Of a DNA stretch of 64,000 bases, positions 1 to 64,000 are shown in pieces (positions within the stretch are counted from its first letter, which is position 1; the number at the start of each line of letters is the position of its first letter). The stretch is taken from the NCBI GenBank assembly GCA_964478235.1, contig CAYZGX010000005.1:246-64245 (forward strand), in the 5' to 3' direction. The translations under genes and the position numbers were made by a program. Origin of the DNA: an uncultured Gammaproteobacteria bacterium. GTDB lineage: Bacteria; Patescibacteriota; Patescibacteriia; Magasanikbacterales; GWA2-37-8. Below the pieces are notes generated by a model. That model did not search any database. It saw only the letters and a program-made list of their open reading frames with translations, and had not been told where the DNA came from.

Positions 1-88
1 TCCGGAACGTACCAAAAGAGCGGCGGCGACCGACGAATCGACCCCACCACTCATTGTCATCAAAATTTTTGGTTTACGCGAAGCCATA

Positions 89-706
89 TTACAGTTCAAT
101 CGGTAGAATCTTCGACTGTAATTTTTTGAGATAAAAGCGATTGATAACACCCATCATCGCCGTGTTTTTCTTGAGAATTTTTTTAGCCGTCTTGGTCATA
201 ATCCAATAATGGGAGTCGTAGACCAGCCGAATCAAATGCATCAGACGCTCTTCGTCGTGTGGCGCCGATTCCAAATGACGCTTGAGACCGACAGCCCCGA
301 ATAAATCGAGCTTGTCGGCATCACGCAAAATAATCGCTTCAAAATATTTGTCAGCGGCGTTGTTCCAATGATAGCGGATACTGTACAAAATAATCCGACG
401 CTCTTCGGGCATAAGATCAGCGAATCCTGCATCGTCGGCCAGCCAAATCCGAAACACCTGGTACGATAATTCATGGTGACGCACCCCTGGATGATCAGCT
501 TCAAACGCTCGACCGATGTCATGGATAACCGCAATAAAAGACGATAAAAAGACATTGGCTTTTTCAGCCTTAGCAATTAACATCGCCCACTTACGAACAC
601 GGTCGGCATGGTCAAAATTATGCGCTGGATACGGGCGTTCTTTGAAGAGCGCCTTGACCCGACGGGTAGCATGCGCCAGGAGTTGTTTTTCACGAGTAGT
701 AAACAT
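89..706 (-). CDS. HD-domain metal-dependent phosphohydrolase
   Basis: 205-aa ORF with H..HD motif (NFDHADRV), VIHDIGR and RDADKLD signatures of the HD superfamily. Confidence 0.75.
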   Translation of the reverse strand: MFTTREKQLLAHATRRVKALFKERPYPAHNFDHADRVRKWAMLIAKAEKANVFLSSFIAVIHDIGRAFEADHPGVRHHELSYQVFRIWLADDAGFADLMPEERRIILYSIRYHWNNAADKYFEAIILRDADKLDLFGAVGLKRHLESAPHDEERLMHLIRLVYDSHYWIMTKTAKKILKKNTAMMGVINRFYLKKLQSKILPIEL

Positions 707-753
707 ATGTGCCTAGTATAGCGAAGAACCGGGGGGATTTCAAGGTCTAGGAA

Positions 754-789
754 TAAAAAAATCCTCCCCAGTTACGGGAAGGATTTTTG
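754..789 (-). terminator. rho-independent terminator (imperfect 9-10 bp stem, flanking A/T runs)
   Basis: AAAAAAATCCTCCCCAGTTACGGGAAGGATTTTTGA sits directly downstream of the zinc-ribbon gene on the minus strand. Confidence 0.5.
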
Positions 790-802
790 AAGTGTCGTGG
801 GA

Positions 803-1273
803 TTAACCGCGGCGAGCCTTCATACAGTCTCGGCAATATACCGGTTTGTCACCTTTCGGTTCAAACGGCAACTGAGAGATTTGAGCACCACAGCCAGCAC
901 ATGTCATGTTCACTGAGAACATTTGACGAGGAGCCATACTGCGAGCACCGCCTGCACCCATTGCACTACCGCCACGAGTTTGGCGGAAAGCACGGTTACA
1001 ATCGGAACAGTATACTGGGCGATCACCGGATGGTTGGAACGGCAACTGAGAAACGTGAGCACCGCATTTACTGCAAGTGAGATCAACGTCAAACATTTGA
1101 CGAGGACCAGAAGATCCAAAAGCCATAATAGTTGTACATTTTGTTGTTCCCAAAATGTTGTTTGAGAGTTTATAAATCGACTTTTTCTTGGGAACAGGCA
1201 CTGCGTTACACAGCGCTTTTCGGCTTTTTGTAGCCTTAGTTACAAGCCTTGCGACCTGTAAGAGGTTACCCAA
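803..1273 (-). CDS. tandem double zinc-ribbon protein (2x CxxC-x18-CxxC); probable true start at 1126 (108 aa)
   Basis: Two near-identical internal modules (M-F-D/S-V-D/N-L/M-TC-x2-CGA-x-V/ISQLPF-x-P-x-GD-R/K-PVYC-x-DC). The ATG at 1126 precedes the first module; the upstream extension is K-rich and of uncertain reality. Confidence 0.6.
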   Translation of the reverse strand: MGNLLQVARLVTKATKSRKALCNAVPVPKKKSIYKLSNNILGTTKCTTIMAFGSSGPRQMFDVDLTCSKCGAHVSQLPFQPSGDRPVYCSDCNRAFRQTRGGSAMGAGGARSMAPRQMFSVNMTCAGCGAQISQLPFEPKGDKPVYCRDCMKARRG

Positions 1274-1339
1274 TTGTTACGACATCAGTATAGCAGAAAA
1301 AATCATTTCTGTCAAGCCTCCCACCTTAACCAGACTATA

Positions 1340-3130
1340 TTAGTCTACCCGCAGGTCATCAATCGTTGTGACCTGACCTGGAGAAAGTGGCTTTGGAGCA
1401 GTGTTTTCTGGGTTTTCAGGAGCTGGAGCTGGCGCCAAAACAGGGGCTGGAGGAGCTTTTTCCACCACAGGCATCGCTTGACTAAGAGATATCCCCTTTT
1501 GAGCGGTGTCTACCAGAAGAACCTTTTCTGGGGTGCCTTCAGGCGGTGTCATCGGCTTTTTAGGCTGAGAGTTACGGCGATCTGGCGGACGGTTGGCACC
1601 AGGTTTTTGGCCACCTCCCTGACGAGGCGGCTGGTTACCAGCTGGTTTGACCGGCGAAGCTGCTGCTGGTTTTGGAGGTTTTGCAAAGGTTGTAGAACGC
1701 AAATTAACGACTGGTGACGGTGCTGGCGGTGTTTTTGGCTTTTCTGGAGCCGGAACAACAGGCACACCATCGCCGTTTTCATCATCTTCGTCGGTCATAC
1801 CCGGAACAAGCCCGCTCCAACGCATGATTTTGTCTTCAATTTTTTCTCGAGCAGTTGCATAACGTTCGCGCGACACTCTGACAACTTTTTCTGAGCTATT
1901 AGTCGGGAAACCAATTGCTCCAAGCGTTTCAGCACTAAATGGTCGAGACGCCACACCGTCAATCATGAGCTTCAGATAGACTTGATACTTTGGCAAATTA
2001 ACTAAATCTTCTTCTACAAAAGTAGGGATAAATTCTTTAGCCAAAATCTCGGCGTCACTGGAACCAACTCGGAAAGTAACCATGGTACCCACATTGCCGA
2101 TAACCGCCGCCAACACCTTTTCATCCAACTGCTCCATATATTGGTGCGCCATGATGAGGTCTAAGCGGTATTTACGAGCTTCTGACAAAATATTTGCAAA
2201 ACTTTCAGTAGCAAAGTTCTGAAACTCGTCAACATACAAGAAAAAGTCATTGCGCTTGGCTTCGGGCAAATCTACGCGCTCCATCGCCGCTAGCTGCAGT
2301 TTGGTGATAAGCATACCACCGAGCAAACGGGAATTATCTTCACCAATACGACCCTTGGACAGGTTCATGATAAAAATCTTTTTCTCATCCATAATCTCAC
2401 GAATATTAATTCGTGATTTCACCTGCGCTACAATGTTACGAATAACTGAAGCCGACAAAAACTGACCGATCTTGTTTTGAATAGGCGCGACCGCTTCAGT
2501 GCGGAACTTTTCACTATAACCAGCAAATTCAGTTTGCCAGAAAGCTTTGACCACCGGATCTTTGAGCGCTTTGACCACTTTGTCGCGATAGTCTTCTTCG
2601 GCAAGCAAACGGTTGATACCAAGCAAAGTTGTGCCCGGATAATCCAACAGCGCCAAAATAGTGTTGTTGAGAATGTACTCCATACGAGCACTCCAGACAT
2701 CTGGCCAAATCTTTTTGAACACACCCATGAGGCCGGAAGCGACCAAATGACGATGCTCTGGATTGACGGTCTCTAGAATATTAAACCCAATCGGAAAGTT
2801 GATATCCGCTGGATTGAAATACACCACATCGTTGATACGGTTTGGTGGAACAAAATTAATAATCTTTTCAGCAAAATCACCGTGCGGATCAACCAAGCCG
2901 ACACCATGACCGGCGTAGATGTCGTTCAAAACCATGTTTTCAAGAAGCGTGGTCTTACCCATACCAGTTTTACCGACCACGTACATGTGACGGCGACGGT
3001 CATCAATCTTAATCCCGAATTTACGCTTTTGCGCCCGATAATTTGTGGCGGCAAAAAAATTAATGTCGGGATTGCTCACGATGGCTGGTTGTTCGGCTAT
3101 AGGTTGCTGGTCGGAATGAAGATCGCTCAT
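1340..3130 (-). CDS. type IV secretion/conjugation coupling-protein-like P-loop ATPase (TraD/TrwB/VirD4 family) with a long Pro/Ala-rich disordered C-terminal tail
   Basis: The Walker A block VVGKTGMGKTTLL followed by GLVDPHGDF matches the TrwB-type G-x-TG-x-GK-[ST] ... VDPNGD signature. YVDEFQNF is Walker-B-like. The last ~170 aa are low-complexity P/A/K-rich. Confidence 0.6.
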   Translation of the reverse strand: MSDLHSDQQPIAEQPAIVSNPDINFFAATNYRAQKRKFGIKIDDRRRHMYVVGKTGMGKTTLLENMVLNDIYAGHGVGLVDPHGDFAEKIINFVPPNRINDVVYFNPADINFPIGFNILETVNPEHRHLVASGLMGVFKKIWPDVWSARMEYILNNTILALLDYPGTTLLGINRLLAEEDYRDKVVKALKDPVVKAFWQTEFAGYSEKFRTEAVAPIQNKIGQFLSASVIRNIVAQVKSRINIREIMDEKKIFIMNLSKGRIGEDNSRLLGGMLITKLQLAAMERVDLPEAKRNDFFLYVDEFQNFATESFANILSEARKYRLDLIMAHQYMEQLDEKVLAAVIGNVGTMVTFRVGSSDAEILAKEFIPTFVEEDLVNLPKYQVYLKLMIDGVASRPFSAETLGAIGFPTNSSEKVVRVSRERYATAREKIEDKIMRWSGLVPGMTDEDDENGDGVPVVPAPEKPKTPPAPSPVVNLRSTTFAKPPKPAAASPVKPAGNQPPRQGGGQKPGANRPPDRRNSQPKKPMTPPEGTPEKVLLVDTAQKGISLSQAMPVVEKAPPAPVLAPAPAPENPENTAPKPLSPGQVTTIDDLRVD

Positions 3131-3175
3131 AGTTGTCCGATTAGTATACCATTATTCCCCTCTCGCGAGAAGAAG

Positions 3176-3871
3176 CTATTTTGTTTCAATCGAAACTTCG
3201 CTCACTACCACTGGTTCAACCGGACTAGACTTTTCGCCATTAGCAAAAGTCACCGGAGCTGAAGCAATCGCATCAACAACATCAAGACCACTAACGACTC
3301 GGCCAAAGATAACATAATTCTTTTCGAGCGGGACATCGGCATGCATGATGAAAAATTGACTGCCGTTGGTGTTTGGACCAGCGTTTGCCATCGCAACGGT
3401 GCCTCGAGTGTATTCGCCAGTAAATGGTTCGTCGTCAAAACGATAGCCTGGGCCGCCACGACCGGTGCCCATTGGGTCGCCACCTTGAATCATAAAACCT
3501 TTCATCACCCGATGAAAAATAGTTTTGTCATAAAAATCTGCTTGAGCGAGCGACACAAAGTTGTTGACGGTAATTGGTGTCCCTTTAGCATTAAGCTCAA
3601 TAGTAATATCCCCCTTAGTTGTTTTTAAAACAGCAAAATACTGTTTGGCGGTATCAATCTGCATTACAGGCTGACTTGGTGTGGTTGGCATAGTTTCTTG
3701 TTTAGTAGTTTCTGGAGCCGATGTGGCGGCTGCTGGTTGGTTAGCAAAGGTTAATTCTTCCAAAGTTGGCGGTTTAACAGTGACAGTAGATCTCGGCGGA
3801 GCAAAGAGCGCCGACAGAACCAACCACACCACCACGCCAGTGAGAGCTAAAATGATGAGTAAACGTATCAT
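3176..3871 (-). CDS. ppiB: peptidyl-prolyl cis-trans isomerase, cyclophilin type, N-terminal membrane anchor
   Basis: Cyclophilin signatures FHRVMKGFMIQGGDP, MANAGPNTNGSQFFI; N-terminal hydrophobic helix. Confidence 0.9.
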   Translation of the reverse strand: MIRLLIILALTGVVVWLVLSALFAPPRSTVTVKPPTLEELTFANQPAAATSAPETTKQETMPTTPSQPVMQIDTAKQYFAVLKTTKGDITIELNAKGTPITVNNFVSLAQADFYDKTIFHRVMKGFMIQGGDPMGTGRGGPGYRFDDEPFTGEYTRGTVAMANAGPNTNGSQFFIMHADVPLEKNYVIFGRVVSGLDVVDAIASAPVTFANGEKSSPVEPVVVSEVSIETK

Positions 3872-3882
3872 ATATATACTCC

Positions 3883-4434
3883 TTAATTAGTTTGGCAAGC
3901 TTTATACAACCCGAGCTGTTGACTACGTGCTGTTTTGGCAGCTTCGGCAAAAACTTCGCGATAGGCTACATCAGGCGGAAAGGTAGCTGGGTTCGCATAC
4001 CCTTCGCTCACCAATTTCAAATTTACAAAAGTGCCGTCTTCAAGATACACATAGCGGAGCAGCCGGCCGTACCTGTCGGTCTCGGAAACATCTTTTACTA
4101 GGCGCACCATTTTGCCAAGCACGAGCTGTTTATTATAGGCGCTCGCCTCAGCTCCAAAACATTCCACCCCTTTGGTCGGATGTTTAGTCTCTGGTGTATC
4201 TACACCAATATAACGAACTTTTTCACCCGTCGCAAGCTCAATAGTATCGCCATCAATAACTTTGGACACGAGCGTGGACGAAGTGGAAATTTTGGCACCT
4301 TGTACGGTGGTAGTAATAACAGTGTTCGGGGTAACTGATTCACTAGAAGGCATTTCCACTCCCAACTGATCAAGGATAAGCGCTAACACCACAAATGCCA
4401 ACGACGTTAGTAATGTTTTTGTTCGTTGACGCAT
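3883..4434 (-). CDS. thermonuclease (staphylococcal nuclease/SNase-like), secreted or membrane-anchored
   Basis: VIDGDTIEL...VRYIGVDTPET...DRYGRLLRYVY...NLKLVSEGYA are classic SNase motifs. Start moved to the in-frame ATG at 4434 (MRQRTKT, basic n-region plus TM), which abuts the Nudix stop. Confidence 0.85.
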   Translation of the reverse strand: MRQRTKTLLTSLAFVVLALILDQLGVEMPSSESVTPNTVITTTVQGAKISTSSTLVSKVIDGDTIELATGEKVRYIGVDTPETKHPTKGVECFGAEASAYNKQLVLGKMVRLVKDVSETDRYGRLLRYVYLEDGTFVNLKLVSEGYANPATFPPDVAYREVFAEAAKTARSQQLGLYKACQTN

Positions 4435-4436
4435 AG

Positions 4437-4988
4437 TTATTTTTGTTTTATCAATCGCTCGCGAGCAAAAAGCCAACCAGCCAACGCCTGACCATCCCAA
4501 ATTTCACCACGTTTAACCATATCATCAAATTCATCAGGACGACGCTCAATAATTTCAATTTCTTCATTCTCGGTAATCTTCGGTTCGGCAACATGTTCCA
4601 AATCAGTTGATAAAAACACATGGCACATATCTTTCACGAGCCCCATACACCCTTCAAATTCACCGAGCTTGATAAGCTCCCCCACCTGATAGCCAGTTTC
4701 TTCGAGGAGCTCACGCTTGGCCGCTTCGCTCGGCGATTCGTTCGCGTCAATGCCGCCACCCGGAAAGCTGATACTAAAACGATCGCGTAAATAGCGAAAT
4801 TGGCGAACTAAGAGAATGTTGCCGTTTGGTAAAACGGGAATAATAAACGCCGCCCCAGAACCAGGATTTTCACCGTAAAAATATTCTCCAGTGGTGCCGT
4901 CAGGGCGTTCAAAGACATCTTTTTTATACTCCCACCAAGGGTTGGTATGAATACTTTCCGTAGACAACCGTTTCAGATAATGAGACAT
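4437..4988 (-). CDS. NUDIX hydrolase (ADP-ribose pyrophosphatase-like)
   Basis: Nudix box GGGIDANESPSEAAKRELLEETG. Confidence 0.85.
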   Translation of the reverse strand: MSHYLKRLSTESIHTNPWWEYKKDVFERPDGTTGEYFYGENPGSGAAFIIPVLPNGNILLVRQFRYLRDRFSISFPGGGIDANESPSEAAKRELLEETGYQVGELIKLGEFEGCMGLVKDMCHVFLSTDLEHVAEPKITENEEIEIIERRPDEFDDMVKRGEIWDGQALAGWLFARERLIKQK

Positions 4989-4991
4989 ACA

Positions 4992-5393
4992 TTAAACAAA
5001 CAAACGAGCCACCTCTTTAACATCACCAGTGTCTTTGGAGCGGATGATAGAATGCATTGAACCTCCCCCATCGCCCTCAAAGCGAGGTAAAATGTGCCAA
5101 TGGGTATGCGGCACCGCCTGTCCCGCAGCTGGGCCATTATTGAGACCAATATTCATCGCTTCCGGCGCGAGCACTTTGTTAATTTTTTCAGCTGCCGACT
5201 TCACTCCGCGCATCACCGCCAAATAACTCGCTTCATCCATTTCTTCAAGCGTAGCAAAATGCTGTTTAGGAATCACCACCGTGTGACCTTTGGTACAGGG
5301 ATGAATATCCAAAAAAGCAATCACCGCCGAATCTTCGTAGACCGCCAAATGAGGAATCGCGCCAGAGACAATCTTACAAAACAAACAGTCCAT
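4992..5393 (-). CDS. HIT-family (histidine triad) nucleotide hydrolase
   Basis: CLFCKI N-terminal motif and HxHxHxx triad (HTHWHILPR); start at the internal ATG 5393. Confidence 0.85.
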   Translation of the reverse strand: MDCLFCKIVSGAIPHLAVYEDSAVIAFLDIHPCTKGHTVVIPKQHFATLEEMDEASYLAVMRGVKSAAEKINKVLAPEAMNIGLNNGPAAGQAVPHTHWHILPRFEGDGGGSMHSIIRSKDTGDVKEVARLFV

Positions 5394-5415
5394 ACATTTA
5401 AAAAACAAGAGTTAG

Positions 5416-7620
5416 TTACTTAGTATACCGCCAGATACTAATTGTATCAAGCACTTGGGTGAGCGTCCCTACCCCCACACTGAGCGAGCTTGGTACTACC
5501 AAAAAACACTGATCAGCCCCCGTGGCCGACAAAGCTTTGTCCCAAGCTTCTTTGGTCGGGAGCGCGGTGAGAGATGTGTAGACCTCTTCAAGAACTGGTT
5601 GAGCAAAGTACTGATTTACCGGAAACCCGCCACCAATCACCGCTCGGCCAGTGACAGCTTCGAGAGCTAGGAGCGGATAGGTGCCGGCCACCACACATGG
5701 CTTGGCCGTGAGTGTATTTGAAACATACTTCATCGCTCGAAATTCATCAACACTGACAGTGCCGGTGTCAGGGCCAAGTGTATATGAGGCAATCATAGCC
5801 AGAGACGACAGCACAACAGCGCCAACAAGAGTACGCTGAACAAACGGCGTCTCGGCGCCATAACGAGAGACAAACGCTCGAGCCAAGAGAAGAACCATAA
5901 CCACGCTTACAAGCGCGAGTAAGCTGTCCAAGCGACGAGTAAAAATCTGCTCTCCCACCAACGCATAACGAGAAATAATGTATCCACCAAACAACGAAGT
6001 AGTAAGAACAGCCATAACCGTATGTGCTGGGCGCTTGGAGCGATATGACACTACCGTACCCCAAATCACAGCAACAAAGAAAACAACGGCATAGGCGACG
6101 AGCCACCAACGCCAGGTGGTGAGGAGTGTCGGTACAAACGAATAGCTCGGCACCTGATTAAATAAAATATTACCCGTGGCAATATCGTGCGGACGCGGGC
6201 CAGATGCTAGATAAAACGCTGAAAAGTTTCCAATAAGTTGCTGTATCTGCTGAAGCCAATTAATTGATGATGAAAATTGACTATATCGAGAAATAATTTC
6301 AATTGCTGGCAAAAGAATCACCCCCAACACCGTTACTTTTATCAAAACAGCCCGCTCCACAAAGCGAGACGAACGACGCGAAGCCAGAATTGCCTCAGCG
6401 GTAAACCAGGTAAACCAATACAGCACCGCAAATAAGCTGTAGGAAAAAATCGAAGCAAACCCAATAGCTGTAAGAAGTAGAAGTTGTTTTTTATGAGGAC
6501 TGCGGACACGCTCTAGTATAAGGATAAGCGATACAATAAAAAACACGAGCCCGAGATTGACTGGCAAACTAAACGAGCCAGCCGACATGAGCGCATAGGG
6601 CAAAAGGCTGAGCCAAGCGAGCGCCAAACGACCGCGCACCTTGAGCCCCAACACCGACCCAAGAGCATACATCAAAAACGGCAATAATACTGAAACCAAC
6701 ACCGGCCCAAGCCATATCATCAACATCAAGAGATTAATCCCGGTGGTTCTATTTACTAAAGAAAATAACGACCAAAACTGGCCGTAGGTGACAGAAGTGA
6801 GATATGACCCAAGATGAGGTGTTTCGTTCAAGACCGCTTGCACCATTGGTTTTTCCTGAATAACATTTTGAATAAATCCAATATGTCGCCAGCCATCAGC
6901 GCCATAAAGAAGCTCATGCGTGGCCGGCACATAGCTATGAAGCACTAGGCTCGATAATACCAAGAAAAATAATAACACCGACGCGCGAATACGCGATCCG
7001 ATAAGGAGACCTAAGATAACTATAATTCCACCAGCGACCGGCAAAAAGCCCGGAACAATTGTTTGCCACGGTGTGGTGACATGTCCGCCAGTACGACTTA
7101 TAACAAAAAGATAAACGGCGTCGAGCAGGAGCGCGAGGAGGATTACCACTCCAAAACTAGAGGCGAGCCCAACTGGTGTTTCAAAAGACAGTGTAGCCAG
7201 AGTCGTCTCCCCTGCTGTTGGCTCGGGCGCCTGACTACCAAGAAGAAACAACGCCAAAGAAACCAGAGCAAGCACACCAGCCCAGATGAGCGGCGTCAAA
7301 ACAGCTACCGAGAGAAGCGCTCCGGCCAAAGCAGTCACAAAAAACACCACCAAAAGCGAACTAATCAAGAAAAGCGACATTCCCCGTTTACCATGAAAAT
7401 AGACAACGATAAAAGACTGGACCGGCTGAGATACGACGGCAACATAGATAACCAAAGCCAAAATACCTACCAAACTCGGGACACTCGCCTCAAACGGCAT
7501 GGTGGCAAAAATGCCAAAAACAGCCACGAGACTGGCCAAAAAGTGAAACTTTTTAAAACGGTAGAGCATAAAAGGTATGCCGTAAGTATACCACGGAGGG
7601 CTCGAAAAGAAACAGTGCAC
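5416..7620 (-). CDS. large polytopic integral membrane protein (>=14 predicted TM helices), function unknown
   Basis: 734-aa ORF dominated by hydrophobic helices with a soluble C-terminal ~100 aa; no recognisable catalytic motif; maybe a glycosyltransferase-C/PMT-like fold. Confidence 0.55.
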   Translation of the reverse strand: MHCFFSSPPWYTYGIPFMLYRFKKFHFLASLVAVFGIFATMPFEASVPSLVGILALVIYVAVVSQPVQSFIVVYFHGKRGMSLFLISSLLVVFFVTALAGALLSVAVLTPLIWAGVLALVSLALFLLGSQAPEPTAGETTLATLSFETPVGLASSFGVVILLALLLDAVYLFVISRTGGHVTTPWQTIVPGFLPVAGGIIVILGLLIGSRIRASVLLFFLVLSSLVLHSYVPATHELLYGADGWRHIGFIQNVIQEKPMVQAVLNETPHLGSYLTSVTYGQFWSLFSLVNRTTGINLLMLMIWLGPVLVSVLLPFLMYALGSVLGLKVRGRLALAWLSLLPYALMSAGSFSLPVNLGLVFFIVSLILILERVRSPHKKQLLLLTAIGFASIFSYSLFAVLYWFTWFTAEAILASRRSSRFVERAVLIKVTVLGVILLPAIEIISRYSQFSSSINWLQQIQQLIGNFSAFYLASGPRPHDIATGNILFNQVPSYSFVPTLLTTWRWWLVAYAVVFFVAVIWGTVVSYRSKRPAHTVMAVLTTSLFGGYIISRYALVGEQIFTRRLDSLLALVSVVMVLLLARAFVSRYGAETPFVQRTLVGAVVLSSLAMIASYTLGPDTGTVSVDEFRAMKYVSNTLTAKPCVVAGTYPLLALEAVTGRAVIGGGFPVNQYFAQPVLEEVYTSLTALPTKEAWDKALSATGADQCFLVVPSSLSVGVGTLTQVLDTISIWRYTK

Positions 7621-7678
7621 TGTCTACCCACAATTCCTCCCCATGTACGGCTTGCCGAAAGCTGGCCCATAGGCTACT

Positions 7679-9202
7679 ATGACTCTACTTTATAGCGCTT
7701 GTCCTATGTCCTCGGATAGTATTGAAAAAATCCCCCCGCAAAGCCTTGAAGCTGAGATGTCTCTCCTCGGCTCTATTTTGATTGACCGCGAAGCCATGCT
7801 CAAAGTGGCGGACATTGTGAAAGCTGAAGATTTTTACAAAGAATCGCACGGTAAAATCTACGAAACGATTGTTGAGCTCTACAGCCGAAGCGAACCACTC
7901 GATCTTTTGACCCTAAGTAATCGTCTTGAAGAAAAAAGTTTACTCGAGCGCATCGGTGGCCGCACCTATCTCGCCACTCTCACCAACGCCGTGCCAACCG
8001 CTTCAAACGTCGTCCACTACGCAAACATCGTCCACAAAAAAGCAACTCGCCGACGACTGCTTCAAGCTTCCCAAGAAATTACTCGCTTATCATTCCAAGA
8101 AGAAGAGGGTGACATTGAACAAGTGCTTGATCAAGCGCAACAACACCTCTACGGCGTCTCGCAGGTATATCTCAAACAAACCTTTACCCCAATTCGCGGT
8201 GTTTTGGCTGACGCTTTTGATCGCATCGACGAACTCCATAAAAACAAAGGACAATTGCGTGGTGTGCCAACTGGTTTTACCGCTCTTGATAACCTCCTCG
8301 CCGGCCTACAAAAGTCCGACTTGGTGATTATCGCTGCCCGCCCAGCTGTTGGTAAAACTTCGTTTGTGCTCGACATTGTGCGAAACGTCGCCACCAAACG
8401 CAAAGTGGCTGTCGGTATGTTTTCGCTTGAAATGAGTAAAGAACAGCTCGTAGATAGAATGCTCTGTTCCGAGGCCAATGTGGACCTCTGGAAAATGCGC
8501 ACCGGCCGATTGTCCGACCGCCCCGAAGATGAAGATTTTTCTCGTATCGGCCACGCTATCGGCACTTTGTCTGAAGCGCCAATCTTTATCGACGATTCCC
8601 CAAACTTAAATATCATGCAGATTCGCACCAAAGCTCGCCGCCTCCAGGCAGAGCACGGCTTAGGACTCATTGTTATCGACTACTTGCAGCTGATGGAATC
8701 GTCAAGTAAAGGTGATTCTGACAACCGTGTGCAAGAAGTTGCCGCTATCACTCGTGGTCTCAAAGGTATTGCTCGTGAACTCAATATTCCAGTGGTCGCC
8801 TTGTCCCAGCTCTCTCGCGTGGTAGAACAAAGCAAGCCAGCTATTCCAAAATTAGCCCACTTGCGTGAATCGGGGTCTATCGAGCAGGACGCCGACGTGG
8901 TGCTCTTTATCTATCGAAAATCAGCCGACCGCAACTACCGCCCGGAAGATATTCCACCCGACGAACGAGGGACTGGTGAAATCCATATTGCCAAACATCG
9001 TAACGGGCCAACCGGTATGGTCAAAGTGGCCTTCAACGAAGCATTTGCCTCGTATCGCAACTTGGAAACCAGCTTTAGCCAAAACGGCGGAGGCCAAGCG
9101 CCAACACAAAACAACGCCCCACAAAATAATGCGCTCAAACCAAAATCCGCTTTTGTCCGCCCACCACCAGCCAACAATCCTAACGAAATTCCACAATTTT
9201 AA
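7679..9202 (+). CDS. dnaB: replicative DNA helicase DnaB
   Basis: N-terminal SLEAEMSLLGSIL, Walker A ARPAVGKTSF, IVIDYLQLM, ALSQLSRVVEQ, RESGSIEQDADVV; alternative ATG at 7706; no intein. Confidence 0.95.
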   Translation: MTLLYSACPMSSDSIEKIPPQSLEAEMSLLGSILIDREAMLKVADIVKAEDFYKESHGKIYETIVELYSRSEPLDLLTLSNRLEEKSLLERIGGRTYLATLTNAVPTASNVVHYANIVHKKATRRRLLQASQEITRLSFQEEEGDIEQVLDQAQQHLYGVSQVYLKQTFTPIRGVLADAFDRIDELHKNKGQLRGVPTGFTALDNLLAGLQKSDLVIIAARPAVGKTSFVLDIVRNVATKRKVAVGMFSLEMSKEQLVDRMLCSEANVDLWKMRTGRLSDRPEDEDFSRIGHAIGTLSEAPIFIDDSPNLNIMQIRTKARRLQAEHGLGLIVIDYLQLMESSSKGDSDNRVQEVAAITRGLKGIARELNIPVVALSQLSRVVEQSKPAIPKLAHLRESGSIEQDADVVLFIYRKSADRNYRPEDIPPDERGTGEIHIAKHRNGPTGMVKVAFNEAFASYRNLETSFSQNGGGQAPTQNNAPQNNALKPKSAFVRPPPANNPNEIPQF

Positions 9203-9211
9203 TTATATACT

Positions 9212-9523
9212 ATGTCCATGTTCTCCAAACTCAAGCAGTTCAAAGATCTCCGCGATCAAGGTAAAAAACTCCAAGAAGCGCTCGGCACCGAAAGTGTCAC
9301 TGTCCGCGAACTTGGCGACAAAGTCGTCCTAACAATCGACGGCAACCTCCAAATGACTGGCCTGGCTATTGATCCAGAAGTGCTGACCCCAGACAAAAAA
9401 GAAAAGCTAGAAAACGCTATCAAGAACGCCCACAGCGACGCTCTCAAAAAAATGCAACGCATTATCGCAAGTAAAATGCAGGAGATGGGCGGTTTCCCTG
9501 GTCTCGGCGGTGGACAAGAATAA
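9212..9523 (+). CDS. ybaB: YbaB/EbfC family nucleoid-associated protein
   Basis: About 100 aa, characteristic fold signature, conserved position immediately upstream of recR. Confidence 0.85.
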   Translation: MSMFSKLKQFKDLRDQGKKLQEALGTESVTVRELGDKVVLTIDGNLQMTGLAIDPEVLTPDKKEKLENAIKNAHSDALKKMQRIIASKMQEMGGFPGLGGGQE

Positions 9524-9544
9524 TCCTCTCCCCTACGGGGGTAT

Positions 9545-10144
9545 ATGTACTCCCCTTCTATTCAAAAACTGATTCAGGCGCTCAAACGCCTCCCCTCGGT
9601 TGGCGAGCGCACCGCTGAACGGTTTGTTTTTCATTTTCTCAAATCGGGCAAAAAAGAAGTGACCGAGCTCATGCTCGCTCTCAAAGAAGTGACCGAGACC
9701 GTGCGAAGTTGTGAAGTCTGCTGGAATTTTAGCGACACCAGCCCCTGTCATATTTGCAACAACCCCAAACGCGACCAGCAAACTATTTGCGTGGTCACCG
9801 ATCCACCCGATCTCCAAGTGGTAGAGCGCACCGGTAGTTTCGCTGGCGTCTATCATATTTTACGCGGCGCGCTAGACCCGGGCGACGACGACAGTTTTAA
9901 CCGCACCAAAACCACCGAACTTTTGGAAAGAATTACCAAACAAAAGCCTAAAGAAGTTATTCTTGCTCTCAATCCTGACCTCGCTGGCGAAACTACCATG
10001 CTCTATATCGAAAAAGAGCTCAAAGCCACTTCGCCAGACACCACCGTCACCCGCCTAGCCCGCGGCCTCCCGCTTGGTGGCGACTTGCGCTACGCCGATG
10101 ACATCACTCTCACGAGCGCTTTCAAATATCGTGTTAAGAGATAA
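9545..10144 (+). CDS. recR: recombination protein RecR
   Basis: HhH N-terminus (LPSVGERTAERF), C4 zinc finger (CEVCWNF...CHIC), Toprim (VTDPPD). Confidence 0.95.
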   Translation: MYSPSIQKLIQALKRLPSVGERTAERFVFHFLKSGKKEVTELMLALKEVTETVRSCEVCWNFSDTSPCHICNNPKRDQQTICVVTDPPDLQVVERTGSFAGVYHILRGALDPGDDDSFNRTKTTELLERITKQKPKEVILALNPDLAGETTMLYIEKELKATSPDTTVTRLARGLPLGGDLRYADDITLTSAFKYRVKR

Positions 10145-10145
10145 A

Positions 10146-10180
10146 AAAATCCCTCGAAATTTTCGAGGGATTTTTGTTTG
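10146..10180. terminator. bidirectional rho-independent terminator between convergent recR and rplU
   Basis: AAAAAAATCCCTCGAAATTTTCGAGGGATTTTTGTTTG: 8-bp perfect stem, A-run upstream and T-run downstream. Confidence 0.8.
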
Positions 10181-10184
10181 AGAG

Positions 10185-10490
10185 TTAGGCAATCTTCACT
10201 TCTGTGAAACGCTGACGTTGACCATGTACTTTGTGGTAACGAACTTTGCGTTTGAACTTTTCAACACGGACAGTGCGATTCTTACCTTGCTTGACGAGGG
10301 TTGCTTTGACAGTAACACCTTCCAAGTATGGAGCGCCAACTTTTACATTAGAGCCATCATCGTTAGCGGTGAGGAGAACCTTATCAAAGGCCACCGAGCC
10401 ACCAGCTTCACCAAGGATTTTTTCGATTTTAAGAGTTTGACCGGAAGTAACAAGATATTGTTTACCGCCAGTAGCAATAACTGCGAGCAT
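10185..10490 (-). CDS. rplU: 50S ribosomal protein L21
   Basis: MLAVIATGGKQYLVTSGQTLKIEKI is the L21 signature; start at the internal ATG 10490. No rpmA follows. Confidence 0.9.
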   Translation of the reverse strand: MLAVIATGGKQYLVTSGQTLKIEKILGEAGGSVAFDKVLLTANDDGSNVKVGAPYLEGVTVKATLVKQGKNRTVRVEKFKRKVRYHKVHGQRQRFTEVKIA

Positions 10491-10623
10491 AAATAATGGA
10501 TAGCATGTACCCCGTCTAAGCCTGTCCAATTAAGATGGCAGCGGGAACATGAAAAATAACAATGTGCCCGTAGTATAAAGGAAGATACGCCCTTTGTCAA
10601 GCCTGTTTAGAGCCAAAAGGGTC

Positions 10624-11088
10624 TTACCGGGCTATCTCTACCCTATCCCCGATAATTAGCCCTAATTCACTAGCCAAACCAGCTCGAAGCTCAAGTACAG
10701 CATTAGCTTCGGCCCTCGGCCTATAGAGGAAGAGGTCGGCTTCGGCCACCCCCGGCTCCGGAGAGGCATTGGGGGCCATATCTACCACTACCCCACTATC
10801 AAGCCAGATAATATCTATTGGAAAACGCATATCCCGCATCACCATAGCCTGACGGCCTTTGAGCCCAAACGGGAACAGCATACCATCAACCGGATCCATT
10901 GAATCACGGTTGCTCCAACCGGTAAACTGCTGTTTATACGTCCTCGCCACATACACCGTCAGGTTTTTTTCACGCATCCGAACAACAGTCGTTTCCAAAC
11001 GACGATTAGAAAAATATGACACCACCACACCAACAAACAAAAGTGCCAAGACCACCGCATGCCATTTTTTGAACATCACTGGTTTCAT
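10624..11088 (-). CDS. DUF192 (COG1430) domain protein with N-terminal TM helix
   Basis: GMLFPF...MRDMRFPIDIIWLD...YRP...AVLEL.AG...IGDRVEI matches DUF192 conserved blocks. Confidence 0.75.
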   Translation of the reverse strand: MKPVMFKKWHAVVLALLFVGVVVSYFSNRRLETTVVRMREKNLTVYVARTYKQQFTGWSNRDSMDPVDGMLFPFGLKGRQAMVMRDMRFPIDIIWLDSGVVVDMAPNASPEPGVAEADLFLYRPRAEANAVLELRAGLASELGLIIGDRVEIAR

Positions 11089-12143
11089 ACTTTAAGGGTG
11101 CGAAGTTTAAACGACAAAATAATACCAACGACGAGCATAATGACGCTGATGAGCGCAATCAAAACGAGCTTACCAAAACTTTGCAAAAAAAGCGCCCCCA
11201 ACCCAAACACTGTAGCAGCGGTATAAAAAACCAAAATTACCTGACGCTCACTCCAACCAAGCTCCAAAAGTGCATAATGAAGATGTCGGCGATCACCCTG
11301 AAACACCGACTGCTTACGATAGACCCGCAAAATAATCACTCGCGCCAGATCAAGCATCGGCACAGCCAAAACCAAAAAAGCTGTCGCCACCTTGCTCCCT
11401 GCAATAATTGACAAAACAGCTAGAATAAAACCGAGAAACAAACTTCCCGACTCCCCCAAAAATAGTTTGGCTGGAGAAAAATTAAGCACCAAAAAACCGA
11501 GGCAGGCTCCGACAAAAATCAAAGCCAACAGCCCAACGTTTGGCTGGTAAAACTTGGTACTCATGGAAAGCGCAAAGATAATCAAAGAACCAATACTAAC
11601 AATTCCCGTAGCTAAACCGTCTAAGCCATCAACAATTTTAATGGTATACATCACCCCCATTATCCAGACAAATGCCAGCAGGCTCGGAAATAACACCGAG
11701 AGAGTGAGCGACGTAAGCTGATCAAGCGCCACCACCCCACCCCACGGATTAGTAACTTTATCAAGCACCACCCCACCAAACACGGTCACAAGAACGGCCA
11801 AGGACGTACCAACCAAGCGAGTGACTGGGCGCAATTTTAAAACGTCATCAAGAATACCAAGAATCAGGAGAAGCGTACTTCCCAAAAAAGCGGCGAGCAA
11901 CCGATCACGAAGAATATCAAACCCTAAAACCGGATAAACAAAGAGAAAAAAGCCTGCCACTGCCCAAAAACCAAGATACAAAGCAATCCCGCCAAGAAGC
12001 GGGACAGGCTGACGATGAAGATGACGCCCGTTGTCTGGGACATCAACCACTCGAAAACGACGAGCAACGCGCGCAACAATGAGCGACAAAAGCGCTACTA
12101 AAGCGACTGTAACCAGCCCAGCACTATACACAATCATATACAA
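11085..12143 (-). CDS. glycosyltransferase family 4 polyprenyl-phosphate HexNAc-1-phosphate transferase (WecA/TagO-like; MraY paralogue family)
   Basis: VDVPDNGRHLHRQPVPLLGGIALY resembles the WecA N-terminal motif, IVDGLDGLA is the DxxD-type motif, and FLGESGSLFLGF and DRRHLHYALLELGW are also shared with MraY. I scored it closer to WecA than to MraY. Confidence 0.7.
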   Translation of the reverse strand: MYMIVYSAGLVTVALVALLSLIVARVARRFRVVDVPDNGRHLHRQPVPLLGGIALYLGFWAVAGFFLFVYPVLGFDILRDRLLAAFLGSTLLLILGILDDVLKLRPVTRLVGTSLAVLVTVFGGVVLDKVTNPWGGVVALDQLTSLTLSVLFPSLLAFVWIMGVMYTIKIVDGLDGLATGIVSIGSLIIFALSMSTKFYQPNVGLLALIFVGACLGFLVLNFSPAKLFLGESGSLFLGFILAVLSIIAGSKVATAFLVLAVPMLDLARVIILRVYRKQSVFQGDRRHLHYALLELGWSERQVILVFYTAATVFGLGALFLQSFGKLVLIALISVIMLVVGIILSFKLRTLKV

Positions 12144-12146
12144 TAA

Positions 12147-14921
12147 CTAACGAGGCACCACCGTCATTACGCCTTCAGCACCCAAATGAACAGTGTCTCG
12201 TCGTCCAATCTTACCAGTGAGTAGTAATTCTGCCAACTGGTTCTCCACTCGTTCTTCCAGAGATCGGCGAAGCGGACGAGCCCCAAATTCTGGATCAAAA
12301 CCAACTCCCGCCAAAAATTCTAGAGCTGCATCATCAACTTCAAGCCCAATTCCTTTGGCTTCCAAATCCCGCGCCACTCGGCGAAGCATCAGCGAAGCAA
12401 TTTGTTTAATAGCCGATTTGGCAAGCGGTTTAAAGAGCACAATACCATCAAAACGATTGAGGAACTCAGGACGGAAGTAGTCTTTGAGCTCACCATGAAG
12501 CAAACGATCTTTAATTATATCACTCGACAGACCGGCTCGCATTTGTTCCTGGACATAGCTCGTGCCAGCGTTCGAGGTGGCAATAATAATAACATTGGTA
12601 AAATCAACTACTCGACCAGTTGAATCGGTGAGACGACCATCGTCCATGACTTGCAGAAAAACATTCAAAATATCTCGGTCAGCTTTTTCAATTTCATCAA
12701 GTAATAATAATGTAAACGGTGTACGACGAATCGCTTCCGTCAAAAGACCAGTCCCCTTTTCGCCCGGCGCCCCAATGAGACGGTACAAACTAGCCTTATC
12801 CTGGTATTCACTCATATCAAACCGCACCATTCTGTCTTCACCGCCAAAATAAACTTCGGCAATTGTTTTAGCGAGCTCAGTTTTGCCCACCCCAGTTGGC
12901 CCCAAGAATAAAAAGTTAGAAATCGGACGACTCTTGGAACGAATTTCAGCGCGAGCTCGGCGAAGGGCATTTGCCACCAACGTCACTGCTTCGTCTTGGC
13001 CAATCACGCGTTCATGAAGCGTGGTTTCAAGCGTCATAAGCTTGGTTGATTCATCGGCTGTCACGGTGGTCATCGGAATCTGGGTCTTTTGAGCAATCAC
13101 TGCACCAACTTCTTCGGCAGTCACAAAAGCATCTTTACCTTTTTTAGAACGAGTATAACTCCCCGCTTCGCTCATAATTTCTATCGCACTCCCTGGCAAA
13201 ATAGTATCTTTAATAAATCGCTTAGCGAGCTGAGCTGATTTCGCCAACGCATCATACGAATAAAAAACATCATGCTTATATTCCAAATGACCAGCGTTGG
13301 CTTCGAGCACTTGAATTGCCTGGTTCTCTTCCATTTCTTTAATCACCACACGCGAAAATACTGTCGCTAATTTAGAATTAGCAATATATTTGGTATAGGC
13401 TTCGGTTGTAGCAGTCGCAATCGTGAGAAATCGTCCACTGCCGAGATAATCAGCCATCGTACCAGCAACATCCAAACTTTGCCCGCCACCAGCCGACACT
13501 CCCATTAATTCCTGAATATTTTCAATCGTGAGAATAACATTACCAGCACGAGCAATTTCGTACATAATATTTTCAAGACGTTCCAAAGCACCAGCTGGCG
13601 TAGTACCAGCCAACAATGAGGATGAATTGAGGCGCACCATACGCTTATCAGCCAAACGAGCTGGCACTTTGTCTTCTACCATGAGTTCAGCAATGCCTTC
13701 AACAATACTTTTCTTGCCGACGCCATAATCACCAACCAACAGCACACTATTTTGACCACCTTCCACTACTTGGAAAATATTTTGAATCTCAACGTCGCGA
13801 GCAATACAAGCATTGGTGTGTCCAAATTGCGCGAGCATGGTAACATCTTCACTAAACTGATTCAAAAACGGCGTAGCCACAGCGGTCATTGCTCGATCCA
13901 TTCCATATTTAGAACGATGACGAGCCGACACTTGAAATTGCATATACTGACGATGGAGTCGCTCTTTGATTCGAGCCCACTCAATGCCGTTTTCCAGCTT
14001 ATCTTTGTCCAGCGCAAAATCATACAACACATCTTGAATTGACGATGATGAGCTCACTACTGCAAACAATAATTCCGCTGGCGTGACATATTCCTGACGA
14101 GCCAGATAGCCCGCTTCATAGGCTTGGAAAATAACCTGCGCCACTCCATCAGAAATAACTGGCGCAGTTTCGCGACCACCAGTCTTGGAATTAGCTTCAG
14201 CAAAAAACGGTGTCAATTTATCTTGGAGAGTTTTGACTGGAACCCCTAGGCGGATAAACAAAATACGCACTGACGGAATCGTCAAAAGCGCATACAGAAT
14301 ATGATAGACCGTCATTTTATTAAACATCTGCTCATCGGCCAAGGTATAGGCCACCCCAAGAGATTTGAGCGCGTCAGGCGTAAACGATTCGGTGATATTC
14401 ACCCGATCTTTAAGCGGAACACGAGTCGTATCTGTCCAAGCGGACAACCGCTCACTCGAAACATCTTTTGGTACACTGTCATAACCCAAATGTTCCACCA
14501 TTTGAGTCGCTGGCTTTTCTGAAATAATTCGATACACCAAATAGGAAAACAGCATGACACCCAACCAAAACAACACCACGATATACGCCGGCAAATACTG
14601 AAACCACTGCACAAAGGTCAAACCCATTGGCGCTGGTGAGGTTTTGAAAAACATCATCAAAGCAAAAAGCGCCCAGAGCCAAAGCGTCATTGCTAAAACA
14701 CCCACCACTACCTTGCGGATTTTGTTGGTGAGAAGGCGCGCATAAAAAAGCGCCAGATGATATCTGTCGAGCGGGTGGGCCCAATAAAACAATTTTCCAC
14801 GCGTCTTGTACGCTATGCTCAAACCATGACAATTTGGGCAGGTGCGCCACGAAACAACCCCAGTGGCATGACATGTTTCACAGAGCAAAAGTGGTAATGG
14901 TTCTCCTTGAGTAAACATCAT
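12147..14921 (-). CDS. membrane-anchored Clp/Hsp100-family AAA+ ATPase (ClpB/ClpC-like) with N-terminal zinc ribbon, 2-3 TM helices, Clp_N repeats, degenerate D1 and intact D2
   Basis: N-terminus CETCHATG...CPNCHG followed by hydrophobic helices. Clp_N-like repeats. D1 Walker A is GDYGVGKKS and the Walker B position reads ILTIENIQ (DE->EN). D2 is canonical: GPTGVGKTELAK, LLLLDEIEKA, sensor and arginine-finger region. I found no IGF/LGF ClpP-docking loop. Confidence 0.8.
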   Translation of the reverse strand: MMFTQGEPLPLLLCETCHATGVVSWRTCPNCHGLSIAYKTRGKLFYWAHPLDRYHLALFYARLLTNKIRKVVVGVLAMTLWLWALFALMMFFKTSPAPMGLTFVQWFQYLPAYIVVLFWLGVMLFSYLVYRIISEKPATQMVEHLGYDSVPKDVSSERLSAWTDTTRVPLKDRVNITESFTPDALKSLGVAYTLADEQMFNKMTVYHILYALLTIPSVRILFIRLGVPVKTLQDKLTPFFAEANSKTGGRETAPVISDGVAQVIFQAYEAGYLARQEYVTPAELLFAVVSSSSSIQDVLYDFALDKDKLENGIEWARIKERLHRQYMQFQVSARHRSKYGMDRAMTAVATPFLNQFSEDVTMLAQFGHTNACIARDVEIQNIFQVVEGGQNSVLLVGDYGVGKKSIVEGIAELMVEDKVPARLADKRMVRLNSSSLLAGTTPAGALERLENIMYEIARAGNVILTIENIQELMGVSAGGGQSLDVAGTMADYLGSGRFLTIATATTEAYTKYIANSKLATVFSRVVIKEMEENQAIQVLEANAGHLEYKHDVFYSYDALAKSAQLAKRFIKDTILPGSAIEIMSEAGSYTRSKKGKDAFVTAEEVGAVIAQKTQIPMTTVTADESTKLMTLETTLHERVIGQDEAVTLVANALRRARAEIRSKSRPISNFLFLGPTGVGKTELAKTIAEVYFGGEDRMVRFDMSEYQDKASLYRLIGAPGEKGTGLLTEAIRRTPFTLLLLDEIEKADRDILNVFLQVMDDGRLTDSTGRVVDFTNVIIIATSNAGTSYVQEQMRAGLSSDIIKDRLLHGELKDYFRPEFLNRFDGIVLFKPLAKSAIKQIASLMLRRVARDLEAKGIGLEVDDAALEFLAGVGFDPEFGARPLRRSLEERVENQLAELLLTGKIGRRDTVHLGAEGVMTVVPR

Positions 14922-14928
14922 AAGTTTC

Positions 14929-15357
14929 TCACCCTAAAAATGGCAAAATAAGACCGAGCACCACAATAAACGGCAACGTCACCCAGAAAGACACGCCAAA
15001 AATACACCCCATCGCAAACAACCCAAGAACGAGCGAACGAACAATCACTTGAAAAAACCGAATAACGAAGCTAATAACTTTTCCGGTGAAATCTCTTTGA
15101 CCATACATTGGTACAAAAATATTTTTGAGCCAGAGCCCCGGAGCAAGTCGCTGGTTGGCGCGACCAAGCCAAGCGACACACGATTTACCTGCATACGCGA
15201 GGCCGTGGGTATACCACCACAACGGAAAATACACTACATCAAGTAGTGCTTCGAGAAATAGTCGTTCAAAAAGTATCCAATACATAAGCTTGACTATAGT
15301 ATAGCACAAAAAAAGAGAATAAAAAAACGCCCCAACGGGCGTATCTTCTATCAACAA
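14929..15357 (-). CDS. small polytopic membrane protein, function unknown
   Basis: 142-aa hydrophobic ORF tightly packed between the ftsL-like gene and the Clp-like gene. Confidence 0.5.
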   Translation of the reverse strand: MLIEDTPVGAFFYSLFLCYTIVKLMYWILFERLFLEALLDVVYFPLWWYTHGLAYAGKSCVAWLGRANQRLAPGLWLKNIFVPMYGQRDFTGKVISFVIRFFQVIVRSLVLGLFAMGCIFGVSFWVTLPFIVVLGLILPFLG

Positions 15358-15720
15358 CTAGCGCTCTGCCACCGAGGTGCGTGGTGAGGTCTTAACAAAG
15401 GTGATGGAAGAAGCTGAGCGCATAGATAATTCGTTCAAACGCTTCTGAATACTAGCCATTGATTGATAGCTAGCCACTTCAGTGGAAAGTTTTTGCGTTT
15501 CTGAGGAAACTAAAGCGACTTTTTTCTCAAGACCATGAATAACATAGCCACTCGTAGACAGAGCACTGATCTGAAAGACGTAGCCAACTGAGAACACGAC
15601 AATAAGCGCAAGCATTATCAAGCGCGCCGGCAAACTAAACATCCACTGTGGCAACGACAAGGCGTCGGCCAAAGAAAGTAGATTGTTATATTGATACCGT
15701 AGTCGAGCCTCCAAAGACAT
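15358..15720 (-). CDS. ftsL: FtsL/DivIC-like cell division protein (septum formation initiator family)
   Basis: Short cytoplasmic N-terminus, single TM, coiled-coil then a small beta region; sits in the canonical position after rsmH. Confidence 0.6.
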   Translation of the reverse strand: MSLEARLRYQYNNLLSLADALSLPQWMFSLPARLIMLALIVVFSVGYVFQISALSTSGYVIHGLEKKVALVSSETQKLSTEVASYQSMASIQKRLNELSMRSASSITFVKTSPRTSVAER

Positions 15721-15723
15721 AGA

Positions 15724-16644
15724 CTAGTTTTTTATGAGCACCCGGAGCTTAGCGCTACGAGCACGTGGATTAGCTTCCAACTCTGCCTCGCTAGCTATCA
15801 CTGGTTTTTTATTGACCAGAGCAGCTTCGCGTTTCAAAGCTTTTGTTTTGTAAAAATGTTTAACGATTCTATCTTCGAGCGAATGGAAGGTGATGATCGC
15901 TAGGCGTCCACCTTTGGCCAACAGGTCAAAGGCTTGTGGCAAAACTTGCTTCACCACTTCCAACTCACGATTTGTTTCAATGCGAAGTGCTTGAAACACT
16001 TTCGTTGCCGGATGAATTCCACCAATCCAAGGAACTGCTTTATCGCTTTTTAATTTTGTTCGGTACACTTGCAAAATAATATCTACCAATTGCTTGGTGC
16101 GCTCAATCGGACCAGACCGACGAGCGACGGCGATTGCTTCAGCAATCTCTTTGCTCAAATTTTCTTCACCATATTGTTTAAATACGTGAATCAACTCAAA
16201 CACACTATAGGTATTGACGATAGTCGCGGCTGTTACTGGCTCGTCATCACTCCCAAGCTCAGGGTTATAGCGCATATCGAGCGGCTCATCACCGTCGAAG
16301 CTAAACCCTCTCCCCCGCTCCGCAAATTGCGGACTTGACCAACCAAGGTCAATCAAGATAGCGTCGGGTGCTGGTAATTTTTCGCGTGCCACAATCGCTT
16401 GCAGTGTTGAAAAGTTGTCCCGTGCAAATACGACTCGGTCACCAAAACGATACAAATGTTGTTTAGCACGAAGGAGTGATTCAGGATCAGCATCAATGCC
16501 GAGCAATTTACCTTGTGGGGCAGTTGCTTCAAGCATCGCTTCGCTGTGTCCACCATCACCAAGCGTGCAATCAATAACTGTTTCGTTGGTTTTGAGTTGT
16601 AATGATCCAAGGACTTCGGCTAGGAGAACAGGTACATGTCGCAT
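15724..16644 (-). CDS. rsmH: 16S rRNA (cytosine1402-N4)-methyltransferase RsmH (MraW)
   Basis: HVPVLL, IDCTLGDGGHS, DLGWSSPQF, FHSLEDRIVK are the RsmH motifs. Confidence 0.95.
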   Translation of the reverse strand: MRHVPVLLAEVLGSLQLKTNETVIDCTLGDGGHSEAMLEATAPQGKLLGIDADPESLLRAKQHLYRFGDRVVFARDNFSTLQAIVAREKLPAPDAILIDLGWSSPQFAERGRGFSFDGDEPLDMRYNPELGSDDEPVTAATIVNTYSVFELIHVFKQYGEENLSKEIAEAIAVARRSGPIERTKQLVDIILQVYRTKLKSDKAVPWIGGIHPATKVFQALRIETNRELEVVKQVLPQAFDLLAKGGRLAIITFHSLEDRIVKHFYKTKALKREAALVNKKPVIASEAELEANPRARSAKLRVLIKN

Positions 16645-16664
16645 ACTTCAAGAGTTCGCTTAGC

Positions 16665-17096
16665 TTAGACGCCAAGTTCGGCCATTCGTTCAGCGATAGA
16701 TCCGCTCGCCGCCTCCGTTTGTCCTTTATACTGAGCCCACGTTTTGCTATCCCATAGCTCTAACCGGTTGTATAGACCGGCGACAACCACCTCTTTTGAC
16801 AGACGTGCAAATTGACGAAGGTATTCAGGCAGGATGATTCTCCCCTGCTTGTCTACTTCAACGTCCATAGCGCCAGCTAACATAAGACGAGCAAACGCTC
16901 GACTGTCAGCTTGACTGATAGGCAGACTAGCCAATTTCTCGGCCAGCTTCTCCCATTCCGTCTTGGTGTACAAAAAGAGACAATTGTCTAATCCACGAGT
17001 GACCACAGCACCCTTCGACAAATCACGACGAAATTTGACCGGAATGGCCATTCGTCCTTTATCGTCCAGGTTGTGACTATACTCGCCGATAAACAT
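16665..17096 (-). CDS. mraZ: transcriptional regulator MraZ
   Basis: Two DXXXR-type repeats (LDDKGRMAIP / VDKQGRIILP); 143 aa; first gene of the dcw cluster. Confidence 0.95.
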   Translation of the reverse strand: MFIGEYSHNLDDKGRMAIPVKFRRDLSKGAVVTRGLDNCLFLYTKTEWEKLAEKLASLPISQADSRAFARLMLAGAMDVEVDKQGRIILPEYLRQFARLSKEVVVAGLYNRLELWDSKTWAQYKGQTEAASGSIAERMAELGV

Positions 17097-17111
17097 ACGG
17101 AAGTGAGTGAA

Positions 17112-17169
17112 ATAATTAAGTACACTTAATTATTTCCGAACGCAGTATGTTTATACTATGTATAAACAT
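17112..17169. promoter_or_regulatory. two perfect 10-bp inverted repeats in the mraZ upstream region (ATAATTAAGT-AC-ACTTAATTAT at 17112-17133; ATGTTTATAC-TAT-GTATAAACAT at 17147-17169)
   Basis: Read directly; the second overlaps a TATACT -10-like hexamer. Confidence 0.5.
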
Positions 17170-17203
17170 AGGCTTTCGTAGAGAAAATTAGTGATACAAG
17201 CAT

Positions 17204-17270
17204 TTTCACCACTTTTCACCACTTACAACCATTTTATACCACTATTCAACACCCGTCAACACACTTCACC
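17204..17270 (-). promoter_or_regulatory. candidate MraZ operator: about 7 direct repeats of GTGGTG/GTGTTG with 10-bp periodicity, 110-175 bp upstream of mraZ
   Basis: Plus strand shows CACCAC at 17207, 17217, (17228), 17237, 17247, 17257, 17267 spaced exactly 10 nt. MraZ proteins are known to bind phased direct GTG-containing repeats upstream of their own gene. Confidence 0.6.
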
Positions 17271-17282
17271 GCAGTTATTCAA

Positions 17283-17323
17283 GAAAAAACAACAAAAAAG
17301 CCCCGAAAACGATGTTTCGGGGC
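17283..17323 (-). terminator. rho-independent terminator downstream of the beta-CASP hydrolase gene
   Basis: GCCCCGAAACATCGTTTTCGGGGC followed by TTTTTTGTTGTTTTTTC on the minus strand. Confidence 0.8.
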
Positions 17324-17338
17324 TGTGGACAAGTAATT

Positions 17339-18685
17339 TTAAACTGTAAATGTAGCAGCAAGCTTAGCTGGCTCAGCGGCAACACCATGTTCACTGAGTT
17401 TATGCGCAAGCGCTTGCGAAGCTGCAGCATCGCCGTGATTGAGAATCACTCGCCGTGGCCCAGCGTCGGTAATCCACGAGACTAATTTTTTTTGATCAGC
17501 GTGCGCTGACAGCGAGCCAACCATTTTAATATGACAATTCACTCGCACATGTTCGCCGAGCACATCCACCGTCTTCGCACCGTCAGCCAAAGCACGACCG
17601 AGCGTACCGTGCGACTGGTATCCGATAAGCAACAAAGTGTTTTTTTCATCAGACAAGTATCTGAGCGCGTGATGTAAAATTCTTCCACCGTTCATCATCC
17701 CCGAGCCAGCAATAATAATTTTCGGACCAAGCATTTGATTAATTCGTTTGGACTCTTCGCGTGTGTACGTCATCGTGAGCCCCGGAAAAGCAAACAGGTC
17801 ATCACCATTACGAATATATTTTTCCGCCGCCGCGTCATAAAAATGCGGATACTTCAAATATACTTTGAGCGCATCAATCGCGAGTGGACTATCTAAAAAA
17901 ATAGGAATACGAGGTAAACGATGCTGGCGATCCACCAAATCATTTAGTTCATAAATAAGTTCTTGCGTGCGCTCGAGCGAAAATGACGGAATCATCACCA
18001 CACCACCTGGACGAAGCGCTTCCGCAATCATATTCTCCACCACCCTATCGCGACTCGCCGCGTTCTCATGCAGTCTGTCACCATAGGTTGACTCCGACAC
18101 AAGCATATCAATCCCCGCTGGCAACGGTGTGGTGTCTCGAAGAATTGGCACATTAATATTGCCAACATCACCAGTAAACACCACTCGCTTACCTTCGGCC
18201 AAAATCTCAATAAACGACGAACCAAAGACATGTCCAGCATCATGAAAAATCGCCGTCACCTCACCCGGCACGAGGGTCATCGGCTGTTCATAGTCGCCCA
18301 CTTTGAACAATTCCATAACCCGAGCAATATCTTCTAACGTATAGAGGAGCGGTGTTCCATTCTTGCGATTATTGTAGCTCATGATCTGAAAGGTGTCTTC
18401 CATGATCAACTCAGCCAAATCACGGGTTGGCGGGGTGGAATAAATAAACCCTTTGTACCCTCGCTTCACAAGAAGCGGCAATCGCCCCACATGATCGAGG
18501 TGCGCATGCGTCACCAAGACGTGCGTAATCGTGTGCGGGTCAAACGAAAAAAAATCATTCTTGGCTTCAAGCTCTGGGGTACCCTGAAACATTCCACAAT
18601 CAATCATCAAATGATGCGCGCCTATCGTCACTTCGCTACACGAACCAGTCACCTCGCCAGCGGCACCATGAAACCTAATATCCAT
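17339..18685 (-). CDS. MBL-fold beta-CASP RNA-metabolising hydrolase (RNase J/CPSF-like)
   Basis: HAHLDHVG metallo-beta-lactamase motif, beta-CASP region, C-terminal RMMBL-like segment with SAHAD. Confidence 0.8.
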   Translation of the reverse strand: MDIRFHGAAGEVTGSCSEVTIGAHHLMIDCGMFQGTPELEAKNDFFSFDPHTITHVLVTHAHLDHVGRLPLLVKRGYKGFIYSTPPTRDLAELIMEDTFQIMSYNNRKNGTPLLYTLEDIARVMELFKVGDYEQPMTLVPGEVTAIFHDAGHVFGSSFIEILAEGKRVVFTGDVGNINVPILRDTTPLPAGIDMLVSESTYGDRLHENAASRDRVVENMIAEALRPGGVVMIPSFSLERTQELIYELNDLVDRQHRLPRIPIFLDSPLAIDALKVYLKYPHFYDAAAEKYIRNGDDLFAFPGLTMTYTREESKRINQMLGPKIIIAGSGMMNGGRILHHALRYLSDEKNTLLLIGYQSHGTLGRALADGAKTVDVLGEHVRVNCHIKMVGSLSAHADQKKLVSWITDAGPRRVILNHGDAAASQALAHKLSEHGVAAEPAKLAATFTV

Positions 18686-18788
18686 ACGAAACGTACAAAA
18701 ATAACCTCCCTAGTGTACTACACAACAGAAGACCTACACAAGATAGATTTTTTCTGATAAACTACCTGTTAGTTACTCAGACGTATTT

Positions 18789-19484
18789 ATGCCACGTAAT
18801 CCTATCGACTCGGTTGAAATTGTTGAGCCGCCCATTCGCGAATTAACAAAAACACGATCCTCTTTCAAACGCGGGTGCGTCACCGGCTGTTTTTTCATTC
18901 TTATTCTTGGCGTCGCCACTGTCAGTGGTATTAAATTCCTTATCGGCGCCGGCCCGAGCACTTTCAAAAGTGTCCCGTCGATATTTCCAAAAGATATTCC
19001 TATTTATGATAAAGATGCGATTGAAAATATCACCTTTATCCCTGGAAAATATAAATACCGAAGCACCGAAATTGCCGCTTTTTTTCCTAAGATTTTATTA
19101 TCTCCAATTATTTTGCGCATCCAAGGCGTGAACGCTCCGACCCCAACCACCACCGAACAGTCGGCGTTACGCGGGCTATGGCGCATGATTTCAACTCCGG
19201 TGAGTGATTTATCAGACACCATCCACGTTGAATGGAAAAATATTGACGCTGAGCCAACCTTTGTCTATTCCTATTACAAAAAAGAGTTAACCAAAAAAGA
19301 TTACACCATCACCAACGAAGTCAGAAGCAAAACCGAACAACGCTTTTTGTTTAGTCGCGAAGATGGTATTAACGGCTTTCTTTTGGTAGAAGGCGACGAA
19401 GAAGCTAAGCCAGGCACCGATTACGCCGCCCTGATGGTCAATATTCCTCACAAACTTCTTACTTCCCCTTCACTCGATCGCTAG
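18789..19484 (+). CDS. hypothetical membrane-anchored protein
   Basis: 231-aa ORF with a single N-terminal TM (CFFILILGVATVSGIKFLIGAG); no recognisable domain. Confidence 0.5.
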   Translation: MPRNPIDSVEIVEPPIRELTKTRSSFKRGCVTGCFFILILGVATVSGIKFLIGAGPSTFKSVPSIFPKDIPIYDKDAIENITFIPGKYKYRSTEIAAFFPKILLSPIILRIQGVNAPTPTTTEQSALRGLWRMISTPVSDLSDTIHVEWKNIDAEPTFVYSYYKKELTKKDYTITNEVRSKTEQRFLFSREDGINGFLLVEGDEEAKPGTDYAALMVNIPHKLLTSPSLDR

Positions 19485-19489
19485 CTCCC

Positions 19490-21112
19490 ATGATTACCAA
19501 AATGCTCACCAATGAATCAAAGACGGTCACGGGGGCGGCTATTATAATTGGACTAGCTACACTCGGCAGTCGAATTATTGGTATTGTTCGCGACCGACTC
19601 TTTGCTCACTACTTCGGCGCTGGTCCGATGATGGACGCCTACTATGCGTCTTTTAAAATACCTGACCTTATTTATAATCTTTTAATTGTTGGCGCCCTCA
19701 CCGCTGGCTTTATTCCAACCTTCACCAAACTTCTCGACAAAGACCCGAGCCGAAAAAGTGCCTGGCGCCTCGCCAACAACATTCTCACCATCATTGCTAT
19801 CACCCTAGCTGTCGTGAGCGGTCTTGGAGCGCTATTTGCTCCACACTTAACTGGATTATTATTCCCGGGATTTCCTAACGCTACCACAGAACTGGCAGTG
19901 CTCTTCACCCGCATCATGTTTATCTCACCGATACTGCTCGGTATTTCCATGGTGCTCGGCGGGATTCTTCAGTCGCTCCGTCAATTTTTTATTTACTCAC
20001 TCGCTCCCATTTTTTATAATCTTGGGATTATCCTCGGCGCTGTCGCCCTTGTTCCACTCCTTGGCCCAGCTGGCCTCGCTTGGGGTGTTGTCCTCGGAGC
20101 ATTCTTTCATCTGCTGATACAATGCTACGGCACCTATTCCAATGGCTGGCGTTGGCGCTTCACCTTTGATTTATCCGATACTTCCACGCGAACCATCGGT
20201 GCCTTAATGCTGCCTCGCACCTTTGGTTTAGCCGCTCACCATATCAACAATATTATTATTACCAGTTTTGCATCATTTCTCTCTATCGGGTCAGTTTCGG
20301 TCTATAATTTCGCAAGCAACCTCCAAGCTGTTCCAACAGGCTTAGTCGCCATTCCTTTCGCTCTCGCTGTTTTCCCGCTTCTGTCCGAAATGAATCTCCC
20401 TAAAGACAACCAAGCGTTTTTAGAAAAAATAGTCAGTACCGCTCGTTATATTTTGTTTCTCATAGCTCCGATTATTATCATTCTTCTCCTGTTACGCGCT
20501 CAAATTGTCCGCCTTATTCTCGGCAGCGGTGCCTTTGATTGGACAGCCACCATCGCCACCGCCAACACACTCGCCTTTTTTGCTGTCGGACTTGTTGGTC
20601 AAGCACTCATTCCGCTCCTCGCTCGCGCTTTCTACGCCATGAGCAACACCAAGACACCATTTTTCATTGGGCTAGCAAGCGAAGTAGTGAGTATTACCAC
20701 CGCACTGATTGCCATGAAATTCTTGGGTGTCGCTGGCCTAGCGCTCGGCGCTTCGCTCGGCGCACTCGTCAACGCCGGCCTACTAAGCATCACTCTTCGT
20801 CAACACATCAAAGCCAATCTGCCACCGGGCAGTCTTCGTTTTGTTCTTCATCTGAGTATTGCCAGCCTCGCCATGGCCGGAACGGTGCAATTGCTCAAAT
20901 TTCCGCTCGGCACAATCTTCGACCTCGACCGGTTCTTTGAGGTCTTGCTTCAAGCTGGCATCTCTGGTACAGTAGGCCTCCTCATCTATGGCGGACTCTT
21001 AGCCTTTTTCAAAGTTGAAGAATTGAGCCAATTTGCGCTTAGTTTCAAGAAAAAATGGCTCCGCACTCCTCAGCTAGAAGAAGGTATCGATGAGGCTGAA
21101 CGACTCCAATAA
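19490..21112 (+). CDS. murJ: lipid II flippase MurJ (MviN)
   Basis: 540 aa, 14-TM MOP-superfamily pattern; N-terminal RDRLFAHYFGAG...DAYYASFKIPDL motif. Confidence 0.9.
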   Translation: MITKMLTNESKTVTGAAIIIGLATLGSRIIGIVRDRLFAHYFGAGPMMDAYYASFKIPDLIYNLLIVGALTAGFIPTFTKLLDKDPSRKSAWRLANNILTIIAITLAVVSGLGALFAPHLTGLLFPGFPNATTELAVLFTRIMFISPILLGISMVLGGILQSLRQFFIYSLAPIFYNLGIILGAVALVPLLGPAGLAWGVVLGAFFHLLIQCYGTYSNGWRWRFTFDLSDTSTRTIGALMLPRTFGLAAHHINNIIITSFASFLSIGSVSVYNFASNLQAVPTGLVAIPFALAVFPLLSEMNLPKDNQAFLEKIVSTARYILFLIAPIIIILLLLRAQIVRLILGSGAFDWTATIATANTLAFFAVGLVGQALIPLLARAFYAMSNTKTPFFIGLASEVVSITTALIAMKFLGVAGLALGASLGALVNAGLLSITLRQHIKANLPPGSLRFVLHLSIASLAMAGTVQLLKFPLGTIFDLDRFFEVLLQAGISGTVGLLIYGGLLAFFKVEELSQFALSFKKKWLRTPQLEEGIDEAERLQ

Positions 21113-21115
21113 ACT

Positions 21116-22927
21116 ATGACTAAACACATCCGCAATTTCTGTATTATTGCTCATATCGATCACGGCAAATCAACGCTCGCTGATCGTTTTTTGGAATATA
21201 CCAAAACCGTCTCTTCCCGAGAAATGAAGAGTCAGCTTCTCGACTCCATGGATCTCGAGCGTGAACGCGGAATCACCATCAAGCTCACTCCGGTGCGCAT
21301 GAAATATGAATACAAAGGTGAAGAATATACTTTGGATCTAATCGATACTCCAGGACATGTGGACTTCACCTACGAAGTTTCTCGCTCACTCGCCGCTGTC
21401 GAAGGGGCCATTCTTTTGGTCGACGCGACTCAGGGCGTCCAAGCACAAACTATTGGTAATTTGTATTTAGCTCTCGAACAAAACCTCACCATTATTCCGG
21501 TTATCAATAAAATTGATATGCCGATTGCTAATGTTGAAAAAACTAAAGAAGAAATTATCAATCTTATCGGTTGCGATGAAAAAGATATTATTTTAGCTTC
21601 CGGCAAAACCGGTGTTGGCGTGACTGAAATTTTAGCCGCTGTTATTGAAAAAATTAAGCCACCAGCAGATACGAGCGCATCCGAACCGCGCGCCATGATT
21701 TTCGACTCCATGTACAACGAATTCAAAGGCGTTGTTGCATCAGTCCGCATGACTGACGGCGAGCTCAAAAAGGGCGACAAACTCTATTTGATGTCGACCT
21801 ACGCCAAGGCGGAAGTCTTGGAAATTGGCTATTACACTCCAAAATTCAGCCCATCCGACAAAATTGCCAACGGAGAAATCGGCTATGTCGTCACTGGTCT
21901 CAAAGAAGTCCGAGATTGTCGCGTTGGTGACACTATTACCACCCTCAATAGCGATAAAGACGGCGGCACCGCTAAAAACGCCCTGCCTGGCTACCGCGAA
22001 GTAAAACCGATGGTCTATGCCGGCATCTTCCCTAAAGACGGTGATGCGTATGAAGATTTACGCACCGCCATCGACAAGCTCAAACTAAGCGATTCCTCGC
22101 TCATCTACGAACCAGAACATTCTCATGCTCTCGGTTTTGGTTTCCGTTGTGGTTTCTTGGGCATGCTTCATTTAGATATTTTTCAAGAACGCCTCAAACG
22201 CGAGCATGATTTAGATATTATTATCACCGTACCAAGCGTCGCGTATCAGCTCACCAAAACCAACCAACAAGAAATGATCGTACATAGCCCTCAAGAAATG
22301 CCAGAAGCATCGTTCATTTTGGAAATGCAAGAGCCGTGGATGAAACTCGATGTTATCACTCCCAAAGACTATGTTGGTGGCGTCATGGGCCTCATCACCG
22401 ACCGCAAAGGTAAATATATTAACACTGAATACTTAAGCTCGGGCAACGACCAGCGCGCCTTGCTTCACTATGAAATCCCTCTCGCTTCACTCATTACCGA
22501 CTTCTACGACAAACTAAAATCGGTCACCTCGGGCTACGCTTCCATGAATTACGAATTGATTGGCTACCAACCAACCGACGTTGTGAAGCTCGATATTTTA
22601 GTCGCCGAAGATCTCGTAGAATCACTCTCTACTATTGTCTGGCGCGATCAATCCTACGCTGCCGGCAAAAAAATCTGCGAATCCCTCAAAGAGTCCTTGC
22701 CAAAACAACAGTTTGACCTTAAGATACAGGCAGCCATCGGCGGAAAAGTTATCGCCTCTGAGCGACTTTCAGCTCTTCGCAAAGATGTCTTGGCCAAAAT
22801 GAGTGGCGGCGACTATACCCGCAAGCTCAAATTGCTCCAGCGTCAGAAAAAAGGTAAAAAGAACATGAAAGCGCATGGCCGAGTAGATATTCCAACCGAA
22901 GCCTATTTAGCCGTCTTAAAACGCTAA
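21116..22927 (+). CDS. lepA: elongation factor 4 (LepA)
   Basis: IRNFCIIAHIDHGKSTLADR, DTPGHVDF, NKID; LepA-specific C-terminal domain. Confidence 0.95.
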   Translation: MTKHIRNFCIIAHIDHGKSTLADRFLEYTKTVSSREMKSQLLDSMDLERERGITIKLTPVRMKYEYKGEEYTLDLIDTPGHVDFTYEVSRSLAAVEGAILLVDATQGVQAQTIGNLYLALEQNLTIIPVINKIDMPIANVEKTKEEIINLIGCDEKDIILASGKTGVGVTEILAAVIEKIKPPADTSASEPRAMIFDSMYNEFKGVVASVRMTDGELKKGDKLYLMSTYAKAEVLEIGYYTPKFSPSDKIANGEIGYVVTGLKEVRDCRVGDTITTLNSDKDGGTAKNALPGYREVKPMVYAGIFPKDGDAYEDLRTAIDKLKLSDSSLIYEPEHSHALGFGFRCGFLGMLHLDIFQERLKREHDLDIIITVPSVAYQLTKTNQQEMIVHSPQEMPEASFILEMQEPWMKLDVITPKDYVGGVMGLITDRKGKYINTEYLSSGNDQRALLHYEIPLASLITDFYDKLKSVTSGYASMNYELIGYQPTDVVKLDILVAEDLVESLSTIVWRDQSYAAGKKICESLKESLPKQQFDLKIQAAIGGKVIASERLSALRKDVLAKMSGGDYTRKLKLLQRQKKGKKNMKAHGRVDIPTEAYLAVLKR

Positions 22928-22957
22928 TAACAGCGTGGGGGGGGTAAACATTTGTAT

Positions 22958-23554
22958 ATGATTAAGGTAGCCTTATTCGACATCGACGGGGTTATCGTCA
23001 AAGACCCCATCTTTAGTACGGTCTACGCACAAGAGTTTGGGCTGACCCCCGAATCAATGTTGCCTTTTTTTACCAAAGCCTTTCAAGAATGCATGGTCGG
23101 CAAAGCCGATCTCAAAGAAGCTGTCGCCCCATTTCTTAAAGACTGGAAATGGACCGGCACCGTTGATGAGTTTGTCACCTACTGGCTTGAGCATCATCGC
23201 ACCCTTGATCCTGACGTTACTACCATACTAGAGAATCTCCGTGCCAAAGGCATAAAAATTGTTTTAGCCACCAATCAAGAAAAATATCGCGCCGACTATT
23301 TATGGAATGTGGTGGGGCTCAAAAACTACTGCGACGACAAGATTGTTTCCTACGCTCTCGGAGTGCGCAAACCCAACAAAGACTATTTTATACAGACCCT
23401 TAAAATACTAGGTTTAGCTCACGAACCAAACGCTGTTCTACTAGTTGATGATTCGCTCAACTTTATCATGAGCGCCGAAACCTGCGGTATTCAAACCCAT
23501 TATTATAAAAACGCGAGCGGTCTTCGCTCAGCTCTCCACAAACTTGGATTATGA
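22958..23554 (+). CDS. HAD-superfamily hydrolase
   Basis: Motif I FDIDGV, motif III K.., motif IV VDDS; ORF-track start at 22952 is TTG; ATG at 22958. Confidence 0.8.
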   Translation: MIKVALFDIDGVIVKDPIFSTVYAQEFGLTPESMLPFFTKAFQECMVGKADLKEAVAPFLKDWKWTGTVDEFVTYWLEHHRTLDPDVTTILENLRAKGIKIVLATNQEKYRADYLWNVVGLKNYCDDKIVSYALGVRKPNKDYFIQTLKILGLAHEPNAVLLVDDSLNFIMSAETCGIQTHYYKNASGLRSALHKLGL

Positions 23555-23649
23555 AACACAAAACAAAAAAAGCTCTCTGGTCGGTGGTAGCCATTCTCGG
23601 CATTATCGCTATGCTCGGCCTCACTATCATGCCAGCCTTCCAGTACTAA
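23551..23649 (+). CDS. possible 32-aa membrane micropeptide (MKHKTKKALWSVVAILGIIAMLGLTIMPAFQY)
   Basis: ATG overlaps the HAD stop (ATGA). Lys-rich n-region plus one TM helix. Below the ORF-track size cutoff. Sits in the recJ 5' region. Confidence 0.3.
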   Translation: MKHKTKKALWSVVAILGIIAMLGLTIMPAFQY

Positions 23650-23679
23650 TCCGTTATTTCTCTAGCTTGTCGAAAACGT

Positions 23680-25452
23680 ATGTCGAAAAAATGGATTTTT
23701 CAAGACGCTCCGCCGGAAGATTTTGTTATCGCTCACCCAGAAATCCCTCAAAGTGTCACTCGCCTTCTCTGGAACCGAGGACTGCGCACTCAAGAAAAAA
23801 TTGACGAATTCTTACAACCAGACTACACCAACGACGTCCACGACCCGTTTCTTTTTAAAGATATGGAAAAAGCGGTGGCGCTGGTTTTTGACGCCATCAA
23901 ACTCAACAAAAAAATCGTGGTTCATGGCGACTATGATGCTGATGGCGTGTGTGCGGCTGCCGTCATTATGACCACCATCAAAAAACTTGGCGCAGCCTAC
24001 ACCGATGTCTTTCTCCCCCACCGCGAAACCGACGGCTACGGCCTCAACAACCGCACGGTACAAATGCTCAAAGATAAAAACACTGAACTGATTATCACCT
24101 GCGATTGCGGAATTAGTAATACCGAAGAAATCTCTCTAGCCAAACAGCTCGGCATGCACGTGATTGTTACCGATCACCATGCCATGCCGGCCGTCTTTCC
24201 ACCGGCTGATGCGATTATCCATCCGCTAGTGCCAGGCGAACCATACCCCGACAAAACACTCGCTGGTGGCGGAGTCGCTTTTAAACTTATCCAAGCTCTT
24301 CTCATTGAGCATAAAAAAACCAACACCACACTCCCCGACGGACAAACGCACGAAGCCTTTGAAAAATGGCTGCTTGATTTAGTATCTATCTCCACTGTTG
24401 GCGATATGGTACCGCTGGTTGGCGAATCACGCACCCTCGTGCGCTACGGCCTGACTGTACTCAACAAAACACGCAACCTCGGCCTCCAAAAGCTCATGGT
24501 GCACACAGGCCTCATTGACGACAACGGCAAAGCTAAACGAGCTTTCGATACTCAAACCATTGGTTTTCAAATTGCTCCACGCATCAACGCTGCTGGCCGA
24601 ATGAAGCATGCCAATGTTGCTTTTGAGCTTCTTATGGCCGAAACGCCAGAAGAAGCTGAACGTCTCGCTGCTGAACTTGATCAAAACAATGTTGACCGCC
24701 AAAAACTCACTGAAAAATTGGTCACCCAAGCTCGGAGGCAGGTGAAAGAAACCAACCAGCAGGACAACTCGATTCTTTTTGTCTTTGGCGAAGATTGGGG
24801 CACAGGCATTCTTGGGCTTATCGCTAGCCGCATTAAAGAAGAATTTTTCAAACCAACACTCGCTATGGGCGTCAACGGCGGTACGATTACCGGCTCTGGG
24901 CGAAGCGTTCCCGGATTCAATCTGATTGAATCGCTCAAAACCATGCCAGAGTTTTTCCACAAATTCGGCGGCCATCCCCAAGCCTGTGGTTTTTCTCTAA
25001 AAACTCGAGACAACTTTGAAGAATTCAAACAAACACTGCTAGCAAAAGCAGTCATTGGGACTGAAAATATCGACCTTACTCCACAAATTAAAATTGACGC
25101 CGTCGTTGATCTTGATGAAATCAACTGGAAACTCTACGACATTCTCCAAAAATTTGAACCGTTTGGCATGGCCAACGCCGAACCACTCTATGCAGCGCTC
25201 GGCCTGACGGTAATCAGTGTCGCTCCGGTCGGCAAAGACAATAAACACCTACGCATTCTCGTCAAACACAATTCGCACGTCGCTCGAAAAACTATCGCCT
25301 TTGGCTTTGGCAACATCGATCGTCACCCGGCCAATTGGAAAGAGCTCCAACCAGGCGCTAAAATTGACCTAGCTTTCACTGTCAGCGTCAACGAGTGGAA
25401 CGGTAACCGCGAACTACAACTCATGGTGGAAGATATTCGCCACGCTGAGTAA
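23680..25452 (+). CDS. recJ: single-stranded-DNA-specific exonuclease RecJ
   Basis: DHH motifs (VVHGDYDADGV, VTDHH), DHHA1 region GGHPQACG. Confidence 0.9.
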   Translation: MSKKWIFQDAPPEDFVIAHPEIPQSVTRLLWNRGLRTQEKIDEFLQPDYTNDVHDPFLFKDMEKAVALVFDAIKLNKKIVVHGDYDADGVCAAAVIMTTIKKLGAAYTDVFLPHRETDGYGLNNRTVQMLKDKNTELIITCDCGISNTEEISLAKQLGMHVIVTDHHAMPAVFPPADAIIHPLVPGEPYPDKTLAGGGVAFKLIQALLIEHKKTNTTLPDGQTHEAFEKWLLDLVSISTVGDMVPLVGESRTLVRYGLTVLNKTRNLGLQKLMVHTGLIDDNGKAKRAFDTQTIGFQIAPRINAAGRMKHANVAFELLMAETPEEAERLAAELDQNNVDRQKLTEKLVTQARRQVKETNQQDNSILFVFGEDWGTGILGLIASRIKEEFFKPTLAMGVNGGTITGSGRSVPGFNLIESLKTMPEFFHKFGGHPQACGFSLKTRDNFEEFKQTLLAKAVIGTENIDLTPQIKIDAVVDLDEINWKLYDILQKFEPFGMANAEPLYAALGLTVISVAPVGKDNKHLRILVKHNSHVARKTIAFGFGNIDRHPANWKELQPGAKIDLAFTVSVNEWNGNRELQLMVEDIRHAE

Positions 25453-25486
25453 CAAAAAAGCTCCGATTGAGTCGGAGCTTTTTTTA
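25453..25486. terminator. bidirectional rho-independent terminator between convergent recJ and ytxH-like gene
   Basis: AAAAAAGCTCCGATTGAGTCGGAGCTTTTTTTATT. Confidence 0.8.
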
Positions 25487-25795
25487 TTATTTCGTAATAT
25501 CTTTTTCAATCTCTGCCCACTTTTTTTTGAGTTGGCGGATAAGCTGACTTTTAACATCTTCAGCTAATTCTTTTTTGGAAGCATATTCAGCCACAGCGCG
25601 TTCCACCAAAGCATTATACATTTCTTTGGTTGGACCCTCGAGTTGGGAAATACTTTGTCTCAACTGCTGAAACAACGGATCGAGGTGCGTAGCGATTTTG
25701 GCGCGTAATTCTTTGCCTTTCGGAGTGGCGTTAAGCCACATCAAAGCAGCACCAACGGCACCACCAAGTAATAATCCTTTGTTAAAGCGTCCCAT
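25487..25795 (-). CDS. YtxH-like small membrane-associated stress protein
   Basis: MGRFNKGLLLGGAVGAALMWLNATPKGKELR N-terminus then an extended amphipathic helix; start at the internal ATG 25795. Confidence 0.65.
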   Translation of the reverse strand: MGRFNKGLLLGGAVGAALMWLNATPKGKELRAKIATHLDPLFQQLRQSISQLEGPTKEMYNALVERAVAEYASKKELAEDVKSQLIRQLKKKWAEIEKDITK

Positions 25796-25815
25796 AGAAA
25801 CAAGTGTTAAGTGAG

Positions 25816-26685
25816 TTAGAAAGTACCACAACCAGCTTGAGCGGTAGCGATAGCGGCATTGCCGACACTAACTTCAGTACCAAAGCCAGGACCAAAGGAT
25901 GAATTGCTGAGGACAGTCTGACATTCTGCTGGAGGGGTGTTAAACGCCCCGCAGATAGCCTGCTTCACTGCTTCTGGAGTACGAGCCACCGAAGCCTCTA
26001 CACCGTTGATAATGAGCGTTGGAGAGCCTTGGACGCCATACTGGTTGTTGAGCTCCTCTTGAAGCGGATACAGTGGGTATTGACCACTGAGCCAAGTGTT
26101 TTGATCGTTGTATTTGGTAGTAATAGCAAATTTCTTATCTGTTCGAGAAATACAACTGTTCAAAGTTGTCTGGTTTACTCCAGTTGATTGCAAACATTTC
26201 TTATAATCAGCTTCAGCACCAGTGTTCTGACCAGCCCCAAAGAAACATTTCAAATATGCTTGGAATTTAGCTGGCTGTTCAGATTGAATACAGTACTGAC
26301 GAGTATTTTCATCAATTTCTTTTTTACCATGCATGATATATGACACGAATTTCACATCCATATCAGCTTTGTTCTTGAGAAGCTCCCAAGCTGGCACATA
26401 AGCTTTTTCCATTTGCAAACCATATGGGCAGTAGGACATAACAAACAGCTCTACTTTTGGTTTGTCGGATTTTGGCACCACTGGTGCTGGAGCGCTTGGA
26501 GCAGCTGGTTGAGCGGCGGTCGGTGCTGGAGCGGTGGCAACTTTAAAAGTATCACTCTTTGATAAAGCCGAAACACCTAAAACAACAAAACCGACAGTTC
26601 CAAGAGTGAGAATCCCACCGACCACCCCAAGAATAAGGGCGCTTTTCGGATCAAGGAGTTCAAAAAAACTTTTCTGCTGTTCCAT
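25816..26685 (-). CDS. membrane-anchored thioredoxin-fold thiol-disulfide oxidoreductase (DsbA-like)
   Basis: TM anchor, Pro/Ala linker, CPYG active-site CxxC (FVMSYCPYGLQ), several additional Cys pairs; start at ATG 26685. Confidence 0.7.
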   Translation of the reverse strand: MEQQKSFFELLDPKSALILGVVGGILTLGTVGFVVLGVSALSKSDTFKVATAPAPTAAQPAAPSAPAPVVPKSDKPKVELFVMSYCPYGLQMEKAYVPAWELLKNKADMDVKFVSYIMHGKKEIDENTRQYCIQSEQPAKFQAYLKCFFGAGQNTGAEADYKKCLQSTGVNQTTLNSCISRTDKKFAITTKYNDQNTWLSGQYPLYPLQEELNNQYGVQGSPTLIINGVEASVARTPEAVKQAICGAFNTPPAECQTVLSNSSFGPGFGTEVSVGNAAIATAQAGCGTF

Positions 26686-26695
26686 AAGGAAAAAA

Positions 26696-27268
26696 TTAAT
26701 AAATAAGGGTGCTGTAGAGCGTAGTATAGAGCTCTCCTGCGTCATCTAATTGTACCTGACCAGAGCTATTCGTCAAGTCAATAAAGCTCTGGGGCGATGG
26801 TTTAGCTATAAAAGAGCGATACGGGCAGGCTGACAAGGCGACAACAGCGCTCGCTAGCGGAAAAAGGCGACGCATATACCAGGCGGTATAGCCCATAATA
26901 ACGAGACTGAAGAGATCAGACCACTTCGGCGACCGATGCCAGGTAATAACAAACGGAATCGTTGGGTGGGCTTTTTTCCAAGCGATTAATTGCCGAGCTA
27001 CACCCAATGTTGGACAGTGAATATGGATAATATCAAACTCGGCTAGCTTCAAAAAAGCCTGCGCCGAAGATGATAGCGACTGAAAAGAATGTGTTGAAGC
27101 CTTTAGGCTTGTTTCAAGGCGCTCTTTGGCAGTCACTGTGCCATATTGGATAGTCAGTGCTTCACTTTCAACCCCCTGTTTACCTTCAGCCGCAATCAGC
27201 GCAAAAGCGGACGACCTAATATCATCAAAATAGTCAAACGCTGAAGGAATAATATGAACAACTCGCAT
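26696..27268 (-). CDS. glycosyltransferase family 4 N-terminal-domain-only protein (truncated paralogue of the adjacent GT4)
   Basis: MRVVHIIPS...FDIIHIHCP...PFVITWH parallels MKIAHVVATLP...FDIVHVHYP...PYVVTYH of the 28091-29218 GT4; no C-terminal EX7E catalytic domain. Confidence 0.55.
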   Translation of the reverse strand: MRVVHIIPSAFDYFDDIRSSAFALIAAEGKQGVESEALTIQYGTVTAKERLETSLKASTHSFQSLSSSAQAFLKLAEFDIIHIHCPTLGVARQLIAWKKAHPTIPFVITWHRSPKWSDLFSLVIMGYTAWYMRRLFPLASAVVALSACPYRSFIAKPSPQSFIDLTNSSGQVQLDDAGELYTTLYSTLIY

Positions 27269-27270
27269 AC

Positions 27271-28089
27271 CTATTTACGTGCTGTACTGTGAACGTTCGG
27301 TGACGGCACCCGATTAAACACGACAGATTCAAAATACACAAGACTATTAATTATTTTTTTGAAGATACTAAATAATCCAGGCGCTTTAACGGTGGCTGAT
27401 AATGATTGAAAATACTCTTCGCCATTCACCTGCGACACTCCCCGTTTCTTTGCCGCTCTATCCATCAGATTAAAAGCGACAAACATAAGCATTTGTCCAA
27501 GCACGTGTTCGCTGTAACGAAACTGTATTTGAGAAAACCCAACTCGACGGTACAGGTCTTTAAGTGTCGCCCGAGAAAAATAATTAATATGACCAGCATG
27601 GCGACGGGTGAGATCACCCCTCAAACCAAAACGGCGACAAAAACCCCACAGCGACGTTACATCGCCTTCACATGGAACATAAGCATAGAATACACCACCC
27701 GGCTTGAGTACACGATAGATTTCTCTCAAAACACTCGCTGGATCGGGCACGTGCTCTAATACATCAAAGATAAGGACGGCATCCATTGAAGCATCGGCAT
27801 AGGGCAAACTATCACCATTTACCGCATAGACCACACCATCAGGCACTTCACGAGCCAAAGCAATAGCTGACTCACTAATATCACACCCAAAACAGTCTAG
27901 GTCCTGACGCAATTTTTTAATAGACCGAATAAACTGCCCCGCTCCCGAACCAACTTCAAGTACACTACCACCAGAGCGGACAGTATCGAGCGCTCGCCAA
28001 GCCGAACGCAGACGAAAACTAGCTAAATCAGCTGGCGACAAGCCAGCGTAGCCTCTTCCCCAAATAGATTGTTCGTAATTAAAGGCCAT
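27271..28089 (-). CDS. class I SAM-dependent methyltransferase
   Basis: Motif I VLEVGSGAGQF, motif II/post-I DAVLIFDVLEH, motif III LKPGGVF. Confidence 0.85.
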   Translation of the reverse strand: MAFNYEQSIWGRGYAGLSPADLASFRLRSAWRALDTVRSGGSVLEVGSGAGQFIRSIKKLRQDLDCFGCDISESAIALAREVPDGVVYAVNGDSLPYADASMDAVLIFDVLEHVPDPASVLREIYRVLKPGGVFYAYVPCEGDVTSLWGFCRRFGLRGDLTRRHAGHINYFSRATLKDLYRRVGFSQIQFRYSEHVLGQMLMFVAFNLMDRAAKKRGVSQVNGEEYFQSLSATVKAPGLFSIFKKIINSLVYFESVVFNRVPSPNVHSTARK

Positions 28090-28090
28090 A

Positions 28091-29218
28091 CTACAAAACT
28101 TTATAGACCCGCATAAGAGCTGACATATGAGTGTCCCACGAGCATTCTTCTACAACTCTTTCGCGACCAGCGAGACCAAAAGCATTGCGTTCTTCAGGAG
28201 ACATCTCCCCCATTCGTTTCATCACTGCGACCAACATATCCAAACTGGTACTTTCAAACAAAAAACCGTCTTGACTGTCGCGGACACGAGATCGCACGCC
28301 AGGAATATTACTGGCTATTACCGGACACCCGGCCGACAAAGCTTCAGCCGCTACAAGCGCAAACGATTCCGCCGCCCCAACTGACGCCACCACCAAACAA
28401 TGTGCCGATTGATAATATTGATTAAGCGCTATCTGCGAAGGCAAACGACCGACAAAACGTACCCGGTCTTGAAGCCCTAACTCCAAAGCTAACGCTCGGT
28501 ATTCATTAATACTATATCCCCCACTCACCACCGCGAGCACCATGTTTTCGGGCAAGCGAGCAAGTGCTTTTATTACCCAATCAAGACGTTTAAACGGTAA
28601 TGGGTTGCCAACAAATAAAAAAATCTTTTTATGTTGAAAACCATCAAGCGCTGACGGTACAGGCGCTCCAGCTTCAGGGTGAAAGACAGTGGTATCAACG
28701 GCATTAGAAATAACTTCCAACCGCTCTTCACTTAATCGTTTGCCAAATCGACTAGAACGAATATGTTGAGCGTCAACGGCAATCACTCGCTCAGCCATAG
28801 ACAAAAACAAACGCGCCCACACCGTGTCGTAGACCACTTGAATAAAATGTTTCAATAAACCAGTTGGCGCCGCATCCATATGATACGTCACCACATACGG
28901 CACACGAAACATAATCCGAGCAATGAGTACCCACTCGAGCGCCCCATACCATGGATAATGTACGTGGACGATATCAAATCCACGCAAACGCCAAGCGAGC
29001 TGGGGCACAAGGCCAGCATCACCAACTTTGAGCCACGTTTTTAAACGTACCACTGTGTAAGGTAAAGTCTCATCCTGCTCATAGGAAATACCGTGATCAA
29101 GCGTAAAAACAGTGACGTCCTCTCCAAGCGCTGTCAGACGTTTAGCCTCTTCGTGAACGACCACCCCCATACCACCAACGTGCGGTGGTAATGTGGCAAC
29201 AACATGCGCTATTTTCAT
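28091..29218 (-). CDS. glycosyltransferase family 4 (GT-B, retaining)
   Basis: N-terminal HVV..P...GG, C-terminal FVG...K......A and E...FAL...EALSAGCPVIAS (EX7E). Confidence 0.85.
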   Translation of the reverse strand: MKIAHVVATLPPHVGGMGVVVHEEAKRLTALGEDVTVFTLDHGISYEQDETLPYTVVRLKTWLKVGDAGLVPQLAWRLRGFDIVHVHYPWYGALEWVLIARIMFRVPYVVTYHMDAAPTGLLKHFIQVVYDTVWARLFLSMAERVIAVDAQHIRSSRFGKRLSEERLEVISNAVDTTVFHPEAGAPVPSALDGFQHKKIFLFVGNPLPFKRLDWVIKALARLPENMVLAVVSGGYSINEYRALALELGLQDRVRFVGRLPSQIALNQYYQSAHCLVVASVGAAESFALVAAEALSAGCPVIASNIPGVRSRVRDSQDGFLFESTSLDMLVAVMKRMGEMSPEERNAFGLAGRERVVEECSWDTHMSALMRVYKVL

Positions 29219-29550
29219 ACTTTTCTATCACTATTTTTGAGTGCTACTTCACGAGTAAGCGTGGTAATATCCCGTTTTGCCCGCTCCAAAGCGACCACCA
29301 AGCGAAAAACAGTAAAAAATAAAATAAAGAGCGAGACATACACTACCAAATCGGCTCCGCGGCCAACACCGAGGAGTTTGGCCGACTGCGAGGCCACTTC
29401 GGGAATAATAACCACTACCAAGGCCGATAAAAACACGCCGGCCCACACGAGCAGGCTACCAAGCGACACATCGTTGGCCCGGAAACGAGCCAACACCCGA
29501 ACGAGCGCAAGAAGACAAAAAATGATTAAAACAATTTGAATCGGCATCAT
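29215..29550 (-). CDS. DUF2304-like small membrane protein (GT2-associated)
   Basis: 111 aa, 3 TM, LVRVLARFR motif. This arrangement immediately downstream of a GtrB-type GT2 is the common DUF2304 context. Confidence 0.55.
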   Translation of the reverse strand: MMPIQIVLIIFCLLALVRVLARFRANDVSLGSLLVWAGVFLSALVVVIIPEVASQSAKLLGVGRGADLVVYVSLFILFFTVFRLVVALERAKRDITTLTREVALKNSDRKV

Positions 29551-29555
29551 ACTCC

Positions 29556-30218
29556 TTATTTAATAAATGAACCAAAGATGAGATCGGCGACAATACGAAG
29601 ACCGCCAAGCACACCTTGGCCATATTCATGGTACGTCACTTCCACCGGAAATTCAATAAACGGCAGGGCATTAGCGTGTACTTGGCGGACAATGTCGGTG
29701 TTATGAGCCATACCGTCATAGCGAATAACAATTTTTTTGACGGCCGAGCGAGTGAGAATGCGAAAACCATTATGAGCGTCAGATAAATACAAGCCAGTAA
29801 AGAAAAAATTCAATACTCGCGCTACTGGCAAAATAACCACTCGCTTAAACCATGGCAATTTAGAACGTGCATCAAGAAAGCGAGATCCGAAGAGCACCTC
29901 TGCTTGTGCCTTAGTAAGCGCCTCAATCGCTGGTGCAATATCGGCTGGATTAAATTGTAAGTCAGCATCAAAATGAACCACGAGTGTCGCCCCCTGAGAC
30001 AAGGCATATTCATCCCCCGTCTGAAGCGCCGCTCCTTGCCCACGATTGACAACATGGCGAAGCACCGTTGCCCCAGAAGAGCGCGCCTCCCCCGCCGTAT
30101 CGTCAGTTGAGCCATCATCCACCACTACAACGTGAGTAAAACCATGTTCAAAAAGGCCGCGGATAACGCGACCTATTTTTTGACCTTCATTATAGGCTGG
30201 GATAACGACAACCTGCAT
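29556..30218 (-). CDS. glycosyltransferase family 2 (polyprenyl-phosphate sugar synthase, DPM1/GtrB-like)
   Basis: VVIPAYNE, VVVDDGSTD, DAD..F GT-A motifs. Confidence 0.85.
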   Translation of the reverse strand: MQVVVIPAYNEGQKIGRVIRGLFEHGFTHVVVVDDGSTDDTAGEARSSGATVLRHVVNRGQGAALQTGDEYALSQGATLVVHFDADLQFNPADIAPAIEALTKAQAEVLFGSRFLDARSKLPWFKRVVILPVARVLNFFFTGLYLSDAHNGFRILTRSAVKKIVIRYDGMAHNTDIVRQVHANALPFIEFPVEVTYHEYGQGVLGGLRIVADLIFGSFIK

Positions 30219-30223
30219 ACAGC

Positions 30224-31258
30224 TTATCTAAGCGTCGGTGAACCAAAATCATTATTAAACATCAAGGCTTCGCGGTGGGCAATAACGTAATCAATCGTCT
30301 TGCGCAAACCGTCTTCAAGACGAACCAGAGGCATCCAACCCATTGTTTCCTTAGTATAAGTTAAATCAGGAATACCCTTGCGTGTCAAGAAGAGAAGCGG
30401 TTTTTCAAAGACCAGTTTTGACTTAGAATTGGTCATAGAAATAACCATCTCTGCCACCTCTTTGTAAGGCACTTCACGATCACCACCAAGATTAGCAATC
30501 AATGTTGAAGGCTCAGCCGACATCAAACGCACCAAACCATCAACCATATCAGTCACATAACAGAGCGACGTGGAAAATGACTCGTCGCCATAAATTACCA
30601 AATCTTTGCCTTGAAGCGCGTTGTAGATAAAATCAGGGATCAGCCGCTTTTCAAGCAGTGCCATGTTCGGGCCATACGTGGTAAAGACACGGGCAATTTT
30701 AGCATCAATCCCATAGACCTGACGATAGGTGTCCACGCATGTTTCCGCAAAACGCTTACCTTCATCATAACAAGCGCGTGGCGAAATATGGTGCACCACC
30801 CCATGATCGGTTTCTTTAAAGGTGCGGCGATTATCAACACTTTCGCCATAAACCACTGAGCTGGAAGTAAACAAATATTTAGCTCGATATTTTACCGCTA
30901 AATCAAGGGAGTTAATCATCGTAACCGAGTTGGCACGAAGCGCATCCATTTTCATCTTTTCAAAATTTTCTGGGTTAGCACTACAAGCCAAATTATATAC
31001 CTCTTGAATCCCCTGAAACTTCACCCGGAACTTATCCAGCTCATCAAAAGCGTTCAAATCAATCGGTGTCGTAACATCATGATTGATAAATTCAAAATCA
31101 GGATACTGTAATAAATGTTTAATATTGTTCGGGTGCGAATTAGTGAAGTTATCAATACAGATAACATTCGCATCACGAAGCAGGCGCTCACACAAATGCG
31201 AGCCGATAAACCCAGCCCCTCCGAGGACAAGGACGTTCTTTTTTTCAAAAATTGGCAT
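30224..31258 (-). CDS. NAD-dependent UDP-sugar epimerase/dehydratase (UDP-glucuronate decarboxylase/UXS-like SDR)
   Basis: VLVLGGAGFIGSHL Rossmann motif, YDEGKR catalytic YxxxK; start at ATG 31258. Confidence 0.85.
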   Translation of the reverse strand: MPIFEKKNVLVLGGAGFIGSHLCERLLRDANVICIDNFTNSHPNNIKHLLQYPDFEFINHDVTTPIDLNAFDELDKFRVKFQGIQEVYNLACSANPENFEKMKMDALRANSVTMINSLDLAVKYRAKYLFTSSSVVYGESVDNRRTFKETDHGVVHHISPRACYDEGKRFAETCVDTYRQVYGIDAKIARVFTTYGPNMALLEKRLIPDFIYNALQGKDLVIYGDESFSTSLCYVTDMVDGLVRLMSAEPSTLIANLGGDREVPYKEVAEMVISMTNSKSKLVFEKPLLFLTRKGIPDLTYTKETMGWMPLVRLEDGLRKTIDYVIAHREALMFNNDFGSPTLR

Positions 31259-31315
31259 TGAGTCCACCATACGATAGGTTTATATAAAGAGTACGTACCA
31301 AGAAGTATACCATTT

Positions 31316-33247
31316 TTAGCGCGAAACTGGCAAAACAACCTTACCCTGCTCAGCGTTACGATTATCACGAACACCAAACTTCCCCCCAAGCGAAGTATAC
31401 GGGACAAATCCGAGTCGTCCATGAGCCCCACGAACAATCAGAAGACGCCAAATCTTTTTAGAATTAACAGCGCCTAAAGTGTCAAAACGACTCGTCTTTA
31501 AAGAAACATCAATGATAGCCTGAAGTGTATCTTTGCCGCGCGTAAATAGCAGAACTACCTGTTCTCCCCCATCGCCTTGAAGTGGTGCCATTGTCATAGT
31601 GACAAAAGATCGCACATTTGGAATGGTGTATGACGTCGCCTCATCATCAAGCAAATTAAACTGTTCTAAAAGCAATCCTTTATTTTTAGCATTTCGCGCA
31701 AACACCACAACTGGCGATTGAATACCAGTCGACCATGCAACAACACTATCATTAACAATATACCCTTTACGTTCAACTCCCTTAGCGTCATACATCGCAA
31801 AGGTAGATTTCTTACTCTTCATATTATACCGGCCAACCATCACCGCTCCCGGATACTGCGTGAGTGAAACTTGGCGAATGCCAAGTAGTTTTTCATTAGC
31901 ACTAGGGGCAAAAGGCAGTGAATATTCACTCTCTAAGCCGCCGTCTGGGCGAAGCAGACGAATATAGTAGGTTTTATCACGCTGCAACAATAGTGCTACT
32001 GTTTTATCTAAAGGATCAGAAGATAGACTCAAAATACGTGAACCAGAAACAAAAGCGAGCGTAGAAGTCGCACCGGTTACAACATCGCGCGAGAATACCT
32101 GATTACCTGAAAAGGTATACAGCATTCCTTCGGGCTCAGGGCTCGGAGCACTATCAGCCGATTGAAGAGCTCGACCAACATTGAGCCGGCTAACGGTAAA
32201 TCCAGAGTTTACCCCCGTGATTGAGTCTGCACTAGAAATAAGCGTAGAAATAATGGTTGGCGCTACCCAATCCGGTCGACGAGCTTTGAGAAGCGCGGCA
32301 GCACCAGCAATCAAAGGGGCGGCAAATGATGTCCCGCGCCACGGCCCACCAAATGAATTGGTGTAACCATATTGCGGAGCGTAGCGCTCCGTCGAATACA
32401 AACCATCACCCGGCGCCATAATATCAATACAACTATGGGTATTACTAAAATCACTAACAACATCGCGACCATCTACCGAACCAACGGCTAGAATCCAATT
32501 TTCAACCGAGCCTTTGTCGTAGCAAGCGGGAAACGTATTGATAAGACCACTCACGTCTGAAGTATGATTGCCGGCTGCTGCCACAATCACAATGCCTTTT
32601 TTATATGCCTGATAGAGCGTTTCTTTAAGGAGTGCATCACTCATTTCAGAAACAAAACTCATACTAATTACATCAACCCCCTCCGCAACAGCATAGTCAA
32701 CCGCTTTAATAACGTTACTAATCGCTCCAGAGCCATGGCTATTAATCGCTCGAAGAGGCATCATTTGAACATTCCAGTTCAAACCCACACCATCTCGACT
32801 ATTATCACCACGAGCGCCGATGAGACCGGCAATAATGGTGCCATGACTCACTGATTCTTTATCATCGCGAGAATCAAACACCGACGTTCGAGGATCGTTG
32901 GTATTCTCCACAAAGTTCCAACCATGAACATCGTCAACATACCCATTTCTATCATCATCAATATTATTATCTGGAACCTCTTTTTTATTTGTCCAAACAT
33001 TAGATGCTAAATCATCATGCCAGCTATCAAAGCCGGTATCAATAATAGCAACAATCACCTGCTTTGACCCCGTAGAAATATCCCAGGCTGTGGGCGCATT
33101 AATCTGCGACCACATCATCTGCTGATCGGCAAAACGCGGATCATTTGGAGTGCGAGCCATAACGCTTCCTGGAAACGAAAAAACAGTCGCAAGACTAGCG
33201 ACCGTAAGGATTGCCTTTTTTGCTACTGTGCGATATACTCTGACCAT
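31316..33247 (-). CDS. secreted subtilisin-like serine protease (peptidase S8) with ~290-aa C-terminal beta-rich extension
   Basis: Catalytic triad blocks AIIDTGFD (Asp), HGTIIAGLIG (His), GTSFAAPLIAGAAALL (Ser). Start trimmed to ATG 33247, which yields a signal peptide MVRVYRTVAKKAILTVASLATVFSFPGSVMA. Confidence 0.85.
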   Translation of the reverse strand: MVRVYRTVAKKAILTVASLATVFSFPGSVMARTPNDPRFADQQMMWSQINAPTAWDISTGSKQVIVAIIDTGFDSWHDDLASNVWTNKKEVPDNNIDDDRNGYVDDVHGWNFVENTNDPRTSVFDSRDDKESVSHGTIIAGLIGARGDNSRDGVGLNWNVQMMPLRAINSHGSGAISNVIKAVDYAVAEGVDVISMSFVSEMSDALLKETLYQAYKKGIVIVAAAGNHTSDVSGLINTFPACYDKGSVENWILAVGSVDGRDVVSDFSNTHSCIDIMAPGDGLYSTERYAPQYGYTNSFGGPWRGTSFAAPLIAGAAALLKARRPDWVAPTIISTLISSADSITGVNSGFTVSRLNVGRALQSADSAPSPEPEGMLYTFSGNQVFSRDVVTGATSTLAFVSGSRILSLSSDPLDKTVALLLQRDKTYYIRLLRPDGGLESEYSLPFAPSANEKLLGIRQVSLTQYPGAVMVGRYNMKSKKSTFAMYDAKGVERKGYIVNDSVVAWSTGIQSPVVVFARNAKNKGLLLEQFNLLDDEATSYTIPNVRSFVTMTMAPLQGDGGEQVVLLFTRGKDTLQAIIDVSLKTSRFDTLGAVNSKKIWRLLIVRGAHGRLGFVPYTSLGGKFGVRDNRNAEQGKVVLPVSR

Positions 33248-33265
33248 AGATACATACAGTATACT

Positions 33266-34636
33266 ATGTATTATCGCGTCAAACAACTCACCCTTATTCT
33301 CGGCGATTTGAGCATGCTCTATGCCGGTTTTTTTATTGGCGTCTATGTGCGCTATGGCGGTCAGCCGCTTCCGGGAATTGTAGAAGGCCTTCTCCCCCAC
33401 CTGAGCTTTCTGTTTGTTGGTGCCTTGAGCATTCTTTTTATTATCGGCCTCTACGACATCGGCAAAAACAGAAACACCGCAGGATTTTTCAAAAAAATAC
33501 TTATCTCCGCCGTTATTTGGATGATGCTCGCCGTTATCTTCTTCTATACTAACACCACTCAAAACGTTACCCCAAAAACCACCCTAGCCCTTGTTACCTT
33601 ATTTAGTTTTGGCTTCATCGCTTTGTGGCGCGCTTTATATAACCAATTCATTTCTACAGCTTTTCTCACCACTAAAGTTATTTTTGCCGGCGCTGTGGCC
33701 GAAACAATCGAAGTGATGAAACTGCTCACCTCTGGACGAGAACACGGCTACGAAGTTTTGGGCTATGTTAGTAAATCAGCTCAAGCTGAACTTGGCGATT
33801 TGCCACACCACACCACCATCAACGGACTTATTAAAAAAGTTGGCTTTCCTGAACTCATCGTCGTTTCACCACCACTCACCAATAACCAAGCAGTTCTGAA
33901 CGAACTCTACGAAGCAATTTTCCGCCAAACGAGCGTCGTGATGCTCAGTGATTTTTATGAGCAACTTTTTGGTCGCGTCCCGTCATTTATCTTTTCCGAA
34001 AGCTGGTTTATCACCAATCTACGCGAACAACAGAAAAAAATATATGACCGTCTGCGCATTTTCCTAGACTACGCCGCAGCGATTCTTATGGGTGCCTTCT
34101 TTGTTGTCACCTTCCCACTCGTCGCTCTCGCTATCAAACTAAGCTCTCGCGGACCAGTTCTTTTCCGCCAAGTGCGCATCGGTCGGGGTGGTCAAAAATT
34201 CACTATCGTGAAATATCGCACAATGCAGGCACTCAGCTCTGACGGTAGCGCCGAAGTAGCTGGCCCAGAATTTGCCAAAATTGGCGACAGTCGCGTCACC
34301 GCTGTTGGCACACTTCTCCGCCGGACTCGCATTGATGAAATCCCTCAATTTTGGAATATCCTGCGTGGCGAAATGGGGCTCATCGGCCCACGCCCTGAGC
34401 GACCAGAGTTTGTTGAACAACTTACTCAAGAAATGCCATTCTACACTCTCCGCCACCTGATTAAGCCAGGGCTCACTGGCTGGGCACAAGTACAACACTC
34501 CTATTACGGCACCCTGTCAGAAAATCTCCTCAAGCTTCAATATGACCTCTATTATGTGAAGCACCGCGGTCCGCTGATTGACCTCTCTATTGCTCTCAAA
34601 ACCATCAACGTCCTCGCTCGTTTCATGGGACGCTAA
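33266..34636 (+). CDS. polyprenyl-phosphate hexose-1-phosphate (sugar) transferase, WbaP/CpsE family
   Basis: 4-5 N-terminal TM helices, then the bacterial sugar transferase domain (GPVLFRQVRIGRGGQKFTIVKYRTM, DEIPQFWNILRGEMGLIGPRPERPEF); alternative start at 33314. Confidence 0.9.
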   Translation: MYYRVKQLTLILGDLSMLYAGFFIGVYVRYGGQPLPGIVEGLLPHLSFLFVGALSILFIIGLYDIGKNRNTAGFFKKILISAVIWMMLAVIFFYTNTTQNVTPKTTLALVTLFSFGFIALWRALYNQFISTAFLTTKVIFAGAVAETIEVMKLLTSGREHGYEVLGYVSKSAQAELGDLPHHTTINGLIKKVGFPELIVVSPPLTNNQAVLNELYEAIFRQTSVVMLSDFYEQLFGRVPSFIFSESWFITNLREQQKKIYDRLRIFLDYAAAILMGAFFVVTFPLVALAIKLSSRGPVLFRQVRIGRGGQKFTIVKYRTMQALSSDGSAEVAGPEFAKIGDSRVTAVGTLLRRTRIDEIPQFWNILRGEMGLIGPRPERPEFVEQLTQEMPFYTLRHLIKPGLTGWAQVQHSYYGTLSENLLKLQYDLYYVKHRGPLIDLSIALKTINVLARFMGR

Positions 34637-34672
34637 AAAACAGACCATTCGTGGTCTGTTTTTTTATTTTTT
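34637..34672. terminator. bidirectional rho-independent terminator between convergent sugar transferase and pyrG
   Basis: AAAAAACAGACCATTCGTGGTCTGTTTTTTTATTTTTT. Confidence 0.85.
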
Positions 34673-34675
34673 ACA

Positions 34676-36310
34676 CTACACACTCCGCTTCAACGCTGCC
34701 TGTACCAACCCAACAAAGAGCGGGTGCGGACGAAGTGGGCGCGATTTAAATTCTGGATGAAACTGTACCCCGATAAAATACGGATGATCTTTTAGTTCTA
34801 CAATTTCTACTAAATCAGTTTCGGGATTGACCCCCACAATCTGCATACCATTTTTTTCTAGAGCCTCACGGTAGTCATTATTAAATTCATACCGATGACG
34901 GTGGCGCTCATGAATAACTGATTCGCCATACGCTTTGAGCGCTTTACTCCCCGGACGCAAATCACATTGATACGATCCAAGACGCATCGTCCCACCATAT
35001 TTATGATTTTTAACGTTCTTCGCTTGCTTCGGATTAATATGGATAATTGGATCTGGTGTTTGTTTATCAACTTCAACAGTGTGTGCTTTAGTAGCACCGA
35101 CAACATTGCGTGCAAATTCAACAGTAGCCAACTGCATGCCATAACACAAACCTAAGTACGGAATATTTTTCTCGCGAGCAAACCGAATGGCTCGGATAAT
35201 TCCCTCAATACCACGCGTCCCAAAACCACCCGGCACAATCACGGCATGAAACGCAGATAGCTCACTCACTTTTTTAGGATTTTTTTCATACGCCTCAGAA
35301 TCTATCCAAGTGAGCTCGGGTTTGGCGCCCTTTGACCAAGCAGCATGCTTAATCGCTTCAATCACCGAATGATACGAATCGGACAAAGTGTAATTCCCTG
35401 TCCCAAAATATTTACCAATCACCGCAATTTTTACTGGCTTATCGGCTGTTTTAAAACTCTTAGCAAAAGTCTGCCAAGCTGTGTCGGTTTTGCTAGAAAA
35501 TTTCAATTTCAAACGCCGACCAATTTTCTGACTAAAATCTTGTCGTTCAAATAACGCAGGGATATCGTAAATACTTGGCACATCTGGCGCCGAAATAATA
35601 CTATCCTCAGAGCGAAGACCGCAGAAAAGCGCTAATTTTTCACGACGAGGGGCATCTAATTCCTCTGGACCACGGGCCACAATAAAATCCGCCTGAATAC
35701 CGCTCGAGTTGAGCGTATGCGAAGCGTATTGTGTCGGCTTAGTTTTCATCTCGCCCAAATGACCCGGCACCGGCATATAACTCACGAGTACAAACGCCAC
35801 ATCATCTGGTGTGTCGAGCTTCATCATGCGGGCTGCTTCCAAAAACAAAATGTTTTGGTACTCCCCCACTGTGCCACCAACTTCAACAATCATTACTTCG
35901 GCTTTATCGGCTTTGGCTGCTCGCTTGATACGACTAACCACTTCCATCGGAATGTGTGGTACTACTTCCACACATTTACCTTTGTAGTACATGCTTCGCT
36001 CTTGTTCAATTACACTCAAATACACCCGACCGGTGGTCATGTAGTTTGGCGAATTAATATCTCTATTTAAAAAACGTTCGTAGTTGCCGATATCCTGATC
36101 AGTTTCGTCACCATCATCGGTGACAAATACTTCACCGTGTTCAATCGGATTCATCGTCCCTGCATCAATATTGATATACGGATCAATCTTAATCGCCGAG
36201 ACGGCAATCCCTCGATTGTTGAGAATACGTCCAATCGACGCCGCCGTCACCCCTTTACCAACACCACTCAATACCCCACCAACAACAAAGATATATTTTG
36301 TTTTCAACAT
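34676..36310 (-). CDS. pyrG: CTP synthase
   Basis: N-terminal FVVGGVLSGVGKG, GATase domain with GLCYGMQ. Confidence 0.95.
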   Translation of the reverse strand: MLKTKYIFVVGGVLSGVGKGVTAASIGRILNNRGIAVSAIKIDPYINIDAGTMNPIEHGEVFVTDDGDETDQDIGNYERFLNRDINSPNYMTTGRVYLSVIEQERSMYYKGKCVEVVPHIPMEVVSRIKRAAKADKAEVMIVEVGGTVGEYQNILFLEAARMMKLDTPDDVAFVLVSYMPVPGHLGEMKTKPTQYASHTLNSSGIQADFIVARGPEELDAPRREKLALFCGLRSEDSIISAPDVPSIYDIPALFERQDFSQKIGRRLKLKFSSKTDTAWQTFAKSFKTADKPVKIAVIGKYFGTGNYTLSDSYHSVIEAIKHAAWSKGAKPELTWIDSEAYEKNPKKVSELSAFHAVIVPGGFGTRGIEGIIRAIRFAREKNIPYLGLCYGMQLATVEFARNVVGATKAHTVEVDKQTPDPIIHINPKQAKNVKNHKYGGTMRLGSYQCDLRPGSKALKAYGESVIHERHRHRYEFNNDYREALEKNGMQIVGVNPETDLVEIVELKDHPYFIGVQFHPEFKSRPLRPHPLFVGLVQAALKRSV

Positions 36311-36319
36311 AGTGTGTAA

Positions 36320-36760
36320 TTAGGAGACCAACACATGGAGAGTGAGACTAGCCTCAATCCCATGCTTAAAAACGACCGTCACTGCATAAGTGCCCGGCTC
36401 TTTAATAGACTTCATTTGAATTTGTTCTTTTTTGACGCTAAATCCGGATTTGCGCAAACCATCAGCCACCCGAACAGGTGTGATAGCCGCAAACAGTTTA
36501 CCGCTTGGACTTACCTTATCTACAATTTCGAGTTCAAAGCCATCGAGCCGACTAGCCAATTTTTGCTCCACAGCAAGCTCCCCAGCCACTTCTTTGGCTT
36601 CGCGAGCATGTTTACCCTGCACCGCCTGAAGCTTTTTCTGGTCAGCTGGCACAGCCAGATGATTGGGAAACAAAAAATTACGAGCGTATCCCTCGGACAC
36701 CTCTTTTACCTCATCAATTCGACCGACCCCCTTTACGGCCGCGAGTAGAATCACTTTCAT
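36320..36760 (-). CDS. rplI: 50S ribosomal protein L9
   Basis: MKVILLAAVKGVGRIDEVKEVSEGYARNFLFP; start at the internal ATG 36760. Confidence 0.9.
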   Translation of the reverse strand: MKVILLAAVKGVGRIDEVKEVSEGYARNFLFPNHLAVPADQKKLQAVQGKHAREAKEVAGELAVEQKLASRLDGFELEIVDKVSPSGKLFAAITPVRVADGLRKSGFSVKKEQIQMKSIKEPGTYAVTVVFKHGIEASLTLHVLVS

Positions 36761-36871
36761 AGCCATTATCAGACTGGTCGGCCAAAACAAGGTCGCCAGC
36801 TTTACTTAAATGTAAAAGTAGTATACTATATGGGCGCAAATATAGCCAAGGGCTAGTTAATCACTTTTTGT

Positions 36872-37774
36872 ATGGCCGAAGGCCTCGAAACCACAACTGA
36901 AAAAACAGCTGAAAATCCGAAGAAATCCGGTATTATTACGCTTATCGGACGCTCCAACGTAGGTAAATCAACCCTCCTTAATACTGTCGTTGGGACCAAA
37001 ATCGCCGCTGTCACCGACAAACCTCAAACCACCCGTAACGTTATTCATGGGGTTTTGAACCACCCCCTCGGTCAGGCGGTGTTTGTTGACACTCCAGGTG
37101 TCTTTAAAGACCACCACAACCACCTTTCCGCTCAAATGAACGAAAGTGTCCACCAAGCGGTCAAAGACATCGACGTGGCCGTCTACGTGGTTGACCCGAC
37201 CAAATCGCTTGGCGCCGAAGAACGCTCTGTTTTGGCTCTCGTTCGCCAGTTGTCCATGCCAAAAATCTTGATTATCAATAAAAGTGACCTCCCAACCAAA
37301 GAAAAAGAATACTTGGCCGATTACGAAGCACTCAAAGAAGAATTTGATGCCACCTTCGAACTCTCTGCCCTCCGCAACCGCCACATCAAGCCATTGGTGG
37401 ATAAAATCTTCGAACTCCTGCCTGAAGGCGAGCCACTCTATCCAGATGACCAGCTCACCAACATGGACAAAGAATTTTGGATCGCTGAGCTTATTCGAGA
37501 AAAAATCTTCTTAGCCCTTCGCAAAGAAGTGCCATATACCACTCATGTAGAAGTCCAAGGCATTGAAGATAAAAAGGATATCTTGGTTATCAAAGCTATC
37601 ATCTTCACCTACGACCGCAAATACAAAGAAATGATCATCGGCGCTGGTGGACGAGCTATCAAAGAAATTGGTATCGCCGCTCGCAAAGAATTAGAACAGG
37701 CGACCAACAAAAAAGTCTATCTTGAGCTTGAAGTAGAAACCGACAAGCATTGGATGAACCGCATCGGTGAATAA
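36872..37774 (+). CDS. era: GTPase Era
   Basis: G1 GRSNVGKST, G3 DTPG, G4 NKSD, C-terminal KH domain. Confidence 0.95.
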   Translation: MAEGLETTTEKTAENPKKSGIITLIGRSNVGKSTLLNTVVGTKIAAVTDKPQTTRNVIHGVLNHPLGQAVFVDTPGVFKDHHNHLSAQMNESVHQAVKDIDVAVYVVDPTKSLGAEERSVLALVRQLSMPKILIINKSDLPTKEKEYLADYEALKEEFDATFELSALRNRHIKPLVDKIFELLPEGEPLYPDDQLTNMDKEFWIAELIREKIFLALRKEVPYTTHVEVQGIEDKKDILVIKAIIFTYDRKYKEMIIGAGGRAIKEIGIAARKELEQATNKKVYLELEVETDKHWMNRIGE

Positions 37775-37786
37775 TCCGCACAACAA

Positions 37787-37820
37787 ATAAAAACCAGCCA
37801 CATTTGGCTGGTTTTTTGTT
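37787..37820. terminator. bidirectional rho-independent terminator between convergent era and ctpA
   Basis: AAAAACCAGCCACATTTGGCTGGTTTTTTGTT. Confidence 0.85.
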
Positions 37821-37826
37821 ATCTAC

Positions 37827-39077
37827 TTATTTTTTGAGAATCTCGAGGGCTTTGTCAATCATGACATCTTCGCCAATTTTTTCCTTAGAGAAATCTTCTT
37901 TTACTTCAACATCTGGTTTAATACCCGTATGATTGATATTACCACCATTTGGGGTGTGCCATTCGGCCACAGTAATCTTGAGAGCTGAACCATCGTTAAA
38001 GGTTTCATAATCTTGCACCGAACCTTTACCGAATGATTTTTCACCAACTAACGTGGCTACTTTGTGATCTTGTAAGGCGCCAGCAACAATTTCCGAAGCC
38101 GAGGCTGATCCGCCGTTGATAAGCACTACTGTCTTCATACCAACCAAACGATGATCCCCTTCTGTTTCGTGAGTATTTTCATTGCCGCCATTAAACTTCT
38201 CACTGACAATTTTACCAGACTTTACCCATTCACTCGCCATAGTGACCGCAGCATCAAGATAGCCACCGGGATTGTTGCGCAAATCAAGAATAATACCCGT
38301 TACTTTTTTTGCTTTTAAATCAGTAATTGCTTTATCAAACTGCGGAATCGTGCGGTCGTTAAACTGCATCACGCGCAAATGAGCCACATTGCCCGGCTTC
38401 ATAGTCATAATCACCGCCGGTACATTAATTTTTGCTCGATGAATCGTCATTTCAATTGGCTTTTGTACGCCTTCGCGCATAATCGTCAATTTGACGCTGC
38501 TTGTCGCTGTACCGCGAATATGTTGCACAGCAGTTTCAACAGTCATTCCAATAGCCGACAACTCGTCGATCGCAATAATTTTATCACCTGGACGAAGACC
38601 GGCTTTTTCAGCTGGGGTATCAGGCAGTGGGGCTACGACCACCAAATCATTATTTTTTAAACCAATTTCCGCCCCAATACCACTCAATTCACCAGATAAA
38701 CTTTTGGTAAACTCAGTCGCTGCCTGCGGAGGCAAAAACACAGAATAAGGATCTTTGAGACCGTAGACCAAACCCTGCATCGCTCCATAAAAAAGATCTG
38801 TTTCAACAACTGGCTGTTTAACGTATTTTGTTTTAATTCTATCCCACACTTCCCAAAACTGACGGAACTCCACTGTATCCGAACCGTTGACCGAGCGATC
38901 AACGATCAGCGCTTTTGGCAAACCAGACAAACCGTCTGTTTCCGCTACAGCTTGTTTTACCAGCAAACTTTGTCCGACAACAATACCTAAACCAAACGAG
39001 CCAATCAAAAGCACCACCCCCATGTACGTCTTGATATACGAGCTAGCTCGAGCTTTTGTCGGAGATGATGGTGACAT
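37827..39077 (-). CDS. ctpA: carboxyl-terminal processing protease (S41) with PDZ domain, membrane-anchored
   Basis: PDZ (GLRPGDKIIAID), S41 catalytic blocks LDLRNNPGG and GGSASASEI, K in FGKGSVQ. Confidence 0.9.
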   Translation of the reverse strand: MSPSSPTKARASSYIKTYMGVVLLIGSFGLGIVVGQSLLVKQAVAETDGLSGLPKALIVDRSVNGSDTVEFRQFWEVWDRIKTKYVKQPVVETDLFYGAMQGLVYGLKDPYSVFLPPQAATEFTKSLSGELSGIGAEIGLKNNDLVVVAPLPDTPAEKAGLRPGDKIIAIDELSAIGMTVETAVQHIRGTATSSVKLTIMREGVQKPIEMTIHRAKINVPAVIMTMKPGNVAHLRVMQFNDRTIPQFDKAITDLKAKKVTGIILDLRNNPGGYLDAAVTMASEWVKSGKIVSEKFNGGNENTHETEGDHRLVGMKTVVLINGGSASASEIVAGALQDHKVATLVGEKSFGKGSVQDYETFNDGSALKITVAEWHTPNGGNINHTGIKPDVEVKEDFSKEKIGEDVMIDKALEILKK

Positions 39078-39082
39078 ACAAA

Positions 39083-40405
39083 TTATTCATTGATAAGAGT
39101 AATATCGGCGCCAACTGAAGCGAGTGTATCGTAGAGTCGTTCATAGCCTCGGTCAATCACATAGGTATTGCGAAGCACTGATTTACCTTTAGCTGCCAAC
39201 ATGCACAACAGCACGTTAACTGCCGGGCGAAGCGCTGGCGGAGCCATAAGCTCAGCTGGCTTGAAATCTGTTGCCCCTTCCACCCACACACGATGCGTAT
39301 CAATAAGCGTAATGTTAGCGCCTACTTTTTTGAGATCCAAACTATACATCACCCGATCTTCATAGACCCAGTCATGCACCAAGGTGCGCCCGGTGGCCGT
39401 TGCTAAAATCGGAATAAACAGAGGTAAGTTATCAATATTTAAACCAGGATACGGGCGACACTCCAATTTGTCTGGCAAAGCTTTGAGTTTACTTGGAGCC
39501 AGCTCAATATCCACAACTGCAAACTTGCCATTTTTACTTTGGCGAGGATTTTTAAGAGTATATTTTTGTCCCATCACTTCCAATTTCAACAATTCCAAAC
39601 GTAAAAAATCCAACGGACAATTTTCTACCGTCAAAGTAGACTTAGTAACAATTGCCGCCGACACAAAGGTCATGGCGACAATCGGATCAGGCATCACCGG
39701 ATAATTGGCCACTGATTTTAGTTTAGAAACACCATCAATCGTGAGAGTGGTAGTACCAATACCATGAATTTTTGCTCCAGCCTTCTGAAGGAAAAAACAC
39801 AGATCTTGTACCATGTAATTAGCCGATGCCATACGAATGGTGGTCGTGCCATGAGCCAAGACCGCGCCCAAAATAGCATTAACTGTTGCAGTGTCACCTG
39901 ATTCGTACATCACAATATCACTAGCGATGAGCTTCGTTGGATTCTTCACTTCATAAAAACCTGGAGATGTCTTGACCTGCACTCCAAATTTTTCAAGAGC
40001 AAACAAATGCGGACGCACCGTGCGCTGACCGAGTTTACATCCGCCAGAACGATATAATTTATAGTGTTTTTCACGAGATGACAGAGCACCCAAAAACAAA
40101 AGTGAGGCACGAGTCATTTCACAGGCTCGTTTATCAATCGTTGCCAAGGTTAAATCTTTAGAGGCATCAATTAAAAGTTCGCCAGGAATACTTGTGTCCA
40201 CCTGTACGTTAATACTACGGAGTAATTCAATAATTCGCTCCACTTCTTCAATGAGTGGAACATCGGTAAAACGAACTTTACCACGCACCATAACAGCCGC
40301 AGCCAAAAGAGCCACCGCCGCATTTTTTGACGATTGTGTAACGACTGATCCGTGGAGCTTTTTACCCCCATTAATGACTAAATATGACATAGAAGTAAGG
40401 GACAA
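39083..40405 (-). CDS. murA: UDP-N-acetylglucosamine 1-carboxyvinyltransferase
   Basis: EPSP-synthase-fold repeats, KNAAV, catalytic Cys region RSGGCKLGQRTV. Confidence 0.9.
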   Translation of the reverse strand: MSLTSMSYLVINGGKKLHGSVVTQSSKNAAVALLAAAVMVRGKVRFTDVPLIEEVERIIELLRSINVQVDTSIPGELLIDASKDLTLATIDKRACEMTRASLLFLGALSSREKHYKLYRSGGCKLGQRTVRPHLFALEKFGVQVKTSPGFYEVKNPTKLIASDIVMYESGDTATVNAILGAVLAHGTTTIRMASANYMVQDLCFFLQKAGAKIHGIGTTTLTIDGVSKLKSVANYPVMPDPIVAMTFVSAAIVTKSTLTVENCPLDFLRLELLKLEVMGQKYTLKNPRQSKNGKFAVVDIELAPSKLKALPDKLECRPYPGLNIDNLPLFIPILATATGRTLVHDWVYEDRVMYSLDLKKVGANITLIDTHRVWVEGATDFKPAELMAPPALRPAVNVLLCMLAAKGKSVLRNTYVIDRGYERLYDTLASVGADITLINE

Positions 40406-40490
40406 TTCTTTGACTGAGAAGTCTTTTTATGATAGTAATAAGTATACTCTATTCGCCTTCTTTTGGCAAACCTTTGCTTAAAAACCTCGT

Positions 40491-41828
40491 ATGGAATATC
40501 CTGGAGCTCGCTTCACCAGACCCGTTCGCCTGACCGTGCTTATCATTTGGGTGTCACTCTTCCTCATTGGCGCCCCACTCACCGTCCTCTACGCTGCCGG
40601 CTATCGCTTTGATACCACCTACGGCTTTTTTCGTGAAACCGGAGGCTTGAGCATTGATATCCTCCCGGCCACGGCCAAGGTTTATTTAGACAACGAACTC
40701 GTTGAAAAAAATATTCCCATCCGACTCCAAAATATCACCCCGCGCGATTATCATATCCGCCTCAGCCTTGATGGCTATTATGATTGGGAAAAAACAGTGA
40801 CGGTCAAACCTCGCCAAACCAGATATATCAAAGATATTACCCTCATCAAACAAACAACGCCGACTCAAATCGCCACCGGTACCATTCACAGCCTGTCAGG
40901 ATCGTTTGATGGTCGTTTTATTCTCTATATCAAAAACGGCGCCCACCCTACTCTCACGAGCTATGACAGCAAAAGCGCTCGCTCTACACAATTAATCGAA
41001 ATCTCCACCACCAGCACTCTCAAAACTACCTGGTCAGAAAAACACAACTTCTTTTTTATTACCCTCTCTCCCAACAGTGTTATTGTTGGCAACGCTAATA
41101 ATGCCAAAAATACCACTCGCCTCATTTCTTTTCCAGAACCACTCACCAAAATCATCTGGCAAGAAACTGATGAACCACTTCTCTACCTTAGCACTTCCGC
41201 TACTATTTTCTCTTTTTCTCCCACACTCAACGAAAAACGAACTGTTACCAAAAATACCTTTCTTGACTGGACGATTGAAGGCGGCGCGCTCTGGACTTTA
41301 ACTAAAAGCACCAACACGCTCCACATCACCAAAGACACTCTTGGTTTCAACGAAGCATTTGCTGATATAACTACAACATCACTCCAAATAAGCGACGACA
41401 TTTTTTCACCAGCTGATTGGCGCATTGAAACCATTCACAATAACACTGTCCTTTTACAATCAAACAAAGAATCACGAATGGTAATCGTACGCCAAGATGG
41501 TCAACACTCTCTCCCAACTAATACTTGGCTCATCTCCCCCTTTGACAGTTGGTGGATGCTCAAAAATGACGCCGAACTCTGGACATATATTGAAGGCGAA
41601 AAACCACAACTCCTCACCAGAAGCGGCGAACACCTAAGCCAAGTACTCCCGCTTGATAAAGAAAACACCCTCGGCATAGTCAACGGCGGCAATGTCTGGA
41701 GCCTCTTTTCCTATGAGCTGGTCCAACAAAAAATAGTGTCGGGACCAATCAAAGAAGCAGTTGCCGATCCCTACAGCCGCCAACTCTACTACACCACAGC
41801 CGACAGCCTCTTTGTACTCGCTTACTAA
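40491..41828 (+). CDS. membrane-anchored PEGA-domain protein with C-terminal beta-rich region
   Basis: N-terminal TM; PEGA-like block AKVYLDNELV...TPRDYHIRLSLDGYYDWEKTVTV. Confidence 0.55.
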   Translation: MEYPGARFTRPVRLTVLIIWVSLFLIGAPLTVLYAAGYRFDTTYGFFRETGGLSIDILPATAKVYLDNELVEKNIPIRLQNITPRDYHIRLSLDGYYDWEKTVTVKPRQTRYIKDITLIKQTTPTQIATGTIHSLSGSFDGRFILYIKNGAHPTLTSYDSKSARSTQLIEISTTSTLKTTWSEKHNFFFITLSPNSVIVGNANNAKNTTRLISFPEPLTKIIWQETDEPLLYLSTSATIFSFSPTLNEKRTVTKNTFLDWTIEGGALWTLTKSTNTLHITKDTLGFNEAFADITTTSLQISDDIFSPADWRIETIHNNTVLLQSNKESRMVIVRQDGQHSLPTNTWLISPFDSWWMLKNDAELWTYIEGEKPQLLTRSGEHLSQVLPLDKENTLGIVNGGNVWSLFSYELVQQKIVSGPIKEAVADPYSRQLYYTTADSLFVLAY

Positions 41829-41840
41829 CCTTCTTACACT

Positions 41841-42248
41841 ATGAAATTCACCACCTACACCGACGGCGGAGCCCGTGGTAACCCAGGGCCAGCAGCTTCG
41901 GGAATTGTTGTAAAAGACGAGACCGGTAAAACCATCTCTGCTTTTGGAGTCTATCTCGGACACCAAACCAACAATGTCGCCGAATATACCGCTCTTCTTG
42001 AAGCCCTCAAAAAAGCCAAAGAGCTTGGTGCCACCGAAGTTGATTGCGTCCTAGATAGTGAATTAGTGGTCAAACAAATGCGCGGCGAATACAAAGTCAA
42101 AGAACCAACACTCCAAAAATTATTTATCGCTGTCTACAACACAGCTGCTCAATTTAAAAAAGTTACTTATCGCCATGTGCTTCGAGCTCAGAATAAAGAA
42201 GCCGATGCTGAAGTCAACAAAATACTAGATGCCAAAGCTGGCCAATAA
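41841..42248 (+). CDS. rnhA: ribonuclease H (RNase HI-like)
   Basis: TDGGARGNPGPA, NNVAEYTALLEAL, DSELVV, ADAEVN (DEDD catalytic residues). Confidence 0.85.
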   Translation: MKFTTYTDGGARGNPGPAASGIVVKDETGKTISAFGVYLGHQTNNVAEYTALLEALKKAKELGATEVDCVLDSELVVKQMRGEYKVKEPTLQKLFIAVYNTAAQFKKVTYRHVLRAQNKEADAEVNKILDAKAGQ

Positions 42249-42280
42249 AAAATCTCCCCGAGTCGGGGAGATTTTTCTTT
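42246..42280. terminator. bidirectional rho-independent terminator between convergent rnhA and dnaJ
   Basis: AAAAAATCTCCCCGAGTCGGGGAGATTTTTCTTTT. Confidence 0.85.
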
Positions 42281-43359
42281 TATAAATCTTCTTTGAGAGC
42301 TTCGAGAGCTTGCTTAACTGTTTTTGGTAATTTACGCGGTACACGAATTTTAACCCGCACGTAGTGATCACCGCGAGAAGAACTATTCAAATGTTGAATA
42401 CCTTTGCCTTTAAGACGAATCAGCTGGCCAGATTCAGTGCCATCAGGGACCACCATTTTGACCATACCATCAATCGTTTCCACTTCAATCGTGTCACCAA
42501 GCACTGCCTGAACGAAACTCACTTCTTTGGTGGTATAAACATCCACGCCGTCACGTTCAAACACTTTGGATGGTTTAATATGTACCCGAACGTACAGATC
42601 ACCTGACGTACCAGCGTGCGGAGCCGCTTCGCCATGGCCAGTGAGACGAATTGACTGAGTATCGTCAATACCGGCTGGGATTTTAACCTGAACATCTACT
42701 TTTTGAGCGAGAACTCCATCACCTCCGCAGTGGGTACATTTTTTAGTTGGAAATTTACCACGACCATGACAAGTGCTACAGGTAACCACTGTCTGCATCG
42801 TACCGAGGAACGTTCGCTGATTCTGCACTGTCTGCCCTTGCCCCTTACAAGCGCTACAGGTGTCTACCTTGCTTCCCGGCTCAGCACCCTCACCTTTACA
42901 GGTGACACACTTTGCCTGCTTGCGAAGGCTCACTGTGCGCTCCACACCAAAAGCTGCTTCTTTAAAATCCAATTCAACATCCACTTGAATATCTCGTCCA
43001 CGATTCTCGCGCTGTCCACGGCCACCGCCAAAGATATCTCCGAAGTCCATTCCCCCAAAATTGAAATCAAAACCACCACCACCTTGACCATTACGAGCGG
43101 CTCGCATAAAGTCTTCCCAGCCAGCGCCACCACCAAAACCACCCTGCTGTTCAAAGTCAGAGCCATATTGATCATAGCGAGCGCGTTTATCTTTGTCAGA
43201 TAGCACCTGATAAGCTTCGTTTACTTCTTTAAACTTCGCTTCATTGCCACCTTGTCTATCAGGGTGATGTTGCATCGCTGCCTTCTTAAAGGCTTTCTTA
43301 ACCTCATCATCCGAAGCACCCTTTTCCACGCCTAAAATTTTATAATAATCTTTGGACAT
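42280..43359 (-). CDS. dnaJ: molecular chaperone DnaJ
   Basis: J domain with HPD, G/F region, four CxxCxGxG zinc-finger repeats. Confidence 0.95.
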
Positions 43360-43362
43360 ACC

Positions 43363-43791
43363 TTATGAGCCGAAATATTCGTTTAATTCGTTAGTGATAT
43401 CCTGAATAATATCTTTCGTAAATTTTTCTTCTGAGGCAATTGGTAGATTCATAGCTAATACAGACAAACGATTAATCATCCAATTGTAATAAAAACTCCG
43501 ACTAACCTTGTCGTCGGCGTTAGCTTGTAGAAGTCGCGTGCGAAAATCTTTAGCAATCATCATTGTTTCCTTAGCCAAATCTGCGTATGACGACGCTCCG
43601 GAAGCAATCGATTTACGAAGTAAATCGCCGTACAATTCCCAAGCCTGCAGCTCGCTAGCGCCAAGCTCACCAACATCGGTGACATGAACTATTGTTCCGT
43701 CTATTTTAGAACATCTTTCCACAATTTGAGCGATCTTTTTTTGAAAAGACGCCACCGCACCTTCGCGTGATCCTTCAAATGATTCAGACAT
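43363..43791 (-). CDS. hypothetical protein encoded between dnaK and dnaJ
   Basis: 143-aa ORF from ATG 43791 (MSESFEGSREG...); the longer upstream extension overlaps the dnaK 3' end; no recognisable domain. Confidence 0.5.
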   Translation of the reverse strand: MSESFEGSREGAVASFQKKIAQIVERCSKIDGTIVHVTDVGELGASELQAWELYGDLLRKSIASGASSYADLAKETMMIAKDFRTRLLQANADDKVSRSFYYNWMINRLSVLAMNLPIASEEKFTKDIIQDITNELNEYFGS

Positions 43792-43858
43792 AGTATGACA
43801 AGCTACTAAGTAAACAGCCAACCCCGACAAGTGTCGGGGGCAGCGTCTCATCAGTATA

Positions 43859-45757
43859 CTAAGCTTGTGGTTTATCGTCCACCACTTCGCCTTCAATCGG
43901 ACCATCTTTCTTTGGTTCACCACCAGGAGGGGTTGCGCCCTTAGCTTGCTCAGCTTGATACATTTTTGTACCAATCACCTGAGCCGCTTTGGAAAGCTCG
44001 TCGCCCGCTTGTTTGATGGCTTCAGCATCATCTTTGTCTTTCACTTCTTTTACTTTAGCGAGAGCGTCGTTGACCGCTTTCTTTTCATCGTCGGTTACAA
44101 CAACTTTTTTCTCATCAATTTCTTTCATCATTTTTTCAGTGGTATACACCATAGTATCGGCGATATTACGTGCTTCGATAAGTTCTTGTTTTTTCTTATC
44201 ATCAGCAGCATGAAGCTCAGCGTCTTTTTTCATCTTTTCAATTTCTTCTTTACTAAGACCAGAGGATGATTCAATCTTGATAGATTGTTCTTTGTTGGTC
44301 GCCTTGTCTTTGGCTTTCACATGCAAAATACCGTTGGCATCAATATCAAACGACACTTCAATTTGCGGTACGCCACGAGGAGCTGGAGGAATACCAGCAA
44401 GCTCAAATTGACCGAGTACTTTATTATCGTTAAACATTGGGCGTTCACCTTGGGCGACGCGAATAGACACCGCTGGCTGGTTGTCAGCCGCTGTCGAGAA
44501 CACTTGGGATTTAGAAGTTGGGATAGTGGTGTTTCGTTCAATGAGTTTGGTGAAAACACTGCCCATTGTTTCAAGACCAAGAGATAGCGGGGTGACATCG
44601 AGGAGTAACACATCTTTAACATCGCCTTTGAGCACACCACCTTGCACAGCAGCACCAATTGCCACTACTTCATCTGGGTTCACGCTAATATTTGGTTTCT
44701 TACCAAAGAATTTTTCAACTGTTGAATAGACCAACGGCATACGAGTCATACCGCCGACCATCACAATTTCATCAATTTTAGAGATTTCCAATTTCGCATC
44801 TTGCAAAGCGAGCTTCACCGGGCCCATACTCTTTTCTACAAAATCGTGGACCAATTCTTCGAGTTTCGCACGAGTAAGTTTGAGATCCAAATGTTTTGGA
44901 CCATTCGCATCAGACGAAATAAATGGTTGGTTGATTTGTGTTTCTTGAGAAGTAGACAATTCAATCTTAGCTTTTTCAGCCGCTTCTTTGATGCGACCAA
45001 GCGCCAACATATCTTTGCCCAAATCAACACCATCAGATTTCTTGAATTCATCAATAATCCATTGCATGATGCGCTGGTCAAAGTCGTCACCACCAAGGTG
45101 AGTGTCGCCATTTGTCGCGAGCACCTGCACTGAATCTTCACTCACTTCCAAAACAGACACATCGAAGGTACCACCACCGAGATCGTACACCACAATTCGC
45201 TGATCTTTCTTTTTATCAAAACCATAAGCGAGAGCAGCGGCAGTTGGCTCGTTAATAATACGGAGCACATTCAAACCGGCAATTTCACCAGCCACTTTGG
45301 TAGCCGAGCGTTGCGCGTCGTTGAAATATGCTGGCACCGTGATAACCGCTTCAGTGATTTTTTCACCAAGACGCTCTTCGGCATCAGCTTTGAGCTTGGA
45401 GAGAACCATCGCCCCAATTTGTTCTGGAGCAAATTTCTCGCCATTCATCAAAATACGAACGCCTTCACCTTCTTGGGTAATTTCATACGGCAAAGAGCCT
45501 TTGGTGCGAGATACTTCAGCATCACCAAAACTGCGGCCAACCATGCGTTTTGCCGAGTAAATAGTGTTCTTTGGGTTGGTGACAGCCTGGCGTTTTGCCA
45601 ATTGACCGACCAAACGCTCTCCACTTTTGGAGATAGCCACCACCGAAGGAGTGGTACGAGCCCCTTCTTTGTTTTCCAAAACTTTCGGCTGACCACCTTC
45701 AATGATAGCCATGCACGAGTTTGTTGTACCTAAATCGATTCCGAGTACTTTTGACAT
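43859..45757 (-). CDS. dnaK: molecular chaperone DnaK (Hsp70)
   Basis: [24 protein letters not shown] motifs; 632 aa. Confidence 0.97.
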
Positions 45758-45775
45758 ACAGTGTGTAATAAGTAA

Positions 45776-46219
45776 TTATTTTTTATCTTTTTTAACAATC
45801 TTCACCGCTACCTTTTTTGTTTCCACCGAAGTTACTTTCGGACAAGAGATTTTGAGCATCCCGTCTTCAAACTCGGCTGAAACTTTGTCTTCTAAAACAG
45901 CGGTTGGGAGCGGAATAGTGCGATAGAACGAACCGCTACGAACTTCTTTACGGTAATAATTCTTTTCATCAACTTCATGCTCGCTATTGCTTTCACCTTT
46001 GATACTGAGCATCCCCTGTTGCACATTGACTTCGACATTTTCTGGCTTTACCCCAGCAAGTGGCATCTCAACGATAAGCGCCTTATCGTTTTCATACATA
46101 TTAATCGCCGGTACAAACGCCTGAAGCGAAGTGCTGCCGCTAACAGCCGGGAGGCGATTAAACATATCATCAATTTCACCAAACGGATCCATCATCGGAG
46201 TCCAACGAATGAGTGACAT
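45776..46219 (-). CDS. Hsp20/alpha-crystallin family small heat shock protein
   Basis: Alpha-crystallin domain (DKALIVEMPLAGV...GMLKISCPK); start at ATG 46219. Confidence 0.85.
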   Translation of the reverse strand: MSLIRWTPMMDPFGEIDDMFNRLPAVSGSTSLQAFVPAINMYENDKALIVEMPLAGVKPENVEVNVQQGMLSIKGESNSEHEVDEKNYYRKEVRSGSFYRTIPLPTAVLEDKVSAEFEDGMLKISCPKVTSVETKKVAVKIVKKDKK

Positions 46220-46238
46220 ATATAAAAAATTAAATGAA

Positions 46239-46751
46239 TTATTCGGCAATAATGACTTTAGCAACTTTGACCACGCGACCAGCCATAGTGTATCCCCCAT
46301 CAACTTCACGGAGAATCGTGCCCGGAGCTTTGTCGCTTTTTTCTTGCCCCGCTGATTCATGGAGCTTTGGATCAAAGGTTTCGCCAACAGTTTTAATTTC
46401 TTCCAGCTTATGTGCTTTAAAGACTTCGGCGAAGAGTTTCATAATAAACCCAACACCCATCACCCAATTCTTTATCTGCTTATCTTCACTCGCTGGTGGC
46501 TGACCAAACGCTTTTTTAAAACTATCGTACACAGGGATAAACTCTTCCAAAATCTGAATTTCACTCATCGACGCCCATTCTTGGCGACGACTAGCAGTTT
46601 CTTTTTGTAAATTAGCGTAATCGGCGAGAGCGCGTTGCCAACTCACTTTATATTCATCTCGCTCTTTCAAAGCTTGCTCGAGCGGATCAGGTGTTGATTT
46701 CTCAACCGGCGCTTCAACAACCTCTTCTTGTTTATTTTGTTCGTCTGACAT
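46239..46751 (-). CDS. grpE: nucleotide exchange factor GrpE
   Basis: RALADYANLQKETASRRQ coiled-coil and C-terminal beta domain. Confidence 0.9.
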   Translation of the reverse strand: MSDEQNKQEEVVEAPVEKSTPDPLEQALKERDEYKVSWQRALADYANLQKETASRRQEWASMSEIQILEEFIPVYDSFKKAFGQPPASEDKQIKNWVMGVGFIMKLFAEVFKAHKLEEIKTVGETFDPKLHESAGQEKSDKAPGTILREVDGGYTMAGRVVKVAKVIIAE

Positions 46752-46757
46752 ACGGGT

Positions 46758-47447
46758 TTAAATAAGTTCACGAATTTTTTTAAGCAAACTCCAATTATGT
46801 TTGTAATTCATGCGTTGCGGGCCAAGGAGAATAAGAAGCGATTCACCGTTCTCACCCAATCGAGTCGCTACGCAGGATAACATTTCACCAAACGGATGAT
46901 CACTACCAAGGTAACAGCGCGGTGTGTTGTCGGTACTGTCATAAAACCGCGGTAAATATTCTTCACAACGATCAAACACTCGCGAAACATTAGCCACCAA
47001 CTGCATTTCTGCAAAATCTGGCTTACTAAACAAATTAGACAAACCAGTGTAATACATTTTTTCAGAAGAAAAAGCGAGAATAGCTGTTTCACCGGACAAA
47101 GCAACCAATGTTTTTGCCAAAAGTTTATATTTAGCTTCGGTATCAACTTCTGCCCCGAGAGTTTTTTCAAGCGCACCCATTTCTGCTTTTGATACTTTTA
47201 ATTTTTCCGGAGAGATGGTGTCGATATAAAAACGGTACCCATCAATTGTCGGGATACGCCCCGCTGAAGTATGTGGGTGCGTCAAATAACCAGCTTCTTC
47301 CAAAGTGCGAAGTTCGTTCCGCACTGTGGCTTCGCTCCAATCAAGCCCGCCGACTTCAACCAAAAATCGTGACCCTACCGGTTCGGCAGTGGCCACATAC
47401 TGTTCAATCACGAGTTCAAGTAATTTTTGCTGGCGTTCTTCTAGCAT
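46758..47447 (-). CDS. hrcA: heat-inducible transcription repressor HrcA (short form)
   Basis: N-terminal winged helix (RQQKLLELVIEQYVATAEPVGSR); operon position and CIRCE upstream. Confidence 0.8.
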   Translation of the reverse strand: MLEERQQKLLELVIEQYVATAEPVGSRFLVEVGGLDWSEATVRNELRTLEEAGYLTHPHTSAGRIPTIDGYRFYIDTISPEKLKVSKAEMGALEKTLGAEVDTEAKYKLLAKTLVALSGETAILAFSSEKMYYTGLSNLFSKPDFAEMQLVANVSRVFDRCEEYLPRFYDSTDNTPRCYLGSDHPFGEMLSCVATRLGENGESLLILLGPQRMNYKHNWSLLKKIRELI

Positions 47448-47448
47448 A

Positions 47449-47493
47449 CTTAGCGCTCAAGTGTCGTTAGCACTCAATAGTTCTGAGTGATAA
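47449..47493. promoter_or_regulatory. CIRCE operator (TTAGCACTC-N9-GAGTGaTAA) plus an upstream extra half-site TTAGCGCTC
   Basis: 47467-47493 TTAGCACTCAATAGTTCTGAGTGATAA matches the CIRCE consensus TTAGCACTC-N9-GAGTGCTAA with one mismatch; sits directly upstream of hrcA. Confidence 0.85.
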
Positions 47494-47556
47494 TATAGCG
47501 CTCCCCCACCAACCTGTCAAGAGCCCATCTATACACAGCAGACTTGGCTAAAATTA

Positions 47557-47592
47557 AACAAAAAAGCCCCGTTATACAGGGCTTTTTATTCA
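47557..47592 (-). terminator. rho-independent terminator downstream of SPFH gene
   Basis: AAAAAAGCCCCGTTATACAGGGCTTTTTATT. Confidence 0.75.
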
Positions 47593-47610
47593 ACAAAGCA
47601 ATCCGCTACA

Positions 47611-48183
47611 TTACGAGTGAATAGATTGAATTTCAGAAAGCAAGACATTTTCTACATAAATCCCACGAGAGTAGAAAATACGCTCTAATTCATTTTTAAT
47701 TTCTGTTTCTACCTGATCGCGTTTTGCACCAACGATATCGTTGTAATCAAAACGACTCACTACCATACGAATACGACTGCGAATAGCTGGGCGAACAATT
47801 TTCGCGACGAAATCTTCACCAATTGTCTGCCAAATACTTGGCACCTGGTGAATATCTAAGCGAAGAAGAATAGTCCCCTCCACACCAGCACGCTTACCAT
47901 CTTGGGTAACAGTCGCAATTGGAATGTCGCCGAGTGAACGTTCGTGTTCAGGGTTAAATTGGCGAGAAATACTGTATTCCAATGTTTGTACATTGAAAAG
48001 TTTAGCTTTCTGCCAAAACGGAATCTTGAGGTGAAGACCTGGGGTCAACACTTTCTTCAAAACACCGCGACCAAGGTCGTACACACAAGCAACATAGCCC
48101 GGTGGTACATAGATAAACAAACCCTTGAGCACGTCATCAACAACGAATGAATACATCAATTTGTCTAAAGATTCGGCAGCCAT
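47611..48183 (-). CDS. SPFH/band-7 domain protein (short)
   Basis: SPFH-like core; 190 aa; no clear N-terminal TM. Confidence 0.65.
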   Translation of the reverse strand: MAAESLDKLMYSFVVDDVLKGLFIYVPPGYVACVYDLGRGVLKKVLTPGLHLKIPFWQKAKLFNVQTLEYSISRQFNPEHERSLGDIPIATVTQDGKRAGVEGTILLRLDIHQVPSIWQTIGEDFVAKIVRPAIRSRIRMVVSRFDYNDIVGAKRDQVETEIKNELERIFYSRGIYVENVLLSEIQSIHS

Positions 48184-48203
48184 AGATAAAGACAGTTAAA
48201 AAA

Positions 48204-48926
48204 TTAATGGTGACTTGATCCGTGCGCTTCAGCCGGCGCTTTCTTTTTGAAGAAAGCGTGACGAAGCAAACTAATCACGTCAGAAAAAATCATGGTGGTC
48301 AAGATAAACAGCGATTTGACCATCGGCAAATACCAAAGCAAAGCAAAAGTGGCGAGCGGGAAAAAAATGAAATAATACATCTCAGATTTATTCCAAGCCT
48401 TTTTAGCTCGAGTTTCAATAACAATAGAACCAAGCAGATAGAGGGCTACAATCCCCGCCCAGATATAATCATGGGTATGGCCGATATCAAAACCATAGAA
48501 ACTAACATTTACCCGACCAGGAAAATCAACTGACGGATAGAGATTTTTCATCATCTTGTCGCCAGTAATACCACCAACGAACACTTGGTACAACAACAAG
48601 AAGATAACCGCCTGCACCCCAACCGACAAAGCTTTGGCCCATGGTGAGACTTTATATTTTTTCATGATTTTACGCACTACTTCTTGCTGTGCGACACGAT
48701 CATTTTTGTAGGCCTTGATAGCGAGAGCAGCTTCAGCTTCAGCTGTTTCACGACGCTGATCGCTTGATTCAGACAAAATAGTTAACGGCAATAAGACGAT
48801 GCGCAAAAAGACAGTTAACCAAATAACTGCCCAGCCAAGATTTTGGTCGGCAATGTTCGAGTAAATCCAAATCAACGCGTTAAATAACGGTTGATAGAAA
48901 AACGTGAACCAAAGCATTGAAAACAT
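48204..48926 (-). CDS. yidC: membrane protein insertase YidC/Oxa1 family (short Gram-positive type)
   Basis: QPLFNALIWIY...GWAVIWLTVFLRIVLLPLT conserved TM2 region, 5 TM, basic C-terminal tail. Confidence 0.8.
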   Translation of the reverse strand: MFSMLWFTFFYQPLFNALIWIYSNIADQNLGWAVIWLTVFLRIVLLPLTILSESSDQRRETAEAEAALAIKAYKNDRVAQQEVVRKIMKKYKVSPWAKALSVGVQAVIFLLLYQVFVGGITGDKMMKNLYPSVDFPGRVNVSFYGFDIGHTHDYIWAGIVALYLLGSIVIETRAKKAWNKSEMYYFIFFPLATFALLWYLPMVKSLFILTTMIFSDVISLLRHAFFKKKAPAEAHGSSHH

Positions 48927-49055
48927 AGATATATATTCAGTATACCAGCTCTGACACTAAAAAACTATAGTAGCGTTCACAGTATACCACAAAACAGCCT
49001 ATTTGTCAACGCTTCTGTGCCTTAAAAAATGGCTAAGATTAGAGGAAAGAAGCTC

Positions 49056-50246
49056 TTACACGATCATATCCCAGACATACTGGGCGACATTATTGGTTTT
49101 ACCAATCAAAGGCATGTGATGCAGATTGATAAACGGCACACCATTACACTCGATAATCCCCCATTTCTGCCCACCTGGATCTTTGGTAACATCGGCAATG
49201 ATGAAGTCAAAACCAATCAACGGGTCGCCAACTACCTTGGCTGCAGCTTCAAGTACCTCTTTGATAGCCGGATGTGTTTCGTCGGTTATTTCATAACTTG
49301 ACCCACCATACGACACTCCAATTTTTTCAGTCATATCAATCGTCGTGCCGGCAGGCAAGACTGTTCCTAACGTATAACCACTACGCGCCAAAAAATCGAG
49401 CGTCACCGGTGTAACCGGAATATCCTTAACTGGCGCAACCTTAAGAGTATTTTTTATCGTCACGAGCTCAGCAATTGTTTTAACTCCATCACCTGTCACT
49501 CGAGGCGGATCACCGCCCAAAACACCGCGCAAACGCCCATCAATCATCGTCCCGCGATAGACACTGCCCACCAAATGTTCCTCCACCACCACCCAATGAC
49601 ATAATTGTTTAGCGATAGTAAACGCTTCTCGAAGTTGATCTTCGGTATAAATAAAGGTTGTAGTATGACGCCCCCGCGAACCCAAGCGAGGCTTCACAAT
49701 CACCGGCTTTGAAGCCGTCGCAAACCAAGCTCGCGCCATTTCAAAATTAGAAAATCCACCACCTTGCGGAGCAGGCAAACCAGCTTCGCGCAGTCGAGTT
49801 TTCAAAATCGCTTTATCGTCCATCCACACGAGCGCTCGATTATCCACCTTTTTTGGACGAGGCAAACCATTAAAGTATAACGTCTTATCGTTTATTTTCG
49901 CTCGATAAAAATCTATCGGTCGCCCCATAAACTCAGCGCCTTCCATCGGTATCCCCCGCCGCTCCGCATCCTCCCAGAGCACATTCGCTCGAGCGATAGT
50001 GCATTTTTTCCTATCAGCATAAAAACGCACCAAGCCAACCAACCGAAACGAATGAAGCATACCATAAAGCACCAGATCAGTAAGCCAATTAAAAAATCGC
50101 CCAAACAACGAAGTGGCGAGAAAATAATTAAATGGTGTCATGACAACTACCAAAGTAGAGTTCACCCACGTGAGCGTGTGTGGTACCGGATTATTTCCGC
50201 AATACAAACATTTAGCTGGCATAAACAATCGGCAAAAGAGATTCAA
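49056..50246 (-). CDS. ATP-grasp ligase (RimK/cyanophycin-synthetase-like) with N-terminal TM segment
   Basis: ATP-grasp blocks VIVKPRLGSRGRHT, EEHLVGSVYRGTMIDG, GFDFIIADVT...IIECNGVPFINLH. Confidence 0.65.
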   Translation of the reverse strand: MNLFCRLFMPAKCLYCGNNPVPHTLTWVNSTLVVVMTPFNYFLATSLFGRFFNWLTDLVLYGMLHSFRLVGLVRFYADRKKCTIARANVLWEDAERRGIPMEGAEFMGRPIDFYRAKINDKTLYFNGLPRPKKVDNRALVWMDDKAILKTRLREAGLPAPQGGGFSNFEMARAWFATASKPVIVKPRLGSRGRHTTTFIYTEDQLREAFTIAKQLCHWVVVEEHLVGSVYRGTMIDGRLRGVLGGDPPRVTGDGVKTIAELVTIKNTLKVAPVKDIPVTPVTLDFLARSGYTLGTVLPAGTTIDMTEKIGVSYGGSSYEITDETHPAIKEVLEAAAKVVGDPLIGFDFIIADVTKDPGGQKWGIIECNGVPFINLHHMPLIGKTNNVAQYVWDMIV

Positions 50247-51615
50247 AAGGCTGAGACGGCAAAACCGGCTTTTCTCCTTGAACGATAGTATAGAACTCAG
50301 GCATCAAATTGTCGAGCGCTACCCCAAGAGGCAAGGTGCGAAGAGCGTCAGACATCGTCCGAGCAGTGGTCTGGTCGCCATACAGCATCAAATCAAGGGC
50401 GGTCGCGAGGACTCGTTCTTCCGTCTTCCCACCCGCTATATAACAAGCTATATCAGAGCTCAAAAAGTCAGCCCGCACGCTAGTCACTACCGTATCAAAG
50501 CATCCCATTTCAGCAAGAAGCGCTGACCAGGCGTCGCGCAATTCTGGCAAGTAATCAACTTGGCTAAACCCGCCGCCACAGGTGAGACCATAATAAAAAC
50601 TAAGGACAATAAACGACAGCGCCATGCTCGGCATCAAGACACCGGCTTGGAGCGCTTCGCCGACGGCTTCGGGCGTGAGCGCAACTTCCACCGTACCATC
50701 ATGCGACACTAGCTGACCATCTTTGATGATCAGTGGAATACGAAGAGTTTTGTATAACCCCCAAAACAAATACGTCCCCCGCTGAGTGAGCGAGGTAAAC
50801 GAGCCCACCAACCCGTCAAAATGACGAACAAAGGCATCGCGCCACAGAGGGTTAAACAGTAATTCAAAAATAACTGTCGGCGTTTGCAAATGAAAAGAAA
50901 CAATCAGATCAGCCACCATTCGCTCCTGAGGAATATAGAGCATATTAGTGGACTGTTCGCCCGGCACTTGTTTCCACAAAATATAATTAACCAAACTTAA
51001 TTGATCGGCAAACGACCCTTGCATCACCACTGCTGGAGAAGCAAACACTCGCTCCAGCGCATACGACGGCGCCGAAGGTAGCAACGCTTCACATTCTAAA
51101 GTAAATCGCTCCAAATCATCCAAGGTATACGGAAACAAGCCATACACCGACCCAGCGCGATATTTCCACGGCAAAACATGCGCCCGAGATTCTTCGAGCG
51201 TCGCCGTATGCCAAAAAACACCACGGGGAAACGAGGAATTATTCAAAGAGATACTAGCGCAAGAAAAAACAATCACGTTATTACATCCGCGCGACCGATT
51301 CACCAGCGCTTGCGCAGTAGAACCACTCACCACAAAGGGATGGCACACTGGGGCATGGTGTTCGGCTGTAGAAACATACCACTGCTCCTCGAGCTGAAGT
51401 GCTGCTTCGCGCGCCACCGACGAGCCAAACAAACGAGTCGCCTCATGTTCAAAAACCGATAACAATTCCTGCTTTCGCTCTTTTGGGACAACAGTCGGCG
51501 CTGACCAGGCACTATCAAAATACGAAAAAACGCTCATGTCACCATGTTCACGAATAATCTTTTTAAGCCCCGGCTTATGTACCAAGACCACGCGCCGTAC
51601 TTCGTCGAGTGTCAT
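50212..51615 (-). CDS. hypothetical 467-aa protein, translationally coupled to the ATP-grasp gene
   Basis: Long ORF with no recognisable motif; its 3' end overlaps the ATP-grasp ORF start by 35 nt. Confidence 0.5.
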   Translation of the reverse strand: MTLDEVRRVVLVHKPGLKKIIREHGDMSVFSYFDSAWSAPTVVPKERKQELLSVFEHEATRLFGSSVAREAALQLEEQWYVSTAEHHAPVCHPFVVSGSTAQALVNRSRGCNNVIVFSCASISLNNSSFPRGVFWHTATLEESRAHVLPWKYRAGSVYGLFPYTLDDLERFTLECEALLPSAPSYALERVFASPAVVMQGSFADQLSLVNYILWKQVPGEQSTNMLYIPQERMVADLIVSFHLQTPTVIFELLFNPLWRDAFVRHFDGLVGSFTSLTQRGTYLFWGLYKTLRIPLIIKDGQLVSHDGTVEVALTPEAVGEALQAGVLMPSMALSFIVLSFYYGLTCGGGFSQVDYLPELRDAWSALLAEMGCFDTVVTSVRADFLSSDIACYIAGGKTEERVLATALDLMLYGDQTTARTMSDALRTLPLGVALDNLMPEFYTIVQGEKPVLPSQPFESLLPIVYAS

Positions 51616-51629
51616 AGGCTACGCTAGTA

Positions 51630-52976
51630 TTATCTAAACGAAGAGATAAAATCATGAACGCGGGTATCGAGCCAAACATGCTCTGGACCAACTGGGCGTT
51701 TGAGTACCAAGCCCTCAAGCGATGTGGCACGAGACAGTGCAACATATAATTGCCCCGGAGAAAATGTCCCTCGCCCGATATCCACAATCACATTATCAAA
51801 CGTTTTACCCTGACTTTTATGAATCGTAATCGCCCAGGCCAAACGCATTGGGTATTGAGTAAACGATCCCACCGATTCTGATTCAATCTTGCCAAGATCG
51901 CGATTAAAACTAAACGAGTAAATATCCCATTGATGACGCGTCACTCGGACCGTCTCCCCTGTTTCGAGCTCCACCGACAAAATCTGTGGTGCTCGTTTAT
52001 CTGTTGTATCATCTTCCACACTCTTAATCACCCCAACCGTGCCATTAATCCAGCGCCCCGATACATCATTGTTAAGCATCATAACCTGCGCCCCCACCTT
52101 AAGATGAAGTTCGCTCTCTGTTGGTAAATATTTAGCGTCAAATGTCCCCTGTGTATCCCCGCGATATACCAGCTCCTGACCTTTGAGCCGAGCCAGTGCT
52201 TCGTAGTTAATTTCATCAGCCGCTTTGTTGGTGGTGGTGAGTGTTACGTACACATTATTTTTCGGCGGAACAAACGATCTATCCAAACGCTTGTTAAGAG
52301 CCGTATACACACTTTGGTCAGCTGTGTTGGTTCGGACAGCGTTAAGTAGGGCAATAAAAGCGGCATCACGTTGACGATACACTTTTTCTAATTCCACACA
52401 CTCCATTTTGAGCGGATCAACTGCAAATAAATCACGCTTCTTCGGACTAATCGCATGCGCTGAGAAAAAATACGGACTTTCATAATGCTCACGAAACGCC
52501 GACGATTCATCGTTGGTAGTCACCGGTGGCAACTGATAGAGGTCGCCGATAAAAATCATTTGCACTCCACCAAATACCATCCCCTTCTTTGGACCATGTA
52601 GGCGCAAAAAAGTATCAACACAATCAAGCACATCAGCTCTGACCATGGAGATTTCATCAATCACGATAGCTTGTAATTTTCGATAGAGCTCATCGCGCCC
52701 ACCCACTTTAATCTTGCGCACTTTTTCCACGGTAATATCTGGTTTGAAACGAAAAAATGAGTGGATAGTTTGTCCAGCAATATTCACCGCCGCCACCCCC
52801 GTTGGAGCGAGGAGAACGACATTTTTTACCGTATGTTTTTTAAAATGATTGAGAAGCGTGGATTTCCCTGTGCCAGCTCGCCCCGTGACAAACACATGTT
52901 TAGTAGTGTTTTCCATGAGATGCAGGGCCTCTTGAAAAGCCTCGTTCAGATCAACAGTCGTTTTGAGTCGTGCCAT
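51630..52976 (-). CDS. PIF1/RecD-family SF1 DNA helicase
   Basis: Walker A GRAGTGKST, LAPTGVAA, VIDEISMV, QLPPV, C-terminal ALSRA motif characteristic of Pif1-like helicases. Confidence 0.8.
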   Translation of the reverse strand: MARLKTTVDLNEAFQEALHLMENTTKHVFVTGRAGTGKSTLLNHFKKHTVKNVVLLAPTGVAAVNIAGQTIHSFFRFKPDITVEKVRKIKVGGRDELYRKLQAIVIDEISMVRADVLDCVDTFLRLHGPKKGMVFGGVQMIFIGDLYQLPPVTTNDESSAFREHYESPYFFSAHAISPKKRDLFAVDPLKMECVELEKVYRQRDAAFIALLNAVRTNTADQSVYTALNKRLDRSFVPPKNNVYVTLTTTNKAADEINYEALARLKGQELVYRGDTQGTFDAKYLPTESELHLKVGAQVMMLNNDVSGRWINGTVGVIKSVEDDTTDKRAPQILSVELETGETVRVTRHQWDIYSFSFNRDLGKIESESVGSFTQYPMRLAWAITIHKSQGKTFDNVIVDIGRGTFSPGQLYVALSRATSLEGLVLKRPVGPEHVWLDTRVHDFISSFR

Positions 52977-53002
52977 ATCGTTCCACTATACACTAAGTAT
53001 TC

Positions 53003-53257
53003 TTAATCGCCAAACAGGGCTTCTTTTTCTGCTCGACGCAGGCGCTTTATAGCCACCTCCCGTTTCAAAGCCCCCGAGCGAGTGGCAAATTTCTGAGAAT
53101 AGACGAGAGTCACCGGTCGACGAGCGCGGGTATACTTCGCCCCTCGTGACGACGTGTTGTGGGCGACCACACGACTAGCTATATCAGTGGTAAAACCAGT
53201 ATACAGCGTTCCATCGTGACAACGCACAATGTACACATAAAAGACTTTTTTAGACAT
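53003..53257 (-). CDS. GIY-YIG nuclease domain protein (UPF0213-like)
   Basis: FYVYIVRCHDGTLYTGFTTDIASRVVAHN...AKYTRARRP...LVY matches the GIY-YIG consensus. Confidence 0.8.
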   Translation of the reverse strand: MSKKVFYVYIVRCHDGTLYTGFTTDIASRVVAHNTSSRGAKYTRARRPVTLVYSQKFATRSGALKREVAIKRLRRAEKEALFGD

Positions 53258-53262
53258 ACCCA

Positions 53263-53460
53263 CTACCTCTTCAAAAGCTCCATAATAAACGCTCTCGTCC
53301 CCGCAGCAAATTTACCGGTCCCTTTGGTGAGGCCAAGCGGGGTGAGAATTGACTTAGCGTTCGCTTCTTGGAAGCGAATAAGGGCGAGTCGAGTGGCCGA
53401 GCCAAAATAGTTAGTTTCTTTACCTGGTGACCCTGGGCCAGATTTAGCGACGGTGAAACC
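53263..53460. repeat. about 200-bp segment near-identical (about 3 mismatches) to 56919-57116 (3' ends of the two giant genes)
   Basis: Direct comparison of the two sequences; divergence rises sharply further upstream. Confidence 0.85.
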
Positions 53461-56400
53461 AAGAGCGTTTAACACTCGCTGCAACAATCGAACCTGGGTG
53501 TCATTCATACCGAGCTGCAATACTTTGGTGAGACGAGCGGTGCCAAGAGCCTGCTTGAGAGCGTTAATCGACAGAGTTTGAATGGAGGGTACCAAAGGAA
53601 CAACTGGTTTAGCCATCGTTGAGGTTGCAGGGGATGTTGAAGTAGCTGGAGTAATAATTTGCACCGTTGTCGTTGTGGTCGGAACAAAAACCTCTTGGTC
53701 AGAATAGCCAACAAGAGGTGGACTTGAACCGCCATAGGACGGAGTTGCAACAGTCGTCGCCGAAGGAGGAACGAAAGACAATGTCACGTTGCTTAGAACT
53801 GGACTTGTAACCCCACTCGAAGAAGTTAAATAGGCTTTATACTGAACAAATTGATCGTCAACACCATCAGTAAAAGCTGAATTAAGCACTTCTCCACCAG
53901 AAGTAACAAAATACGTTGAGGTGGTATTATCTGGGCCAACCCATTCAGCAGCATCCAATGTGGTAGTAGTATTCCCCGTTCTAATCTGAAAACGAACCGT
54001 CGTGCTAGTTGAGGTGGCCGCCGTCCATTCCAAGCTATCTATAACACTTGCCGAATTACTACTGTCGTAGACCGAAGAGATTAATGTGCCAGACGAAGTG
54101 TACGACACAAAATTAAAAGTGAGATTCTTTAATTGTGGTGATTTGGTTGTGTCAGAAGTAGACAAAAATGCTTTATACTTTACATACTTTGCAGCCGTAG
54201 TCAGCCCCTCAGCCAAAGTTGAAGAACCGGTTGTAAAATAGGTACTCGCTGTTCCGTCAGTTCCAAAAAAACTTGAGTAACTAACATTGTCTGTTGATGT
54301 GGCGATCTGTAAACGAAGAGAGTCACTACCAATAGATCTAGGCGTTGAAGATGACCAGCTGAAACTGTACGGTCGAGTACCGTCAAAAGAAAAAGGGGCT
54401 GAAGTAAAATTACCAGAAGACTGATACGTTTTTTGATTAATGACGTATTTAATGTAGGCAGTACTTGTATTGCTGGTATACAGATGATAGTAAAAAGAAC
54501 TATGATCTGCATCGGGTATAAGGTACCCGCACGCCCCAGTAGGAAAAGGCATCTGCGGTAACACTTGCCAAGCAGAAGAGGTCTCAGATAGTGGGTGTCT
54601 CCAAAAACCGGTGGCCGCACTAGTACCTTGAACAACATACGCAAACCCATCAAGAATAGTGAGGGAGGCACAGGAACTGAGCGTGCCAGGCAGAGTTGAA
54701 AATGTATCCCAAGCACTCGATGTGTTAGCCAACGTATGGCGATAAAACGCCGTACCCCCATTACGCATAACATACAAATAGTCATCATCAATGCCCATAT
54801 ATTTGTTACCAACAAAAGTAAAGATATTTGCTGGAGTATTAGCTAGTGATTCCCATGGAGTTGAGGTGTTGGTCAACACATGACGATAGGTACTCGACGT
54901 ATTTCCACCACGCAGTACGTAAACATGATCATTGCTAAAAGAAATAGACGCAGCATTACCAACAGCTGCTGGTAAATCAACAAAAACATCCCATGGAGAA
55001 GAGGTGCTGTTGATATCGCGTCGATACAAACTTTTTGCAGAACCAACTGCTCCAGGAAGATAGTAGAAATAGCCATCTCGTATTTCCGCTGAGCCGTATT
55101 GCCCTGTAGTTGTTGGTAGAGTAATGTAAGATTCCCAAGCACTCGACGTATTGGCTTTAGTATGCCGATACAGGGCGTCAGCTCGTAGTGCTGCTAAAAA
55201 ATAAACATAATTATCGTCACTTAAAATAGCCACACCGTTGCTAACGGTAGCAACTGTTGTGGGAAATCCACTAGTTGTTGTAATAGTGGCAAAAATTTCC
55301 CAAGGGGTTGAAGTAAGAGCGTAGTCGCGCCGATAAAACTGAGAGCTGCTCGCACCAGCATACATATAGTGATCATCAACATGAAAAGAGATGCCGGATA
55401 AAAAAGGAAGGTTCTGGATAAAATGATTATCTAGCCCACCAATCCAATTACTTGAAGTGTTGGTGAGCACATGTCGATACATAGCGGTATTACCACCGCC
55501 TTGTATAACATGAATAAATGAATCATCAACTGCCAAAGCAGCGCCTGCTCCCGGCGTTGCAGGAAGTGAAGAAAAGAGCTCCCAAGCCGTAGATGTTTCT
55601 GACAAAGTATGTCTAAGAAATTGCGCAGCACCGCTGCGTAACATGTAAATATAATTAGCATCGACAGCAATAGCCCCACCAGCCGAAAGACCATACGGCG
55701 TAGTGGAAGCAAAAAAATCCCAAGGTGTTGAGGTATTGCTTAATTCGTGACGATATGTGGTCGTAGCAAAGCCAGTGGTCGTACCGAGAAGAATATATAT
55801 ATAATTAGCATCAATCGCAGCCGTACTTCCCGTTGTAACAATTTTAGGTAGCACCGCAAAAGGTTCCCAAGCGGTCGATGTTGCCGACGTTGTGTGACGA
55901 TACGACGTAGTCGCATTACCTGTAAACACATACACATAGTTAGAATCGGCCAACAATTGACCGCCAGTACTAACGCTGGCTGGCAATACAGTAAATGATT
56001 CCCACGATGTAGAAGTATTGGCCAGAGTGTGGCGATAAAATGCTGTACTACTTCCTCGTAAAACATAGAGGTATTGACTGTCAATTGCCAGGCCAGTTCC
56101 AGTACCTGTCGCCCCAGGCAGAGCTGTAAATGATTGCCATCCAGCCGAAGTATTAGTTATCGAATGACGGTAGACATCGGTACTAGTACCACGTAATACA
56201 TACAAATAATCTGAATCAATTGCCAAAAAGACGGTCGAACCAACTGTTGCTGGTAAATCAGAATACGAAACCCAGGTATTATTAGTTGTATCGAAACGAC
56301 TCATCTTACCAACAAAGCTGGTGCTGGTTGAGTGTAGTACGTACACATACGTACCCGTGACCGCCATATCACTAATACCAACCGTGCCAGGGATTGGCGG

Positions 56401-56811
56401 ATAGGGAACTTCAAAAGCATCAACCTGCACTTCAGTAGTCGTAGCGAGAGAAATAAAACCAGTGGCATTCAAATTAGAATACCGTAATTGCAACTGACTA
56501 AGTGTACCATTCAAAAAACCACCGCCTGTCACCACGCCAGACAAAGTTGAAGTAACATCATCAACAGCAGGAAAATAAGACGCTGAAAGACGCAAATTTC
56601 CAATATTTCCAAAATCTATATTCGTTGAAGTTGAAAAATACAACCACCCCGTCCGATCACCCGGATCAACTGCTGCCGTCGAAGTTGTGTCCCCACTCCA
56701 ATCAGCTTGATAAAATGCCACTGAAGTAGCGGCATAAACAATTTGTTGAACAGAGACAAAAAAAGCTAAAAAAGAGAGGAGACCTAATAAAAAAACACGA
56801 GGAAAAGACAT
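53263..56811 (-). CDS. giant secreted/anchored Kelch-like-repeat surface protein with C-terminal peptidoglycan-binding (PG_binding_1-like) domain
   Basis: 1182 aa. N-terminal signal/TM. More than 16 copies of an approximately 46-aa unit (YLYVLRG-x-ST-x-YRH-x-L-x-NTS-x-W-E/D-x-F-x-x-LP-x-G-x-A-x-D) resembling divergent Kelch blades. Two jelly-roll-like middle modules. Thr/Pro linker. C-terminal VLQLGMNDTQVRLLQRVLNALGF...GKETNYFGSATRLALIRFQEANA. Confidence 0.85.
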   Translation of the reverse strand: MSFPRVFLLGLLSFLAFFVSVQQIVYAATSVAFYQADWSGDTTSTAAVDPGDRTGWLYFSTSTNIDFGNIGNLRLSASYFPAVDDVTSTLSGVVTGGGFLNGTLSQLQLRYSNLNATGFISLATTTEVQVDAFEVPYPPIPGTVGISDMAVTGTYVYVLHSTSTSFVGKMSRFDTTNNTWVSYSDLPATVGSTVFLAIDSDYLYVLRGTSTDVYRHSITNTSAGWQSFTALPGATGTGTGLAIDSQYLYVLRGSSTAFYRHTLANTSTSWESFTVLPASVSTGGQLLADSNYVYVFTGNATTSYRHTTSATSTAWEPFAVLPKIVTTGSTAAIDANYIYILLGTTTGFATTTYRHELSNTSTPWDFFASTTPYGLSAGGAIAVDANYIYMLRSGAAQFLRHTLSETSTAWELFSSLPATPGAGAALAVDDSFIHVIQGGGNTAMYRHVLTNTSSNWIGGLDNHFIQNLPFLSGISFHVDDHYMYAGASSSQFYRRDYALTSTPWEIFATITTTSGFPTTVATVSNGVAILSDDNYVYFLAALRADALYRHTKANTSSAWESYITLPTTTGQYGSAEIRDGYFYYLPGAVGSAKSLYRRDINSTSSPWDVFVDLPAAVGNAASISFSNDHVYVLRGGNTSSTYRHVLTNTSTPWESLANTPANIFTFVGNKYMGIDDDYLYVMRNGGTAFYRHTLANTSSAWDTFSTLPGTLSSCASLTILDGFAYVVQGTSAATGFWRHPLSETSSAWQVLPQMPFPTGACGYLIPDADHSSFYYHLYTSNTSTAYIKYVINQKTYQSSGNFTSAPFSFDGTRPYSFSWSSSTPRSIGSDSLRLQIATSTDNVSYSSFFGTDGTASTYFTTGSSTLAEGLTTAAKYVKYKAFLSTSDTTKSPQLKNLTFNFVSYTSSGTLISSVYDSSNSASVIDSLEWTAATSTSTTVRFQIRTGNTTTTLDAAEWVGPDNTTSTYFVTSGGEVLNSAFTDGVDDQFVQYKAYLTSSSGVTSPVLSNVTLSFVPPSATTVATPSYGGSSPPLVGYSDQEVFVPTTTTTVQIITPATSTSPATSTMAKPVVPLVPSIQTLSINALKQALGTARLTKVLQLGMNDTQVRLLQRVLNALGFTVAKSGPGSPGKETNYFGSATRLALIRFQEANAKSILTPLGLTKGTGKFAAGTRAFIMELLKR

Positions 56812-56817
56812 AGTAGA

Positions 56818-56827
56818 GGGGGGGGGG
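56818..56827. repeat. homopolymeric G10 (C10 on coding strand) tract 6 nt upstream of the giant-protein-1 start codon
   Basis: Read directly: ...CCTG-C10-TCTACT-ATG on the minus strand. Confidence 0.9.
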
Positions 56828-56915
56828 CAGGAACAACCAGAAAAATAAAAATCGCTTACTTATTTTATCAAAAATAATGGGAAGAAGCAATTGGTCAAGA
56901 TTTTTAAACTAAACG

Positions 56916-59900
56916 CTAGCGCCGAAGCAAGTCCATAATAAACGCTCTCGTCCCCGCAGCAAATTTACCGGTCCCTTTGGTGAGGCCAAGCGGGGTGAGA
57001 ATTGACTTAGCGTTCGCTTCTTGGAAGCGAATGAGGGCGAGTCGAGTAGCCGAGCCAAAATAGTTAGTTTCTTTACCAGGTGACCCTGGGCCAGATTTAG
57101 CGACGGTGAAACCAAGAGCGTTCAGAGCGCGCTGGAGAAGGCGGACTTGTGAATCCACAGTGCCCGTTTGAAGAACTTTAGTGAGGCGAGCAGTGCCGAG
57201 GGCTTGTTTGAGAGCGACGACGGGTGCGAGGGCTACCCCTGGCGATGTAGGTTGAGTTGGGATAACTGGTGCGACTTCTGGTAAGACTGGTGACACAACT
57301 GGTTCAGTGGTTGTTGGGGCTACCGGTAGTGTTGAAGTGGCAGGGGTAGTGGTTGGAGCGACGACTACCACGGTAGTCGTCGGCGTAGAGACAGCTGCCT
57401 CAAGATCTGAGTAGCCAATCAAAGGCGGGCTTGAACCGCCGTATACTGGAGCTGAATTGTTCGGAGGAATAAACGACAGAGCAACATCACTCAAAACAGG
57501 ACTCGTCGCTCCACTTGAAGAAAAGAGAGCTTTGTACTGTACAAATTGATCGCCAGCCCCGTCGGTAAATGCTGAATTAAGTGTTTCACTACCCGAAGTA
57601 GAAAAATACGTTGAAGAAGTATTGTCTGGACCAACCCATTCAGCCGCGTCCAAAGTTATTGTGCTATCCCCTGTTCGAATTTGAAAACGAAGGGTGGCGC
57701 TCGCTGAGGTAGTGCCTGTCCACTCTAAACCAGAAATCTTACTTCCAGAATCATTACTATTATACACTGACGAAATAAGCGTACCGCTCGCCGAATAGGC
57801 CGAATAATTAAAGGTAATATCTTCTAAACGCGGAGAAAAATCAGTATTATCAGTGCTCAAATACGCTTTGTATTTAAGATATTGTGTAGGGGCAGTTATT
57901 GCGCCGGTCAAAGTTGTCGACCCGGTCGTAAAATAAGTACCAACTGTCCCGTCGGGGCCAAAATAACTGGAATAAGTACTATTATCTGACGAAGTAGCTA
58001 TTTGTAAACGAAGCGCTGAGCTTCCGGTGACAACCGGAGTTGAAGATGACCAGCGAACACTCTCAAGACGAGCTGCGCCAAGTGACAAAGCGGGTGAAGT
58101 AAAATCACCAGAAGAAGAATAAACTAAATCATTAACAACAAATCTAAATATTAAATCAGACGAGCTACCACAAATAAGATAAATAATATCTTTATCCTGC
58201 GAAAAAACCATACCACCACCATTACTCACACTGCATGGTTGAGCTTGAAGAACCTCCCAAGCAGTAGAGGTGCTCGCCAGAGTATGTCGCCAAAAACCAA
58301 CCCCCGAACTATTCCCTTGTAACACATACGCATAAGTATCGGTCAGAAGAACAGTCGCTCGAGAAGCAGTGTTACCCGGCATAGCAGTAAACGATTCCCA
58401 AGCACTAGAAGTGTTAGAAAGCACATGCCGATAAAACCCCGTACTCCCACCTTGTACAACATACAAATGAGTATCGTTTATAGCCATCAACGAATTTGAT
58501 CCAGCGGCGACAGAAACATTTCCTGGCAAATTAGTGAAAGTATCCCACGCCGTGGAAGTGGAATTAAGAGCGTGGCGGTAGGTGCTTGAAGTAGAGCCAC
58601 CGCGCACCACATACACATAGTCGTTATCAAAAACAAACGAAGCTCCTCCGCCCATAGCAGCGGGCAGTGCCGTAAATGACTCCCACGCAGACGAAGTTAC
58701 CGCCGAAAGATGGCGGTACAACCCAGTTTTTTCAGCTGTATTTCCTTGAAGGAAATAAAGGTAATCACCGTTAACAGCTATTGAGGCGGTTGACCCTGTT
58801 GAAGTTGGAGCTGCAGCATACGAATCCCACGAAGATGTCGGTGTAGCCGACAAAGATCGACGATAAAAACCGGTTGTCGACCCAAGCATGGCATAGGCAA
58901 AATTTTCATCAACAACCAACGAAGTTCCATTGCCCAAGGTAGCGGCCGGCGCTGTTGAAGACGCCCAAGCCGAAGTCGTACTTATCAAATCATGCCGAAA
59001 AAATCCTATTGCCGGAGAAGAACCAGCTAATACATACAAATTGTTTTTATTAATAGAAAAGGTAGGCAAAGCACCGCCACCAACAAGAGCGGGCAGTGGG
59101 GGGAAATTTGGCGATGTTGACCCAATCCAAGCGCTTGATGTGTCAGATATAGCATGTCTCGCTATACTTGTTGGATATGCAAATACATGCAAAAAATCAG
59201 TGCCAAGAGATAAGCCAGCGGCTGTAGAAGAAAACGCCACGGTAGATGTTATTGTATCCCAAGCGCTTGAAGTATTAGCTGTGGTATGGCGATATACCTG
59301 AGCCGCTGAGCCACGGGAGAAAAATAAATAATTAGCATTAACCTCCAAACCACTGACAGTGGCGGCAGCGGCCGGAAGTGTTGTAAACGCCTCCCAAGCT
59401 GAAGATGTATTTGTTAAATCATGACGCAAAGTTGTAGTTCCCGCTCCACCAGCTGCCGTGCTAGCAATAACATACAAATAATTAGCATCGAGAGCTGCCT
59501 GCGAACCAGAAGTCACTACATACGGTAAATTAGTGAAAGCTTCCCACGAAGTAGAAGTGCTTGTTTTTGAATGACGATAGGTTGTGCTAACACTATTGCC
59601 CGGAAGAACATACAGATAATTGGCATCGACCAATAATTTACCCCCACTACTCAATGTCGAAGGAAGAACTGTAAATGAATCCCATGAAGCCGAGGTATTT
59701 GAAACAGCATGACGATAAATATTTGTACTAGAACCACGAGCTACATAGAGATAAGTTTCATCGACAACTACAGCAGCGGCTGTCCCAACTGAGCCGGGCA
59801 GCGCAGTGAACGACTCCCACCCTGCCAAAGTATTAGAAATAGCATGACGATAAAAACTCGTACCAGTACCTAGCAACAGATAGATATAAGTGTCATCAAT

Positions 59901-60551
59901 AGTCATGGTCACATTAGTACCAGCAGCTGACGGCGAATCAGTGTAAGAAGCCATTACATTAGCGGAGTAATCATAGCGGTGCACCTTAGCTACAAAACTT
60001 GTACTCGTAACCTGCAGTATATATATATAAGTGCTTGTCGCAATAATTTTTCCATTCAATCCCATTTGACCGGGGATAGCTGGCACAAGACTATCAAATG
60101 CATTAATTGCAACTTCAGTCGTAGTTGCAAGCGCAACATAACCAGTCGTATTTAAGCTCGAGCGCAGAAGCTGAACCTGATTGAGGGTGCCACTCAAAAA
60201 CCCACCACCAAAAGCAAGGCCAGAGTAAGTAGAGGTGATATCATCAACAAACGAAAACGTTGATGAAGTCAGGCGAAGAGCGTTCGTGATGGTAAAATCA
60301 AGGTAGGTTGAAGTAGAATAGCCATTCCAACCAGTACGATCGGTTGGATCACTGGCGGCAGTTGAGGTAACTCCCCCACTCCAACTTTCCTGATAAAAGG
60401 CAACTGATGTGGCGGCAAGAGCAATTTGTTGGGCTAAAAATACAAAACCAAGAATAGCTACAAAACCAAAAATAAGACTATTTTTAATGGTCTCGGAAAA
60501 GAATCTAGCGATAGATAATTTTGAGGAAATTTTAGATAATAGCAATTTCAT
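56916..60551 (-). CDS. giant secreted/anchored Kelch-like-repeat surface protein, paralogue of 53263-56811, with C-terminal peptidoglycan-binding domain
   Basis: 1211 aa; same architecture and the same YRH/NTS/W/LP/LYV repeat; C-terminal about 70 aa nearly identical to the downstream paralogue. Confidence 0.85.
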   Translation of the reverse strand: MKLLLSKISSKLSIARFFSETIKNSLIFGFVAILGFVFLAQQIALAATSVAFYQESWSGGVTSTAASDPTDRTGWNGYSTSTYLDFTITNALRLTSSTFSFVDDITSTYSGLAFGGGFLSGTLNQVQLLRSSLNTTGYVALATTTEVAINAFDSLVPAIPGQMGLNGKIIATSTYIYILQVTSTSFVAKVHRYDYSANVMASYTDSPSAAGTNVTMTIDDTYIYLLLGTGTSFYRHAISNTLAGWESFTALPGSVGTAAAVVVDETYLYVARGSSTNIYRHAVSNTSASWDSFTVLPSTLSSGGKLLVDANYLYVLPGNSVSTTYRHSKTSTSTSWEAFTNLPYVVTSGSQAALDANYLYVIASTAAGGAGTTTLRHDLTNTSSAWEAFTTLPAAAATVSGLEVNANYLFFSRGSAAQVYRHTTANTSSAWDTITSTVAFSSTAAGLSLGTDFLHVFAYPTSIARHAISDTSSAWIGSTSPNFPPLPALVGGGALPTFSINKNNLYVLAGSSPAIGFFRHDLISTTSAWASSTAPAATLGNGTSLVVDENFAYAMLGSTTGFYRRSLSATPTSSWDSYAAAPTSTGSTASIAVNGDYLYFLQGNTAEKTGLYRHLSAVTSSAWESFTALPAAMGGGASFVFDNDYVYVVRGGSTSSTYRHALNSTSTAWDTFTNLPGNVSVAAGSNSLMAINDTHLYVVQGGSTGFYRHVLSNTSSAWESFTAMPGNTASRATVLLTDTYAYVLQGNSSGVGFWRHTLASTSTAWEVLQAQPCSVSNGGGMVFSQDKDIIYLICGSSSDLIFRFVVNDLVYSSSGDFTSPALSLGAARLESVRWSSSTPVVTGSSALRLQIATSSDNSTYSSYFGPDGTVGTYFTTGSTTLTGAITAPTQYLKYKAYLSTDNTDFSPRLEDITFNYSAYSASGTLISSVYNSNDSGSKISGLEWTGTTSASATLRFQIRTGDSTITLDAAEWVGPDNTSSTYFSTSGSETLNSAFTDGAGDQFVQYKALFSSSGATSPVLSDVALSFIPPNNSAPVYGGSSPPLIGYSDLEAAVSTPTTTVVVVAPTTTPATSTLPVAPTTTEPVVSPVLPEVAPVIPTQPTSPGVALAPVVALKQALGTARLTKVLQTGTVDSQVRLLQRALNALGFTVAKSGPGSPGKETNYFGSATRLALIRFQEANAKSILTPLGLTKGTGKFAAGTRAFIMDLLRR
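56919..57116. repeat. second copy of the near-identical 3' segment
   Basis: See 53263-53460. Confidence 0.85.
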
Positions 60552-60687
60552 TAAAACAGATACTAAACCACTGCTAGCATATCAAAAAAACAAGGTCAAA
60601 ACAATGGAAAAAAGGGGGATAAAAAGACACACCTCTCGTTAAAAAAGAGGTGCGTCTTGCTGATTGGAAGCCTGCTGAAAAAAAATC

Positions 60688-61098
60688 TTAGGAAACAGCG
60701 TCCTTTTTGAGCAAAAGAGGTAAAAGACGATTTTTACCCTGCCACAAGAAGTACAAATTAAGAAGAAGCATTACATTGCCCATAACTGCTCCGCCAGTGA
60801 GGAGTCCACCATCGAGAAAAGCATGAAAACCAACGATATTAAGCGTAATCGGTAAAAGAAGAAAAGCGGCGAGAGCTGTTCGATCTATCCAGATAAGCAC
60901 CAAGCTGATCGCAAAAACCAAGGACATGAGGTAGTTAATGTACTTTCCCTGCATCAGCGCCTCAATAAAGGCAAACGCTTCTTTTGAGGTGTACATATCA
61001 GCTGTTGGCGGTGGGAAAATCCCTAGCACCCCCAGCAGTGGCATAATTAAAATCAGACTCAAAAGAACCTTGAGAAAGATAGTCAGATATTTTTTCAT
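60688..61098 (-). CDS. small polytopic membrane protein (DoxX-like?), function unknown
   Basis: About 136 aa from ATG 61098 (MKKYLTIFLKVLL...), 3-4 TM; the ORF-track extension to 61155 begins with TTG. Confidence 0.5.
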   Translation of the reverse strand: MKKYLTIFLKVLLSLILIMPLLGVLGIFPPPTADMYTSKEAFAFIEALMQGKYINYLMSLVFAISLVLIWIDRTALAAFLLLPITLNIVGFHAFLDGGLLTGGAVMGNVMLLLNLYFLWQGKNRLLPLLLKKDAVS

Positions 61099-61155
61099 AG
61101 AGTATATAAAATAATTAACACATATAGTGTACAGGACAGGGTATAAATAGGGCAA

Positions 61156-61239
61156 GTGAGAGCGCTTCGCTATTCAGAGATTCGGCTTCGCCTCTCGGTG
61201 AGAGCGCTTCGCTATTCGAAGATTCGGCTTCGCCTCTCG
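61156..61239. repeat. 2 x 42-bp tandem direct repeat (2 mismatches) inside a GC-rich (about 65-70%) 190-nt leader/spacer
   Basis: GTGAGAGCGCTTCGCTATTCAGAGATTCGGCTTCGCCTCTCG repeated at 61156-61197 and 61198-61239; each unit has internal short hairpins (GGC-GAA-GCC, AGCG-AAG-CGCT on the minus sense). Confidence 0.85.
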
Positions 61240-61342
61240 TCGACTTCCGTCTCCTCGGGCTAGCCACCGCCTCGCGGTCGCGCTCGCCCGACTGCGTCGC
61301 GCGACATCGCTCCGGCGTTCGAATCTCTCCTCTTTCTTCTAC

Positions 61343-61378
61343 AAAACAAATGACACCCACTAGGGTGTCATTTGTTTT
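61343..61378. terminator. rho-independent terminator (12-bp perfect stem) downstream of the coiled-coil/2TM gene
   Basis: CAAATGACACCC-ACTA-GGGTGTCATTTG flanked by A-run and T-run. Confidence 0.8.
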
Positions 61379-61407
61379 GCGGGGATGGGGAGACTTCCTT
61401 GAAACCC
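61379..61407. repeat. 29-nt exact dispersed repeat copy 1 (GCGGGGATGGGGAGACTTCCTTGAAACCC)
   Basis: Identical to 62977-63005. Both copies lie in the 3' UTR of a minus-strand gene, between the stop codon and a terminator. Confidence 0.9.
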
Positions 61408-61444
61408 GGTTACGGAACGAAGGCCTCGTGTCGTCCTAGGTTCC

Positions 61445-62530
61445 CTACTCGGAATCGGCTTCCTTATCCTCACCACTGACAAGTTTCTTGATTGGACCAA
61501 GAATCTTATCGAATAGCGGCGGGTCCTCGCGATGCGTTTCGTTGTCCAGTGTACCGCTTGGGTTGAAAGCGGAGGATGTCACCATGTTACTTAAGAGAGA
61601 AACGAGAATCTCCCTGTTTTCATCGACTTCTCCCAGTTGGTCGAGCTGCTTTTTGTAACCGATGTAGGACTTCGCAACACTTTCCTTATGTGCATATTCC
61701 TGGGCAAGGCGCTTGTTCTGACTCTGTTGCTTGCTAGCAAAATGAGCCAACCAAACGGCTGGAATAAAAAATGGCAATCTTGCGATCACACGCGAAAGGG
61801 TCTCTGTGAGAGTAGCCCCGATAACAACACTCGGCTTGAGGCTGAGGATTGCATACAGCGCCATGGAAGCAATCGTAACGATGAACGTGCCTGTCCAAAA
61901 CTTATTCGGCTTATCATAGCTCGTCTTCTGGTTTTCGTAGACAGCCGCCAAACCCGCACTGGTTGCACCAGGCAACAACCCCTCAATTTGTTCGATTAGC
62001 GAATCGTATCGCTTCTTAGTGTCCAGTCGCAACTGCTCGAGTTCGGTCTTGTTGGATTCGATCTCTTGTTTGAGTCCTCCCACTACTTTGCCTGCATCAT
62101 CAGGAATACCAAATATTTTGGCATAGTACTCGTCGAATTCCTTCTTCGCCTTCTCGACGGACTTGAGGATACCATCAAACTCAGCCGACGCATCTCGAAT
62201 ACCCTGTTCGATGGATACTTCGTCCCCCTCGCCAGAAAAGACTTCGTCGTGAAACTCGCTAATATCTGCGCTAGCAGTTTTCACTGCATCCCATTTAGTT
62301 TTGATATCAACCGATGCCTCGTCAATCTGAGTTTTGACACTTTTTTGGTTTGCCGAATCCGTCAACAAGTAATCCTTGTAAGTGGTGAGGTCGAGAATCA
62401 GCTTGTTGCCGACCGTTCTTAACTCATTTACGGCTCTGGAGATCTGAATTTTCTGACTTCGCGGCAACTCTTCAGCGACGGACAGAGCCGGTGCTGGTAT
62501 CTCAAGAGGGGGAAGTGGTGCGTTTTCCAT
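61445..62530 (-). CDS. hypothetical protein: about 200-aa N-terminal coiled-coil, 2-TM hairpin, about 90-aa C-terminal tail
   Basis: Heptad-rich N-terminus (KTELEQLRLDTKKRYDSLIEQIEG), two helices FWTGTFIVTIASMALYAILSL and LPFFIPAVWLAHFA separated by a short loop. Confidence 0.6.
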   Translation of the reverse strand: MENAPLPPLEIPAPALSVAEELPRSQKIQISRAVNELRTVGNKLILDLTTYKDYLLTDSANQKSVKTQIDEASVDIKTKWDAVKTASADISEFHDEVFSGEGDEVSIEQGIRDASAEFDGILKSVEKAKKEFDEYYAKIFGIPDDAGKVVGGLKQEIESNKTELEQLRLDTKKRYDSLIEQIEGLLPGATSAGLAAVYENQKTSYDKPNKFWTGTFIVTIASMALYAILSLKPSVVIGATLTETLSRVIARLPFFIPAVWLAHFASKQQSQNKRLAQEYAHKESVAKSYIGYKKQLDQLGEVDENREILVSLLSNMVTSSAFNPSGTLDNETHREDPPLFDKILGPIKKLVSGEDKEADSE

Positions 62531-62566
62531 ATGCTTCGGAAAATATAAGAATGTAATGAATCAAGC

Positions 62567-62776
62567 CTATGCCTTGGCACAGGTATTGTCAAATGGTGGC
62601 GGAGTAGGTTGAACGAAGACAGCGAGGGCCGCGATAGCGTCGATCGTATTCACAGCCATTTCGCTAATCTCCTGGTCGGTGTAGCCGGTTGGTGCGCCAA
62701 GGTCCGCCTCCAATGCTTCACGAAATCTGACAACGTCTTCCCTGCTCAGAGCCGTGGCTAGAATGGTATTAATCAT
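62567..62776 (-). CDS. hypothetical 69-aa protein
   Basis: Small ORF in the same orientation between the Abi-like gene and the coiled-coil/2TM gene. Confidence 0.4.
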   Translation of the reverse strand: MINTILATALSREDVVRFREALEADLGAPTGYTDQEISEMAVNTIDAIAALAVFVQPTPPPFDNTCAKA

Positions 62777-62910
62777 GCCTATTTTTTACCGGACCTACCG
62801 CGATCTGTCAATCCCGAACACGATGCCACCAAAAGTGGCTTAACTTAGCCAAGTGGGTTCTAACTGTCTCGCTCTCCTGGCCATCTTTTGAAAGGTCGAA
62901 AAAGTGAGGG

Positions 62911-62938
62911 TCAAAAAAGCCCGCAACGATGCGGGCTA
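62911..62938 (-). terminator. rho-independent terminator downstream of the Abi-like gene
   Basis: GCCCGCATCGTTGCGGGCTTTTTTGA on the minus strand. Confidence 0.8.
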
Positions 62939-62976
62939 GAGGGTCAGTCCAAATTTTTACAAATTTGTGACTCTTG

Positions 62977-63005
62977 GCGGGGATGGGGAGACTTCCTTGA
63001 AACCC
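62977..63005. repeat. 29-nt exact dispersed repeat copy 2
   Basis: See 61379-61407. Confidence 0.9.
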
Positions 63006-63056
63006 AGTTCACCAAACTTTCTGGTTCAGCCGAGTCGCCGCCGGCTGCATAGTCAA

Positions 63057-63938
63057 TTAGCGTACCGGCAAAATCTTTCCTGCTGCGACTTGGGCCTCAA
63101 AGGTGTCGAGCAAAAAATCGCATACGGTCTTTGCTGCATTCACGACGAGCTTGGCATGCCGACGAGCAGGCCGATAGAGTAGTGGATGCGAATCGCTCAT
63201 TCTGTTTCGGATAGGAGCAAGTCCAGAAACAATGTTGGTCAACCCGGTAAGAACGAGATGAAACGGTTGGTTTTCAGGCGTCTTTGGATCGATGTTCAGA
63301 GCGATCTGGACACGTCTCATTAATTGGCCCAGTTCGCCATTGTAGGGAGGTGGTGAGAGGACGGCACGTCGTTCCATCTCCTGAAGGACAGTCTCAACTA
63401 AAGTTCTTGCCGAAGTGATCGCACCAGTAAAATCATCGCCGAGCAGGCGCGTTTCCGATTTTTCAACGTGTTCATGGATAAATTCGTGTGATAACGGATC
63501 CAACCCGCCGCTCCTCGCTTCCATAGAAACGAGCCCTTCGTCCGCACGTCGAACTACATAGCCACTTTTCCCCTCTAGAAGTGACCACCCATCTCGCTCA
63601 AGATAACGCCTAACGTAGTCTACCGCCGTGTCGATCGAAATATTGTGGTCCTGAAAATACGCAGGGTCGAGGGCTGCCGCAACCATCGGCTCAAAATGTG
63701 GAGTTCCGACTAGGGAGCGTACACGTTCCTCGGCGAGCATCCATCGTGATTTTCCACCGCTTCCCGAATAAACATCATTGAAGCCGAACTCATTGAAGAA
63801 CCGCAAAATCTCCGGTCCCGTCCGATAGGGTGCAACGGCCGGCTTGTGAACTGACACCCAGTCTCCTGTAATTACTTTTTGAATCGCCTCGATTGTCTTT
63901 TCCGAAACCATGGGCTTCGCGGTCTGTGAGTTTGTCAT
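63057..63938 (-). CDS. Abi_C/HEPN-like abortive-infection-type protein (AbiJ-like architecture)
   Basis: C-terminal block IVSGLAPIRNRMSDSHP contains an Rx4-6H motif (RNRMSDSH), as in HEPN/Abi_C domains; N-terminal region is unassigned. Confidence 0.55.
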   Translation of the reverse strand: MTNSQTAKPMVSEKTIEAIQKVITGDWVSVHKPAVAPYRTGPEILRFFNEFGFNDVYSGSGGKSRWMLAEERVRSLVGTPHFEPMVAAALDPAYFQDHNISIDTAVDYVRRYLERDGWSLLEGKSGYVVRRADEGLVSMEARSGGLDPLSHEFIHEHVEKSETRLLGDDFTGAITSARTLVETVLQEMERRAVLSPPPYNGELGQLMRRVQIALNIDPKTPENQPFHLVLTGLTNIVSGLAPIRNRMSDSHPLLYRPARRHAKLVVNAAKTVCDFLLDTFEAQVAAGKILPVR

Positions 63939-64000
63939 AGCGAATCAATTATATTACACACACCGATTCCGTCAACCGGGATCTTTCAGCCGACCATCCG

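Follow-up and report, generated by a model that had tools for sequence, protein, structure and literature searches.

The end of the window, the 64,000-nucleotide stretch of DNA that was analyzed, carries three minus-strand genes, g1 (positions 63057–63938), g2 (62567–62776), and g3 (61445–62530), which encode proteins of 293, 69, and 361 amino acids, respectively. The features described below lie on the same strand. The GC content over positions 61376–64000 is 49.9%, a value matched by none of the equal-sized windows in the remaining 61 kb (45.9 +/- 1.5%), in agreement with the raised GC noted in the original prediction, which had been made from the sequence of the window. The 29-nt repeats that it placed in this segment are also present as two exact copies (61379–61407 and 62977–63005; 0 expected by chance), and the repeat extends to 36 nt at 94% identity. 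Copy 1 of the 36-nt repeat (62974–63009, with the exact 29-nt core at 62977–63005) is located 3′ of the g1 stop codon, and copy 2 (61376–61411) is located 3′ of the g3 stop codon, at the distal boundary of the islet.

Two tandem modules adjoining tRNA-Ser(GGA)

In the full contig, which continues beyond the window (record L001), two tandem modules directly follow a tRNA-Ser(GGA) gene (L001 9463–9551, outside the window and upstream of the gene sA) that is detected by ARAGORN and by Rfam (55.8 bits). The modules are built alike. Each begins with the 139-nt leader, which is identical in the two, and continues with a conserved promoter-like box, a gene for an acidic protein of 68 or 69 amino acids (the two proteins are paralogues), a large gene, and the 36-nt repeat. 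In module A, the large gene is g1, of the AbiJ/HEPN type, and the small gene is sA, only the last 29 nt of which fall within the window (63972–64000; whole gene, L001 9761–9967). In module B, the large gene is g3, preceded by g2. The first copy of the leader, X, is found outside the window between tRNA-Ser(GGA) and sA and belongs to a 160-nt direct repeat, the first copy of which starts inside the 3′ end of the tRNA gene; the islet itself begins within the last 17 nt of tRNA-Ser(GGA). The second copy, X′ (62832–62991), is 96% identical to the first over the 160-nt repeat and includes the exact 139-nt stretch (62842–62980). The original prediction had treated g1, g2, and g3 as one unit; all three genes are real, but the full unit comprises four genes in two modules and is truncated at the window end. 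sA, the tRNA gene, and the first copy of the 139-nt repeat were missed because they lie beyond that end.

A putative sigma-70-like promoter for g1 (63948–63975; TTGACG-16-TATAAT, 11/12 consensus matches) falls within the 3′-terminal part of sA, separated from the g1 ATG by 9 nt, and a predicted intrinsic terminator of the g1 unit (62918–62937), composed of an 8-bp stem with 6 GC pairs and a T-run, is contained in X′. The g2–g3 unit has a promoter-like box (62783–62811; TTGACA-17-TAAAAA), the function of which is suggested by its sequence, ending 6 nt before the g2 ATG, and a predicted terminator (61342–61379) formed by a perfect 17-bp hairpin and a T-run, with a fold z-score of −5.8. The same box with the same spacing precedes sA, where the leader has otherwise diverged.

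These signals bear on whether g1 (the HEPN protein), g2 (the small ORF), and g3 (the coiled-coil/2-TM protein) form one integrated system and act jointly, for example as a sensor nuclease and a pore-forming effector. The genes are co-directional and adjacent and have their raised GC in common, and the leader and the paralogous small protein found in both modules could permit co-regulation. Such a system is nevertheless very unlikely. An intrinsic terminator and separate promoter-like boxes intervene between g1 and g2, and g1 has a strong promoter-like site of its own. The g1 and g3 families are never found together in 80 + 5 loci, no g1 or g2 relative lies within 8 kb of a g3 homologue at any of the 80 loci, and many unrelated contexts contain an AbiJ-type or a g3-type protein by itself. 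The single co-directional system proposed originally is not supported. On balance, the locus is probably a horizontally acquired islet directly 3′ of tRNA-Ser(GGA) that contains two independently transcribed defense-type cassettes. It has the appearance of an acquired defense-type islet, as first suggested, because of its raised GC, its adjacency to a tRNA gene, and the patchy, accessory families to which g1 and g3 belong among defense genes; the three genes do not appear to be core genes shared by all relatives.

The islet is reminiscent of tRNA-linked integrative islands and cis-mobilizable cassettes in that it begins at the tRNA-Ser(GGA) 3′ end, has direct repeats at its boundaries and between its parts, and is atypical in GC. 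In addition, the same tRNA-Ser(GGA) abuts a large serine recombinase in a Parcubacteria genome, where a g3 homologue lies 4 kb from that tRNA gene. Unlike such islands, the cassettes measure only 1.4–1.6 kb, and jackhmmer searches with serine and tyrosine recombinase queries returned 0 matches in 74 kb of contig (the 64-kb window and 10 kb upstream); the precomputed Pfam annotations of L001 also contain no recombinase. The last 19 nt of the 36-nt repeat match the tRNA-Ser 3′ end at only 14/19 positions, as counted on the alignment, and neither the 29-nt nor the 36-nt form has a match in the public metagenome and viral collections scanned. Given the missing recombinase, the partial repeat-tRNA match, and the absence of the 36-nt repeat from the scanned collections, the cassettes are described here only as possibly mobile.

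Other roles for the repeats were considered and set aside. The 29-nt repeat is not a widespread att site in the scanned metagenome and viral collections, it has no Rfam family and no consistent fold that would make it a structured RNA, and a tRNA fragment at the distal islet border amounts to a marginal 13-nt match. Further contigs yield no strain variation: L003, L085, and L086 are 100% identical to L001, and L087 is ambiguous. L087 shows a single possible circular or tandem junction, which could also have arisen through chimeric assembly over the exact 139-nt repeat.

The HEPN protein g1 and the small acidic proteins

The g1 protein is composed of an N-terminal α/β domain (residues ~13–131) and a C-terminal HEPN domain (residues ~151–285). 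As originally predicted, it is an Abi_C/HEPN protein: it matches Pfam PF14355 (Abi_C) with 63.9 bits (cutoff 24; E = 1.5e-17) over profile positions 2–83 of 83 and the PADLOC AbiJ model at 8e-22 in 2 stretches, the best of which spans residues 150–281, and PF14355 is found in 43/43 full-length homologues. The HEPN Rx4-6H motif takes the Rx6H form R244-N-R-M-S-D-S-H251 (63186–63209). This RNRMSDSH block had been expected at the end of the protein; it occupies residues 244–251 of 293 and therefore falls in the C-terminal domain, short of the very end. N245 and D249 do not vary among 27 homologues, at least 90% of which retain H251. The AF2 model (pLDDT 89.8) has a predicted HEPN-like C-terminal fold, and the best Foldseek neighbors in the PDB are HEPN proteins (2hsb, with probability 1.00 and TMt 0.71, followed by 1o3u, 4nqf, 2q00, and 1wol), and AbiV appears at rank 41; the E-values are weak (0.15–0.7).

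Like AbiJ/Abi_C proteins, g1 is ~290 amino acids long and constitutes a predicted single-gene transcription unit. Unlike them, it has no detectable Pfam AbiJ_NTD in its N-terminal α/β domain, and a small acidic ORF stands in front of its gene, a feature absent from described AbiJ loci. AbiJ_NTD3 is found in two distant relatives only, and residues 13–99 of g1 weakly match the N terminus of the PADLOC Stk2 model (1.3e-5). The neighbors of g1 homologues include BrxR, AbiEii, DUF4062, and HEPN_Swt1/DUF499/DUF1156, and the closest homologues (5 loci) have unrelated neighbors. By its sequence, g1 is an ordinary Abi_C/AbiJ-type HEPN protein with its own predicted promoter and terminator, and nothing about it is new. 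By homology, it would be an RNase-type abortive-infection effector that cleaves RNA and arrests the infected cell.

The small proteins sA and g2 are paralogues with 48% identity (phmmer 7.6e-13) and pI values of 4.1–4.5 (4.1 for g2). Synonymous sites between them are saturated, dN is 0.45, and differences at the third codon position number 38 versus 22 and 23 at the other two. On this type of evidence, g2 is genuinely protein-coding, and its family is a near-orphan: an exhaustive HMMER search of 1.84 billion representative proteins recovered only 16 relatives, all weak. The family has no match in Pfam, the PDB, or NCBIfam and matches no known antitoxin family; g2 has no match in PHROGs, and sA weakly matches phrog_26014 (E = 0.0025). 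Relatives in metagenomes are found on short, high-GC contigs with no consistent partner, and at the other loci searched none is located beside a g1- or g3-type gene.

The arrangement of a small acidic protein 33–36 nt before a larger gene raises the question of whether the locus represents two toxin-antitoxin-like addiction modules that stabilize an element, mobile or decaying, and lack a dedicated role against phage. HEPN proteins are frequent among toxins, and homologues are found on plasmids and prophages. Set against this are the lack of a match between the small protein and known antitoxin families, the requirement that one small-protein family neutralize two unrelated toxins, and the g3 homologues, most of which have no small upstream partner, for example when they are in hsd operons. 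Because pairing with g1- or g3-type genes is found nowhere else, an antitoxin role for sA and g2 receives no comparative support. Addiction modules are, overall, a rather unlikely explanation. In the preferred reading of two defense-type cassettes, sA and g2 may serve as a common neutralizing or regulatory partner, antitoxin-like in nature, that restrains either effector.

Sequence and predicted structure of g3

The g3 protein has an N-terminal coiled coil, which is variable, followed by a conserved core (residues 181–335; 61526–61990) that contains a hydrophobic hairpin and a juxtamembrane region; the coiled coil and hairpin noted originally are both present. The core is ordered as LLPGATSxGLA, TM1, TM2, SKQQSQNKRLxQEYAxKE, and then NPSxTL..H..PP. 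TM1 (residues 212–233; 61832–61897) is a clear call, with a Kyte-Doolittle 19-residue mean of 1.78, and TM2 (residues 247–266; 61733–61792), which is helical and moderately hydrophobic with a mean below 1.6, is a weaker one. Lys and Arg residues flank both outer sides of the TM pair and are absent from the loop, and a hairpin with a cytoplasmic N terminus and a cytoplasmic C terminus is therefore plausible. All but one of the 39 invariant columns of the family fall within residues 182–338, and pairwise identity averages 53% across the core and 24% across the coiled coil. The AF2 model is all-helical and of moderate quality (pLDDT 70.9, pTM 0.38), and a Foldseek search of the PDB finds no structural neighbor with E < 1; for these two reasons, any membrane mechanism for g3 is offered as conjecture.

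The original prediction compared g3 to SLATT proteins, which are reportedly 2-TM effectors of conflict systems. This likeness does not hold at the level of family. The SLATT profiles of Pfam (SLATT_1–6 and SLATT_fungal) do not match g3 at E ≤ 1, nor does any Pfam, NCBIfam, or PADLOC family, including the PADLOC v2 models, and SLATT does not appear among the 25 most-matched families for 32 members of the g3 family. g3 is therefore not a SLATT protein, as judged by the lack of a profile match in g3 itself and, among the families listed, in 31 relatives; the signature motifs LLPGATSxGLA, SKQQSQNKRLxQEYAxKE, and NPSxTL..H define a separate family. The resemblance is one of functional analogy only, in that g3 has a predicted two-helix membrane hairpin, cytoplasmic helical regions, and conflict or defense neighborhoods. 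Nucleotide-signaling enzymes (SMODS/CD-NTase, SLOG, and TIR) are found neither in the window nor among the families listed, the top 25 per scan, for 115 immediate neighbors of g3-family genes.

The layout of a coiled coil and a hydrophobic hairpin is also seen in α-helical pore-forming toxins of the ClyA/Hbl type, and g3 could in principle be a toxin of this kind or some other secreted effector that targets other cells. With the g3 family profile, MakE and NheB give weak matches (~2e-4) that cover the coiled coil, and the precomputed Pfam annotation of one homologue includes Bacillus_HBL. These matches are, however, confined to low-complexity coiled coil and stand among chemoreceptors and designed coiled coils; the profile search of PDB sequences returned only coiled-coil noise, which reveals no identity for g3. 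Foldseek places YaxA at E = 2.4 with a TM score of 0.16, g3 has neither a signal peptide nor a partner subunit, and family conservation is concentrated in the hairpin and the cytoplasmic juxtamembrane helix rather than in the stalk. The similarity is judged to be compositional, and a toxin of this type is extremely unlikely.

Distribution and genomic company of the g3 family

The g3 family is large, widespread, and unannotated. A scan of one genome per species (185,579 species) gave 488 hits and 155 confirmed stretches, distributed patchily across phyla in CPR bacteria, Bacteroidota, Campylobacterota, Proteobacteria, and Leptospira, with the nearest relatives in CPR/Patescibacteria. Distant homologues are carried by 14 plasmids and by one temperate phage. 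At 11/80 loci, from at least six lineages, the homologue is located beside hsdS inside a Type I restriction-modification (R-M) operon; the other 69/80 loci do not show this embedding. In 10 of these 11 operons, it is co-directional with and downstream of hsdS, often with overlapping stop and start codons, and the slot that it fills comes after hsdS and before or near hsdR. The R-M-embedded loci additionally contain Shedu SduA, a KAP NTPase, an HTH-M78 protein, FRG-TPR, and DUF4268. Immediate neighbors elsewhere include Type IIG and Type III R-M systems, NgoFVII, Abi_alpha, AbiGi, SoFic, a pPIWI-associated nuclease, Cas4, and PADLOC PDC candidates. Members of the family are thus recurrently embedded in, or adjacent to, known defense systems across unrelated taxa. 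An R-M-specific N-terminal adaptor domain does not account for the embedding, as the same N-terminal type occurs at 8 embedded and 29 non-embedded loci.

The genes for the PrrC/RloC anticodon nucleases are embedded in Type I R-M operons. The g3 homologues at the 11 embedded loci occupy the same slot as these genes, TgvAB, and the “guilt-by-embedding” candidates, although g3 has no nuclease or ATPase domain and the copy in the window lies outside an R-M operon. The hsdS-adjacent position has been shown to house defense genes, and R-M operon embedding has been validated as a predictor of defense function (Payne et al. 2024; TgvAB in PMC11411939). The g3 family is not mentioned in the text or the available supplements of Payne et al. 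2024, and the Campylobacter rlo gene literature does not describe it.

Another setting is the gpA–gpQ slot of P2-like prophages, defined as the P2 defense hotspot by Rousset et al. 2022 (PMC9122126). A distant g3 homologue fills this slot in 13/5,426 complete E. coli genomes, including that of strain HS, where WP_001003256.1 is positioned exactly between gpA/DinI and the portal gene gpQ, as is hotspot cargo such as old and tin; unlike that cargo, it is absent from the systems that the text of Rousset et al. 2022 describes. WP_001003256.1 is 19% identical to g3 (A6 alignment), and a near-identical Klebsiella copy gives a tblastn match of 24.8% over the g3 core (E = 7e-6). The relative is annotated as “hypothetical protein” in RefSeq E. 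coli, and neither of two E. coli accessions (WP_001003256.1 and one other) is mentioned in the searchable literature.

Within CPR, a different association is observed. Both in the window and at the locus of the closest homologue (L004, Moraniibacteriota), genes for small membrane proteins and for a giant surface protein of >1,200 amino acids lie within a few hundred bases of g3, as would be expected if, in these bacteria, g3 were a component of the cell envelope or surface apparatus tied to these proteins and not an immune gene. Outside CPR, the family has no such neighbors and is instead found in R-M operons, in the prophage hotspot, and on plasmids; the second-closest homologue (L005) adjoins an EcoRI-type methylase, and g3 in the window is part of a GC-atypical, repeat-bounded islet. 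An envelope role is accordingly held to be quite unlikely.

The genomic company of the g3 family, in at least six bacterial lineages, is typical of defense genes, and from this association we infer a defense role. g3 would be a stand-alone membrane-acting defense protein in which the fast-evolving cytoplasmic coiled coil may be the specificity or sensing part and the conserved hairpin and polar juxtamembrane helix the executing part, perturbing the membrane once triggered. A broader proposal is tentative and less probable than the reading of the islet itself: the g3 family may be a new, widespread membrane-acting anti-phage family, with a variable coiled-coil sensor and a conserved hairpin/juxtamembrane executioner, that is carried along by Type I R-M operons, prophage hotspots, and plasmids. 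Within CPR bacteria, g3 and an unrelated HEPN effector would then be carried as integrase-less tRNA-Ser mini-cassettes with an identical leader and a paralogous small acidic protein as plug-in control for unrelated effectors.

The value of the locus lies in g3, which represents an unnamed family with no Pfam, NCBIfam, or PADLOC-2023 model. If g3 protects its host, it would add a membrane-effector family that is independent of cyclic-nucleotide signaling and would assign a defense function to genes in CPR/Patescibacteria, a group considered poor in immune systems. The twin-cassette layout, with the same leader and small-protein family before two unrelated effectors at a tRNA gene, constitutes a second, smaller lead, as tiny genomes might swap defense cargo with no recombinase of their own. 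The relative in E. coli HS is directly testable against standard phage collections; in the P2 slot, it is accompanied by a 225-aa hypothetical protein.

Layout of the islet at a tRNA-Ser gene

The end of the window is a genuine defense-type islet, with three genes on the minus strand: g1 (63057–63938), encoding a 293-aa AbiJ/Abi_C HEPN protein; g2 (62567–62776), a 69-aa small ORF; and g3 (61445–62530), encoding a 361-aa coiled-coil/hairpin protein. The original prediction placed three ORFs here, and all are present in the ORF listing. It also cited a 29-nt repeat and a raised GC content. The repeat occurs in two exact copies with none expected and can be extended to 36 nt, and the GC content of 61376–64000 is 49.9%, compared with 45.9 ± 1.5% elsewhere, a value unmatched by any equal-sized window in the remaining 61 kb. 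Because these features and the RNRMSDSH block of g1 are present, and g3 is predicted to be helical with hydrophobic segments, the underlying observation is real.

The longer source contig L001 (ENA ERZ4216102 NODE_2323; window position = 73939 minus L001 position) reaches past the end of the window. Upstream from g1, it contains sA, a 68-aa paralogue of g2, then a tRNA-Ser(GGA) gene, called by ARAGORN and Rfam (55.8 bits), and then the housekeeping genes lgt, a LOG-family gene, an amidase gene, tsaE, rarA, and a PLD-family gene. Two copies of a 160-nt direct repeat (96% identity; 139 nt exact) organize this region. The first, X, has its start in the final 17 nt of the tRNA (tRNA and X, L001 9463–9694, just beyond window position 64000), and the second, X′, lies at window 62832–62991, directly behind the 36-nt repeat located 3′ of g1. 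The order is tRNA-Ser, X, sA, g1, 36-nt repeat, X′, g2, g3, 36-nt repeat, and a terminator hairpin, with cassette A comprising sA and g1 and cassette B comprising g2 and g3.

The three co-directional genes had been proposed to form one defense system, a reading that the comparison with relatives does not support. None of 80 g3 loci contains a relative of g1 (phmmer) or of g2 (phmmer and a small-protein family HMM), and the loci of g1 homologues contain neither g3 relatives nor small-ORF relatives. The lack of co-occurrence of the families and the terminator that separates g1 from g2 argue for independent g1 and g3 modules. One of these components, the AbiJ-like one, is routine; the other is a member of an undescribed family with good circumstantial defense credentials. 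What the islet adds is a candidate stand-alone membrane-type Abi protein and twin cassettes at a tRNA.

Mobility of these cassettes is suggested by their adjacency to the tRNA, their atypical GC content, their organization into repeat-bounded units of 1.4 and 1.6 kb, and the similarity of the last 19 nt of the 36-nt repeat to the tRNA 3′ end (14/19). A parallel is found at the same tRNA-Ser(GGA) in Parcubacteria ARS72 (L024 3934–8783), where the tRNA abuts a large serine recombinase (Resolvase, Recombinase, and Zn_ribbon_recom domains) that is flanked by 155-nt inverted repeats with 98% complementarity. Beyond the recombinase are a 205-aa protein, two small membrane proteins, a g3 homologue (approximately 2 kb on), and an EEP-family nuclease. 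The locus resembles an integrative or invertible element, and the tRNA isoacceptor is the one found at the islet. Against mobility, searches of the window's 64 kb and of the adjoining 10 kb upstream reveal no recombinase, and the repeat core is missing from the metagenome and viral collections scanned. Other contigs with the islet genes break at the repeats and are 100% identical, and therefore derive from the same strain. In a 903-nt contig (L087, JGI 3300045394), the 3′ end of g1, the 36-nt repeat, X, sA, and the 5′ end of g1 are joined. This junction is explained equally well by a tandem or circular cassette A and by a chimera assembled through the 139-nt stretch of exact identity.

Just past the second cassette, the 13 nt at 61317–61329 (plus strand) exactly match the tRNA-Ser T-loop/T-stem in inverted orientation (GTTCGAATCTCTC); the match is marginal (E ~0.06; local score 30, compared with 21 ± 3 and a maximum of 32 for shuffles). 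The surrounding GC-rich stretch, 61156–61340, is without a convincing gene, holds two tandem 42-nt repeats (61156–61239, 95% identity), and gave no match in an Rfam search. It is followed, on the side of the giant surface genes, by a minus-strand gene (60688–61155) for a 155-aa multi-pass membrane protein with no match in Pfam, NCBIfam, or PADLOC.

The HEPN protein and the small acidic proteins

The assignment of g1 to the HEPN/Abi_C proteins is well founded. Residues 205–278 match Pfam Abi_C at 63.9 bits (cutoff 24, E = 1.5e-17), the PADLOC AbiJ model matches at 8e-22, and the RNRMSDSH block corresponds to residues 244–251. PF14355 is present in all 43 full-length homologues found by database search, some of which are named "abortive infection family protein" by NCBI, and an alignment of 27 sequences shows invariant N245 and D249 and a near-invariant H251. 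The AF2 model (pLDDT 89.8) comprises an N-terminal α/β domain and a C-terminal helical domain. The best PDB matches of the latter, with weak E-values, are HEPN proteins: 2hsb (prob 1.00, TMt 0.71), 1o3u, 4nqf, 2q00, and 1wol, with AbiV ranked lower. By family, motif, and fold, g1 is an ordinary AbiJ/Abi_C HEPN protein, and membership in this family would imply RNase-type abortive infection. The three closest homologues on long contigs neighbor BrxR, AbiEii, DUF4062, an SMC-like ATPase, and HEPN_Swt1/DUF499/DUF1156, and the upstream neighbor differs in each of the three loci. With TTGACG-16-TATAAT, a promoter-like site close to the consensus, in front of it and a GC-rich hairpin plus T-run (the terminator, 62918–62937) behind it, g1 appears to be transcribed as a unit of its own, which is what a single-gene Abi system would predict.

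The small proteins sA and g2 are paralogues (48% identity, phmmer 7.6e-13). They behave as real genes: the two share a single open frame, synonymous sites are saturated at a dN of 0.45, and differences concentrate at third positions (38, compared with 22 and 23). Their family is near-orphan, with 16 weak relatives among 1.84 billion representatives and no match in Pfam or the PDB, and no partner is consistent across the few metagenomic contexts recovered. Such acidity (pI 4.5 and 4.1) fits a DNA-binding protein less well than it does an inhibitor or antitoxin, and the two proteins might share a neutralizing or regulatory role, which we propose with low confidence. Both genes are preceded by a TTGACA-17-TAAAAA box (L001 9725–9753 for sA; window 62783–62811 for g2) that ends 6–7 nt before the ATG, and the leaders have otherwise diverged around it. 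The promoter-like site of g1 ends 9 nt before its ATG, and with such spacings the mRNAs of this organism may be leaderless or near-leaderless.

A conserved, predicted membrane core in the g3 family

The coiled coil and two-helix transmembrane hairpin ascribed to g3 stand in part. The protein is predicted to be all-helical (AF2, 32-sequence alignment; pLDDT 70.9, pTM 0.38), segment 212–233 is strongly hydrophobic, and a hairpin is plausible; the second segment, 247–266, is weaker. Because Lys and Arg lie on the outer flanks of these segments with none in the loop, a hairpin with both the N and C termini in the cytoplasm is plausible. The proposed resemblance to SLATT proteins was not recovered: profile searches of Pfam, NCBIfam, and PADLOC (the 2023 copy; 145 candidates added later may include this family) give no family at E ≤ 1 beyond coiled-coil noise, and 32 members scanned singly give neither SLATT nor another consistent family among the 25 most-matched families. 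A Foldseek search of the PDB returned nothing below E = 1, a PDB sequence-profile search returned coiled-coil matches only, and two PHROGs of unassigned function match weakly (3e-9, 2e-5). Kinship with the ClyA family was considered from matches to MakE and NheB (~2e-4), which appear amid chemoreceptors and designed coiled coils and were treated as compositional.

Instead of a SLATT protein, g3 is a member of a large unnamed family, with 488 matches at E ≤ 1e-3 in a protein search and 155 confirmed stretches in a scan of 185,579 species, each represented by a single genome. The family spans CPR groups, Bacteroidota, Campylobacterota, Gamma-, Beta-, and Alphaproteobacteria, Verrucomicrobiota, and Leptospira. 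All except one of the 39 invariant alignment columns fall within residues 182–338, in which the conserved motifs are, in order, LLPGATSxGLA, TM1, TM2, SKQQSQNKRLxQEYAxKE, and NPSxTL..H..PP. Members share on average 53% pairwise identity in this core and 24% in the coiled coil; the family joins a variable, predicted cytoplasmic coiled coil to a conserved hairpin and juxtamembrane region. The coiled coil would sense or confer specificity. It is possible, if somewhat doubtful, that the conserved membrane module would execute the response, for example by oligomerizing to depolarize or permeabilize the membrane.

Defense-island company of g3 homologues

ORFs were called in the 80 g3 loci with 8-kb flanks, and the neighbors were clustered. 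The sole recurrent partners are HsdM, HsdS, and HsdR. A g3 homologue adjoins hsdS in 11 loci; in 10 of them it follows hsdS in the same orientation, frequently with the stop codon of one gene overlapping the start codon of the next. The host genomes are those of Sulfurimonas, Campylobacter concisus, Rheinheimera, Pseudidiomarina, Marinobacter, Marinobacterium, Methylococcaceae, two Bacteroidota, and a Leptospiria MAG. These hsd operons also hold genes for Shedu SduA, a KAP NTPase, an HTH-M78 protein, FRG-TPR, and DUF4268/PDDEXK. The predictive value of such embedding is illustrated by TgvAB, located inside a Vibrio cholerae Type I R-M operon (PMC11411939), and by a "guilt-by-embedding" screen in which seven of nine tested candidates were protective (Payne et al. 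2024); no transmembrane or coiled-coil candidate is mentioned in the text of that paper or in the supplements searched. No family recurs among the 115 immediate neighbors in the remaining loci. Defense genes are common among them, including Type IIG MmeI, Type III and EcoRI methylases, NgoFVII, Abi_alpha, AbiGi, SoFic, a pPIWI-associated nuclease, Cas4, and the PADLOC candidates PDC-S01, S11, S47, and M50A.

Homologues of g3 are also found on seven IMG/VR contigs, and distant homologues with the core motifs are on 14 plasmids and in Providencia phage PSTCR8lys, in the latter immediately after the Q antiterminator; all of these distant homologues are annotated as "hypothetical protein". In a P2-like prophage carried by a Klebsiella plasmid and in 13 of 5,426 complete Escherichia coli genomes, including HS, a g3 homologue and a 225-aa hypothetical protein together occupy the slot from the replication endonuclease/DinI genes to the portal gene. 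This gpA–gpQ slot is the P2 defense hotspot that houses old and tin (Rousset et al. 2022, PMC9122126). In E. coli HS (L103 5038–7392; NC_009800.1 925165–927519), it encodes WP_000700647.1 (225 aa, without a Pfam match) and the g3-family member WP_001003256.1 (463 aa). The E. coli accessions are absent from the searchable literature, and an E. coli member allows direct testing of the family.

The closest g3 homologue is in a Moraniibacteriota genome, the closest relative in that group (L004). A co-directional 93-aa small ORF (L004 7521–7802) lies upstream of it, with a weak resemblance to Cas2 (Pfam E = 1.9e-4, below cutoff). Because this ORF is unrelated to sA and g2, the small partner before g3-type genes varies. 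Giant surface proteins (1,182, 1,211, and 1,708 aa) adjoin the g3-type gene both in the window (53263–60551) and in L004 (10245–15371). A PG_binding_1 domain is on record only for another protein, of 1,052 aa, upstream on L001, and that record is weak. The adjacency may represent shared synteny or coincidence.
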